Shown in pieces: positions 1 to 64,000 of a stretch of 64,000 nucleotides of DNA. The notes beneath the pieces were generated by a model. That model searched no databases and was not told where the DNA came from. It saw only the letters and a list, made by a program, of their open reading frames with translations. Source of the DNA: Lingula anatina (Eukaryota; Animalia; Brachiopoda); NCBI GenBank assembly GCA_051362555.1, contig CM120649.1, positions 17,622,567 to 17,686,566 of the forward strand, given 5' to 3'. Positions within the stretch are counted from its first letter, which is position 1. Every line of letters begins with the position of its first letter. Both the position numbers and the translations under genes were made by a program.

Positions 1-1
1 T

Positions 2-93
2 GTGCACGCGTCGCTGACAGTGGACCAACTCAAACGCAATTTACTTGAATGTGGTGCCATAACATCTGGATGAAAATGTGAATTGACTGAAAG
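2..93 (+). pseudogene. Decayed SAP-domain-like exon, probably a transposon accessory gene remnant
   Basis: Frame 2 reads VHASLTVDQLKRNLLECGAITSG*KCELTER, matching the SAP consensus (L.V..LK..L...G....G.K..L..R). In-frame TGA at 71-73 where R (CGA) is expected. GTATGT donor at 94; candidate downstream acceptors at 317 and 727. Confidence 0.5.
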
Positions 94-1419
94 GTATGTG
101 TTTTCTTTTCATTTAGTGCTTGAAAAACAAGAATGCTAACTATTTTCCTTGAAAAAAATCGAACATTAGTCGAGGTGTGTGTGTCAAATCTGACATGTTA
201 TGTACATGTAGACTACTGTAGGTACGAGTAGGCCTACGCTCATATTTTGTTTTAGTAGCACGAAAGACGAAGATTTTTTATACTTAGTAAATGTACTTAT
301 TTTTTTTCTTTATAAGGTTACCCAAAGAAGGCCCATATATTGGGGGCAAAGCCTGAAACTGTCGATTTCAGGACCCCCAGGACAGCCAACTTCAAGAGCA
401 GGATAAAATGATTACTTCAGGAATCTTACCCGTCACTTCACATCAGCGGCAAAGATTGATGTAGCCACCAGTTATGCCTACCCTAAAGCTGACTTACAGG
501 CGGCTGTGATGGACAACAACTATTGCCAAGTGCCATGAAAACAATAATGCATGGATAGAGGGAATGATGTAAGTGAAAACAGAGGTCTAATATTAAGAAT
601 CAGGCCCAAATATGAGAAAGAATTATCAAACTAGGTGATGTGTGACATCATAGAAATATAAAATTGTATCTTAACTATTTAATGCTGTAACCATCTACCA
701 TGCTTTAATGGGATATGACTATTTCAGGTTGAGGAACAAACAGCGAAGGACACTGAGCATAGCAAGTTACAACAAGGAAAGAGCGCAATCTGACACAAGG
801 AGAGACAATGGCGGATCACTGCTTCCAGATTTGGAGAGATAATGTCAGCTACAGAGAAGAAGTATATGAACAAACTGTATGAATAATTGTTGTGTCCAAA
901 ACCATTGCAGACACATGACAGTTGGACCCGGACCCGATTTCCCCTTTTTGGAATGTTTATCTCGTGCACGAATCTGGGCCTAAAGAAAACCCGCGAATAC
1001 TATACTAAGTTAGAAGGCCAGATGTTCATTACAAATCGCCCATTCTGCTATTTTGCTGTGTTTACATTCAAAGATCTGTTTGTGGGGTTGATTCATTCTG
1101 ACGCTGGATATTTTTCTACATGTATTTTGCCCAGGATAACTTTTTTTAATGAAAAACACTATAGGAAGTATGTGTCAACCAGTTTATAGAAAGTACCCCT
1201 GTATGAGATGGTTTTAGCTGCAATCATAATTTTGAAGTGCAATTTTAAAAAATGTTTTCACTAAAATGAAATAATTTGGTGGTGCTATATTCTTTACAAA
1301 AAGTACTTATGTGTTTATGCTGTTTTTAATAATATTTAACTGTAATGAAAAAAAACCCATGATGCTATTTTGTAAAGTATTTTAGCGGGATGAAATAAAT
1401 TGCTAGTTGTATTTACAGC

Positions 1420-2015
1420 AAATAATTTGGTTTTTCTGCTTTTTAAAGAATTTTCAAAGTGATGACATAATGTGGTGGTTCTCTCCAAGTAATATAATTC
1501 ATAAGTACTATTTTGTAAAAAGGAACAAAAAACTGTTAATTTGTAAAATGTTTGCTTTCTTTAATTTTTATTTCTTAAACTGTTACAAAAAGTTTTCCAT
1601 ACCTACAGTAATCCATTGGCTGAGAAATTGCAGCTATATATTCAGGAAAGTTATAGCACAAATAAATTATCAAAGTATTATATGGTTTCATGGTTTTTAC
1701 TATGGACTGAATAATTATTTTGTTTAAATAAAATATTTGGTTTTGCTGCTTTTTAATGAATTTTCAGAGCGATGAAATAATATGGTGTTTCTACTCAAGT
1801 AAAACAATTCAGAAGTGCTATTTTGTAAAAAAAGAACAAAAAATGTTCATTTATAAAATGTTTTCTTTCTTTAAATTTTATTTCTTAAACTGTTACATAA
1901 AGATTTCCAAACATGCATTATTCCATTGGCTGAGAAATTGCATCTATACATGAACAAATAAATTATCTAACTATACCTAGTTTTATGATTCTTACGAGGT
2001 ACTGAATAATGATTT
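1420..2015. repeat. Tandem duplication, about 310-bp unit, two diverged copies
   Basis: AAATAATTTGGTTTTTCTGCTTTTTAAAGAATTTTC at 1421 recurs as AAATATTTGGTTTTGCTGCTTTTTAATGAATTTTC at 1731. TCCATTGGCTGAGAAATTGCA is shared, and the paired ORFs 1407-1727 and 1756-1953 are similar. Confidence 0.8.
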
Positions 2016-4779
2016 TAAATAAAAATAATTATTTAATGAACATTATCGGTCATGCTCAATACATCAATAAAAAAGGATATTACTTAATAACATAACCTTA
2101 TGCGGGTAGTAGGCTACCGGGACTTATATATATTTACTGACAACTCTTCTGAAATTACGGACATAAGAAAACGCACTTTGATAAATCATACTTCCTAGGG
2201 GCACTTTCTTGCTATGGAGCTCTCTTTCCAAAACTTTATAAGTTTTGCCAAGATCAATTAACCTTTTTACGTGTATTCTTTTTGAGGCAACTCGTCTATC
2301 TTTAGGGGCCTAATTACTGTTCCTGGGTCAAGTTGTAACTGACCCTTTAACATGGAAGGTGTGTTGACATGGGCAACCCTTCACTTCAAACGAAGCCCTG
2401 AATCCTCAAGAAAATTATGCCCACCTTGCCGACTTTGACATTCAGGTACACAACAATACTGAGGCATGTTTATTAAGGCCAGTACCACAGTCCAACGTAT
2501 ACAATATCCAACATGGCGACCTAGGAAGGACTGAATTCACACTAGCGACACCTGGCGCCAAGCGGGCTGGTATTCCCCATTGTCAGATTTCCTATTATCT
2601 TCTTACCTTTGCTTGCTGCTGTTGTGTACACTATCGCCCCCTATTGATTAACATTCACATTAGTTCTTCCTTTTTTCAAGAAATGTAAAAACCTGTATAA
2701 ATCTTGCTATTAGCATTTGTTGTTGTTTGGGACTTCCTTTGTGTATAATGTTTTAGTTGTTGGTTGGGCATGTAAGATATACCTGTAGATCAACACTGTC
2801 TGTTGAACAGGCTGTAGCTGTTAAATATTTTTTCAAACTTAGCTAGTGGTTGAAAATGTCATTTCTAGCAAATTATTTCATGTTTAGTTAAGTTTTATAG
2901 GAAATTGTTGACAGAAATTGATTTTCAGAAATAAAATATATATTTATATCAGTTGTTATTGTTGGGGTGCATCCTTCAAAGACAATGGACTTGATTCCCT
3001 GTTCACTATATGATAAATACAGTATTATTAATTATTTTCATGATTATTAATAAAATGTGCTTATACTGAATAATACATTGTACATGTATGTACACAAAGA
3101 GAAAAGCAAAATCCTACAAAAGTATTTTAGTATCTGTGGCATTTCAATAAATGTCTCAATAAATAAGTACTTTGAGATTTTTTTTTAAAGTTAGGAAAAT
3201 TCAACAGTAAAATATTCTTCATGGAGAGCCTACCTAGTAACTTTTTATGCTGGGTATGCTTTTTAAATAATAATTTTAATTAATGAAGTTTTTTTGAAAT
3301 TTTGTGTGAATCCAGAATAATCAAATTCTTTTACAGTGCTCAACCTAATCTGGTACATGTAGCGCTGATTTAACCAAGTCTTGTAACGTCACTTTCGTTC
3401 CGTTATATACTGATGAAAAGGAGCATACCATAAACATTGATTTCTTCCTGTGCGTGAAGGTCTGATGTGTTATTGTGTCTCTTGAACGTAGAATTGTTTG
3501 AACTCCAGTTCTGCTTTGACAAAGTTGATGAGTTTGTTGCTATTATGTGACCGTTGGCCCAAATACTGGTTTAAATGCGCACTAGGAGTATGCGTGAATC
3601 TGTCACTTTTTTTGATGGCAATCTTTGAAATCCATATGAACTAAGCTCTTTTGCAGTTTAAATTACTGAAACACATCCTACTCTTTAATACTTGTACATG
3701 TGTTTGTATAATTAAAACAATTTTTATTCTTAAAATTTTGCTTTTTTTCATTAATTTATTTGAACTGTAAACTTTAAATATTAGGAAAAGCTATCTTAGG
3801 ATATGCCAAATTAAAATTTACAGACCATAAAAACATGTACCAGAATAAGTACTCCATTGTCCTTATATCTCATCCCTGTACCCATCTTGGAAACCTGTGG
3901 GTTCCCTGGGACGATGTATGCATTTCTGTTTAAAAAAATGGATGAGTTATTACAGCTTTAATCCTAAAAAAAGTCCGGTGCAATTTGTTTACTTTTTAGA
4001 TTGTCATTAAATAAAGACATGTTAAATTTATTTTGCCATTTTAAAAACTATGGGCATTATGGATTTAGAGCTTCTCAATGAGAAAATTAAGTTTCAGTTT
4101 TGACAAAATTAATACAAAGTGAAAAAAACAAACAGGAAGGAAATTGTACAAAAGCAAGTGTCTGCAGGTATGTGGCTGGTTTCACAAAAAAGTATAAAAT
4201 ATGTTTTTGATCACTAGGGACAGTGACATTCTACAGGTTAGAAGTGGAACACATTTCCAATCTTAAAGTGGAGATGTACATTTCAACCCATCTTTTTTAT
4301 TTGAGTGTGTAAAAGTTGTCTTGTCACAATCTGATGTGCCTGACAATAGCTTGTTTATGTAGCATGGAATTCATCCTGCAAATTAAAAAAAAAACTTAAA
4401 ATGGTTAGGCAAAGGATACCACTAGTTTAGTTTATAGCATAATTTTACGCTACCCATGACATTGTGATTGATTACAGAAAGATCTTCACGAAAAGGGCAA
4501 AAAATGCTTCCACTTATACTCTGGCAAAGCAGTACACATTTACATGTATGTACATGATCAGTGTAACAATTTACTTTATCTCTGGCATGGGGTTTGGGAA
4601 GCCTGTTTGCAATGCATTGTGGGATACTATGTTGTCATGGTGATTCTGGCATGGGAGTATACAGCTTGATAATCAGTGTCTCATTCATACAAGCAGCAGA
4701 TAAAGAAGCAAACATACAAATAATAATAAAAACAACTTTGATTTTTTGGTGTGAATAATGTATTATACTCTGAGTAAGC

Positions 4780-7700
4780 ATTTATTCAGCCCAAGAATAC
4801 TTCAGTTCAGAGTGGTGGATACAAGTAAGAGCTTGGAGCTAAGACAACAGACACACAGGTATCAAATTGCAGCAATGGCAAGAGCATAGAGCAAAGGAGA
4901 TTCTGGTGTGCAAGTTTCCACTCTTCTTTTCTTTTTTTGTTTTACCGAACTGAGTTCGTGAACCAAAAATTCAAGAATTTCCACAGCACATATCCCCTCT
5001 ATCCTTTATCAAATGGTTCAAATATACTTCATAGAAAACTTCCATCTCTCTGAAGGAGAAAACGCCATATCCCATTACTATTTAAAAGAGGCACTCGAAT
5101 TAGGAATTTAGAATGATTATCCACTTTTACTCCCAAAACTGGGCCATTATTCCTCTTGCACCTTGGAAAAAAAGCACATTTGGCACATTTTTTTCATCCA
5201 TGGTGAACGAAGGACTACTCATCCTCCCAACTTAGAAAAAAAAAAGGACAAGAAATTTTACGGAAATGTTTTGAATCATGGATTTCAAGAAATCCTATGG
5301 CAACTTGCTTTGTCAGTTTTGAGAATCAAATGCACCATGTCTACCACACAAAATAGCACCATCAAGGAATGGTCCAATGCCTCGTGAGAGAAAAGCGCCC
5401 AACATATCTCATGCAGCACCAAGAAGCCTCTCCACTCTATGCTCTTGCTCAATTTGTCCTATACAATCAACTTATAATGGCAAAGCACAAAGCAGTAGTC
5501 TCTACCTTGTTATTAAGGCATTGGATTTTGTGAACTTCCTGTAACCTTCAAATGCCCGACCTTGAGAGGTTATGACCTTGATTTGGCAAGGTCGTAACCT
5601 GTCTTCGGCCTACTGGATAGCATGCACACTTAAGCGGTGTTTTTGAAGTCTACCCACTGAATTTCATTGTTCTTTCAAGATATTTTACAATACAATAGCT
5701 AACAGCAGACAAGAACAGCCCACCACAGATCATGAAACCAGGTGACAGGGCTTTACAGTAGTACAGAATGTTATATCAATAGCTGCAAAAAAGCTGGAAA
5801 AAGCTAGGCAAAATAGTCCCATCCTGCATCATCATCATCTATCTTTATACAAAAACCTTGCAGTAAAATTGTCATGACAGCCTAACGGCAGGGGAGCAGA
5901 GTAAAGTGCTAGTCCTATGTGGGCGGGTACGTGAAAGCTATTACATCATGCAATTTTGTAGTGATGCAATTGACTTGAAACACAACTATACGGCAACTTT
6001 CATTTTTTTCACTTTTTTTTGAAAATATCTTGAAAGAAGACATCACATGTCTTTTTAATATCTTTCATTCGAAAATAAACAAATCCAATATCAGTAACAA
6101 TAGGATACATAACAATGATGGTGACGTCCAATGTTTGACATGTAACGTCCCCACTGCAAAATCCAATGTTTCTTAAACAACATTGTAACAAAATGAAAAA
6201 AAAAAGACGAACTACAATCTTGTTCAAGTGTGATCTTATAAAGCATGTACTACAAACAAAACAAATTAACCACCATCGCATTTTTCAATTCGCTGATGGT
6301 GGTCACATGACAATCATGTGACCACCCATGTGACTAGACTGGAAACTATATGGCGTTCAATATGTAAATAATACATTTAACGTTCAGTAACCTAGCAGCA
6401 TTCAGGCAGCTTTTTAGAGTCCCTTTTGGACATTGCATCGACAACACTTGAACAAGATTTTTCTTACGATATACATAACTACTGTAAAATTTGTACACAG
6501 CTACTTGGTATAGGTAACAGAACTGGTATTAAAATATCACAAAAATTATATAAATTTTTTACCAATGTCATTGTATCATTGTACTCCTTTTTTACAATAA
6601 TTGGTGAATTAACATTTTTTAAAATCATTGATATCCACTAGTTACTAGATTAATTAAAACACCTGATTAAATACTTTGGAAAAATATGAATCTGAAAGTT
6701 TTAAAAATCAAGACCAATGCAATGTCACTTAAAATCCAATTCAAGAATATTCCACTAAAATCATCTTGGGCTATTATTATATAAAACAGCAAACCATTAC
6801 TCAAATCTTCAAAACATCACGTTCTACTTAATCATCATTACAGTGGACTATCAACGTAATTCAACCTTGAGAACTGACACAAAGATTTATATATAATATA
6901 TATATGGAAATTAAAATGTACAAGTAATTATAAACACATTTGTTCTTAACGTTGTGTTTTTTGACACAAGCTCTTGTTCAGTTGTGGAGAAGAAATCTGA
7001 AATGCTTTCAATTTTGCATGAAAATAAGATCTTCATCCTGTAATGTGCACATTCTATGACATTTCCATTTCATTCAGCTTGCTTTGAAGATCAATCACTT
7101 AATTTATTATTCAAGATTAATTAGAAATTAAAATCATGGAATATTTCAATCAAAATGAACCCTGTCCCTCTTCTGTACTAGAAAAGCATTTTGAAAACAT
7201 TTTTATGCTTCATATCTCATATTACAAGATAACATTTTTTTAAGTTACTGGAATTATTTCCAAAATATATGAATTTCCTTTAATTTTCTATATGTTCATA
7301 GGATTTGGTGAATGGACAACAGAGATGGGGGACGGGAAGAAAGACACTGAAAATTTTTCTAAGCTTACTTACAAAGAACTGTTCATGGCAGATTGTATGT
7401 AAGTAAACAAATCTATTAAGTCACAATAACAGGATGTGTCACTTTTTCCAATTTTCAATAACTCATTTTCAAAATTTGGATAACTGCTTCATCATTCGTA
7501 CTCCAAGGACTGAACAAGAGCTGAAAATGAGCACCTCTTTTAAAAGTGGACGACCAGTGCCCACTTTGTTTAACACGAAAACAACTATACAGATCCAATA
7601 GTGCTAGTTATACTGTACCTACTCACTATGATAATGATTACAAAGTAAACAGGAAATCTTTATATCACACTTTGAGTGATTCCCTTCACATTTTACCAAT

Positions 7701-9716
7701 TAACATCAATTTTTGTTACTACCAACACACTAACGCCCCAGTTTAAAACAAAGGCAAAATTTTCTTTATTATTTTTTTATGTTAAAGTAACTTATCAATT
7801 AAGCTTGTATCAAAATAGCTTAAAACTGTATTTGGTATCATTGATTCCTTCCTTATATGGAAGTTTTTTAACTTTAAAATTCTCTGCACCATTTCAACAA
7901 TGACAAGTACATACATACAAGTACTCAAAAAATTCCCCTACGCCTTGCAACCCTATATCCCCTTACTCGACTCTGGTGTACATCTTGAATAAAGTACGCA
8001 CTACAAATAGTCACAATGTAGTAACTCATGTAAAACTTAACTAAATAAAAGAAAAAATTACTTACAAGTCAATTAAAAATGCACTATAATAATAATTAAT
8101 AATAATAATAGTTGTAATAATAGTATAAGTAATACCAATCTACAAACAATACATCAAATAAGATAAAATATATTCTAACTAGCATGGATTTTTGACCTCC
8201 ACCCCCTTAAACAGAACAAAATAAACTCATCTGGTGTAATAGCCATTCTGCCTCTGGGAGGGTCCATTCTGCCCCATAGGGATGTTACTTACAAACTTGT
8301 ATGTCCATACTTTTCTCCATCATATGGCCAGCCTGTCAGACTGTCACTATTCTTATTTATGGCACATAGAATTGTAATGGAATCAATTAAATTTGGGTTT
8401 TATATTGGACATATAAAAATTGCATTGCACTTTCGTGTTTAACTGTCAGAAAACAACCTGCGAAACACACTCTTTTTACGTCTTTTGCAGAAAATCACCT
8501 CCATGGGATATATATTTCCTTAGAAAAAAATCCCCATCACTTTTCATTAAAAAAACTCCTTGGAGCCCGCCTCCATTCTCTCCATGCTCTCTTGACAATA
8601 ACATATGTATATGTAACATACAAGTTCTATATACTGTAATATTGAGCACTCTTAATCTGTTCTGTAAGGTACACATTATAAAAGCCAGGCCAGGTCAGAT
8701 ATAAAGTTGTATGAACCACTTGCAAGTAAACTATATATAAGATATATATATACACACACTTAGAGTGCTATATTTCACTGCTAAGATTAAACCAGATGAA
8801 AAAAACTACCCAACAGTTTGATATAATACACTAATTAAGGAGATCATATATATGTACTGGTTTAATCTTTGGGGGGAAACATAGCACCGCTAAATAGTAG
8901 TCGGATCATGCGTCACTTTCATTAAAGCTTAGCAACCAAAGTAGCTTCAGCCATCTTATCTGTGTTGCCATGGATACCACAAAGCTAAGTTGTTCCTATA
9001 AATTTTGCAAGGTACTTCAACCAACAATCTAAGCAGTGTTGCTTTTTTCCTGCCCATTGGCAAAAGTGAAAACATTATTATAACAATATCAAATGCTTTA
9101 GAGTAATCAATAAACTAAAGCTAGCCCTTAAAAAAGACGGATTTTTTTTTTCAATTTGGCTTGGGAGCTGTCACAACTGCAATGTACTTCTTTGCATATA
9201 GAATGGATAACTCTCAATATTGAATGTATATAAAAAGTAACTGTAAATTTTGACAACAAGTACATAAGTAACAACTAGGGTTGCGAACAAACACCCAATA
9301 AAAGTTTTCAATGGGTGATATGAGACCACTTTTATTTTATTATTTGGCAATTTTATACTAAAGTAACTAGGACTATAACATCCCTTATACCTGCCACATT
9401 GTGTAAATCTACCTACATATCCTCCAGAACACATTATTCTTGACCTCGAAAGACCTTGACCCAATTAAAGATCTCGTTCCCTTACAAAAGAGGCCAACTG
9501 AACATCCAAGTCTTATTGCAAAATTCTGCACTCAGAGAAGACTGCAATCACTCTCATTTCTTTAGTCCTTGTTTTACAGGCACCTGTCATGGCTAAATGG
9601 ATTCTTAATCCTCATTTTATATGGCAGCTTGATTATCTCAAAGAGAAACAATTGGGCAATAGTTTCATATCTTTCATGGCTTCGGGAAAAGTCCTCACTC
9701 TCCTAATACATGGCAT
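4780..9716 (-). other. mbl: Probable long 3' UTR of mbl (distal end not determinable)
   Basis: Follows the stop at 9717; AT-rich and non-coding. Several minus-strand AATAAA hexamers (e.g. near 9333, 7764, 7103, 4781). The true poly(A) site cannot be fixed from sequence. Confidence 0.35.
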
Positions 9717-9838
9717 CTAGATCACAATTGGTTGAATCAACACCGGTATGTGGTAATACTTGCACATTGGGCGCGAGCATTTACCTTTGACAAAGTCTCG
9801 GCAGATGGTAATTTTTCCATCATTCGTTTCCACATAAT
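9717..9838 (-). CDS. mbl: Muscleblind terminal coding exon, ZnF6 (phase 1 to stop)
   Basis: Acceptor ctttctccatcttcag. Reads (D)YVETNDGKITICRDFVKGKCSRPMCKYYHIPVLIQPIVI*, a C-X7-C-X4-C-X3-H finger; phase matches the preceding exon. Confidence 0.9.
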
Positions 9839-10160
9839 CTGAAGATGGAGAAAGTGGTCACTATTATCTAACATCTTACTGATACAATAATTTGAGAGGA
9901 GTTTCAATTCTTACCATATGAAATAATATCCATCTCTTTCAAAATTGATCAGTAAGAAAATACTACTCTCACAGTTGATGGCATCAGCTTTCCATTACTA
10001 GCTACTTTGTCACAACGAAAAAATCATTGTACAACATCAAAATATTCTACCATATTCTGCCATAAAATAATGCCAATATTTAGTTGACAAATAATTAGCA
10101 ATCGATGTAATAGAAACACTGAATGTCAAAAATTCAGAAGTTTTAAATATTTCTACTCAC

Positions 10161-10245
10161 CCTCTACTAAGTGCACATACTTGCATTGTGGTCGCTGGCA
10201 CTGACCCGACTTAAAATCTCTGCACACTGGCAGGGTGTCCAGTAA
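10161..10245 (-). CDS. mbl: Muscleblind exon, ZnF5; dual-coding (alternative frame gives FTGHPASVQRF*)
   Basis: Acceptor ttcattgtttcag, donor GTGAGT, 85 nt. Phase 0 reads LLDTLPVCRDFKSGQCQRPQCKYVHLVE. Phase 1 reads (F)TGHPASVQRF with TAA at 10211-10213. Confidence 0.9.
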
Positions 10246-12919
10246 CTGAAACAATGAACACAAACTAAGGTCACTGGGCATCCAGTTGCCTTTTAGGTGG
10301 CCACTCAGCGCAATGCTAACTTAATGGAAGTTAACAATGACAAAGCTATCTTCCATTAAGTTTACACTTGTTATTTGGACAACTGGATGTGTGTGGACAA
10401 TTGCTTATTAATTACAAATGGCCTTGTAACATTTTTCACGACTGAAAATTTTCACATTTGGAATAACTTAATAAAAGGCAATGTGCTTTGTCATTTATTA
10501 AATTTCAGTATACAAAATGACCTATCTTGACTTTCATATTAAATGTCAGCTTATGATAAAACTACATATTATGTTTTTCAAGCTTGGGGACAAACAAGCC
10601 CAGTAGAGCTCATGCTAGGTATACTAGAGTAAAAAATAGTTCGTGTACATAAACTGTCAATGCCTGAAAATTTCTGATTAAATTAATGAATAAATCATTT
10701 TGCATGGGAATTTTTATGTTTGAAAATTGAGTAGTGCTTTCGGTACTTAACTTTAGAAACATTTGTAACAGATGAAGTTACAACATTTTAAAGCTTTTAA
10801 CACAGAAAAAAAAAATCATTTAAAAGTTGGGCATGAAGACACAACATTATGTCTGAAAGTGAACTGACAATTATTTTTTCATAAGGGGAAGGGCTCATAA
10901 TGATTCAATGCAGGGCAATTTCAAGGCAGTGCAATGCAAAACTTACAAAAAAAAAAAAAAAAATAAATAAATAAATAAATAAAATAAAATAAAATAAAAA
11001 AGGAATGCCATTTGGTCACAAGAATACCACAGTGGCTTATCAATTGGTCAAAGAATTGGTTGGCATATGATAGGTGTTTCAGTTATTGTGAAGTGGTTAC
11101 TGCAAGTCTGACTTTGTAATTGTTATAGTGAGCTCACTGGGGCATGAAACTTGATGCAATAATAAAGATGTTACAAGGCCAATACGGGGCACCATTCCCT
11201 TAAATACAAGCAAAGCATAATGCACTGTGATGTTTTTAGCAAGATTTTTAGAGTTCTTTGCTGAGAGCAAAAAATGCTTCCTAAATAGAAAACAGTATCT
11301 GCTTTCATAGCAACTGTGTGTAGTAGAGACATGACATCACAAAAGACCTTTAAAAAATAAGCTAAAATCATCCAGTGTGAAGACATTTTCTTCCGTAACA
11401 ACATTCAAGTTAATATTGCCCTTTTCTCCCTTTTAAGACCATGATGCAACATTTAGAAGTAAAATAGTGCTCTTAGAATAGTAAAAATAATTAGCAGTGC
11501 TCAGAAAGTGATATCAACTAAAATATCCAAGAAGCATAGTGATCAGAAATATAACTTTGAGATGTAGCAAACCATTTACTTATAATTCTAAGCAAAATAT
11601 GATAAAGTACACAGGACAAGCTGACTTGCTGCAAAATACTGGATGGTGTAAGCTTTTTTGGGAGACAGTTATAAGCATTGATATGCAAATCCATTGGCAA
11701 AATGTGTTTTTATTACCACAAGCAAATTCAAGATCTGCTTTTTGTATCTCCACTGTTCCTTGTGAGCCACAAACTGCACTACTGATTTAACAAAATTTAC
11801 TTAGGGGTAAAAATGATGCTTCTTAATTTGGTATATGTTCTATCAACTGATCACGATAAAATCAAAATAATCAGTTGCTACTATGCCAGAAACTGACTAC
11901 TGATGCTTACCATTCAAGGTGTTTTAAAATAAACTGATGTTTTGTACCTACAGCAAACATTTTTTCTCCATCCCCCCCCCCTCTCTTGTGTCGTATATTG
12001 TATATTGAGAAAATTTCGACTAAAACATTTAACAAAAATACTTGGATAAGGTTGATAAAATTATCTGTAGAATTTTATTGCACATATAAGGGCAAAAGGC
12101 TGAATGTTAGGGCAAATGTTTGGAGCAATGGACTTTCTTCACATTATGAAGAGGAAGCTGATACCAAACATGGAAACATTCATGTGCAGTAGTTAAAAAG
12201 ACATTTTGCTAAAAAGAAATCTAGTTGAAAAGGGAGATCCAAACATTTAAACTTAAAGCTCCCCTAGCTTGTTTCATTTTAGCAAAAGATTTACTGCAAA
12301 TATTGTGCTTCTAGCCACACTCTGCAGCACTGCAGTTGCCAGGGTAGTGTTCTTAATATAAGCGGTTAAAGCTAAATATACTAGTAAAAACATGTGGTAC
12401 CGAGTTGGAATGATATGGTGGTGTAAGTAACTGTGATTAACACATGAATTCTAGTGTTTTGTGCAATTACTCACAACAAGAACCTTAACAGGCTTTCAAA
12501 GATGTATCTTTATACAGTATATCATTTGATTAGACTGCTACCTAGGACAAGTGATGGATTTCGATAATCAATGTTGTAGGTGGAGGGGGGGGGGGAGGGC
12601 TTTCGGGACTTCTATAAAATCCTGATATTTAGCAGCAAGCCTTTTCTTGTCAACATAAAATAAAGAATAAGATAGGACCTTGGCTGTGCTGAAACAAGAT
12701 TTGCTTAGAGCCACTGTACAGTAATAAAGCACATCAAATAAGGATTAATTAATACCAAAAAGGTTATATCTATGCAAGGCCAACATCATTAAACAAATGA
12801 TAAATGCCATAAAATTAGGTTGCATTAGAGGAAATTTCAAGGGTGGGTCGTAATAGAAAAACTGTCATTATAGTACTGTCTTTTCCAATTTGATGTTACC
12901 TTCTTAGGAGTCCAGAGCT

Positions 12920-13040
12920 TATTGTCTTGTAAAATAGGTCAAAGGCCATTGTCTTGTAAATTAGGTCAGAGGTCATTGTCTTGTAATGACATCAGAGGTC
13001 ACTGTCTTGAAGCGAGGTTAAAGTCACTCTTTTGTAATGA
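12920..13040. repeat. Minisatellite, about 27-bp unit, 4-5 copies
   Basis: ATTGTCTTGTAAAATAGGTCAAAGGCC-like units repeated with decay. Confidence 0.75.
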
Positions 13041-13404
13041 GACCAGAGGAAATTATTATTCAATTTTGAAGTTGTTGGTGCATCAGACACCAATTCACAG
13101 TCACCTTTACTGAATGGAGTCTTTGCTCCAACTTTGAGTCTGATGATGGAGTCAGTCATTGTGGTTACTGTTATTTATGAAAGAGGCCAACATGAATGCG
13201 ATATGAAAGTCATGTCAAGTCATTAACTTTGTTAAAAAGTCATCTTCATTTGTCTCAGGTCATACTTTACTATTAAAAGTCAAGTCAAAGAATAAACTCA
13301 TCGCATTAATGTTATATATTAACAAATTTTCAGACAATAAGTAATATTAGTTTGGTGGAAAGCTTTTTGAAAACAGGTTAGGTTAATGAAGGCTTAATCT
13401 TTTT

Positions 13405-13421
13405 TCAGCACTGCTCCCGGT
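13405..13421 (-). CDS. mbl: Candidate alternative short terminal exon, (Y)REQC*
   Basis: Good acceptor cacttctttttctag just 3' of the 86-nt exon. Splicing from the phase-1 donor at 14487 gives T|AC CGG GAG CAG TGC TGA. No independent support. Confidence 0.3.
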
Positions 13422-13443
13422 CTAGAAAAAGAAGTGTTTATAC

Positions 13444-13529
13444 CTGACCGTTGTCATCGTAATAATTTACACTATGGCTATTAGTAATGAGTGCACCTGC
13501 ACTGCCAGCAGCGGTAGGAACCAAGGACA
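13444..13529 (-). CDS. mbl: Muscleblind 86-nt frame-switching cassette exon (phase 1 to 0)
   Basis: Acceptor ctgaccaatcag, donor CAG|GTATAA. Reads (L)SLVPTAAGSAGALITNSHSVNYYDDNGQ. It is the only exon found that converts phase 1 to the phase 0 needed for ZnF5. Confidence 0.8.
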
Positions 13530-14030
13530 CTGATTGGTCAGATGGGTGGTTGGCACGGTAACACAGTGAAAATAAGGCCAGCAATTGGATGAAAGCACAA
13601 TATGGTCACAGCATGCAGAGTAGAGAGCACACACCGCAAGCAAGAGTGAAAAGTGCATGTGAAATAAAAAAAAGAAAGTGAAACATTGTTACTGAAAAAC
13701 ATGTATACCAATTTCAGTTAACGTGGCATAAACTAAACTTCCTAAAAATATTGTTAAAAAACAGTTCCCTTCACCTTTGTAATTGTTATAAAATTCAGGA
13801 AACAATGAAAAGAGGTGACTTACAACCAGAAATTTAGTACATTGTTCATGCTGACAGTAAGCAGTAGAATCCAAAATACATTAGCACAGGGATACAATTA
13901 TTGCACATCTATGTCACATTTACATTTTTGAGCTCAAAGATGTCCAAAGTACTTTGCTTCTATTAATTGAAGCAAAATCCCCAAACATTTGATTAAAAAT
14001 CTGTGCAATACTTTAGAAAGAAAAGATTGT

Positions 14031-14032
<2 letters not shown>

Positions 14033-14077
<45 letters not shown>
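14033..14077. repeat. Poly(A) tract, about 45 nt (poly-U in the mbl pre-mRNA)
   Basis: Direct observation. Confidence 0.9.
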
Positions 14078-14079
<2 letters not shown>

Positions 14080-14487
14080 GTGATAAAAAGCAAACTAAAA
14101 CTTAAAGCAAATGTGAAATTTTAAAGGTCAAAATATAGCAGGAAGCCAAGGAGAGGAATGGTATTTTTCATGATACATGGAGACATTTCAGAGTACAACT
14201 TTTGTAGCAAAGAGTCAAGGGGGTAGTCTGACAAATAATTCTGATTTTGCTAAACAAATTCTGTTCAAATGGTGCCCTGTTGTAGCATATATCACTGAAC
14301 CACGGCCAAACCAGATGCTGATATATGGTTTAAATACCAACGGGTCAACATGTAAACACATTAAAATTGATATCAAAATGAGAACAAATAAAGCCATTGT
14401 AAATAATGAAAATCATTGAAAATTGTACATAAATTTAAATATATATATATATGCACATAAATTATGTAAATTGTATGTAAATCTTAC

Positions 14488-14638
14488 ATGCTACTGGCAT
14501 ATAACCTTGCTGGTGCTGTAGCTGCATGGAGAGAGCCTGTTGGTAGGCAGTGGCGGTGGTTGGCTGGTAGACAGGAAGCCCATTCTTATCTGCTACGGCC
14601 GGACGCTTGATGTACTGCGGCATTCCTGGGACCATGCC
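14488..14638 (-). CDS. mbl: Muscleblind exon with KRPA motif (second NLS half), phase 0 to 1
   Basis: Acceptor ttttattttatccatcag, donor GTAAGA, 151 nt. Reads GMVPGMPQYIKRPAVADKNGLPVYQPTTATAYQQALSMQLQHQQGYMPVA; KRPA..DK.GLPVYQP is characteristic of invertebrate Muscleblind. Confidence 0.92.
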
Positions 14639-15594
14639 CTGATGGATAAAATAAAATTCACAGGCATCTCAAATGCCTTAACCCACCCTAACTGACCAAG
14701 GAGGACGAAAATTCTCACGATTTTTGATTCAACTGAAAATTTTCGTTTCTCTTCAGAATGCGAGATAATAACCAAGATGACAGCAATGTTAGTTATAGTA
14801 ATAGTAATTAATTTGGAAGAGGTCAAAAACATGCCAAATGTATACAATTCTTTTTCGATTTTGCTTTAGGAAATGTTGGTGTTGATGAAAACATGAAAGG
14901 CTGGTGCTGTTTGCCAATAGCTGTGTTTCAAACCAGGATCATGGTGACTGAATTTGCATATCATTTACATAAGTGGATCTGCAGAAAAACAGGAATAAAG
15001 ACCTCACAGGTGGTTGGGTCAAGTTTTTTGGTTATGAAGCATGGTGGTGGGAATAAATAGTTCACAGTGACTGTTGTCACCAACGAGTAAAGGATAAAAC
15101 AATTTGGAAGAGGGTAAGTTTATAGGTAATGATGTTATATCGGGTTTCGTTGAGGTTTTTTCAACCCCTTCTATTTCTCAGTTACCATTATGCATTTTCA
15201 GTTCAACATGACTTGATTTACTGTGATAAAAGAAGAGACTGGATGGTGCAAGTCACTTTCAGCGCTGACTGAATATTGTGGGCATCATTTCATTCAAAAG
15301 ATTAAAAGCAGAAAACAGATGGGTTTGAAATCAAACTATACACCCCACCCACTAGTATATACCATTGTCATAGAATAATAACCCATGGCCAGCCTTACAT
15401 ATAACACACACTACTGCAGCCCAGACCTCCAGATGGAGCCACTTGTGGACACATTGGGTAACAAACACCTGGTGCTCTCTGAAGTGTGGGTAATGTTTGA
15501 TACCATGCATACAAATATTTTCAGGGTGATGAACTTTAGACTATATTCATATACACACCCACAAGTTGAGTTGGCATTAGCTGAGGTGTATGGA

Positions 15595-15860
15595 AGCTAA
15601 AATGTATTCAAACTGTATGTAAATATGTGCAAACAAATTGTGTCCTTCAGTCATAACTGCGGTGTGCTTGAAAGAATGTATGCAAATTGTATGTAAGTAT
15701 ATGCACATTAATTACGTCCATCAGGCATAAGCTGGTGTGACTGAAGGAATTCAAGTGTATGCAAATTGTTTGTAATACATATGCACATAAATTATGTCCA
15801 CCAAGCATAAGCTAAAATGCATGATAAAATGTACACAAATTGTTTGTAAATATGTGCCCA
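15595..15860. repeat. Degenerate tandem repeat, about 55-80-bp unit, about 4 copies
   Basis: TGTATGCAAATTGT(A/T)TGTAA.TATATGCACA recurs near 15603, 15678, 15757 and 15830. Confidence 0.7.
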
Positions 15861-18800
15861 TCAATGAAATGCCAATTATGTAAATGCTGAGCAAATCTTT
15901 CATGCTGACATTCTTTGCCCTAGAAGGATAACATTGTTCACCTTGTATCCACCCAATCAATGTTCACATTTTGGGTGTCTTAATGTTTACTGTGTCCAAG
16001 AGTAACTCTTTCTGTACATCCGAGCTGCACTAGTAACAGTCTTATTTTAGACAGACCAGGCTAGGAAAATACTTGCTGTAATTAATGCCTTCTTAAATCC
16101 TGCTGATACTGTGGTTACAAAACAATATAAATGTAGAAGCACATAAATCTTACCAACAGTTCTGGTCCAGAAGATTTAAAAGCAATCTTTATATCAGATA
16201 ATATTTATATCAGGTTAATATTTTACATGTATTTATAATTAAGGAAAAATATCAGAAATTCAATGAAACAATGTTTTTCATAGCACAGCAATTGGAAGAA
16301 AATTATACAATTTCAAAGAAGACTGTTGTGATAATCATAACTGCCCTAATTTTATTTATGTAAGAAAGTGTTATGTTTTTGGATAAAATATGCAATTGAA
16401 AAAATATTAACAATGTGTCCAATACTCTCAAAAAAAAAAAAAAAAAAAAAAAAAATCCAAATAAGTGAAGTTTGAAATGTGTGGGTAATTACCCTATCAA
16501 TGATGGAGAATAAGTGGAAGATTTTAAGAAGGCATTTGACATAGTTCTTTCCATCACAGCCTGCCATTACAGAGTTGATTCAGGGATCCCTTTAACAAAA
16601 GTAATACTGAGCACAATTCACTGAATTAGTTTAAGTTTCATGAGAAAATAATAATATGAATTATGTTACGAAAGTAATATCAACAGAGATATTAAATGTT
16701 TGGTATCACAGCATTTGAAATTCATGTTCACTTCTGCAAAGAAAGTGTTAAAAGAAAGGATAATTTAAACTATACAATGAACATTTCTTATCTCCAAATT
16801 CCAACGTCATTTAAGGATTGACACATCACCAAGAAACTGTAATAAACGTTTTTAAATGATACCACACATTACACTGTTATCAAAAGGATCCCTCAATTTC
16901 ACAAAAAACAAGTCATACACAATTCTCTTTAAATTAATTCATGTTTTGAAGTATAAATTTTTTTCCATTGTAACCATACATGTGCCCTCTTTCAAGAGAA
17001 AGAAAAATTCAAATTGATTTTTGCTTGCTGTGTATAACTTGTGACAAGAATTCTAAAGAAAGTACATCACTATTAAGCAACTTATTATCAAGCATTACTC
17101 TGCATTCTGACACTGATTGTCCTGCTGGTTTGGGTTGTCTTTGTTCTGACAATTCAAATGTTGGATGGAATGACCTTACTGGGCTGATATAACAATTAAA
17201 CAGGCGGAGAGGAGATTTGAAATAAATGTTAGATGTCATGACAAAACTAAGATTAGCCCAGTCCCAAATTTAAATTAAAAGGCCAATTCTGTCTAGAAAC
17301 GGTAATGTGATTGCATAAAAATTGCTTGAAAACATCTAGTCTGGATGATCCATGTAACTTTGGATATGATGGTGGATTCCAATAACTAGGCATGACTGAA
17401 TTTTGCATGGCAAATATTTCTTGGCAACAGTTTCAACAGTAACATAACAATCCCATAACACCAGGATATCAAGTGCACCATATTATATACACAATAGAAA
17501 CTTTAGAACCAAGTAAGGCAAAATAGTGAGCTCTACAGTCCTAAGCTTGTAAAATATTTTGCAACTGATAAAGTTTTATTTAAGTGATAACAGAGAATTT
17601 TTTAAAATTAAATAAACAAAGAAGGTTGCTCTCTATGTATTTATACATATTGACTAATATTTTCTAGATTTTTTGTTTCTAAAATTACTTTATTTATTAT
17701 ATGCATAACCACATGACACTGCTATTATGTAAAAGGTTAAAAGAACAATGTGCCCTAAAGACAAAAAAATTTAGTTCTGAATCATCAAAATGACGAAAAA
17801 TCCTTTTCTTCATGATTGTGACAACTTTTTGGAAATGAGCCACCAGCAAAGCCTTCTCTGCAAATATTTGGGCTTTAAGAGAAATGTTTGATGAAGGTTG
17901 ACTTAAATTTACATAGAAAATTAGGACTTTATTACATATTACTCCGAGCAGAAAGTAAATAAAATTCAAGCAAGTTACACTACAGGTAAAAGCTCATATT
18001 GGGAAATGAAAAAACCTCAAAAGCACTAACACTTCTAGTAAAACAATTTTGCATTTGGGGATTTCAATAATATCAAACAATGATTATAGCCAAAATAATT
18101 TACTAATGCAGCCCTACTACTTTGGTATTCTATAAGAATTTAATGCATCACCACAATTAGAAGTAAATTAAGTAAATTACAAGCAAAACTTGCAACATCT
18201 TGGTCCATTCAAAAATTGCAGTTATTCAATTTTTAAATTCTATATTTTTGTCTGAATTATGTTAACAGAAAGCATTTTCCTTCAAAGTTTCAAAGCTGGG
18301 AAGAAAAGGTTAATGAAAAGGAAAACCAAATACTTAAAAATATTGGCAAGCGGCATCAGGACTTGGGGGCATGTTTTCTTCTGTTCAATAACGGGCATGT
18401 TTTTGATTTTTTTTTAATCGCTGTTACCTCCATCCAGGACCCATTAACTATAACTATCTAATACCAATTAGAAGATAAATATAAAAAAGGTGCTAATGTG
18501 GCAATCCTGCAGGTGCTGTGAAAAAAAATCTAACAAATTAAATAAATAAAAAAACGAATTTTTTAACTTTCTCACCCTCTGAATCTATCATACCGTTTTT
18601 AACATCTACATCATGATAATTAGTTGGCACACACATAGTACATTGATGCTGGTTTTAACGGAGAGGTGTAGGTGGCAGCAATATATAGCTAAACACACAA
18701 TCCTGCCCATACAATAATAATGATGATAATAATAAATAACAGAATCAACCAATTATGAGTGGTCCAAAGCTTTTTAGAGAGATCTGAGGAGAACAGATGG

Positions 18801-18896
18801 TTGATATTGAGAGAGTAGCCTGTGTCATGTGGCTGTGCAAAACCATATTTTCAAAGCCTCTATCGCTACATGCAAAGCATCATGGGATCATAGTAC

Positions 18897-18962
18897 CAGA
18901 ATGAGATCGTCGGAGGGCTCACGAGGTCGCTTCTTTCCTGTCAAGACCTCAACCACTTGCGG
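18897..18962 (-). CDS. mbl: Muscleblind 66-nt NLS cassette exon (likely equivalent of vertebrate MBNL1 exon 5)
   Basis: Acceptor ctgcctactactaattag, donor CTG|GTACTATG. Symmetric phase 0, reads PQVVEVLTGKKRPREPSDDLIL with a basic KKRPR cluster. Confidence 0.88.
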
Positions 18963-19086
18963 CTAATTAGTAGTAGGCAGAGCACATGATGGGCCAATGA
19001 AATGGCAGCATGGCAGGGTTGGCGGCACATGACAACAGCAAGCAGCAAGGCATTGTGGGTAATAAAAATAAAAAGAAAAACGGCAC
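18963..19086 (-). promoter_or_regulatory. Intronic MBNL-binding (YGCY) cluster and AG-exclusion zone upstream of the NLS exon
   Basis: 12 minus-strand YGCY motifs counted in about 110 nt. No minus-strand AG between 18965 and 19086, and a U-rich tract is displaced to about 19060-19080. Confidence 0.8.
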
Positions 19087-19149
19087 CTTTTGTAAAAACA
19101 AGATAAGTCAAAAACCAACATGCATTCAAAACCATTGATCTAAGCTCAC

Positions 19150-19191
19150 TTTCAGCCCCAGTCGCATGCCTTTCAACGACTCCCCTTTTTT
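19150..19191 (-). CDS. mbl: Candidate 42-nt symmetric cassette exon (KKGESLKGMRLGLK)
   Basis: Acceptor gtttttttag, donor AAA|GTGAGC; length is a multiple of 3 and open in phase 0. Confidence 0.45.
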
Positions 19192-19681
19192 CTAAAAAAA
19201 CATCTGTATATAAAGTTTTCCCGTTCTCTCTAATAAATTACAGAGAACTATGTGAATACAAAATTAGTTTCCATTTTCCTTTTATCCTTATAATGATGAA
19301 GTCCACTAATAGATTCCACCTGTTCACTTTAATGGTTAATGCAGATAAACTAAAAGAGTCAGGCACACAGATATAGCTCATGCTGCAGACACCGCACTCC
19401 ACAACGTCTCTTCGTTACACAGACAACCAGGCAGTATTTAAATTTCACAGTACCATGCATGGCGCCCGCACTTCAGCCCCCAGCACCATTATACTCAGTG
19501 TAATTAAAAAAAAGCACCAGTCTATCATCTGGGTGGTCTCCTGGCAACAGTTGCTATGGCAATATCAAAAATATTTCTTTGCTAAGGACATTTTAGAATT
19601 AAATTTAGATCCAAAATTTGGTGCCATCAGAGAATTTGATGACCGCATGACAATGTTTTTGTTCTAGGTAACCAGACTGAC

Positions 19682-19724
19682 CTGGTTTAGAGGGACGTTG
19701 TGGAAGGGCGGAGTCAGTGGCACA
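19682..19724 (-). CDS. mbl: Candidate 43-nt frameshifting (poison-like) cassette exon
   Basis: Acceptor ctcctcgtctcctggtgccatctag, strong donor CAG|GTCAGT, in a GC-rich island. Phase 0 reads CATDSALPQRPSKP then shifts frame. Confidence 0.45.
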
Positions 19725-21228
19725 CTAGATGGCACCAGGAGACGAGGAGTGTGCAAATCATAGGAAACAGCAGTGTTGACGAAGGTACGCCTCTAAGCTG
19801 TGCCTTCCATATAATTTCTCCTTTTATTTATCATTTTAACTGATATAACTTCAAAGGTATTTGTTTTGTTTTGTTACTTCAGACTTTCTTTGAAATTGTT
19901 CCCATATTTTACACACAAAATTTGCCTTTTAAGATATAACTAAGTTCATACAATTCATTTAATAAGGGAATGATCTACTTAATACTGAGTTCTACTTTTA
20001 AGAGAAAATTTCATGAGAAAAATAAGTTTTTATCCATGTTATAAGCACAATTTACCTGAAATTATCACAAATGTCAATTAAAAAAAAAGGCATAAAAGCA
20101 GCACTGAAGATTCATTGAAATCTATATATTTTTTATGTGAAAAAAAAACAAAACTGATTAGTAGTTTTTTTACAAAAAAATCCATTACAACATAAGAAAT
20201 GCACACAGCATATTGAGTAACCAATTTCATCAAGATTAAGCCAAATGTAGATGAAAGTTCAGGTGAAAGATACACATATATTTTATCCAAAGAAAGTCTG
20301 AAATAACAAAGCTCAGAGTCTGAAAGGCAGCGGTCAACCCAAGACTGAAACTAAGCTAGTAGAATAAATACTTTAAGACTCTGTACACAATGTAATATGA
20401 ATACTACCTAGATTAAAAAGCAATAGACAGAGAGGTCTACCCAGTTTCAAGTGTAATTATGAAATAAGATGGCAAATCACAACATTGTTTCACACAGAAA
20501 GGTATCGAAAAAATTTTTTTTGCGATATTTCATTTTCAATTAGTTAAAGTACACTTCAGAATCACTTTAAGTTCAAAACAAATCTAAAATTTCTAGTGCT
20601 ATGAATTTCTGAACTACTGCAATGAATTTCTTGTTATAGTAAGATATTTTCTGCTGCATTATGTAGCAAGATGAAAGTACAAGTAGCATTATATATTTCA
20701 CACAAATATAACAGCAAGTGAGAAAGGTGATTTATGTAACCAAAAGTTTGGTGCTCCTGTGTAGTCCATTTTTTCTATAACCTCATACGAATAATTAAGG
20801 TTCAAAATGTGACTTGCTGCACTGATTATATCATTCTTAAACTTCATGATATATATTTTTTTGTTTTTTTTATTATTTATTTAAGAAGCAATGATCTGAG
20901 AGCAATTTTAAAAAATGTGACTTACACTCAATTTTAGTCATTTTTGTCCAGTATTATTTTTGGCCTAAATACAATGCAAACAATTTTGTTCTATATCACT
21001 GGTTGGCATTTGAGGTTATACAGAAAATTGACTTGGGTGAAAATTGGCTTTAATAATTAAAAACAAAGATGTAAATATATGTAACAGAATAATAAAGCCA
21101 ACGTTTGATAGGGGTGACTTTTTATAAACCCCTTTCAAATTTGGCAGTTCATTATACTGTTTAAGCTACATCTGCTTTGTTGTTTTTAGTTGAAATGTGA
21201 ATGAATCTTGATTCAAATGCAAGTTTTC

Positions 21229-21231
<3 letters not shown>

Positions 21232-21271
<40 letters not shown>

Positions 21272-21282
21272 TGTGTGTGTGT
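21232..21282. repeat. (GA)n then (GT)n microsatellite
   Basis: Direct observation. Confidence 0.95.
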
Positions 21283-22476
21283 CCAAACATACAAACAACA
21301 ACAGAACAGATGTTGGTACATGAATTATTCAAAAGAAAACAAAAAAGGTAAATCATATATCATCTTTGACTATCTCTCTAAACATGGAAACATACACACG
21401 AACAAACAAAACATTTTTTTCTCTATAGTAACATAAAACATACAAAACAAAAACAAATCACTATGGAAACAAAGACAGCAGGACCACTAAGAACTTTGCT
21501 ACAAAGCGATGATCGACGTCACATAATACAAGGGCTTAAACAAAGTGCATAGGGCTCAAATGGTTTACAAATGGCGTAAATAGTAACCACTGGGCTTAAA
21601 CAAAGACCACAGATGAGGGCTTAATAAATTATGCCCAAGTCACCAAATGAGCACTACTGTAAAACAATGCCAAGTTTTTTCAACTGGGTTATAAAAGAAA
21701 TTGACAACCTACCCTGACAGCTTGCCGGACACTTGCAATATTCCCAAGCATCTGATTGGTTGATAAATTGACTCGCTAGTAATAGTGTGCTTTAATGAGA
21801 TGACCTATAACAGGATTTTGGCATAAGGGAAGTGCTTTGAATCGGTTTCTTTGAAGGTGATTCGTGGCTTCAAGCTTAGAGGCTTTTAAGCTAGCTTGGC
21901 AACTGAATACAGAGAATATCCATAGTTTCACAAAACAGTGCATACTGAAAAGCTGTGTCTGAAATTATGGGATGGCGAGAGGAGAGTTTGTGAGATCTGG
22001 AATTTGAAGAAATACAGGGGGATACAAAGGGGTGAGGTAGCAGTTTGACCATGTAGCCTACAGGGTGACAGGAAAATCTGGAACAGGAATTAATCTAAGT
22101 GACATCCACAAAGCACAGTCCCCTAAAAGCCAATCCTCAGCAATAGTTCAGTTTTCCAGTCTCTTTTAAAATATATTTGTCCTTTCTGGCACCTTCATTA
22201 ATTTTTCTTTTGTCAAAAGACTACTGGAAATTGAACAAGTGAAACATCTATGTTGGCAAAATGTTTGAAAATATAACAAAGAGTTTTAGACATACGACTC
22301 CAGTTTAAAAACAGTGGAAAAAATATTCTGGCTTTATCTTCTCAAATAAAATGCCCAAATCATTGAAAAATATGCTATGGAAAATTATGAAGACTTCATT
22401 TTATATGCAATTTCTTCTCATGCTAATTGTGAACAATGCGACTTTTTTTTTACAGTATGACTACATTGTATCATGC

Positions 22477-22515
<39 letters not shown>

Positions 22516-23352
22516 CGAATTTTTTTAAAAATCTTTTTTATTTGCAACATTTCGCCACACTGTATCTTTTCTGCAAGGGGGAAAATAGGCTGACAACACA
22601 AGCAAAGTTCTTAGCAGTACTAGGCACCACTATGCGTGACCCAAAACAACAGAAAAATAAAGAAGTAGAAAAAACAGACATACAAAAGAGAACAGGAAGA
22701 AAGTGAACACAGAGAACAGGATAAAGAAAAATTAACAAAGCTTCCCATCGCACTACGTATCCCTGCACTGGCCGTTAAGCCATTTTGAAATTCTCCTCCC
22801 TTTTGAAAGGAAAAAAAATTCCAACATGACCTTCTTCCCAAGTTCGCAGCCTTCAGTAAGTCAGGGGCCTCATTTACAATGGGGATTGTACATTTAATTC
22901 ATATGCAGAAGAAAGCCTATCATTCTTTGCCAATCATCTTTAACCAATCTTATTAAAATTAGATCATATGAATAAGCAGAGAATGACAGGACATAACTGT
23001 GTAAATGAGGGTGTGTTGGGGGGGGGGGGGGGCAGGGGAGGTTGACCTCAAGTGACCTGGTGGTTAGTTACTTTGACCACATCACCAAAGTTGTCACCTG
23101 CTCTAGCATGGTACCCCTGTGCACTTAAAGCCAACCTTGGAAGTGGGCACCTTAGGGGGATTAGGAGGCCGGACATCTTTTGAAAAAAACTGTACTGGAA
23201 TAAGAACTAGTAAATTAATCACACATGAAGCGCTGACAGACTGAATTCAACTGAAAAGATGAAAGCTGGGATCGAAAGACATCCGATTTGAATCCTGCTG
23301 CTTTTTCAATCTTTCTTTCTTTTCCGTGCTTCTCAGTTTCAGTTTTACTTAC

Positions 23353-23427
23353 ATTGCTCACAGATACAGGGACAGCCGCTCCAGGCGCTTCTTGGGCGTT
23401 TAGATCCACCCAGTATGTGCCGCTGGT
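23353..23427 (-). CDS. mbl: Muscleblind 75-nt symmetric exon (probably alternative)
   Basis: Acceptor tcactaccaattcag, consensus donor GTAAGT. Phase 0 reads TSGTYWVDLNAQEAPGAAVPVSVSN; GC-rich relative to its flanks. Confidence 0.65.
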
Positions 23428-24392
23428 CTGAATTGGTAGTGATAACATTTGAAACTGGCTCGTAGCAGGGCAAAGTACCACAACAATATCCTTATCAAGT
23501 TTTCTTAATTGCTTTTAAAAGTAACTCTTCGCCATCAAGCAACCAATTTTAATTCAAGTAATGATTGTTAATCCTTTTCTGTATCTTATGTTTTGTCATT
23601 TTTCAATTAGGTCATAGTTAAAGTACCAATTATGTTTAGACTTTTTGAGAATCATGCATGTTTAGCTTTAGCTTCTTTTAGGGATGATAAAAAATTGCGG
23701 TAAATATGCCCACCCATGAAAACCACACTGAAAACCAGGATTTGTATGAATAATCAGTAATACTGTTAGGTATTTATGTAAAAATTTTTTTTGTTTTCAT
23801 TTGGACCTTTCTCCTCTCCTCCTTGTAAGCAAACACAGAAAGAGCAAATTTAACAATTATGGGCTAAAATCAGAGCAAAGGGAAATAGTGGTAAAATAAT
23901 TCAATCGAAATAAAAGATTACAGAGCAGCAAAGGCAGGACTATTGATGGCAATCACTGAGGAAGCTGTTATAAATTTAATTGTTTCTGTTGGTCCTGTAT
24001 AACCCAAGACCGGTTTTCTGGTAATAAAATTTGTTAATATAATTTTTGTATAGACAATTTAAAAAAAGATCATGTGACAGAAATTTGTGATATTTGATTT
24101 GAAGTATTTTATTTATAATGATTGATTTTTCAAAACATATATTATCATGTTATTTGTATAATGAATACAGAAAAAGCTACAAAAAAAAAAAAAAAAAAAA
24201 AAACTTCCAAAGCTTTTCTTCCAGTAAAAGAATGATGATTATCTTTTATCCTTTTTATCATTTGGCAGCACTTTGGAGAAAGAAAGATAAAGCAGCAGCA
24301 AGGCGTAATTTAAACTCAAATATAAATTATTTGCAGCATTATTTTCTGCTTTTTTGCAATCATTTTCAATTTAAGCTTCTTTCTTCTTTGAT

Positions 24393-24560
24393 TTAATATT
24401 TTGAGAGATAGGTAGGAACAGAGAGGTACAAATAAGATGTAGCAAGCAGATTTTCTTCATTTCTGATATTTTTTTCTGTTTGTTGAGGAAGAAAATTGGG
24501 GAAAGGTTGTACAAAAGATGTAGCAAGCGGCGGACTGGATGGCTGCAGGGCAGGGATTTC
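24393..24560 (-). CDS. mbl: Candidate alternative terminal exon after ZnF4
   Basis: Acceptor tgcgtgctcttcattggcag; open in phase 0 for 55 codons (EIPALQPSSPPLATSFVQPFPNFLPQQ...LSKY*). No recognisable homology. Confidence 0.3.
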   Translation of the reverse strand, partial: EIPALQPSSPPLATSFVQPFPNFLPQQTEKNIRNEENLLATSYLYLSVPTYLSKY

Positions 24561-25358
24561 CTGCCAATGAAGAGCACGCAGTGTCAGAGAAGCAGACCAC
24601 AACCTCCACATAGTGGTTCTGACCTCATTTTCATATAGGACTGTTTTAATAATTTATTATTATTATCTTTTTTTTTTTTGTTCAAGAACTTCATTTTCAA
24701 ATTTTGAATGAGGTCAAAAGTAATCATTTATGCCATCCTGTCAAATTACACATCATATCTCACAGCTTTAGTTCATCAGTTCATCCAAAATAACGAAATA
24801 TGGATGGTTCCATGAATCAATGAGGCTATATGCCATGGTTTCAAATACTGAATATTTTATAATATTATAAAAACCATGAGCGATGATATTAAAGTTGACA
24901 GCAGTGCATTCTTTGATTATGCAAATGTCCAAAATGTTCCATTATTAAGTAATTAAACAGCTTATCTATATTTCATTGAAGGGGGAAGTGGTGTTCTCCA
25001 CTGTCTTGTTGGCTCATATACTATATAAGTGTCAAAAAAAAATTAAAGTGTATAGGAGTCGCATCACACTTGATTTAGTAAAAAAAGAAATAGAAAAAAA
25101 TTCTGCAATTCTGAGGTACCTTGACAATTTCCACAAAACAAAACAAAACAAAAAAAAAAAAAAAATACCTGGCTTCTTAGGCAAGACCACTTTAGACCGA
25201 AAGTTTTCCTAACTTGCTTCATGAGACAACAAGATTAGAGAGGAAAAAACCCACTGCTTCGGTTCAAACCAGTTTTGGCGCGAAGAGTCTAAAGACAGAG
25301 ATAACTGTGTGGAGGTTGCGCGTGGCAAGAGAGAGACCAAGCGGGAGACAATCCCTAC

Positions 25359-25613
25359 CATAGCTTGGGCTTGAGCAGTGGCAGCGGCAGCAGCAGCATT
25401 AGCTCTTTGTTGAATAGCCTTAATCTGGGCCTGAAGGTGAGGAGGAGGGTGGAAGTAACGACACGAGTCGCGCGAGCACTTCCCCTTAATGTAATCCATA
25501 CAGACAGTTACATGGTTATCGTTTGGGTCAATGTGCACGCTGTCAGGGGGGTGGGCGTATCTACACTCATCGTGCTCACGACTGCACGCTCCGCGCTGAA
25601 ACTCACGACATAC
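25359..25613 (-). CDS. mbl: Muscleblind exon, ZnF3 and ZnF4 plus alanine-rich tract
   Basis: Acceptor ctttctctcttctcttccag, donor ATG|GTAGGG, 255 nt. Reads [85 protein letters not shown], very like vertebrate MBNL ZnF3/4. Confidence 0.97.
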
Positions 25614-26981
25614 CTGGAAGAGAAGAGAGAAAGAAAATTGCGTGTAATTATGAGTGCATGGCTGAAACAGACAAAATAAGATTTTACTGTCACAGATATC
25701 CGTTTTTGGATTTTGGCTGTGTTTAATTCTTTTGAATTTATTCTTAATTATATTAAGTCATGAAACAAAGAGAAAACATGTCACAGTCAGTAAAATATTT
25801 TTAACAATATAACTGCTTCATGAATATATTCATTTATAAACCATCGTCAATTCAATAACCAAAAATGCAGAATTAATGAAGTGTAATCCTGAAAAGAGAG
25901 GACTTGGTTAAACAAAGTTTCCAAATCACCAACAGGTCCCAACCAATACCTTTATAAATATATAACAGTCATGTCATGTGTCTCCAGCACTTTAAAGCAC
26001 TTTATATTCTATTTATTTGTGAAAAACGTATGTGAAGGACCAACTTTTTCACAGCACCTTCTATAAAGATATATTAATTTTTTCTGAGTTCAAAAATTGG
26101 AAGTTTAGACCTGCTCAAATCTGTGTCCAACTGTGGACTTCAGAGCAAAGAAAACACCCATTGGAAAAAAAAAAAGGTGATGCACCTTGAATTTTTTTCA
26201 CATTCAGGTTGCATATTATTGCAAATCACAGTAATTGAAGTAAAATAAAAAATAAAAAACACAGACAATCACATGAACTACAAAAGAACAAATCCCGATC
26301 ATAAAAATAGATACAGAGTGATTAAGGAGAGCTGTCCCCCTCTCCATCATTTCCATTCCATAAAAAGATCTATAAAAGAGAGGAAACTGCACAGACAAAG
26401 GAAATAACAATCAAACTAAGTGCTCCATCACCAAGATGTTCCCCATCCATTTCCATTTATATTCATGCAATGGAGAACAGCAGGAGGAATGACAAATCAC
26501 TGAGATTTGTTTACCCATAGAAAATATATTTCAAAGGAAAAAAGAAAAGCAATCTCTCCAAAGTTTGGGTCAAAATGAAATTATCCAAGGGATAAAGTGG
26601 AGGCATGAGGGGCTATAATATAATACTACTACATAATACGGAGGCAATAATTTTAATGAACTAAAATGGTAACAGTGAACTGAACATTTCCTTCTACCTC
26701 ATAAGTTGGTTTAGATCCTCCTCTCCCCCCCTACCCTGCCCCCCAGACTTAAGCCACACCCCACATACATACACTCCTTATGTTAAGCATTAGAATATGA
26801 CATGGACTGACCCTCTAGTCTTCACGACTTCAGTAGTTTAAACCAAGTTGTAAGTGCAGTACATGTATGCAACCCTCCAGTGAAGTGCTAAGCCAACATC
26901 ATGGCCTCTGTTCCTCCCTCACCCTACCCCCTCCCTACCCCCACCACATACGCCAAAACCCTCCCCACCCTAAGGCACTAC

Positions 26982-27188
26982 CTCTAGTCTATCTGCCCGC
27001 TGCAGCTTGGACTGGGCGGCGACCGTGGTGGGGACCCCTCCGGGGAGCTGAGCCGTGGAAGCCAGCGCCATGGACTGCATCATTTGGTTCCCGTCGGTGC
27101 TGCTGATCAAGCCCGCCGCGGCTGGGATTCCTGGGAGGGACGTGGCGTACTGGAATGCAGGGGGGACACCGCCAATGTACTGGGGGGC
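26982..27188 (-). CDS. mbl: Muscleblind linker exon ending in RADRLE
   Basis: Acceptor ccattattcttccag, donor GAG|GTAGTG, 207 nt. Reads APQYIGGVPPAFQY...AAQSKLQRADRLE; the KL.R.DRLE|VCRE junction is as in MBNL proteins. Confidence 0.93.
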
Positions 27189-28473
27189 CTGGAAGAATAA
27201 TGGCAACAATGTATCTTAATGTAAATGTTTTTAATTATATTGTAATAAATTGAAGGGAATGAGGTCATCTTCTATGTGGTGTCTGGAATGAGAATGACAA
27301 CTTTTCAGTTTGTTTTGCATAAAATACATAAATGCATAAATAAATAAATGAGAAAAAGATAAATAAATACAAGCCATGTTAATAAATAAAACAAAAATCA
27401 AACAAACACACATAAGTCAAAAGAAAATAGAAAATTGTTAATGTTGAAGGTACACTTGAAATTGTTACATGAAGTTTTTCAAAATATTATCATTTTTTCT
27501 CTGTTTCTTTTGTGAAATATTATACCTGGCTTTTTAATATCCCTCCATTTTCCATATGACATGGCTTAAAACTGGCGAGCTTGATAATTTTTCTTTAAAT
27601 GAGTCTTGCTTTATTTTTTAAACCTAATCTAGTAATATAATTTGGGTTTAATATATATTATATAGTTTATACAATGGCTGTATAAACTTATCTGTTATTA
27701 TAAGGGGAAAAAATAATCAACAGTAGTTCAAAATGTTCCAAATTGTGTTATTTTTTTTTTTAATGAGGAAGGAGACTTCTCACCCCCTGACCCTCTAGCT
27801 AATCTGAATCCATCCATACTTAAAAACACCAAGCGTTAATGACTTTATTTCCTTATAAATTATGTTCATTCAATCATCAGTAGTGAGGCAGGGGGCTTTT
27901 TAAGTGTTAAAGAATTGAAGGCCTGATAGAATTCCTTCCATGATTCACCATGTTTCCTCTCCACCGCAGGTGCAATTGCGTTATCCCATTTTCTCTGGAT
28001 GATATCATTCTCGGTATCTTAGCAACAAATGAAAACATTAGTCATGTGTGTCAAACAGCTCAATTGGATGAGGCAGAGATAATTGGATGATGGACCATTG
28101 TTGCTTTGCTTATTATTATCTGTGTAGGTTTTCAAAACATAATGCCCATTTAATTTTTGGAGTGTCAACCTAACATTATTTTTAATATTGGCATCACAGA
28201 GATAAACTACGTTCGATAAACCTCCCAAAAATTTGATAAATTTATCCTGATGCTGTTTTGCTCTCAGTTTTATTGCAATGTAACACCACTGCTCTTACTG
28301 CTATCTGATCCAAGTACTATCATAACACATGAATTCTTCATCCACAAACCTACTTAAAAGTATTCTATCTGGAATTTTCGCGAATTTTCCATGAGAGAAA
28401 AGCAATTTTCTTCTTTTAATGAATCATTGTCTGAGCCATCCCTGCACCTAGACCCAATTTTTTAGACCACTTC

Positions 28474-28706
28474 TAATTACCTCTGCCAAGGAGGTTATGT
28501 TTTCACCCCTGTTTGTTTGTTTGTTTGTCTGTCTGTCATCAACATAACTCAAAAAGTTATGGACCGATTTTGATAAAGTTTTCAGGAACTGTCAGATGTG
28601 GGCCAAGTAACAGACGATTAGTTCTTGGTGGTGATCCAGATCAATAATCAATCAATAATCAATAATAATCAAAAATTGTCTGCGCTCTCGTAGTGTTTTT
28701 CTAGTT
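28474..28706 (+). mobile_element. Non-autonomous Helentron/Helitron2-type element (HINE/DINE-like)
   Basis: Starts TAATTACCTCTGCCAAGGAGGTTATGTTTTC, has a (GTTT)n/(GTCT)n microsatellite, and ends TCTGCGCTCTCGTAGTGTTTTTCTAGTT. This is the typical layout of that family. Confidence 0.75.
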
Positions 28707-30644
28707 ATATAATTAAATCCTAAAGGACTGCCCAGTCACTTAGACTGCCATGTACACCTTTCAGAAGGAAATATCCTGATCAGGTACTTTTGTTTGAGGG
28801 GTTTTATCATTTATGAATTGTGGATTGGGAAACATAATCGGTATCTTTGCAGGATATCTAGTAATAAATATATGACTTTGTCACATTTTTCAGATTTTGA
28901 TAATTAAGTCTTTATAAGAACAGGTTTAAAATCTTATAAATGGCTTGGTTGATTTTTTTTAAAGAGCAAGTTCATCTCGGTACAGCCACTGTATTTTCAC
29001 AATGAATGGTTTTGTCCTGTGCAAGTAAAATACAACAAGACAACATGATGTTATAAAATTAATCACCCACTGCTTTAAAAACACATAGCGCTCATTCATT
29101 CATATGAACCAGATCCATTATAAAAAAAAACACACTATAATGAGACCACATAATCCGTGCCGTACATAAATGGCAAACAAGTCACGTAATGTAAAATAAT
29201 GAAGAAGTCCTTTGTGACAGACCCATGATGTTCCTTTGTCCCCAGTGAAACTGTAATGATGCCAAACATAATAACTTGACGTGTGTCACGCCTGACAGGT
29301 ACTTCACAATTTGTCTGCCAGCGCTGCAGATGGGAAAGGACTAAGGAGGGCATGCTTAATGGTTTGTGGAAAGTCACAGGCAATTTTTCACAATCCAGGT
29401 GACAAACAGTAGCTTCTTTTTCTTTCCTTCATTTTGTCTTTGTTTTGTTGTGTTTTTTTTTTCTTTTGCTTAAGTGGACCTCCACCGAGTCAACCAGTGA
29501 CACATTCAGGACAAAATAACGGCATAATCCAAAACAGTTTCCTTGGAGATACCTGTAGAATATTGCTCTAAAAGTACTACCTGAAGAAGACTGCTTTAAA
29601 AACACCTGTCAAGCGAGATCAGGCTTCGTCTATTTTCCCCCCCAAGTTCTTACATGGTTTTTCATCGGCCTGCACACAATAAACTTCTCGTCTTTTCAAT
29701 TTTGGAATTTTACTCAAAACTTCAAGCAACAGACATAGTGTGCCAAAATTTAAGACTGAAAGATCCCAGTGATCCTTAATGCCATTTGCACTTTTATATT
29801 TCCAACAGTAAAATGTAGTCTTTTATCCTGTGTACAGTAATTTTAAAGTTCAAGCAGCAGTCTCATTAAAACAAATATCATTTTATTATTGTTGCAATGT
29901 TCTTATCATTTAATGCACAAATTCAACCCAATGGGTTGTAATTTTAATAAATTATTATTATCAATATTATTATTAACTTGGAACATTGTGATGGTGACAG
30001 TGTGACTCATCATTTGTGCAGGGCATGTCTTTGTCTACTTTCCATAATTCTGATTTCATTAATGGTTCTAGAACTTAAATGCCATTGAACAATTCATGTT
30101 AATTCAAAATGTGCATGTCTGGATCTGTATGTTGAAGTCTTGCCACAGCAATAAAACAGTAAATAAATAATACAAATAAATAAATAAACAAATAAACACA
30201 TAAATGAATAAATAAAAAAATAAATAATGAAAACAAAATAAGATTTAAAAAATAATAAATAAATAAATAAAAGTGTGTATTTATAATAAATGGACTGCAG
30301 TTCAACACCTGAAAGGAAGAATACAAGATTAAACAAGATCAATTGAGAAATAATAAAAAAAATAAATAAATAAATTTTAAAAAATGATACATTGAAATGA
30401 CATGTAGTGTTAATTTATCTGTTCTTTATCTATAAAAGTTGAACGGTTTTTCTGTAAAAGTTAAATGTCAAAGTGATAGAGACAAGTTGAACATTTTATT
30501 TACTTGAAACAGAAAATGCTGATGTTTTAATCAAAGTATAACTAAAATTAAGCTAAAGTATAGATACAAAAGCGAGCAGAGATACAAGCTTAAGCCTTGT
30601 ACACAGACTCACATGCATTTACAACATAATAGCTACAGTCACAT

Positions 30645-30743
30645 AAGGTGTGTTCAGACTAGGTCAACATGTTCACCAGTATCAGTCAGTGACGCAATCT
30701 TGACATAAACCAGTGCAACACTGACTTTGTCTAAGCACACCTT
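30645..30743. mobile_element. Small palindromic MITE remnant
   Basis: Imperfect terminal inverted repeats AAGGTGTGTTCAGAC / GTCTAAGCACACCTT and an inner pair TCAGTGACGCA / TGCAACACTGA. Confidence 0.55.
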
Positions 30744-33700
30744 CAAAAATTCCCATTAGTGAAGATTTTGAAGAGATTCATTTAAAATGGAGATAATGAA
30801 TTTTTGGAAAACTAGTAACTTTTTTTCTTTTTTAACCTGGTATACTGCACAGTTTGCCATGATCGGAGACAGACTGGACCCCAAATCAACTTTTTTCTGC
30901 ATCTTTTTCAATTTTGACTTTTATAACTTTCAAATATTAATATATTCCATTCAATTATGACAAATTAAGAAAGTTCCAGGACTTGATGAGGGGCTATCAC
31001 TAAAGATACTGCATCAGGGGTCCATTTTGAAATAAAAATCTTTTTACTGGTAATTTTCAAGGGTAATTTTGAAAAGGATCCATGATTTTTTTCTATGCTA
31101 AGCTGAAATATTTAGCATCTTTTGAGAATCTTTTTTAAATACCCAATACACCACTCCTTACTAGGTCCATTTTAATTTAATCATTTTGATTAAATAGTAC
31201 TTCTTGATTTTGATTGTTGTATTTGAATGATCTAAACAAATTACTGGAATTAAACTAAAAAATAAAAAACAAATAAATAAAAATCCACTAATGAATGTCT
31301 TAGTGAGGTGTGTAGCGTGAGATGATATCCACAATTTCGAAAGTAGACAATCCACAAAAATCTAGATCTAGTCATGACTTCTACAGCTCTAAACTATGAG
31401 AATAAAATCACACATGCGGGCAAGCTGATATTACTACTGATACTGAATGGGAATCGCACAGCTCTGGTATTTTCAGCCGTGCTGTTATACCATGTCCAAC
31501 CATATGAGTCTGGTCTAGTATAGGGTTCTACACTAAAACCCTGTTCGATATGACCAACCAAATGCGCACGTACCGTATAAAAGTTGGAGGCCGGGTTTTT
31601 AGATCGTAGGTACGCCTCCTCTAGTGGGGAGGTGGACTCTATGTCGCAGTAACTTGTATAGGGCCACACCCCCTCTGCTTGCGTCCTGGCTGTCATGGGG
31701 TTAACCCGCGGTGCTTGCTACGAGAGGAATAAATAATTACTGGCCACTGATTGGTCAATTTATTAGAAAAATGAGGGGCAAAATTGACATGGGCTTAATA
31801 TCTGTGATGTCATTGCTGGCCATTTTGGCTGTAACTGATGGGACCCAATATTCCTTGGTCTATAGATTTTGAATAAAGTGAGAATGAAAAATAAAAAGGT
31901 GGTCTCCTCTGGAATTTGTGAAGGATATCAAAGATGCAAATATAATAATTTCCCATTAATTGCTGGTTTGGTGACTGACTATTGTCAAAGGCCTTGTCTC
32001 CTCTCTTAAAAAGGGTTCTGCTAGATTCAAGAAAATTATATATTTTCTGCAGTTGTTTGTTTTTGTTACAGGGTACCTTTGATATGCAACTAAAACGAAG
32101 GATTGAGCCATATATATTTCAACACTCTCTTCTTTTCCCCATGTAAACTTACAGTAACATGTTTCCCTTTAATAAATTTTGATCTTTTAAGAACTGAACA
32201 GGAGGCATTACAGTTAAGGTCAGGAAAGATCATGGGAAAATATTAACTTCAATGGACTCTAAATTTCGATTCACACACTTAGCTATTAGTAATAGCCATC
32301 ATTTATATGCTGGGGGCCAAGAAAAATTATTGCTCCTTTGCAAACTTGATTAAAAAACACTCAAAAACAAGCAAGTCTTTAAGGTTTTATATTTTTTCCT
32401 TTAATTGGGTATAATTGTCCATGCGATGACAAAGTGCTTGTTATGCACATGCCATATTACATCAATACTGGCTTAAGAAATCCATTACATAACTTTTATA
32501 CAATTTAATGGATATCACAGACATATTGATTCCCTTTAAACTTTTGATAAACGGCAGGTAGTTATCATCCTATCTTAACTGAACCTAAATTAACTTGGTG
32601 GATCTCTAGCTCCTTTGTTAACTTTCCTATAAAAATTAATTTCAAGAAGCAGTTCTGATCTAAGGACTCGGATTTGTGATATCTTGAGTTTAACTTAGTG
32701 ACATGCTACCTCAGCAAATTATATGATTATGCTATGCAGGGAAAGAAATATTAATTTAAGATAATTATCTTATCAGGCAGGGGATGGAAATAACGGGGAT
32801 AAAAGTAACCACATGATCTGATGACATAGCATGTTACGACATCAGAAATGGAATGGAAATTGACCTTAACACACGGCAGGTATTTTCTTCCAACTTATCA
32901 TAAACTACTTCTCAGCTTCTTCTTCCCTCCCCCCACTCCCCACAATTTTTTTTACAAACACAGCATTAATATGAGTGCCTCTGTTTCACATGATTTAGAT
33001 TTTTTGTTTTACAGCATAACTTGCATGGCAGACATAAAGGACATAAAGGAAGCATATATAAATGTACATACAGTGTGCGTAAAAAGCACATACACAGGCC
33101 AGACAAAGCAGCATCTGCTCTAATAGCTAATAATCACATATGTTTTATGAGTAGGGATGTTTTTTAAGGTACCTCATTCATAGCTTTTTTTCTGTACACT
33201 TCATTTTTTGTTATAACTTTCACTCAGATTTATTTGAGGTGGAATAAAAATGTTTGTTATAAGAAACATTATAATATGTCCAATTTAAATTTGTTTGATT
33301 TCTAAAAATGAAAATGGTCTAATTTGCTCAAAGATTTTAATTCACTTTATATGGCAGTTGAAACTAGATAAATTTTGCAAAACCCTAACAGCTGTTGTCT
33401 TCACTGCTTTTACCATAATTGGAAAATTGCTGTGAAAAAAAAAATTAATGGGCTTCACTTTTGGAAAACTGTTAACTGTTCAAAAGCAAATGTGTGAAGT
33501 TGACTGTCAGACAGAGGAAGCCTTTTTTAAAGGCATTATATTCTGATTGTCATTTATAGCAAGTGACATGAAGAGAATTTTGGGGATTACTGATAATCTA
33601 ACAGTACCATAGGGGGCAGCACTTGTTAAGCTATCAACTTTTGGTCCAAAATTGACAACTTTCCAAATCCAAGAAACATATGGACCATTTAGTTAAAAAA

Positions 33701-33799
33701 CTAACAAAACAATGTAAGGTTTTTTTCAGATAAGAACAGCCTTTTTTTTCTGTAAGCAAATTTATTAAGTTTGGCAAGTGGAAAATTAATAAATAACAT

Positions 33800-33960
33800 A
33801 TGGCGATTCATCCGGGCTGCGACTGATGCTTAACAAGCAAAGAAGCAGAGGCAGCGTCAGCAAGAGTGGCATTGGCAATATGGAGGCAATCGACAGCGGT
33901 TACATGGACTAGACAACGAGCGGCATCAGCAGCGGCCAACGAGGAACGAGGCAATGATGT
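33800..33960 (-). promoter_or_regulatory. Intronic YGCY (MBNL-binding) cluster downstream of the 54-nt exon
   Basis: 15 minus-strand YGCY motifs counted in about 160 nt, versus about 1 on the plus strand. Confidence 0.75.
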
Positions 33961-33985
33961 AAAAATGAGGTGAATTACCACTAAC

Positions 33986-34039
33986 CACAATGCCTGTCAC
34001 CGCTTGAGGCCATACGGGGGCACTTGAGTACGCAAATGT
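33986..34039 (-). CDS. mbl: Candidate 54-nt symmetric cassette exon in the ZnF2-ZnF3 linker
   Basis: Pyrimidine tract ttttttcctccctctt, weak AAG acceptor, donor GTG|GTTAGT. Phase 0 reads TFAYSSAPVWPQAVTGIV. Confidence 0.6.
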
Positions 34040-36393
34040 CTTGCCACTTGTGTCATATGTCAATAAGAGGGAGGAAAAAAAACAAAAGAACCAAATTAGT
34101 ATGATACAGTGCTAGGACCAACTAACAACATACTAGGAACCATTTTCTCAAAAAAAAAAAAAAAAAAAAAAAAACAGCAGGTAGAGCAATGTCCGACAAT
34201 ATATTTGGAGTTAAACTTTTCATATTGCAGTGTATCTCTAAAAGCCAACACAAGTATAGTTTTATACAGGCATGGTTTTAGAAAATTTCCAAAACAGAGG
34301 GAAAAAATTCACAATGTGCAGTAAGAGTTCATATATTAACAATTTTTTGCGCATAAAAAGTACCCCACACACACAAACACTCACAAAAAAAAAAAAAAAA
34401 AAGAACATTGCCATCCCAGTACTTATAAACAAAATTTTGAGAAAATGGCCCCAGGACTGCAGTATTTGAGCAGGATGAGAAAGGTGATGGCTCTTTCAGA
34501 ACATGGAACAAAATATATCTGATTCCAAAATAAATGGTTCTTTTTAACAAAATTTAATTTCAATCACCACAAAAATGATGAGTGAATGTAACAGATGCAT
34601 GGATTATGATAACAAAGAAACTCAAAAACAAATAAATATAAACACAAGTAATGAAATAAATGGAGAACTTCACTCAACTCATCCATTGTCAGATCAGTCC
34701 AATATATAAAGGAAACACAACATATAACTAAAACAAGCATAAATGGAGGTGCTTCTGCCATTATGACAACCGTGATATGTCAAATCATCATTAAAAGAAC
34801 ATGGCGTAAGCAACTCTATGTAATAACATATAATATACAGTGAAAGTTAAACAAAATATAAATAAAATGCAAAGGATGTGTCAAATGTAAGATTAAAATG
34901 CAGAACGTTTAAATGTCAGGGAAGGAAATTATCAATTAAGGTTAACTGCTGAAAGGTGCCACTTAAAATGTTAGACAAAACTGAGCTGGTTGGAAGATAC
35001 TTAAATTATGCTATTCCTTTACAATAAGCAGCGCTGTATTTCAAATCAGAGTTATGTGGCAACTGCAGGAAAGATATGTTATATTTGCCCCCTTTTTTTA
35101 TGAGCCAAAAATGTACAATCTGAAATACCTCTGTATTTCATTGATGCTGTTTGAAAAGAGCTTTAATTCAATGGAGATGGGAGGAGAAGGAGGAAGGGGG
35201 GGGAGAGAAGAGTTGGTGTGAATATGGCCTGTTACACATTCTGGTAATTGCGATTCTATTTTGTAAATAACCAAAAAGGCAAGATTCATAACCTACTCAT
35301 TTTAATAAACTTAATCATGCCAAAAGTACATCTGAATTTTTCTATTTTTCTTTCTTTTTTTTATTTGAAATTTTTCCGCATATATCAATCATTTGAACAA
35401 TTCAAACACCTAATTTCTTTTAAGACTTTATTCAGTGAAAAATAATCTTTTACCTCTGAGATCAAATTTAAAATGGTTCATCAGGGACAGGTTATTCACA
35501 AAATGAATAGACATATGAAAGATTGGATACTTCTTTGCCTACAGCAATAAATCAAACCCCTGAGTAATAGGCTTTGTACATGACAGTATGGGTAACATAC
35601 CCTAGATAAAACAAAAAGAGATAAGATAAAAGAATAAAATGCTTAGTTGAACTTTCCCTATCTATCCAATAAATTATGATCTTATGGAATCATTAATTTT
35701 AAGCATTTGCCACTTGTCCGGGTCAAACAAAAACTCTACAAAATGATACCGTCATTTTTTACGGTGCAGATTCTGGGAAAGAAATGGATACTTCTCAAAT
35801 CACCTGCAGCTTTAAGTTGTCATACATATTTTCTTTTTAATAAATCAGTTTAACTGGGGGTAATCTCAAGTTTCAGCAATCTACCTGCCCCTAAAATGGA
35901 CTCCCAAGATGGAATGTTTGAAAACTCCTTCGGAAGAGGCAAGGCCTGATGGCATGGCCTGATGGTAACTTCGACAAATATAACATCTGCTATAGGCACC
36001 CCTAGAATACCTAGATGTAAGAACAAGATATGCAACATCCTCTGTATCCTCAGGACTGGATAAATGTTAAGATATTTTTCCTGTCTCATGGGGAGAAATC
36101 GGCATGCCTTCATGATCACCTCAAGCTCGTCTTATCGGTATACCATCAATATTATTCTCTGGGTAAAGTGTAGAGGTATTCCCACCCTCTCTCTTCGGCA
36201 CCTGAATGATTTTTATCTCATATTTTTCTGCTAAGTTACTGATGGTATCTCCCTCCCTTCTCACTAAATTACTTTTCCACATCTGGATCCTTGTGATATT
36301 AACAAGATCACTAGTGGTCTTCAAACACAATTATTGCAATCTTTTCATGATCTCATTTCTTTTTGTTGAATAATCAGTAATTTTTGGTGATCT

Positions 36394-36395
<2 letters not shown>

Positions 36396-36461
<66 letters not shown>
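36396..36461. repeat. (TA)n microsatellite
   Basis: Direct observation. Confidence 0.95.
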
Positions 36462-36463
<2 letters not shown>

Positions 36464-37331
36464 AAGTTGATCTCCATATTCCACTTTTAGAATCTGTTTT
36501 AGAATAGGCCAAGGGGGAAGGGGAGGGGCGGAGTGGCAGACGGAGAGAGTGGGGGGGACTTCTCTGATTTTTTTAACTATGGGCAACTTATTTGATCCAT
36601 TAGACCTTTTCTACAAGTTTTCAAATACACCTTTCATGCTTATGTCATGCTATCTTTTATGCCTTGCGATACTGTGACAGAAATTATAAGCCTTTTCAAC
36701 ATGCTCCTTTTGGAAAATCAAGTCTTGCAAGTAAGCCCAGATCTTTTTTTTCCCCTTAAAATGATCTGGTGTATGGACAGATATAAATGTGAGTGGGCAA
36801 GTAAGTGAATTAAGAAAAAAATTACAAATATCTAAGCATACGAGCAGTGAACAAATACTGACAAGCAAGCATGCTTTTAAAACTATAAGTCTGTCATACC
36901 ATACCATAAACATATCCACTTATATAATAACATCTAATTTTACCAGACTGGAGCAAAACTAGTTCACCCAAGAAAATGCACCTTTGCAAAAACTGGTATT
37001 TTGCCACATCTAAATGTAGCTCCATACCAAATTAGGTATTGGTATAAACTTATCACAACCAATGTGGCTTAAATAGTGCTTGCTTACAAGAAGTTGTAAA
37101 AGTTACAACTAAAAAAATTGATTAATAAACAATCTTGACATTGCACTTACAGAACCTTTTATTTTTCTTAACAAATAGCAGCACAACGGCACTTTTCCTG
37201 TACAGTAAACTAGTTTTGCATCATTTACAAGTTCAGGGCTATGGATATGAGCTATTGGAGTTATTCTTTGCCAGTTGTCATGGATACATGTATATATATC
37301 GCCATGGATACACAATGCCATGGATACTCAC

Positions 37332-37487
37332 CATGGGCATCACCTGGTAACCAGCCTGTTGTGTCAGCATCTGCATCTGTAGGTTCTTCATGATCAAGTT
37401 ATTTCGACCATTTTGTAGAAGCTGCTCTCGAAGATGTTGGGGCGGGTGAAGATATTTACATGGTGGCTCCTTCCTTTGACATTTACC
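37332..37487 (-). CDS. mbl: Muscleblind second coding exon, completes ZnF2
   Basis: Acceptor tcatttattacag, donor ATG|GTGAGT, 156 nt. Reads GKCQRKEPPCKYLHPPQHLREQLLQNGRNNLIMKNLQMQMLTQQAGYQVMPM, containing the conserved NGRNNL box. Confidence 0.97.
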
Positions 37488-40400
37488 CTGTAATAAATGA
37501 GGTTAAAAGCACTTTAAAATATTGTTTTAAATTGAGACTGACCAATGAATACTGATTCATAAAATTATGAATGAAATAAACATGAGAAATATGAAGTCGG
37601 AACAGAACATCAACAAAAAAAATAAATAAATAAAATAAAATAATAAATTTAAAAAAAAAATACTAAAAAGTTACAGTTTTTAGAAATTAAAATATATCTG
37701 GGAAAGGTGGAAAATATAACTGACCTTTAATTTTCTACAGCTTAGAAGAATTATAATACACAAATATAACTCACAATTTAACACACAAATCAGACCAGGT
37801 GACCAGTATTTGCTCTGGGTATTGAAACAAGATGGGGGAAAAAGTAATTGCATTTTAGCTTAAGCATTCTACTCCAATCATCTCAAAATTTTCCAAATAA
37901 TGCCTCACAAATTTCAAACATCTCACTAATTCATGCACTTTTCTTTCAAGTTTTCTTACTCTCAATTTGCTCACATAATACCAACTGTTGAACTTGATCC
38001 CAAATCAGAATTCAATATTTCAAATCATCTTTGTCAGGTATAACAGACAAATGGGATGATATAACCAATAAAGTTCACATTACTAGAAATTACCTCTATC
38101 TCCATGATACAGGCTACAAAATAAGTTTTAGCTATCTTTAGACATTATTACCAAGAATGATAAACCAAGAGAACCCAATTCTTAGAAATCTTTTAAAAGT
38201 CTTATTCATAGTAACAGAGGCAGCAAAAAAGAAAAAAAAAAAAAACAACAACTAGGATAGAAATGTCTTTCACGTCTCTCATCAAACGATTCCCAGGGTA
38301 TAACGCTGTAACGCCATTCCCCGGCAAGAGGAAATGGATAAGAACAATAATAAGGATAATGACTTGAGATTATGGCTGGAGCTGGCAGAGAGAGGTCTGC
38401 AGGGAAAAGTTAGACTGACATTACAATCCATGGTACCTTAATGGCCAAATCTCTGGTGGTTCATTTAAGAAAGGTCAAGAATCTCTTTTCCAGCCTTTGA
38501 AATTGAGTGACGGATAATATGTACGTTCATAAATGTCTGTTGTTTTGAATCCCAAGATAACATATTTTTCAATATCACATTTTATCAAATGTAACTTATT
38601 CAACACACAAGATATTTTTTGAACCTACATCTTTCAGTAATATCTTTTTATTTTTTTTTTATTTATTTAAAAGTCATATCAGATATCATCACCACAATAT
38701 TGGCCACCATCATGAGCCTCTTCATCAACATCTAATGAGTATCCCTCGGCACAATTTACGCCACTCATTTCCCCGGAACTCCAGAAAAATCCCAGAAGCA
38801 TAATTAATATCCCCGATTGTGTTCAACTCATCTAATGTTCATACACTATACGTGAATATCAGATAAAAAGTGTGTGTGCATGTGTGCGTGTGTGCGTGTG
38901 TGTGCTTGCACGTGTTAGCACTATCAGCAGTGTTTTTTGCTTAGCAGACATAACAAGGTTACCAAATCAATTAATAAATGTAAAACTAAATATATAAGTA
39001 AATAAATAATTTTTTATCAAATAGAACCCGAGTACACTAAGTTTCATACTTAAATGATAGTCAGTGGGATAGAGGAAACACATGTGGGAACCCAGACACA
39101 TTCTTATGTGACAACTCCATAAACTATCCTGTGGTAGTCTCATCCTTTCCACTAAGACTTTTTAAATAAGCTGGGGAAAAATGAACTGCCAAGCTACTAT
39201 TGAATGCCTTATAAATAATACTGCTTCAACAGCACCCAGAAGACCGCATACAAAGTATCAGGCGAAATCACAGAGGACAGATTACGGGCTTCAATGTACG
39301 ATAAATCATCCTCATCTGATAGTGGCGTGCAGTTCGTGCTGATTAAACGCTGTCTCCATCAATCATGTAAACAGTATCAAAACTCATGTAAATGTTGACC
39401 TCGTGTGTTTTTCAAGGTCACTTTGGCAGGTGCGTGCACAATTTTCTCAGCATGCAGGCACATGAACCATGCTGGGGCTCCAGCACGTGAGGCCGAACGA
39501 TTCTTTCGTAAGCTTGGCCCAGCACAAGGTGATCTGGGTTATACAGGAATAGAGTGATATGAGGAATTGAAGGTGTGACTCACATAAATGCAGGCAGCTG
39601 ACCGAACAATAGCAACAAGACGCTGTTTTATTTGAAGAATATTTGAATGTGTAGTAGTATAAAAAGTATTTCAACTACTCATGAATAAAATATCACAGAC
39701 ATCACAGCTAAATAACTTAAAGGAATCATTTCTTCTTTATTTTAAACATCAATTTTTGTGTAGAAACTCATTCTGATTTCTTTAACAACTACTTATCCTA
39801 CCTTTACCTATTAAGAAGATATAATTAAATCTTTTATCATCACAATTTTCACTTCTAAATTATCATTATGATTTTTAGCTTTATCATCAATATAATGAAA
39901 AAAAAAAGGCAAAAAAAAAAAAAATGTTTTCAGGATTATCCTGTTTCTAATCCCAAGTCAGACTCAGACATAAAGATATGCTGTCTATCAAACACATGCA
40001 AACTACAAAATTACCACTGATCGATACCACTATCCTGGTCATGCTAATATTAACCTCAAACGTCTGCGTCACCTACTCGCCTTCAGAAACATTTACATCC
40101 TTTGCATCCTCAAACAATAGCATGTGCCCACAGTCAGCGTTGCATTTGCCTTAAAACCACTGAAATTCGTACAATTTATGCAGCGTGAATTTGCTTTTAG
40201 TGACATAACCCTTGCCTTTTTGTACAGACAAAATCAATGAGCAAAACGCAGAGCAAAGTGACATGGGAATTACTTTTGGCTGACTGAGATGTTCTGTACT
40301 TTATCTCTGTACAGATGAAACTTGGTAGTGTACACAAAATCTTGTCCTGAATCTACTGGAAAGCTCACAATTTTTCATGCTTTGAGAATGTCAAGTTAAA

Positions 40401-43394
40401 TTAGATCCATAAAATTATAAGAAAGAAAAATTGCAAATAAAAAAATTAAACATTTGAGAAAATTAAGAATTTATAGGTAAAACATAACAAGAAAGAAACA
40501 TTTTTTAACAAAGATGGCCTTTCATGATCCCTGATGCCATCCCAATCCACAACACGTATCTTTATTTACTTTTGGAAAAATTCCACAATATTACAGCAAC
40601 AACCTTTTAACTTGAATAATAAGCACATACTACAGATTATAAACTAATACCAAGAAGCTTTCCTGTGCAAAAAAAAACAGTACAATACCAACACGGGTAT
40701 CCTTACAAGCAATTTTCCAGCACATTCGCCATTATTTCATTTTTTCCACAATCATTATGAAACGATGTGTAAAATTATTTGAAGGTCATAAAAATAGGCA
40801 AAAAAAGCTATTCCAAGAAAAAATAAAGGAAAAAAAGATCTTGGTAAAAAGGAAAAAAATAGAAACTTGATGCTCTGTGTTTTTCAAGAAAATCAGACGT
40901 TAAAACACTGTCAATGCCACCTCCATCAATGAAAGTCAAAACAAAACCCATCCTATATTCCACGCAATTTACACAGCAAGGTTTTACCTCACTTAAGTGC
41001 TGGCTATATTATCCCTACACAGACAAGTAAACAGACTGATCTCGAGACTGTATTTACTATCATACCCCAGAGAAAACTGAACACACTCACCGAAGCCTCA
41101 GAGAGCTTGCTTGTGCACACAAATACAGACTGGGGGCTCGATGAAAAACGTAATTCGAACACGTTCTGCTGTATGTCATTCTCTTTTATTCCATGTTTGA
41201 TGAAGAGATTATACCTTTTCAGTCTGAATGTTGTGAGCTATTAAGGGTCTTGGAATTGCATCTGTTTTAGGGACAATCAGGTAGGGTATTGAATGAAAGG
41301 CAAACAAAGAATCCTTCCTCCAGCCCCTACAGACGATACTGTCTGGTGTCATCATTCATGTAATGCAAGAGGTTTTGATTCCACCTAACCATTTTCATAT
41401 CTGCCGACGCTGGGTCTGCATCATAAAACTTTAACACGCAAACATATTCTTTAAGGAAGAGGTCTAAGGTGTCCGGATAAATCCATGCAGATTCCATGCC
41501 GTAAACTAGAAATCTATTCAGAGTGGGAAGATTGTCGCAAAGGCAGCTCAAGTTTCATTATTAATTGATTAAGTAATTATTGGATCGCCATGAAATTTAA
41601 TGGATCTCAATTTAACCTCACTCTGGCCTATTCAGAAAATTCAAAATCCATCCTAACTTTTTTTTTTAGTCAGGCAATTAAAACAAGCCAAAAAAGGTAA
41701 AAACATAACCTAAAGGATAGATAGAAATAATCATTTACATAAAATTACAGAAAAGAAAATTAGCATAACCTGTTGTGCACCAAGTGCTAACAACACATGC
41801 TCTGTGTATTATAGACATGCTCAGGGCAGGGCCAGTCATTTCAGCACAATGCCACTAACATGGATAATGGGTCACAACCAAACACAATCTTGGCACATCT
41901 ACTACAATTAAGTCACATTGGGGGCCATGACACGTCATAGTAGCAGGACCAAATGCGGTGTCCAGAGAATCTTTACTCTAGGATGAAGAATTCCAAAGGA
42001 AACCAGCAACAATAGTGCTTCTTTTTTTCTCAGACAGTCTCAGTCGAACTGAACTCAATCACAATCATTTCTGGTGTAGCGCCCCCCCCACCCCCATGTT
42101 AAACAGAAAAAGGAGAAAACTCAAACTTCAAATGCCATTCTATATTACATATTGCAATTATTCACCAAACTTTAAATGATATCCTCTCACTACATAAAAA
42201 TTCTAGTCTGGTGAGAATTTCATTAAATACTTCATAGGTTTTCTGTCATTCCCTTAACAGCATGAATCACAGCAGGTCCTGGCTAAAGCGGAAGATGTCC
42301 TACATCCAAACCTATGACTAATAAACCAATCGTTCTATATAAGGTCATGATCACATGTGATATGAAAGGTCATATGACATAAAAGAAGGTCACACATCAA
42401 GCAAAACATCACATGGCCTTGAAACAGATAGAACAATTGAAAAGCGTCTTCACTGACAGTTTGAGTCAAATGAACACTTCTCTTTCTATCTCTCTCCTCC
42501 CCCCTCTCTCTCTGTATGCATGTGCGCATTCTTTCAGTGCACCCTTTCAAACTCAGCTTTCTACCAAGCATCCCACATTCCCTCCTTTTTTCACCTATAA
42601 TTCAGTCATCGTTAGTATTTTTTTAAAAACCTGTTTTCCATCAGACGCCTATATTTGCCCGGTCTAGCCAGTTTTCCATCAGAATCTTAAAGCTGTCCAT
42701 GGGTTCTACGTGCCTCAGCAGGAAATAACTAGCAGATGGAGCAGCTTGAGCGATCAATCACTTAAACAGTATATATTATGATTGCATTCGAGTTCTTTAA
42801 GAGTTTATATTAAAAACACATCTAAGTGCCATTAATTCTGGTGTTGTCATTAATATGGGTAGTTAACTGCATATACTTCTATTCATGATATTCATGCAAG
42901 CTACATTTGCTGTTGCTTGAATTCTCAAACATGGATGCCATAATTGCTCACCCAGTCAAACAAAATCAATTAATTTCTTGTGCTGTCGATAATAATGTAA
43001 GAGCATACGAACATGAAAAATCTTGCAAAATGATATAAAATTGAATAAATATTATGCGCGTGATTTGTGATTTTAATATGCAGTCTGTGTGTGTTTGTGC
43101 CAGGGCAAGTGTCCCATGAATTATTCGCAAGGGTCAAAATGACCTGATGTTCACTACATTGTTGCTGTGTACAATTTTTTTTTTTACAAGACTTTCATTC
43201 TTTATCGTAAAACCCTAAGCACTGCAGCACTGCAGAATGAAAATATCTAACAGGGACAAATCTAACTTCTGTCTGACTTGTCAGTTTTATGCAAACCATC
43301 ATCAGATTTCTACATCTCAGGTAACTGCTAAGGTGACTAACTCATTTACCTGGGCTCATTTTAGCATAACATACCTTCGATGAATGCCCAATAT

Positions 43395-43590
43395 TCCAAA
43401 AGAAAATGCTTCAGCTGATTTTTAAGCATATACCAAAAGAAAATGCCTCCAAATGCCAAACATTTTCCAAAAAGAAAATGCCTCACCTCACTGCAAAACA
43501 TACATCAAAAGAAAATGGTTCCAAATACCAAACATATCAAAGAAAATGCATCAGCAACTGCATAGCTTATTACCAAAGAAAATGTAAAAC
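43395..43590. repeat. Minisatellite, about 33-38-bp unit, 6 copies
   Basis: Core CAAA(A)GAAAATG recurs six times at regular spacing. Confidence 0.75.
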
Positions 43591-45796
43591 ATTCTACTTC
43601 TTTTGCAAAACCCTGTTTTCGCTCGCAAATATTACTTGGCTTGGCTAATACAGTCAGGTTATTCATCTAAAGCAAGGTATTTTACCTTGCGAAAGTTAAA
43701 CATCTCACGTTTTATTTGATCTAACATTTCTCTGATAAACCAGACCCAGGTAAAAAAAAAAAAGTGCCATAGTCTTCCCTCATAGCAACCCGGCAGTGGC
43801 AGTGACATATGAGACATGTCCAGGTGAGATGAGGTCAGGTCACCCCACCTGGCTCAGGTAAATGATGATGTAATCATGTTATCGTTACCCAACACCTGCC
43901 TGTACCTGTGATGCAAACGCCACTCAATGAGGACATAATATCTACTTAGTGGTTAAGTCCACTTTACTTCCCATACTCACTGTATCAAATGGCAAGGTTT
44001 GTAGGGTGTTTACAATGAAAGAAAGATGCAAAACGCTTAGATTTATGACTGAATTTCTAGAGACACTGTATATTAAAGGTACATTAATAATTCAAAACTT
44101 CACAATATATATCATCCATTTTATAATTCAAAACTTCACATTATATACCATCCATTTCACATCTTTTTGAAAGGAACAACCATCAAAACAAACAAACAAA
44201 CAAAATACTGTATACTCAAGAAGAAAATGTGGTAGTTTAATACCATAACAAAACACTATTACAATACAAATATATTACATGGTCAGTGGAGGTAGCCTAC
44301 ATCTGTTCTAACTCTATGAATGGTTGTACAGCTGCTGGCAGTCCAGATGTAATCATTCCAGTAATCTCATTACTGTTACATAACACTGGTGTAGCTGTTA
44401 CCTAACGGTCACTTAGGCAGGACTTAACTGCTCCTAAGTGGCCTAATCCAATTATCTTCCCATAGAGCACCTGTTTACTGGCAGTACACCCATATCTACC
44501 TGGCCAACTGGGCAGTTCTGCAGGTACATGTTAGTGCATGAGTTTCACAAAGAAAGAAATACATGGCAATAATAAATAAATAAATAAATAAATCCTAGGC
44601 TCCACTCTCTGTTTTAGAAAAAAATATTGCTGTCAAATTATGGTGTTAAAATGAACACTTTAATCTCATACAATGAAACTGCAGATTTGAACTTAACATA
44701 AATATTATTATATAAGTAGCCACTAAAAAGTGATTATTTTTAAAAATTAAACTGATTTTAGTAATAAAAATTAAATAATGATATTAGTAATAGTTATCAC
44801 TTACTTTGTAACAAAAACTTAAGTGAAACAGCTATGTTTTGCTCTTATCCCAAGAGAAAAATATGTTTGCCTTTTTATCAGATTATTAACTTTTATGCAT
44901 CTTCTTTTGCTTTTGTTTGCAAATTATGGAAAAGAGAGGGGAGTAATTATGCTGACACTATTTCACTGCAGCACTACTGGTAGCAAATCAATTTTCAATA
45001 ATTGCTAGAAATTATCTGATGTCTGTTACATCATTTATTACCAAACCCACTGCTGGCCAAGAACTGGGGTTAGCTTAACGACATTCATCTTTTTTCTTTT
45101 TGATACAATAAGTGAGAGAGTCTTATATGATTTTCATTGTTAATAATAATAAATAAATAATTAGAAAATTTTCTGGTCAATCATAATCACCTCTAGCAAA
45201 CGTAAAAATATTGATACAGAATCAACAATACTAAAATAGTTAAATATATTCCCAATTTTTCTAATATTCCAACTTGTATATTCTACTGACTATAAAGACA
45301 TATAATTATATTGTGCACAATGACCAAAGTGGTGGTGTATTTGGCTCCCGAAGTACCACATAATCCAATCAACTTCTCCCAGTATTGCCTAGGGTTTGAC
45401 TGTGACATAACACAGATATTGCATCATCTCTCCCTGGGCCCCATCTCCTGCCTTTTGTCTTGTCATTTTTGATGGATAGGCAGCTATTAGAGCAGACATT
45501 TTCATTTCCGGGCAATCTACCATTGTCTGGTCTGGAGCCCCCTGTCTCACAAAATGTCTTAAGTTTTTAGGCTTAATTTAGACTACTAAACTCTGATAGC
45601 TGATTAAGTGTAGTCATTTTTTTTACCATATTGTCTTAGGAGAGGTTATTAAATGATTGGCATGCAGAAATGTAGCTGACGTACCTAACTGAGCTAAAGT
45701 TGTCGCTGAGAGTAAAAATTTTTGTCAAAACCATCATATTTTGCTGTAGGGGCCTCATTTAAAGCAGAAAAAGGTATACAGTCTCTTGGCTTCTTA

Positions 45797-46008
45797 TACC
45801 CCCTTTACACTGGACGGCGTCCTTTCTGCGACCATGAATTTTGGCATCGCTGTGGTCTTAATAAGGAGGCACGAGCATTGATTTTGTATCAGAATGACTG
45901 CTCAATGATCGGCCAGTTGTCGGCATGTTAAGTAATATAATCTTTTAACTCTCAAATGGGGCCGTACTGCTGGACGCAGAAAGGACGCCGTTTAGTGTAA
46001 AGGGGCCC
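45797..46008. mobile_element. PIF/Harbinger-like MITE
   Basis: About 35-bp terminal inverted repeats CCCCTTTACACTGGACGGCGTCCTTTCTGCGACCA / TGGACGCAGAAAGGACGCCGTTTAGTGTAAAGGGG, flanked by TTA on both sides. Confidence 0.8.
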
Positions 46009-49000
46009 TTAGTGAAACTCATCCTAATTGGCTAAGGTCCACTGCAGCTTTTGCAAAGACTTGATTTTTGATTGTACTTCTTTTAGAAATTGGCTCTAAA
46101 TTTTGTCTAGTCTTCCCCAAGGTAAGCCAGAATTAGTTCTAGTAAATAAGGAAATTGGGTCAGTATGCCTCTTTACTTAACACCTAAAGTGAGGAGAGAC
46201 TGCCAACTACTTCCATTGTGAACGAGTCTAGATAACATTTAGACAGAACATCTCAACTGGACCATAGAAAATACATGCATGAATATTTTCAGTAGAACTG
46301 CTTAAAGATCCAGCGGAAATATATTTTTTTTCATTAAGTGTCACTGAGAATGCAAGCAATATCTGTGTGTGAGTTGATAAACTGTCACCCAAGCAATATT
46401 TGCTACAACACCTTGTGTGCTGCAGAGAGATGTTCAATATATATTTTGCAAGAGTGTGGCATTGTATTATTTGACATACAAACTGAAAAAAAAAAACTTA
46501 AACCGAATAAAGATATATCGCCATTGTCACATAACATTTCTAGGCATTTATTGTGTAAGTCTGAAGACAGTTCTGAAGGAAAAAATGTTCAGAACAAATC
46601 CTCACATTACTTAGGGATATCAACCTTATTTTAAAACAATATGGCTTCATGAAAAAAAAGAAAAAAGGCAAGTCACTTTTGCATTAGATCCTCTCCTTAA
46701 GAAAGCATAAAATAATAAATTTATAATTGCGTAAACAATGAATATCCAGAGACTCCAGCTGTAATTTTTGACGAATAAAACCCCGTTTCCAGGCCTATAC
46801 AGATTGGAGACCTTTTGAAAATCTGTATTAAACCAATTGTCCTGTTGAGGTTCTAAATCTCTTACCCAACACCAGTCAAAGTAAATGCCATAAATCACAG
46901 AGTGAAAAAGAGATTACAGCATCCTATATACAAACAGCAGTGAAATAATCAATACGCCTTTTAAACAAGAACAAAACCTGCGCTGCCTATCTCTTATATT
47001 TCCGATCGATGCCAATTTCGATGTCAATTTCGCCTTCTGTAATTAACAGGAAAGGTCCAGCTCTGTTGACCCAGGTCAATTATGCAGTAATTTTCTTCTT
47101 TAATTAGACCCATGTCTAGCAGTTATCTAGATTTTTTTCTTTGTTGATGGATATAGTATGGGGCAAGAATTTCCTTCAAATTAAATTACTGTGTTAAGAA
47201 TATGAAATTGTTTCTGGGTAACTGATGCCAATAAACGAGGAAGATATCTGATCAGTTTTTGTAATGTTTTACCCCATTTTTTAACCAATCTATAATTAAA
47301 AAATGAGCACAAAATGGAAAAGACAGATAATATACAAAATGTAATTCACCTCTTTTGTATCACCTTTTGTGTTGCCATGTACATAGCCAGCAACATATTT
47401 TTACAATAAGAAAAAAATTGAAATAAATAAAAAGATTTACATGTAGCCTTTATATCATTAATAAAATCAACAAAGTCACCAGATGTCAACAAGACCATCA
47501 GTAAATGAAAAGAAAAATAGTCAGTCGAATTTAGAGAGAGGAAAAAAACATGACCCCACCTTCTTAAGCCCAAGGTATACTCTGCAGAAAAAAAAAAAGG
47601 TAATATGTTTGCACTGTAACCTACTACTGTCTGTGGATTTCTTGTTCCCAAAGGGTTGCCATAGCAACTAAAAAACAAAATCAATGAAGCAAATGGACAA
47701 AACATCTGCCTTGAAACGGAGTACGCGGCTGAGCGCCCAGCCCTCTCTCCTGCAGTGATGCAATTTTCCTGCCTCCACTGTTTGTGGACAATATTATCGC
47801 CACTGAGTTAAGACGCTAATCTAAGATCATGCTCAACCCTGACTCTCCATCTGCTTATTTCTTTTTTAAATTGTTCTTTTAAAATTCGTTTGAGTAAAAG
47901 GCTTTGTGTAAGACACACCTGATTGATTGCCTAAATTCAAAAATAACAAAATTGCTGTAGCGGCAGGTGAAATTTTGTGCAACTGCTCTGACGGATATAT
48001 TATCAAATATAAATCCTATTCTGTCTTAAAAAAATTTTTCCCCTTTTTCTTGCACTTTAAAAAATGATAAAGTAAAATAAAAAAATGCCATCAAAATTGT
48101 AACCAACTTAATTTTATATTTTAATATTATCTATCACTATGACACTTCTTAATTGCTTCTTTATCTCAGTAATATTTTTTCTTGACACTCAATCAAACAA
48201 AAATCCCATTTTGTGGATGGCAAATATTTTCAGTCTCTACACCTACGTCTCGTCTGTGAGACTTCCTTGGTTTCCACCTCACTGCCCAAGTATCCGCTAC
48301 CTCTTTGATATCAATTTTTAAAGTGACAGAGCAGAAGATTTCTATGATCCCTCTCCATTCCACAATTTCCTAGCACCGATGTTTTTTTTCTTCTGTTTGG
48401 CAATGTTTCATGCTGAACTAATTCATATCATGTCAGTTTTGATCAAATATATAAAAACCACAGTGAGTCTCTTTTTTTTTTCTCTCTGTAATTTCTTTAC
48501 CTTTTAAATGTCATAGCATTATAATATTCTTTGTTTTGACTATAACATTTGACTTCACATGAGAAATTGTTGTTTCATTTTTTTTCATAAGATAAATAAA
48601 TGACTCAGGTCAACTAATTATCATCCCTTTAACAAAATATTATTTTTGATTTTTGAGAAATCATTGTTTTGAGCACATTTTTCATAATTCCACAGTAACT
48701 TCCAGGTTACTTCATTATCTTTTGGCAGTATTCTAGGGGTTTTTTTTTCACACAAGTATCAAATAAAATTAAATCTTCTTCTGTTGACTAAACAGGTGAA
48801 ATCTAATCAGTTTTTTTGGCATTCGTGTTTGATATTTTTCTTCTCTATTTAACACATTTATCTAGCGTAATCAGACCCTTCCACCGCCAGAGCTTCAGTT
48901 AAGATCTCTGTGATACTTTTCATTTCGTCAAAGTTATCAAATATCATGATAAACATGTTTCTAGCTAAACTGAATTTCCATAGATTTTTGGGCAATTTCC

Positions 49001-50561
49001 AACTTTAAAATCATTTTCTGAAAATCCTCTACATTAAAAGTACACTTTCCTGGCGCTGACCCTACAAAACTAATTTTACTTTTAAACAGATTAAAACTGG
49101 TTTATACACAAAAAGTAGCAATACCATGATTAATTTCACCTGTCACTGACTGGCCATAATATAATAAAGCCCCCTCTCCCTCTCCTCTTCCATTTCCTTT
49201 AATTTAATCAGCTTTAATCCAGGTAATGTGATTAGAAAGTGGTCATCGGATGAAATAAGGGTAGGGTCAAAAATCATACCTGCATTACGAAAATCAGATG
49301 GACGTGTGCCTTTAAAGCATTCAGCAATATATCTTCTTAGCGGGCGTTATGACAGCGGCATGCAAACGCTGACACGCAGTTTGGCAATTTGAGTGATCAA
49401 AAATTCATGACAATGTATTTTTCCACTAGGTTTTGAAGCAGATGGTAGACACAGTAATGGCTGATTATGAATTTTCTGCTGTGACAAGCAATGGCAGAGG
49501 CAGGCAAGGAAGTTCTTTCCCTTTTTTCAGTTTCTTTCTTTTTTTTTTTCTTCTTTAATATCTTGAAAGATAAGTACGATCATGCCATAATCGGGGCAGT
49601 ATGGGGTGGATGGATACTTTCCTATAGCTACCAAAAAGTCTACTAGCAAACGGGTTTTATCCAAAAATCCACTTACTTTGAGTCAGGGCAAGGACTTAAA
49701 ATGAAAAGCAATGTCCTAATCCCATTTTCATTTGGATGTTCTTCCATTTTATTTAATTCACACAACTATTGGGAAGACTAAAACATTTATTTATAGAGTA
49801 ACATTTTTTTTTTTTTTTACTTTTTTGTAGAATCAAAGACCCAAGGGTCTAAAAAACAAAAGAAAACGGCACTTATTCCATCTAATTTTTCAAAACCTAA
49901 TCATTCATTTCACATCCACATCAAGGCCACCTCCATATTTGCAAATGCCAAAGCATTTGGGCACCACTGGCTGCAAAGCTCAAACTCCATGACTATAACT
50001 ATACATAGCATTCGATCAAAATGGCCGCCGGTATTCCGCTGTCCCATTTCCGTCCACCTAATGGCCATTTGATGTGAGAAGAATGTGAATTTATGGCTTT
50101 GTCTTCCGATTTATTATTAGTGGATGTTCATTTATTGGGCAGGCCAAAGGGCCATTAGTCTGCATCATTATGCCATTAAGCAAGCCAGAGAGATTATGTC
50201 CAGTCCCAATGAGAAAATAAAAATGGACAGTGGAGATATATTGGATGAAAGTCTGCTCAAAAAATAGAAAAGTGCAAAATAAATTACTTTTTTTTTTTCG
50301 TATGTTCACATTTTGCACACTGGCATAATGTAAGCAATATATATCTATTTCAGTACTGAATCAGCATTTTGAACTACAAGGAAGAGAAGTGCAATTTTCC
50401 AACTGTTTATCTTTGCAAGTTTAGTTCTTAGTTTGAAAACATAATGAAAAAATATTGTTCTGATTCATTAAACACTTTAAAAGTAAACTTGCCCTATATC
50501 TGAAGAAAAAACAAAAGAAAAATCAAAATTAAACAACAGGTTTATGAATAATAAACACATA

Positions 50562-50729
50562 CAGGGGCGGATTTAGGCCGTCTTCTGGGTCTTCTGGAAG
50601 ACGGTCAGATTTTTAAGTTTACATTAACGGGTATCTAATATTTTCTGTCGGAAGACGGTCAAAAATTAAGGATGAATTAACAAAGAAAATCTGGAAGACT
50701 GTCAGAAAATATCTCTGGATCCGCCCCTG
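50562..50729. mobile_element. MITE with CAGGGGCGGAT termini
   Basis: TIRs CAGGGGCGGATTTAG / CTGGATCCGCCCCTG, three internal GGAAGAC(G/T)GTCA repeats, and near-duplicated flanks ACATA/ACATT. Confidence 0.8.
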
Positions 50730-51472
50730 ACATTCTATGAAAAATAAACCAACAGAGATAGAATTTGTTCCACAGCTCCAAGAGGTTTTGTGGCTAAAGT
50801 GTAGATGGTACTACTTCACAAATTGGTCTCTCTTCTTCAACAGGCTCCAGTATGAAGAGGCCTATCAAAGATGTCTACTCTTTGAGAACTTCAGAGTTCT
50901 TAATTTGATGCCAAAGCTTTATTTTTATTGTAAACAGAACACTTGAGGACTCTTTTGGCCCGATTGGTACCCAACCAAAAAAAAAAACACTAGAGCTGAG
51001 ACCTGTCAACACCTGCTGGGGTGACCTGTCAGCTGGTCAGACAAGGTCAAAAGTCATATCCCATAATTCCTACGTTCTATCCCATAATATAATTGATAGG
51101 GAATGAATTCTCAATTTAAAATATATGCATATATTTTAGTCAATTTTAGAGGGTAACTAAAAGTGGAAAAAGGGAAGAAATGTCTCTTGTTTCCCCTTTT
51201 TTGAGACAATCCAAAATATGTGAGATATCTGGTCTGAAAGTGAACATTTTACCATGCTTTCTTTGAAAATGCTAAGCCTTTAAAATAGTTACTAAAAACA
51301 GCGATGAATGAAAAAGTGAAACATTTCATTAAAAAATTGCTTAGATTACATAAACATTATCACACAAAAGAGAAAATGTGTAAAAAAAAATCTTAAAACA
51401 ACATTCAGTATTGGAGCCAATCTACGATATCACTTGGTGTCATGACACCATTGTTCAGCATCATGCAGCCAC

Positions 51473-51477
<5 letters not shown>

Positions 51478-51548
<71 letters not shown>
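51478..51548. repeat. (TA)n microsatellite
   Basis: Direct observation. Confidence 0.95.
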
Positions 51549-51549
<1 letters not shown>

Positions 51550-54500
51550 TGGTATATAAATATGCCCGCCCTGCATTTACTGCCCAGGTCATCAGGAGTT
51601 CACTGGCCCAGCAGTGTCGCTGACCTTTTATCTGGGCCAATCTAAATGGTCAACACTTCACTTTGGCCTTGAGTGACCACCTGCCATAGGGGAGGTCAAC
51701 ACGGGCGCTGGGTGTATTTCTTTTGGTACATAATATACAAATCCATACAAGGTGATACAGAAGACAGGCAAATGTGCTTGACAGCCATGTTTGCACTTCG
51801 CTATGCCAAGTCATTTATGATGGCCGTTTGGTCATGCAAGCCATTGTGTTCTTTACACAACTTTGCATTATTAGTTAAATAATCTATCAATTAATTTATT
51901 TACACATCATTTATGTAAGAGAAAGACAGTTAAGGACAGTGTTCAAATGTATTTTCATATCCCAAAACTTTCCTCACCCTTCCAGCCATATTGATTATAT
52001 TGTTGTAAGTTTGGTTGAAGTCAGGGGAGTCAGTCAGTTCATGTTTGTAAGGAATATACTAGGATTGCACTCAAACCTGTTCCCATGACCTCACCATCCT
52101 CCATTTTTATATATTCTATCCTTCCCTTCTCATGATGACAGATAAAATTTTCAAGGACTGGTTCAAAATTATGTTCAGACGGTAAAAAGGAACGGCAATA
52201 ATTTTTAGAGTAGCCACTTTGAATTTAAAGTCAGTCTGGGAAAAATGTCCTTCAAAACCAGTCCAGCAAATTTGTCTTAACTGCTCATTCAAATGTCAGC
52301 TATTTTGAAGTTTTCAGCATGTCTGAGTAATGACTTAATTCCTGATATAAAGCAACTCAACCTATGCCAGGATTACCACTATGCACTGAATGCATGTCTC
52401 ACGCCATAATGTCTTAGATGGGGACATGTCACGCCTACCAATCTCATACCTCTTATTTTTTTTCCATCTTAATCTACAATTTTAGAAGATATTATTCAAT
52501 ATTCCTCAAGTCAGTTGTTCAACATGTGTACATTTGATGATGTGTGTGCACCCATTGCCTCTTTCGTACTAAATTGTTTTCCATTTCCTGCGATCTCATG
52601 ACCTCACAAGATTACGACATTCTCATCAACCAATTTCAAAATGGCGGCATGCATGAAAGAAAAGGGTGCAACATCATGCAATCCACACATCGTGCTCATC
52701 AGTTGTATTTAAGAAAAAGTTGGCTTTTGTTTCTAGACTGCTAACACAAGATAATAATAAGAGGAGGATTTTAACCACAATCCTGGTGGGAGAGGGGGGG
52801 GGGTAATTAATAAGATACATGCTTTACTGCTCTAAATGGCAAATGCCTAGTTTTTATACTGTTATTTCATGCAATTTATTTTTCATTCCTTGCAAGACTA
52901 AATACCAACCTATGGACTACTTTAGTTTTTATTTATCAAATATTTATGCATTTCCGTTGTTCAGTTCACAGGTTATTATAACCTATGTTTTGATTGCTTA
53001 ATGCCTGCCTTTCTCAATAATTGTAAAATACATTGGCATATTTAACATTAATCATGCATGACATTCATACAAAATTCAAACCCACCAGTGCAAAATAACG
53101 TAGACATATTTATATAAATATATATTTACCTGCATGAATTCATATATACACATATATATATCATGATTCAAATTACAAAGATTTGCTGCTTACAGACAGA
53201 CACAAACTGAAAATTTCACATGATAATACAGTGTAGATGGTTCACCATGCAGACATTAACGGCACACATATATTCATTTTTTTTTTTAATCTCCTGCTGA
53301 AATTTTAACCCCTTAATTTAAATATTATGTAATAAAATACTCTAGATTATGTCTAAATTGCCCTGTAGCTTCTCAAACAAATCCAGATTCACTGATTATT
53401 TGACTAGCGCCTTTGTCTGTCATATTTCCACTGAGAAAACCCCAGGTGAGAGCGGCAGTGAAAGATCGACCTAACGGACGTTTTGTCACATATCCATTTT
53501 CTCCATAATCCAGGGACTTGAATTATAGCATTTCATATTTCGTGATGAAACAAAGAACCAAATGCTCTTCACATGCTCTTTTTTCGAAAGCAGATTAATT
53601 TACACAATATTGTTGTTTTTTTTTATAGCTGTTTTGCAGATTGTGTTTTCTGATATTGCAGCCTTTGTCCTAATCTTCGGGACAAAATGCTCTCTGGCAA
53701 CTGAAGATAGCCTGGGAAAACTTGATAACAGGAATATGAATTAATTGCCATTTACTTTCCATGGCAATGCTAGTGACTAAGGTCAGTTAACTTCATTTGA
53801 TACGTGTATATGAGAGAGAGAGAAAGAGAGAGAAGGAGAGAAAGAGAGAGAGAGAGAGAAGGATAAGGGGGGTTAGCGAAACAAAACTTTTTTTTTCGTT
53901 ATCTAAAAACAACATGCCTATACCTAAAGTCAGACCATCTGAAAGCCTTCATCTTATTACCACAGGATTATAAACAACAAACGGTTTCCTTTTTCCTCAT
54001 GTTTTCACAGCAGACAACAAACCCACTGTTATCTCACTCGCGCTATTCAAAACCAATATTCTTCCTGGCAACAAAACACCCTGGGGGACAGCAAAACGCT
54101 TGATGAATCAAAACATTCTATCTTTCTCGCACCAATTGCTTCTCTTGTTTTTCAAAAAACATCGCTGCCTTCTCAGGCACATAAATGGGAGATTGTATTT
54201 GATCACCTGGGCCCATTATCGCTGTACAGCGTTATATCGGGTTACTTGATATTGCCAGGCGCCAGCAGGAGGGAGGAAAATCATGTATCAAAATTGGAGA
54301 ACTTTCAAGTATGGCTTGTCAGTTTAAAAATATATTCAGTATACCTATGTGTCAAAACTGGATGCAACTTTCAGATAGCTTTTCATGAACTGAAAATGTT
54401 CAAACAGTAAGTTTTATATGAATTGTGACTAGTAACAAATTAGAATATGTAGTTTATGTTTACTGGATTTGAAAAAGAAAGGGATAATTAATTTTAATAT

Positions 54501-56794
54501 CAACATGTATTGGAGTTGAGGAATCTTCAAGCATTTAAATTTTTATTGAACATTAAAAAATTTAGAATAAATGTTACAGGATTTAAACTAGATAAATGTG
54601 CTTAAACTGGATAAGCCCTTTGGGCAGCGAGTTCTTGGGAAAAAACAGATGGCAAAGGCGTATCAAAATGTATCAAATATAGAGATATTTTCGAGCATCC
54701 CTCTCATGTTCGTTTGATCTTAAAACATGAAACACTTAAGTAAGAATGTTTCACCCAGATCAAAGTCTTGTTAGTGTTTGAGAATTAAAGAACAAGCTAG
54801 ACTTATAGGAAATTGCATGCTTCTGCTTACACATTATTTGATGTTCGATAGAAGAATACTATTATCCCGAACCGAAGAGGTCAAGTTAAAAGTAACGGGA
54901 CAGATATTTGCACTTATTGCAGACCCTTAGAGAAACAACTATTTACAGGCATTAATTTTTTTTTTCATTTTGGACACAGGTAATAAGATACAAGTCTTAT
55001 TATCCCCAAGACCACCAATTGAAAAACTGGAGGAAAAAAAAGGAGACTAAAATTCAACAATTTTGCTTGACATCCTCAAGACGCTCTGTCCAGCTTTTAC
55101 ATTGTGATATCCTTATCTACAGCACTGCACGGCACATAAAGGTCAAGGCAGATAGAAACAGCGTGTCCTGCTGGGTTCTTCTTACGAGAGAACCAAGTAC
55201 AAGAGAACCAAGAGTGTGAACAAAATCAGTGGATTATTTAAAAAACATCATTAAGATAAATATGATGCTGTGATGCAATTCAATATTTGATTATCATTTA
55301 TTTTTCAGCAGGCAGTTTTTCCCCCCATTTAATGTAATAAATATAATAAATTATTCAAATATAAACCTATATAAACATTTGGCTAAAAATAAAATAAAAA
55401 CGCAGACCAAAATGAATTAAAATGAACAAACAAACAACCAAAATAAATAAATGAATAATGGGTAAGATTGGAAAAGGTAAAAAAACACAAGGTGTTTTAC
55501 TTTGTTTTTCCAATGGATATCCCTGTTTAGCCTAGCAGAACTAATCCAATTCATTTAAAAGCAGGTTCCCTTTTTGTTTCGTCAGAACCAGGGCTAGGTT
55601 TCCATTTGCATGCAGAAAACACATGAAAAGACATGCATCTCTTTGATATCCTATTGAACCTACCAAGGGAAACAGGTTGATCTCCTGAAGCTTGGTGTGA
55701 ACAGGACCCTTTTTTTTCTCTGATGTTCATTTTAACCTTATAGCACCTTGGTCTGATACTTTAATGTAGTGCATGGGAATGTAAATGGGATAGGCAAGTC
55801 CTTGAACTTATTTGCTGAGAATAAGTAAAAAAAAAAAAAAAATTAGCATGCAAAAAAAGAAACATGCAAAGAGATGACATTTCATCCAAAATTTCTTTTT
55901 TTTTTCTTTCTTTTTGTGATTCAGGCTCTTATATTTCATATGGGAACCACAAAGTGACATGAGAACATCTTTATATCTGAATCCACATCATATTTTCCAG
56001 GAATCAAGGAAGAAAAACTTCCGAAGTGATACATTATATACCATTACCTTCTTGCTTCAGCAGACAAGACATTCATCTGCTGTTGCAATTATGGCAATGT
56101 AGAAAACGGATACAAGCCATTGGAAGAGTTTCCATCACAGACTAATCTAATTGAAAAACAATGTCAGGGCTGTATATAGATTATGGATATGTATTTAGTG
56201 TTTTTAGACCAAGAAGACTGTGGAAATGTATGTTTGACATGAACACATATTCAAGAACGTGTAGCAATAAAAATACACCGACCGAGTTCATTCAATCTCC
56301 ATTTCTGTGATATGGGCGTATTACTTGGAAAAAAATTATCCATTAAAGTAACACAAAGCCCTTTTAAATATAACTTAATTCCCTACAAGCAAAAGATGTC
56401 TACCAGCTAGTTTAGTGTTAAGTGTGTATTAAGTGTGATCAATAGTAATTATTTCAACTATTCTGATGGAAAGAATGCAAACTACCACTGGCAAAAGTTT
56501 ATAATGTCTTTTAACTGTCTTTTTATATATACCATAAAATGAAAAAAAAATCAAAAGTAATTATTTTGAGGAAAAAAAATTGAATGAAGGTGGATTATTT
56601 CCTTTTGAAACCAAACCCAACAAACTACAGATACCATATCTCCTTCTTTTTTATGCTGACAAACACCAAATCTCACTTTTGGAATATAACCACATAAACT
56701 GTTTCCACATAAACAGACATACCAAAGATACAATGGGAAAGAAAAGATAGACAAACAAATAAATACAGAGACAAACGATCAAACCAAACCTTAC

Positions 56795-57010
56795 AAAATT
56801 TCCTACGGGATCCTTCAGGCCATATCCTAGATAGGAATCCTATAAGATTTCCCATAGAATTCCTAAAGAGTCCCATAGAGTCCTTTAGGATTCCTACAAG
56901 ATTCCTACTGAGACATAGAATTCCTATAGAATCCTGTAGGACCCTATTAAGTCCGATAAGCTTCCTATAGAGTCCAATACGATTCCTGTAGAGTCCCAAA
57001 GGGTCCTGTA
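56795..57010. repeat. Degenerate repeat of short near-palindromic units (ATTCCTATAGA-like, about 11 bp)
   Basis: TCCTATAG, TCCTGTAG, TCCCATAG and TCCTAAAG variants repeated more than 15 times. Confidence 0.7.
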
Positions 57011-57064
57011 ACATTTTGGTTAAGGAAACTACCAAACAACAAACAAACAAACAAACAAACCCAC

Positions 57065-57304
57065 CTTTATAGAATCAAAACAACATGTGACTCTTCCATT
57101 CTGAACTTCCACATGCGGAGGAGGGTGTGCGAATTTACACTCCAGCTCTGTACGTGTGCACTTGTTCCTTTGGTATTCTCGACACACTTCCAGCGTTAGC
57201 CAACGAGAATCCTTTTGATTGGCCAAAGTAGCCAGTTGAGCAGCCGCCATTGGGTTCATTACTGCCGAATTAGGTATCCCTGCTGCCGGATTTACCATAG
57301 CCAT
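57065..57304 (-). CDS. mbl: Muscleblind first coding segment, ZnF1 and start of ZnF2
   Basis: Start context GCAAACATGG. Reads MAMVNP...[50 protein letters not shown], then donor AAG|[15 protein letters not shown] and NGRV..CFDS are diagnostic of muscleblind. Confidence 0.98.
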
Positions 57305-57664
57305 GTTTGCGTCTGTTCTTGAAAAGTTTTTATTTATGTAACAACCAGTTATTTTGACAAATTATCTGACCTCTTTGGTGTCAGATTTATAACACAGATT
57401 ATGTAAAATCTTTAAATGCTCAGTTTATGTACAAAACTTCTATCTATACACTCTACAGTGTATAAACGTATGACACATTGGGTACAAAAATAGAAGAATT
57501 TCCTTTGATTCTTTTTTTTTCTGGTAAAGATGCTTCCTTTTTTTTTTCTTTACGTAGAAAATAATTATCCACTACGGTTATTGGGAGGTCCTACGATCAG
57601 CAGTGGTTGTGACAAGGTCTGTGTTGGTACTTGTGTAACAGGTGTAGTTCTCTCCAAAGACTAT
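57305..57664 (-). other. mbl: 5' UTR portion of the first coding exon (whole exon 57065-57664, 600 nt)
   Basis: Strong acceptor catttttccttctcatttcag with its AG at 57666-57665. An internal start-codon exon is the conserved mbl/MBNL exon 2 layout. Confidence 0.65.
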
Positions 57665-60600
57665 CTGAAATGAGAAGGAAAAATGACATTAAAATCACAT
57701 CGTAGTTTATAAGAACATATATCTTCACAGAAAACAAAAAACTTCAGTACAACGAGCTTGCTACTTAGAGCAAGGACCGGTAAAATTGGCTGAGGCAAGA
57801 AAATGAAGTGTCGCTCTTTTAAATGCCAATTTTGTACGTAAAGCAATGCTCGTTAGAAAAAAAAAACTGTTGCAGTACTTATATGACAGAAGAGGTTTTA
57901 ATCACGACATTCAATGTTAGGTCAAAAAACTCCATCTCTACAATAGTATCACCAGGCATGCCAGGAAATTCGTGGAGAAAACACTGCATGTTTTCAATGG
58001 TAGAGACAGTCCTATCATGGAGGAATCGACCCACGTACAAGTAGCTCCCAGATACAATCTAACACAAATTAAGACTTGCTTGTTATTCATACCGTCATAC
58101 CATGAACCAGATCATGCATGTATTACAAGCATAAAAATATTTTAGATGCAGCTTGGACCAATATTTCTACAGGAAAGGAATCGTTATACTCAGAAATTTG
58201 AAATAGCCATTACTGAAATAGGATATCACATACACCCAGTTAAAAAAATCCTGCCCAATGGGATTGGTTTGAACTTTGTGTCAACATGAACTGTACTCTT
58301 ATCAAAACGCTTACACAGATTCTGTCTTCATATTCCCATAATGCACCACAGTAAACACACCAGAGAGAACCCACAATGAAATTATCACCAATTATGCTCT
58401 TCAGTCTGCCTTATAGACAGTTTACAGGGCACGTTGCTAAATATGCACTCTGCAGGGGTCACCAGATATACTAATTTTTCTAAATTTTTTTAAAAACAGC
58501 AGATTTGTTAGCCGAAATGAATTTCTCATGGACTGACTGTTAATTCAAAATGGCCGCTGCCTTGGACCAACTGAGCAGAATGTGGTTCTTGAAAAATGTT
58601 AATTATCGGTCACAACAGACATGACCAACTGTTCCAGAATGTCTGAATCATGCAGGAGAAAAATGGAGTAGGAGGACCTATACAAAGTTTGGAGGCCATG
58701 CTTTAACCTGAACAAGATCAGGTATAATGGCCCACTTCTGACCTTTTTAAAATAAAAAGGGCCACCTTAAAGATAAGAATATAGATGGACCAGATTCGCG
58801 ATCATGTATTTTCGGTCATTTGTGGCCTTGTCAAGCAAATTGCACTTTACTTGTTACACATTTATACAGTCTTCTACTAATACATATATGCCAATAAGTG
58901 AAAATCATTATTCAGGAACTGTATACTGGCCACAAACAAAACTAAAACGTTTTATTTCCTTTCTCTGCTGCCTTAAACTTCCAGTGACTTCTTCCCATGA
59001 TGATTATAAATATAATATGTAACCCTCATCCTAGGATCTTAGAGAATAATTCATTTTATAACATAGTGCAAAAACACTGAAGAATACTGAACTCTGGCCT
59101 GACATGAAAACCCTCTTCCATTTACCATTTAGAAAGTACATTATCATACTGGTATCTGTTTTAAATGTCATTGTCTACAGCTTATCATGGATAAGTTCAA
59201 CAGCTGTTGTATATATAGAAATAAATAAAAAATCTGGATGAGATAGAATTGTAAATAAGAATTAGTGGGATTTTATAACTGAAAAATAATCATAAATCCA
59301 GATAACTTCTAGTATGTGTGCATAATTTTGACAATTAAAATGGGCAATACTACCAGATCACAACAAATGAACCTGGAGATTAAGAAGGCATATTTTAGCT
59401 TGAAATCTCTTAAGGTGTGTGCCTGAGTGTGTGTTTGTGTATACATCTCCATGTGTACCTGAATGCGCATGTTTAATTGCACACGCACATGCATGCAAAC
59501 CACGCATCTCCCACATAGCACATCTTGAAATATTCTCCTCGCTTGTCTGTTATCATAGAAGTTGCCCTAACAAAGTACCCAGTCATGTTTCATTAGAGCC
59601 ACTGCTCTGTATTTGACATGCTGTTGACATCTTTATCTGCCTGTTTTTTGACTGCTTTTTCTCACCACTTTGATAAGCCATCTGCCAGTTCGCCTGTTGT
59701 CTGCTTTGCTTTTTAGCCACAAAAAAGTATTTTCCAAAAAAAGATTTGGAAGAAAGGTTCGTGTGAACTGTTAAAAAAATAACATAAATACAATATTGTA
59801 CAAAATGTACTTGAAGTGACATCAAATTTTCATTAACATGTCCCTGTGAAGATACTTTTAAAATAATTCACACAGATCAACTCTGAACATAAAGAACACC
59901 ATAAGAGGAAATCAATCACATTAGAATTATTTTGTAAAAAGTTGCTACAGCAAATCATTTTCTTACATTTCCCAACATTTGTCATAACTACCAACTTTAG
60001 AAAAAAAAAAAAAAACATTCCATTTGTGTCTAAAACTATACTTACAAAATCAACACTATTTAAATTGCTTTGAATAAGATTTCTAAAGGAATCATTTATA
60101 AGTTCCACCTGTACAATGCTATCTTCTCCCAAAGTATTGTCAACATGTTATTGTGTCCTATGATAATTTGCTCATAACCTGCCTAAAGGTCACTGTGTGA
60201 TAATTAATAAACTTCATCCTTGTAGGGAAAAAGTCCTCCCACACCTAAATTCCTGCTTTTCCTGTGGAAGACATGTTTTCTTTTACAGCTTTCATCTTTA
60301 GCAAATGTTTTTTTTTTTCTTTTTTATTTGGCCATACAGGAAAATAATTAAGTAAAACAGGCAAGAGCCTTCTCAATGACACCAAAGCAAAATCATCACT
60401 GTACATGTAATTTTAAGTATGTTACTCACTTTTTAACACATGTAATACAAAATATGAATCAATGAAAAAAAATGTATGTTTAGCTTGCAATTGAGTCAAG
60501 CAAAAATTTTTGTCGCACAACCTGGCAGGGCTAGTTACATGGTTCCTACAGCTAGCTGTAACCTACAGTCTCCAGTTCCTACAGCTAAAGCTACAAGAGT

Positions 60601-61937
60601 CTCCAGTTCCTGCAGCTAACACAACTCACTGCTGTCTCCAGAATTTCTGAGGGCACATTTGTTGTTTCATTCAGCTCTGCATGTTACAATACCCGAGGCG
60701 TATTTTGTGTTGGTCACATATCCGACCAATCATGTCTTTTTAATAACTACTTGCAGATCGCGCCAGTTTCGAGCCAATTGTTCAGAGCCAATTGTTCGGC
60801 ATTGGTTTGTGATTCTTAAGTCATCAGGTTTGAATTCCCATCAGTAAGCTAAAAGCCATAAAAATTCCTTCATCATTACTCTTTGCATTCATTGTATTGG
60901 TTTATAGCGTCTCTAGGCCTACTACCTGTCTGTAGGATTAAAATTCTCTCCTGTATTTGAACATTCCACTCCAACAACATTTCAACCCCAACAACATCCT
61001 AAACTCTTCTTAAAACATATAAAGATTGAAATCTTCTACAAGGATAAAATTAATCAATCCTGTCTTTCACAAAGACTGTACGGACACAATGCTAAGATGG
61101 ATCCTTGTCTATCTAAGTCGAAATACTTGCCACCAACATCCATTTCCAAGAAACTTGCAGTGGTTTTTATTTTTATTTTTTTGTTATTGACCTGCTAGCT
61201 CTTGTTGTTTGACAGGGTCATTAAAGAAAGAAAATTCAATTGTTCACAGCTGATAAACTCCTTTGTCTGAACATCCCTGCCAACAACCATCAGTATGAAG
61301 TAATCTGAGTGACAACATTACCAAAAGATAAATGAATATTCTTTTCTTTTTCAAGTCACATGAACAAACCAACTGCAATGGGTAATCTTTCCATTTTTCT
61401 TCTTGAATTATGTATTCAACTGATGGGATTGGAAACATGCTATAACGTCACCACCAAGAGAGACAAACAAAAGGTTTAATCTACAAGCAGCTGAAAACTT
61501 CAGATGGTCAAATGTACATGACAAGCAAATAGAAACAGGATTCATGGAAACTGCACTGTAGCTAGAAGCAGACAACCAGCTCTTTGGGCTTGGGCATCTC
61601 AAGAGATTTTGGGGTTTCAGTGACAATGTGAAGGGACATGTTCATATCTTTAATTTTCTTGTAAAAATGCACTGAAAAATTGATGAGTCTTGTATCATTA
61701 AATGAAATGTCACAGATGACGGATACACGATGACAAACCAGGTGATAAACTCAATCTCAGAGTGAGACAAAAGCAGCTTGCCATGCCTCAGTGGTTTCAC
61801 GACAGATGGTCAATGTGCATCTGGTATTCCTGTGCAAAATCCCCAAACACTGAACATGTGTGCGTTCGTGCATGCCTGCGTCAGTGTGCATTAACATGCT
61901 AACATTTTCTGAGGCAAATATCCTGGTTATTCAAGAT

Positions 61938-61951
61938 GGGGGGGGGGGGGG

Positions 61952-61997
<46 letters not shown>
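61938..61997. repeat. Poly-G followed by (GA)n microsatellite
   Basis: Direct observation. Confidence 0.95.
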
Positions 61998-62000
<3 letters not shown>

Positions 62001-62951
62001 GAGGGTACAGTCACACTGCTATCAGTCAATTAAGCACACATATAGTATGCCCTGATTTCAAACAAAAAATTTCATGTCCTTTACATTCAAGGAGATTTGA
62101 TGCCTTTTCCAATATTGCACATTCTGATGACATTTAGTAAGTAAATTTCCCTTTTTTTACTTTAAATTATATTTAGTTCTTTTGTATTCTGCGTAAGTTA
62201 TAATGTAATTATTTGTCTAGGTGTTTAAAAAATCAATACAAAATGCATCTTCATTTGATTCCAAACAGGCGAGAAAAGCAAACAAAGACTATATAGACTT
62301 CCTGTTCACAGAGCACTTATCCTATCACCAAACCATACCTATCTTAGAAAACAAAGGAGGAAAACAGAAGATATCTAAAGCAAAAAGTTGGAAAACAACA
62401 CTTAATATTTGGCCAGAAAGGTATACATCTTTTGTAAAAACATGCTACACCCAAGTGGTTTTTTTTTTCCTGACGAAGATATGAAATACATATCACTCAT
62501 CCTTGTGATAGCAGAGGCATTACCATGGAAAACCCTTCTCTTCGCTGACAGTTCCCAATTATTCAAAACAAGTTGCCATGGCAACACAGGATAGTACCAT
62601 TAGTCTACAGGCTTGGCATTAAAAAGCCATGCGAAGTCCAGCCGCGGAATGGGCAGACTTCAAAGCAAACCTAATCGTCCAATCAGGAAATGGGGAATTT
62701 TAACACCAGGAGATTGTAAAGCATGCAGGTGTGAGACAAGTGAGCAAGAACGAGACGTGAAATCGTCAGGACACGAAGTGCATAATGCTTCCACGTTAAT
62801 GCCCGTCCATGCCCATTGAGACCAGACAAGGTCTAACATGACATGAGCTTGGAGGAATTGATACTGCACAGTCAAAGAAATTGAATAACACTTCTTCACT
62901 CTTGTCAGCCTCTTTACTTATGTGTGACATGTTGGTCACTTTGTTTGACAG

Positions 62952-63026
62952 TGTGTGTGTGTGTGTGTGTGTGTGTGAGTGAAAGAGAGAGAGAGAGACA
63001 GAGATAGAGACAGAGAGACAGATAGA
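62952..63026. repeat. (GT)n/(GA)n compound microsatellite
   Basis: Direct observation. Confidence 0.9.
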
Positions 63027-63222
63027 GCATTCTTCAGTAATTATAGGTTTTCCATAAAATCTCCTCTACCCTAAAATATGATAATAAAAATAAAAAAAAT
63101 AAGAAGTTGAATAGTGCACTGTTGTAAGTATGATTTCAAAAATGATACAAATTGATAAAATCATTACAAGCAAAAGTACAAGTACCATTACAACAGCAAC
63201 AAGACTTATAACAGTAACTTAC

Positions 63223-63300
63223 TTCTTATCGCGGGGCGCCAGACCTCGAACCACACAAATGTTCTTTTGATTGTTGTCAAAACGGAATAACATTTATCTA
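63223..63300 (-). other. Candidate non-coding upstream exon of mbl (5' boundary unknown)
   Basis: CpG-rich stretch GGCGCCCCGCGATAAGAA followed by a consensus GTAAGT donor at 63222 on the mbl strand. Confidence 0.3.
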
Positions 63301-64000
63301 TTTGGCATGCTTTGCTGTGTCATATGACTCTTTGCAGACTTGGCTGACACAACATGGAATTACTTCGTAAAAAGTGCAGAACCGCTGACACATAATCCAC
63401 TAAAATATGGCTTCATTTCACTCCACAAACCAGCTTCCACTAACATTCATTCCTTGTTTTTTCTTAGTATTTCGAATTTTTTTGATCAGTAGCCTTGCTG
63501 CCTCAAAGTCAATTAAAATGTGTCTATGGTCAATTCCTCAAAAAACATTTTTTACTCTGGCTCTCCAAAGATAACATAGAAAATGTTGATTGCAGCCAGT
63601 CAGAAGTTGGTAAACAAAATACCACATGACCTGACCCAACCTCAGCAAGGTGTAATGCAATCAAATTCCCCCTTTGACAGCATTACATCACAAGGCACTG
63701 GAGTAAAAGAAAAATAACTTTGTCCAATTTTTCATGTGCCCTTACTGTGGATCCACCATCATTTTCTGATATTTTTTATAATTCTAGAAAAAAAAAATAC
63801 AAAAGCAGATCCTTCTTCATGAAAAAAATTACAAAACATTTACTAACCTCTAGCTATACTTCATTTCTTAAGAGACATGTTATCTAAGAAATAAAATCAG
63901 ACTACAAGTGCTTATCCAAATTCCTTCTTTAAGTTCATAATTTCTCTCTACTTTTTACTATGGCTCGTGAAATTACTCACATCTGTGAAAATACATAGCA

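What the first reader, a model, noticed from the sequence alone, without database searches (positions are those of the whole stretch)
10161..14638. Dual-coding exon: an 86-nt cassette toggles between 4-finger and 6-finger Muscleblind
Seen: exon 14488-14638 ends in phase 1. Direct splicing to exon 10161-10245 gives ...GYMPVA-FTGHPASVQRF*. Including exon 13444-13529 shifts the same nucleotides into LLDTLPVCRDFKSGQC..., opening ZnF5 and ZnF6. The predicted core isoforms are 369 aa and 455 aa. The short tail resembles the TGHPP.VPRF-type C-terminus I recall from invertebrate Muscleblind, so both frames may be under selection (inference). The short-frame stop lies exactly 50 nt upstream of the last exon junction, at the edge of the NMD rule.
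Basis: partly seen in the sequence, partly recalled or inferred. Interest (0 to 1): 0.88.

Follow-up and report, generated by a model that had tools for sequence, protein, structure and literature searches.

The report
Muscleblind two-frame exon in a brachiopod
In the muscleblind splicing-factor gene of the lamp shell Lingula, one exon encodes a short tail in one frame and a third zinc-finger pair in another; only the short-tail RNA was seen here, the optional exon that would switch frames is intact and likely used in rare cells, and what is likely the same switch is already described in fruit flies.

Summary
The sequence observation is exact: phases, both translations, 369/455 aa, stop 50 nt before the last junction seen. 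The gene is Lingula anatina muscleblind. Both frames are conserved: in 37 of 37 distinct orthologous exons (36 found without fixing wobble bases, plus Lingula's) the short-frame stop sits at the same place, and six-finger proteins with the homologous cassette occur across protostomes. But the toggle was not seen in Lingula: 771 skip-junction reads and no listed inclusion junction in six informative RNA runs; all 8 RefSeq isoforms retrieved skip. The ZnF3/4 exon is also often skipped, so '4 versus 6' is too simple. The skip RNA is abundant; an NMD role is unsupported. The switch is published in Drosophila (AE3; mbl-C versus photoreceptor mbl-O/P; PMC9352392), and this scan found it before in octopus and an arthropod. 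Added here: a third finger pair reaching coral and lamprey, a 160-nt AG-free, YGCY-rich intron end suggesting self-repression, and a lamprey cassette of inferred 95 nt that probably equals the human 95-nt exon. New member of a known kind.

The parts
57065..57304 (-). First coding exon (ZnF1 and start of ZnF2)
   Evidence: matches RefSeq Lingula proteins
37332..37487 (-). Exon completing ZnF2
26982..27188 (-). Linker exon ending RADRLE; often spliced straight to the KRP exon
   Evidence: loose ends 48, 41, 44, 76, 10, 45 reads
25359..25613 (-). ZnF3/4 exon, 255 nt, in-frame cassette, often skipped
   Evidence: RefSeq X1, X2, X4, X7 include it, X3, X5, X6, X8 lack it
23353..23427 (-). 75-nt in-frame cassette exon
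   Evidence: junctions 12/23/30 reads; RefSeq X3, X5
18897..18962 (-). 66-nt KR (NLS) cassette exon; 122-nt AG-free zone with 12 YGCY upstream
   Evidence: RefSeq X3, X6
14488..14638 (-). KRP exon, 151 nt, ends in phase 1
13530..13692 (-). 160-nt AG-free zone before the cassette: TAAC at -162, pyrimidine tract at -156, six YGCY inside (predicted distant branch point and MBL silencer)
   Evidence: 2 of 2563 AG-to-AG gaps in the gene are this long
13444..13529 (-). 86-nt frame-shifting cassette; its last ~11 codons are predicted to fold with the third finger pair; inclusion not observed
   Evidence: absent
10161..10245 (-). Dual-coding exon, 85 nt: short tail plus stop (skip) or ZnF5 (include)
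10211..10213 (-). Short-frame stop TAA (third base of Phe codon TTT plus AA of Lys)
   Evidence: same place in 37 of 37 distinct exons
9717..9838 (-). ZnF6 coding part of the last exon, stop 9719-9717; 3' UTR in skip transcripts
   Evidence: junction 10161>9838 in 607 reads
6000..9716 (-). Long 3' UTR, covered by reads down to at least 6000

Best explanation
Exon 10245-10161 of Lingula muscleblind encodes two conserved products in two frames, and the 86-nt cassette likely works as a cell-type-restricted switch between them: skipped in all RNA sampled here, giving an 11-residue tail and stop, and likely included in rare cells, where it would add a third RNA-binding zinc-finger pair. Shown: exon structure, dominant skipping, conservation of both frames, intact cassette and ZnF5/6. 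Inferred: inclusion in some Lingula cell type or stage (by orthology with fly AE3, whose inclusion form is mainly in photoreceptors); repression of the cassette by MBL itself through YGCY sites between a distant branch point and the acceptor (about 0.55 on its own); and a function of the tail peptide. Together with the ZnF3/4 and NLS cassettes, the gene would build proteins with one, two or three finger pairs.
For: Skip junction 771 reads in 6 runs. Cassette is the best of 1475 candidates against a profile of 21 other protostome cassettes. Six-finger proteins with cassette + ZnF5/6 are annotated in molluscs, a bryozoan, chelicerates, crustaceans and insects. Of 120 listed hits found by the KRP exon alone, 75 end in the short tail, 8 have the ZnF5/6 tail, 37 other ends. 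Short and long tails are codon-compatible in 7 of 7 same-clade pairs, including lineage-specific double changes in mussel and spider; chance of the short motif from free synonymous codons is 6e-5 to 3e-4 per lineage. DNA: 56 of 67 pattern hits are mbl-type, 36 distinct; with Lingula, 37 of 37 keep the stop, Phe11 is TTT 37/37, Cys8 TGC 37/37, Leu2 CTG 36/37, whereas Cys16 is 27/10 and His25 27/10. Lingula's third pair sits in a TZF3 clade (100/99) on a short branch, 0.084, 59-79% identical to 16 others, though ZnF6 is UTR in every observed transcript. AlphaFold2 of a scorpion six-finger protein: pLDDT about 90-96 over residues 351-420, which includes the end of the cassette. 160-nt AG-free zone with 6 YGCY; the known autoregulated NLS exon has 122 nt and 12. 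Fly: AE3 inclusion shifts frame and adds two fingers; both proteins on westerns; mbl-O/P mainly photoreceptors (PMC9352392). MBNL1 binds upstream of and represses the 95-nt Mbnl2 exon (PMC9943662).
Against: No inclusion junction listed in any of 6 informative runs; depth over the cassette is at intron level (0.2-1.6 versus 80-220 on the KRP exon); 0 of 8 RefSeq Lingula isoforms include it; none of 19 spliced metagenome contigs from other animals shows the cassette. Cassette splice signals are weak (12 of 20 pyrimidines, donor CAG/gtataa). Lower synonymous divergence in codons 1-11 than 13-28 is significant only after thinning (0.33 vs 0.57, p=0.011, n=27; unthinned 0.36 vs 0.52, p=0.095, n=37), and sequences are not independent. 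One group changes the tail letters (TGYTSHLPRL type, 11 of 37) while keeping the stop. YGCY count of 7 in 200 nt is only the top 3% of windows in this gene. In fly, knockdown and overexpression showed no crosstalk between mbl-C and mbl-O/P, which does not favour self-repression of this exon.
Confidence: 0.8

Rival explanations
1. What is selected in the short frame is the stop and an RNA-level signal (splicing enhancer, structure or binding site), not the tail peptide; the exon is then a regulated truncation rather than two functional peptides. Compatible with the switch being real.
For: Stop is held in 37 of 37 while the tail varies in one group (11 of 37 read TGY...L). The constrained bases lie within 35 nt of a 3' splice site. 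No function for the tail was found in the papers read.
Against: Free positions change among like residues (T/A, V/M/L, P/Q), while Cys8 TGC is kept even where TGT would not make a stop, and Arg9 third base is only A or C, both giving Arg in the short frame. G, H, P columns, not used to select tails, are kept in 32, 31 and 31 of 33 distinct tails.
Confidence: 0.3
2. In Lingula the cassette is a silent relic: ZnF5/6 are never made and only the short tail matters.
For: 0 inclusion versus 771 skip reads; 0 of 8 RefSeq isoforms; weak splice signals.
Against: Cassette motif, GT/AG ends, frame and all eight zinc ligands are intact; third-pair branch is among the shortest; both fingers pass Pfam cut-offs; skipping also dominates spliced contigs of other animals, whose relatives have annotated six-finger forms.
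Confidence: 0.1
3. The skip form is tuned to the NMD threshold and the cassette controls transcript level.
For: Stop lies 50 nt before the last junction seen; a rare alternative donor at 10181 shortens this to 30 nt (5 reads).
Against: Skip RNA spliced at the last intron is the dominant steady-state form (607 last-junction reads for 771 skip reads); the donor lies at +85 in the 37 genomic loci classed as such, as the finger spacing of the long frame requires; fly MBL-C is an abundant protein.
Confidence: 0.07

Closest known systems
Drosophila muscleblind exon AE3: mbl-C versus mbl-O/P (Pamudurti 2022, PMC9352392); earlier MblF (cited in Irion 2012, PMC3315501)
   Same: A cassette near the 3' end whose inclusion shifts the frame and adds a finger pair; skipping gives the short protein. 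Dipteran RefSeq proteins show the same cassette end and LLDTLPVC start as Lingula. Identity with AE3 is inferred; no D. melanogaster sequence was retrieved.
   Different: About 45% of fly-head transcripts include it; none seen in Lingula samples. The paper counts two pairs for MBL-O/P and does not treat the pair as a third, ancient one or test both frames for selection (passages and sections 7, 9 seen).
Vertebrate MBNL1/2/3 95-nt exon (MBNL2 exon 8/9; PMC6530876, PMC9943662); MBNL1/2 dual-coding regions (bioRxiv 10.64898/2026.05.28.727796)
   Same: 3n+2 cassette after the KR exon, shifting the frame of the next exon; repressed by MBNL1. Lamprey and scorpion cassettes are 32 residues with a split first codon, i.e. 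95 nt by inference.
   Different: In jawed vertebrates inclusion gives the shorter end and no third pair is described. In lamprey and Ciona the short end comes from skipping the ZnF5 exon and reading the ZnF6 exon out of frame, a different dual-coding exon.
Autoregulated KR/NLS cassette of MBNL genes (MBNL1 exon 5, worm exon 7; PMC10773944)
   Same: Same gene; same intron anatomy of a long AG-free zone with YGCY cluster.
   Different: In-frame and controls localisation; it is exon 18962-18897 here, not this cassette.

Membership tests
Muscleblind/MBNL | Tandem CCCH finger pairs homologous to MBNL1/2 | tested here: met
   100% identity to RefSeq Lingula muscleblind-like; Pfam PF22628 x4, and x1 in each of the ZnF5 and ZnF6 exons; scorpion orthologue matches solved MBNL1/2 chains
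Muscleblind/MBNL | KR motifs on adjacent exons, the first alternative | tested here: met
   Exons 18962-18897 and 14638-14488; junctions with and without
Muscleblind/MBNL | YGCY binding and splicing activity | not testable with these tools
   needs assay
Fly AE3-type frame switch | 3n+2 cassette between KRP exon and LLDTLPVC exon | tested here: met
   86 nt; best of 1475 candidates
Fly AE3-type frame switch | Skip RNA giving the short tail | tested here: met
   771 reads
Fly AE3-type frame switch | Inclusion RNA giving the extra finger pair in this species | tested here: inconclusive
   No listed junction in 6 informative runs of unknown tissue, 6-30% of each read; listing needs 3 reads at 2 starts and 1-2% share
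Fly AE3-type frame switch | Cell-type-specific use; both proteins made | not testable with these tools
   needs tissue-resolved RNA and proteomics
Dual-coding exon under selection in both frames | Second frame and stop kept beyond what the first frame forces | tested here: met
   Stop 37 of 37; fixed wobble bases at codons 2, 8, 11; P about 3e-4 per lineage
Dual-coding exon under selection in both frames | Peptide evidence for both frames | not testable with these tools
   no proteomics tool
Vertebrate 95-nt exon orthologue | Position, phase and length class | tested here: met
   Lamprey cassette lies between the KR-region exons and ZnF5, 32 residues, split first codon; 95 nt in PMC6530876, PMC9943662
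Vertebrate 95-nt exon orthologue | Sequence homology to jawed-vertebrate exon | not tested
   No jawed-vertebrate full-length protein was retrieved; protostome profile ranks the amphioxus and hemichordate cassette 1st in its protein, lamprey only 6th of about 550
NMD poison-exon switch | Stop more than 50-55 nt upstream of last junction and depleted RNA | tested here: not met
   50 nt exactly, and that RNA is the dominant form

The most novel reading that the evidence does not exclude
Ancestral animal muscleblind had three finger pairs, and this cassette is the same exon as the human 95-nt MBNL exon mis-spliced in myotonic dystrophy. Protostomes overprinted a stop-bearing tail on the ZnF5 exon to switch the third pair off; chordates instead overprinted the ZnF6 exon; jawed vertebrates then lost the ZnF5 exon, so the destabilising C-terminus of MBNL2 made without the 95-nt exon would be the relic of finger 6. 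Basis: TZF3 clade with coral and lamprey; lamprey isoforms with six fingers, with cassette then a 4-residue end, and with both exons skipped reading ZnF6 in frame; residues 1-7 of the ZnF5 exon 88% identical among 22 protostomes but 43% among 10 deuterostomes and coral, while residues 13-27 are 43% versus 55%. A 2026 review still says one pair in invertebrates, two in vertebrates (PMC13044900). The jawed-vertebrate step is untested here.
Probability: 0.6. Interest if true: 0.62.

Novelty: new member of a known kind. Interest (0 to 1): 0.42.

Why it matters
It shows that the fly mbl-C / mbl-O/P frame switch is an ancient protostome device, kept in both frames, for changing how many RNA-binding modules a master splicing regulator carries: a rare, very old dual-coding exon. 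Reviews read here describe MBNL as having one or two finger pairs, yet a third pair is annotated from coral to lamprey. If the cassette equals the human 95-nt exon, the DM1-relevant MBNL2 stability switch has an origin that can be tested. For Lingula itself the result is modest: the long form remains unobserved.

Tried and rejected
No whole genome is held for this window. The representative-protein search never ran, so no jawed-vertebrate MBNL C-terminus was obtained. The search for related loci did not run with either query. Supplement of PMC9943662 was too large to read; Oddo 2016 supplementary alignment gave labels only and its Figure 1A, which likely shows the six-finger Ciona protein, could not be seen; bioRxiv supplements are closed. 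These may already show a third pair. Paper searches did not list a paper on a third ancestral pair or on both-frame selection in invertebrate mbl; one search was swamped by unrelated hits, and the key fly paper was missed by them and came from an earlier finding, so absence from print is not established. First exon coordinates were off by one or two and corrected. Tail list was selected on a terminal RF, so its last two columns carry no weight; and one search are the unbiased counts. 11 of 67 pattern hits were dropped as non-mbl-type on protein grounds (two of them look like tunicate-type ZnF5 exons without the stop). NMD tuning and a relic cassette were considered and given low odds.
Full report
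What is there. The window holds the muscleblind gene of the brachiopod Lingula anatina on the minus strand; the KRP exon is 100% identical to RefSeq proteins. Coding exons: 57304-57065, 37487-37332, 27188-26982, ZnF3/4 25613-25359, a 75-nt cassette 23427-23353, the NLS cassette 18962-18897, KRP 14638-14488, the 86-nt cassette 13529-13444, the dual-coding exon 10245-10161 and the last exon from 9838. RefSeq isoforms hold further linker exons that I did not map.

RNA. Nine raw-read runs under the same species label were listed; eight were laid, six were informative, 6-30% of each was read, tissues unknown. The skip junction 14488>10245 has 95, 126, 119 and 243, 94, 94 reads, 771 in all. No junction to 13529 or from 13444 is listed, and depth over the cassette is at intron level. 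Rows need 3 reads at 2 starts and a 1-2% share, and one joint row at repeats was dropped, so inclusion is below roughly 1-2% in these samples. All 8 RefSeq isoforms retrieved (X1-X8) end in the short tail. Reads entering the KRP exon come most often straight from the linker exon in five of six runs (48, 41, 44, 76, 45; 10 in X6), and less often from the ZnF3/4 exon (8, 1, 7; a 47-read loose-end row in X5). The commonest product is thus probably a one-pair protein with the short tail. Runs X7-X9 differ from the window at many fixed sites and may be another population.

The cassette is real as an exon homologue. A search with four long tails and the three Lingula exon peptides listed 120 of 444 hits; among 51 representatives inspected, a third finger pair preceded by a matching cassette end occurs in bivalves, gastropods, a bryozoan, chelicerates, crustaceans and insects, and a third pair also in hemichordates, echinoderms, amphioxus, Ciona, lampreys and the coral Porites. 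Against a profile from 21 protostomes, the Lingula cassette scores 41.1, best of 1475 candidate GT-ending 16-mers in the window, next 12.6. The third pairs form one clade, 100/99, on 64 columns, with an unsettled bootstrap; Lingula's branch is 0.084. An AlphaFold2 model of the scorpion six-finger protein gives pLDDT of about 90 or more from residue 351 to 420, so the end of the cassette is predicted to be part of the third pair's fold.

Both frames are constrained. Of 120 listed relatives found by the KRP exon alone (457 passed), 75 end in the short tail, 8 carry ZnF5/6 and 37 have other ends, mostly read-through or other terminal exons. Seven of seven short/long pairs from the same clade fit one DNA string read in two frames, with mussel and spider pairs fitting only their own partner; the chance of the motif from free synonymous codons is 6e-5 to 3e-4 per lineage. 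For a test on DNA I scanned metagenome contigs with a pattern that fixes only long-frame residues and leaves wobble bases free: 67 loci, 56 mbl-type, 36 distinct exons. With Lingula, 37 of 37 have the stop at the same place and none an earlier one; Phe11 is always TTT (TTC would remove the stop), Cys8 always TGC, Leu2 CTG in 36, while Cys16 and His25 after the stop split 27/10; Cys21 is 34/3, so some bias exists there too. Mean synonymous difference is 0.33 before and 0.57 after the stop in 27 thinned sequences (p=0.011), 0.36 and 0.52 unthinned (p=0.095). Sequences are related, so these are not independent draws. Eleven of 37 have an altered tail with the stop kept, which leaves open whether the peptide or only the stop and an RNA signal is selected. 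None of 19 spliced contigs shows the cassette, so skipping dominates bulk RNA in other animals too. Residues 1-7 of the exon are 88% identical among 22 protostomes and 43% among 10 deuterostomes plus coral, against 43% and 55% for residues 13-27; no short tail of this type was among the amphioxus, hemichordate, starfish, Ciona, lamprey or coral isoforms listed (90%-identity clusters seeded from long forms, so biased). The overprinting therefore looks protostome-specific (inference).

How it likely works. By default the KRP exon joins the dual-coding exon in phase 1 and translation stops after 11 residues; ZnF5/6 become 3' UTR. Inclusion of 86 nt restores phase 0 and supplies the N-terminal strand of the third pair. 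The intron before the cassette has a 160-nt AG-free zone (2 of 2563 gaps in the gene are as long), TAAC at -162, a pyrimidine tract at -156 and six YGCY motifs; the NLS exon, known to be autoregulated, has 122 nt and 12. This suggests repression by MBL itself (inferred, about 0.55). For it: MBNL1 binds upstream of and represses the 95-nt Mbnl2 exon (PMC9943662, passages). Against it: no crosstalk between fly mbl-C and mbl-O/P (PMC9352392). NMD is unlikely to be the point: the last intron is spliced in 607 reads alongside 771 skip reads, and the exon length is fixed by finger spacing.

What is known. Pamudurti 2022 (PMC9352392; passages covering section 7, section 9, outline) report that excluding AE3 gives mbl-C and including it shifts the frame and adds two fingers (mbl-O/P, about 45% of head transcripts, mainly photoreceptors; both proteins detected). 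I reached this paper through earlier finding e1-8662598 and checked it. That AE3 is this cassette is inferred from dipteran proteins. Irion 2012 (PMC3315501; parts 2-3 of 7 and passages) mentions MblF with a divergent second pair. Vicente-Crespo 2008 (PMC2238819; passages) shows the MblC-type end is conserved in invertebrates. Verbeeren 2023 (PMC10773944; section 6, passages) and a 2026 review (PMC13044900; passages) describe one or two pairs. Oddo 2016 (PMC5041496; section 14, passages) used Ciona isoform X1, six-fingered, and notes that finger number varies. PMC6530876 (passages) gives the 95-nt frame-shifting exon 8. Two 2026 preprints (passages) list vertebrate MBNL1/2 among conserved dual-coding regions. 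PMC11837677 (passages) added nothing.

The vertebrate link. Lamprey isoforms include six-finger forms, forms with the cassette followed by a 4-residue end, and forms skipping both exons and reading ZnF6 in frame. The 4-residue end is codon-compatible with the ZnF6 exon read out of frame in lamprey and Ciona. The lamprey cassette is 32 residues with a split first codon, hence 95 nt by inference, after a 12-residue piece, matching the 95-nt and 36-nt exons of MBNL1. Sequence similarity to protostome cassettes is clear for amphioxus and three hemichordates (rank 1 in each protein), weak for lamprey (rank 6), absent for echinoderms, Ciona and coral. No jawed-vertebrate C-terminus was retrieved, so the last step is untested.

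Verdict. Real, ancient and neat, but the mechanism is published in fly, the scan has noted it in octopus and an arthropod, and the six-finger form is unobserved in Lingula. New member of a known kind; interest 0.42.

Noticed in passing
window 25613-25359 and 23427-23353 (-): The ZnF3/4 exon is often skipped; it is not found together with the 75-nt or the NLS cassette in any of the 8 RefSeq isoforms or listed junctions, hinting at mutually exclusive use.
   Followed up: partly
window 18962-18897 and 19085-18963 (-): KR/NLS cassette with a 122-nt AG-free zone holding 12 YGCY motifs, the known autoregulated exon; spliced both in and out.
   Followed up: partly
window 10001-9915 (-): Rare cryptic 87-nt exon in the last intron (junction 10161>10001 in 4 and 2 reads); it would stop the long frame after ZnF5.
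   Followed up: partly
window 10181 (-): Alternative donor 20 nt inside the dual-coding exon (5 reads in X5); harmless to the short frame, breaks the long one.
   Followed up: partly
window about 33700-33900 and 49300-49500 (-): 200-nt windows with 12 and 10 YGCY motifs; may be unmapped linker exons or further MBL sites.
   Followed up: no
window 9716-6000 (-): 3' UTR of at least 3.7 kb with continuous read cover; runs X7-X9 show many fixed differences and indels from the window, suggesting a different population or sibling species under the same label.
   Followed up: no
P0140, P0165, P0185, P0300 (hemichordates, starfish): Two alternative ZnF6 exons, apparently a duplicated, mutually exclusive last finger.
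   Followed up: no
P0251, P0257 (lamprey); P0247, P0254, P0303, P0306: Five-exon-skip forms with a lone ZnF6, and an identical 4-residue end in lamprey and Ciona from the ZnF6 exon read out of frame: a second dual-coding exon in chordates.
   Followed up: partly
P0058, P0065 (horseshoe crab); L035: Short tails or exons implying a changed long-frame residue at codon 3, possibly paralogues relaxing the third pair while keeping the stop.
   Followed up: no
window 15601-15813: 74-bp tandem repeat, 2.8 copies, in the intron upstream of the KRP exon.
   Followed up: no

Follow-up and report, generated by a model that had tools for sequence, protein, structure and literature searches.

Muscleblind gene and its optional NLS exon

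The 64-kb stretch of DNA analysed here (64,000 nt, hereafter the window) carries on its minus strand the muscleblind gene of the brachiopod Lingula, identified from open reading frames and protein comparison; all coordinates below refer to that strand. The exon for zinc-finger pair 2 (25359–25613, 85 aa), supported by read junctions and a protein match, shares 100% identity with the Lingula anatina muscleblind-like records P0002 and P0003, and molluscs are ~70–83% identical to it. Further along lie an alternative 75-nt exon (23353–23427) and a 66-nt cassette exon in phase 0/0 (18897–18962, PQVVEVLTGKKRPREPSDDLIL), both defined by junction reads (four in run X7 for the 75-nt exon), and a 151-nt exon (14488–14638) placed by read junctions. 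The cassette exon, hereafter the NLS exon, preserves the frame and encodes KKRPR, by which we assign to it the first KR of a putative bipartite NLS. It sits between the zinc-finger-4 exon and the 151-nt exon, which supplies the second KR (YIKRPAV), and KKRPR and YIKRP together correspond to both halves of the KR–KR signal of human MBNL. Among the listed joints, its sole upstream partner is the 75-nt exon. A preceding sequence-only reading had named the gene, the exon, the first half of a two-part KR signal and a protostome origin, all correctly, the origin by protein comparison.

The peptide of the NLS exon matches that of a clam (P0004) at 19 of 22 residues and that of a scorpion (P0048) at 16 of 22, and the vertebrate peptide is far off. 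An annelid peptide (P0155) is intermediate, with a brachiopod-like start and KRPLEAT in common with the vertebrate exon. Homologous first-KR peptides occur in molluscs, the annelid, the scorpion, amphioxus, ambulacrarians and vertebrates, and in amphioxus, a hemichordate, abalone, oyster and fish the exon is present in some gene models and absent from others. Judged by these peptides, the 66-nt exon is homologous across bilaterians. The hemichordate and echinoderm records P0013, P0042, P0023 and P0046 keep a segment resembling the first-KR exon and have KK as the second motif; in PMC10773944, Ambulacraria are entered as having no double KR.

The NLS exon is spliced in and out

Four RNA runs (X1, X2, X4 and X7, of nine labelled by species) were aligned to positions 14200–27260. 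Reads join the donor of the NLS exon to 14638 (nine in X7, two in X2) and its acceptor to the 75-nt exon ending at 23353 (four in X7), while 61 junctions in X4 and 66 in X7 skip the exon on their way into 14638. Among junction reads entering the next exon, inclusion amounts to 0/61 (X4), 9/75 (X7) and 2/2 (X2); run X1 has no junction read among those listed. The 66-nt exon is a cassette, chiefly skipped where gene coverage is good. Alternative splicing, as predicted from the letters, is thus seen directly as skipping and inclusion, and the exon is not constitutive.

These reads also bear on the possibility that the exon is an artefact, whether a stretch of vertebrate DNA that entered the assembly or a pseudo-exon. 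The exon is absent from the annotated Lingula proteins P0002 and P0003, as such an artefact would be, but reads labelled as the same species link the cassette to its neighbours, which refutes both versions, and its peptide sides with the clam and not with vertebrates. We give this reading a negligible probability.

Inclusion differs between X4 and X7 at similar exon depth (Fisher p = 0.004). Run X2 barely expresses the gene and includes the exon in 2/2 reads, against 9/136 in X4 and X7 combined (p = 0.006), a comparison that consists, on the X2 side, of two reads from a separate study with unspecified tissue. Low expression with inclusion is compatible with negative feedback and may be taken as a hint of it.

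Several other features of the reads are recorded here. Many intron positions of X7 disagree with the window, so this run represents another strain or population. Its read depth spans both introns beside the NLS exon (16800–24660), with little at 24664–25099 and 25972–26843, and these covered introns may be retained or slowly spliced; X4 has zero depth at 17688–20739. The exon for the second zinc-finger pair is bypassed in most junction reads, 26982 being joined to 14638 in 41/61 (X4) and 42/75 (X7). No direct joint between this finger exon (25613–25359) and the 75-nt exon (23427–23353) is present among the listed joints.

Motif layout around the NLS exon

The minus-strand sequence quoted in the sequence-only reading is present at 18885–19090, and the 12 YGCY motifs claimed for it are all found there. 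Eleven of them start between 19052 and 18979, forming a cluster (19052–18976) within the last 90 nt of the upstream intron, and we annotate 18963–19058 as a putative intronic silencer on the basis of this motif count and of the vertebrate alignment described below. The mean for 90-nt windows on the minus strand is 0.92 YGCY, and a window with 11 ranks second on the strand after 33936–33847. That densest cluster, with 12 motifs in 90 nt and 15 in 180 nt, sits in the intron after the finger-2 exon. Two smaller clusters, with 6 and 7 motifs in 90 nt, occupy 24614–24267 between the finger exon and the 75-nt exon.

The stretch without AG before the acceptor, given as ~120 nt from the letters, measures 122 nt. 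It is long compared with the 46, 25 and 27 nt at three further acceptors of this gene that reads confirm. As the 12th longest gap among 3,533 AGs of the strand, it is unremarkable alone, and we dropped it as evidence in its own right. The acceptor was also said to have no adjacent pyrimidine tract. This needs rewording: pyrimidines make up 70% of the 20 nt preceding the AG, with only 8 T among them, and the U-rich polypyrimidine tract sits further upstream, at about −121 to −100 (19061–19083). Upstream of this tract are three candidate distant branch points of the form YTNAY, predicted with the A at −146, −142 and −131 (19092–19111). The best fit is −131 (19093), since the last upstream AG follows it at a distance of only 5 nt.

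Junction reads confirm both ends of the exon. Its donor is non-consensus (GTACTATGA, 18888–18896), exonic CTG being followed directly by GTACTATG. The exon is flanked by two TGCATG hexamers that the earlier reading missed, one at −162 from the acceptor (19119–19124) and one past the donor (18874–18869). We take TGCATG to be an RBFOX-type motif here; it occurs 35 times on the minus strand of the window. A conserved RNA structure is unsupported, with folding z-scores of 0.8 and −0.45 in the window and 1.83 and 0.79 at the vertebrate loci introduced below, and a search of Rfam gave no matching family and one sub-threshold chance match.

Ordered blocks shared with vertebrate MBNL loci

The sequence-only reading had also given words of the human intron. 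Primer sequences for human MBNL1 intron 4 in PMC5082313 carry part of them on comparison by eye: they contain CCATCATGT and TGGCCCAT and, provided the primer pair is back to back, CTGCTTGCT then GTT. Two words of the window thus recur in the same order in the human intron. A search of metagenome contigs with these two window words returned 76 loci, two of which (L053 and L070) run on into a 54-nt exon. The peptide of this exon equals vertebrate MBNL2 records P0084 and P0118 in L070 and nearly so in L053. Scores for an exon-like peptide downstream were 86 (L070) and 78 (L053), against a best of 35 elsewhere (196 of 199 loci scored). The other matches, 74/76 from metagenomes, 3/3 from prokaryote genomes and 120/120 from viral collections, have no such peptide downstream and were set aside as chance. 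Muscleblind loci among the 199 retrieved thus number two, both vertebrate-type, and our comparison is of one protostome with two vertebrate loci, both found through window-derived seeds. The two agree with each other in 96 of 101 columns over the last 100 intron bases and in about half in their distant flanks.

Three exact blocks are colinear in Lingula, L053 and L070, at nearly equal distances from the acceptor. They measure 12 nt (19045–19034; −83 in Lingula, −82 in L053, −83 in L070), 10 nt (18999–18990; −37 in Lingula, −44 in the vertebrate loci) and 13 nt (18992–18980; −30 in Lingula, −31 in both L053 and L070). A 9-nt exact block is shared with L053 (19058–19050; −96 versus −110). The upstream TGCATG recurs at −184 in L053 and −179 in L070. 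At the donor, 8 of the first 9 intron bases and the exonic CTG are common to L070, and L053 is more different. The longest shared block, 15 nt including the downstream TGCATG (18865–18879), is identical in L070, 18 and 22 nt past the donor, and broken in L053; it falls just outside the span described from the letters. The 12-nt block is mostly YGCY, and three shared pieces are not built from it. The search pattern did not include the 9-nt block or the greater part of the 10-nt one, nor the donor, the 15-mer or the hexamer upstream.

The claim of near-identity with the vertebrate intron holds as similarity above chance and fails as near-identity. Exact matches come in blocks of 9–15 nt, the alignment matches in 72 of 124 columns (~58%) with indels and a diverged middle, and under the same settings unconserved flanks of the two vertebrate loci are ~50% identical, little below this value. 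With a longest exact block of 15 nt, the shared sequence is far from an ultraconserved element (at least 200 nt, 100% identical). The acceptor itself differs, being TAG in Lingula and AAG in L053 and L070.

One further word of 10–11 nt lies just past the Lingula donor (18888–18878) and in L070 and L053 instead about −98 before the acceptor. Seven nucleotides at its core complement the core of the shared 13-nt block, and the two cores pair in both predicted vertebrate folds, whose stability is no better than that of shuffles.

The similarity exceeds chance

Anchored on the AG, the last 50 nt of the intron score 40 and 35 against the two vertebrate loci; the maxima among 7,072 mock acceptors are 22 and 25, and none reaches either score. 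Over the first 40 nt after the donor, L070 scores 32, matched by 0 of 6,647 mock donors, and the score of L053, with its broken downstream block, is reached by 238 of them. The joint upstream and downstream score was reached by 0–1 of 2,000 shuffles preserving 3-mer or 4-mer counts and, with 4-mer counts preserved, by 0/2,000 for each locus. Once the two search seeds are taken out, the scores add up to 70 and 73, compared with 45.7 ± 5.4 (maximum 57) at 72 chance loci (72 of the 74 same-seed metagenome loci, two being left out for short flanks). Elsewhere in the gene, six YGCY-rich stretches score 20–53, compared with 75 and 66 for the element. Alignment beyond chance YGCY matches is therefore found against two MBNL2-type loci.

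Individual pieces carry less weight. Under strict gap costs, the upstream match to L070 alone is equalled by 9 of 2,122 tiles and 11–12 of 1,000 shuffles, and under gap-tolerant scoring 0–9 of 1,000 shuffles reach the upstream score. Exact matches of 10–11 nt arise off-diagonal and in reversed-sequence controls too, and we rejected single 9–11-nt matches as evidence on these grounds. The case for conservation is one of block order and position, with no single block decisive. What remains is that this non-coding sequence, at a homologous gene and with matching position and orientation, is more similar than chance predicts.

Such similarity could also have arisen by convergence, with the exon and the loop ancestral, the intron motifs turned over and the blocks produced by parallel selection for YGCY, TGCATG and U-rich motifs. 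This would suit the shortness of the shared blocks, the matches in off-diagonal and reversed controls, the largely YGCY make-up of the 12-nt block and the near-confinement of bilaterian exon conservation to the KR motifs (PMC10773944). Composition, however, does not reproduce the joint score in the 4-mer shuffles, and richer YGCY clusters in the same gene score lower. Moreover, the offsets of the 12- and 13-nt blocks agree within 1 nt and those of the 15-mer within 4 nt, and Lingula and L070 have non-consensus donor bases in common. On balance, we consider convergence unlikely and favour common descent as the source from which the shared blocks would stem.

Comparison with known muscleblind switches

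According to PMC7901844, mammalian MBNL1 represses its exon 5 through a 90-nt YGCY region whose deletion abolishes repression; the branch point was mapped at −141, the acceptor is a weak AAG and the exon contributes part of the NLS. Inclusion of the exon yields nuclear protein in human and worm (PMC7901844 and PMC10773944). An MBNL1 exon-5 minigene also responds to distant MBL homologs (PMC5041496).

The Lingula exon resembles vertebrate MBNL1/MBNL2 exon 5 in gene position, phase, the first KR of a two-part NLS and cassette splicing. Its upstream intron resembles intron 4 in the YGCY array within the last 90 nt, the long AG-free zone and the displaced U-tract (the best pyrimidine tracts start at −136 in L053 and −138 in L070), and a non-consensus donor and the ordered exact blocks are further likenesses. 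Unlike the 54-nt vertebrate exon, that of Lingula has 66 nt and another peptide. Its AG-free zone is 122 nt, compared with 138–143 nt, and its acceptor is TAG rather than AAG; the weak AAG is a trait of the vertebrate copies and not needed for the mechanism. The upstream neighbour in reads is the 75-nt exon in Lingula, whereas it is the zinc-finger exon in vertebrates. The most important single YGCY in human lies in the middle region of the silencer (PMC5082313), and this middle aligns poorly in Lingula.

Among protostomes, C. elegans mbl-1 exon 7 offers a second comparison, drawn here from the accessible part of PMC10773944. It is likewise an optional first-KR exon of a protostome muscleblind gene, with GCAUG and YGCY upstream, and its skipping is promoted by both MBL-1 and FOX-1. 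Unlike the 66-nt exon of Lingula, it codes for 75 aa. In that text, intron alignment is within Caenorhabditis only, with no letter-level match to the vertebrate intron. According to the same source, almost every bilaterian phylum has an optional KR exon, and in C. elegans this exon is autoregulated.

A proposed autoregulatory switch

We favour, with a probability of about 0.78, the explanation that the Lingula locus combines an optional exon with an inherited counterpart of the vertebrate MBNL1/2 exon-5 silencer, by which muscleblind would repress its own nuclear import. The parts of the Lingula region and their order correspond to those of the known systems, and from this we infer the same feedback loop. 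The exon is spliced in and out and its intron shares ordered blocks with MBNL2; therefore, the switch was probably inherited from the last ancestor common to brachiopod and vertebrates, its non-coding sequence included.

In this model, U2 and U2AF would assemble 100–130 nt upstream of the exon, where the candidate branch point and the U-rich tract lie. The YGCY array between these sites and the AG would be occupied by muscleblind, which would block use of the acceptor, and the weak donor would aid repression. Skipping would take out the first KR of the muscleblind import signal, so that rising muscleblind would shift the protein from nuclear to partly cytoplasmic. RBFOX on both TGCATG sites would adjust inclusion by tissue. 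We think it likely that this module (RBFOX sites, distant branch point and U-tract, YGCY silencer and weak donor) has stayed alignable, letter for letter, between brachiopod and vertebrate since the bilaterian ancestor.

Alternatively, the element may be inherited with RBFOX, or a factor binding the non-YGCY blocks, as the main determinant of inclusion and muscleblind feedback as a minor one. Both TGCATG sites are kept in position, the longest shared block is the TGCATG one, and X4 and X7 differ in inclusion at like exon depth. Set against this, the Lingula YGCY array is whole and packs more motifs than those of the two vertebrate loci (12 per 130 nt versus 9 and 8), and autoregulation has been demonstrated both in mammals and in a nematode; we regard a leading role for such a factor as quite improbable. 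Self-repression by muscleblind remains our preferred reading.

Depth of non-coding conservation

The sequence-only reading had proposed a conserved splicing element together with a nuclear-import loop. Its element gains from the above-chance intron similarity, whereas its loop, like the bilaterian-wide optional exon, is not new and is already published (PMC10773944). Letter-level conservation of the NLS-exon intron beyond vertebrates was not encountered in a full-text literature search with partial coverage of key papers and figures, and looking for the shared words themselves brought up two unrelated papers. What the present analysis adds, for a distant member of an established switch, is how deep the non-coding conservation reaches and that RBFOX-type sites flank the exon on both sides.

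Only rarely can non-coding DNA of vertebrates be aligned with that of protostomes. A vertebrate–invertebrate survey gives 25 conserved segments, comprising promoters, enhancers, three 3′-UTRs and one intron segment, and names Lingula as rich in bilaterian-conserved elements; in the text and supplement available, none of the segments matches Mbnl (PMC10735318). Like these segments, the Lingula element is a short non-coding similarity between vertebrates and a protostome that keeps its place and orientation beside a homologous gene. Unlike them, it is a splicing element, of a kind whose mechanism is known in mammals, which would be unusual among such segments.

If the whole module has indeed stayed alignable since that ancestor, the vertebrate MBNL ultraconserved element would have a Precambrian core, and the non-YGCY blocks would mark binding sites or structures as yet unassigned. 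Comparing Lingula with vertebrates amounts to phylogenetic footprinting of a region that matters in myotonic dystrophy. By this comparison, the letters longest under constraint are a few acceptor-adjacent blocks and both TGCATG sites; the surroundings of the YGCY most important in human reporters have turned over. The blocks and TGCATG sites are targets for mutagenesis on why the vertebrate element is ultraconserved.

A second exon of similar design

An 86-nt exon further downstream (13529–13444) has the same design as the NLS cassette. Its upstream intron (13693–13530) has a 160-nt AG-free zone, 6 YGCY in 130 nt and a TGCATG at 13617. Inclusion of this exon would turn exon 10245–10161 from a short stop-ended tail into a third zinc-finger pair, and a similar switch has been reported in fly (PMC9352392). 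Loose read ends at 14488 (95 in X4, 115 in X7) match the start of 10245, and the 86-nt exon is therefore skipped there.
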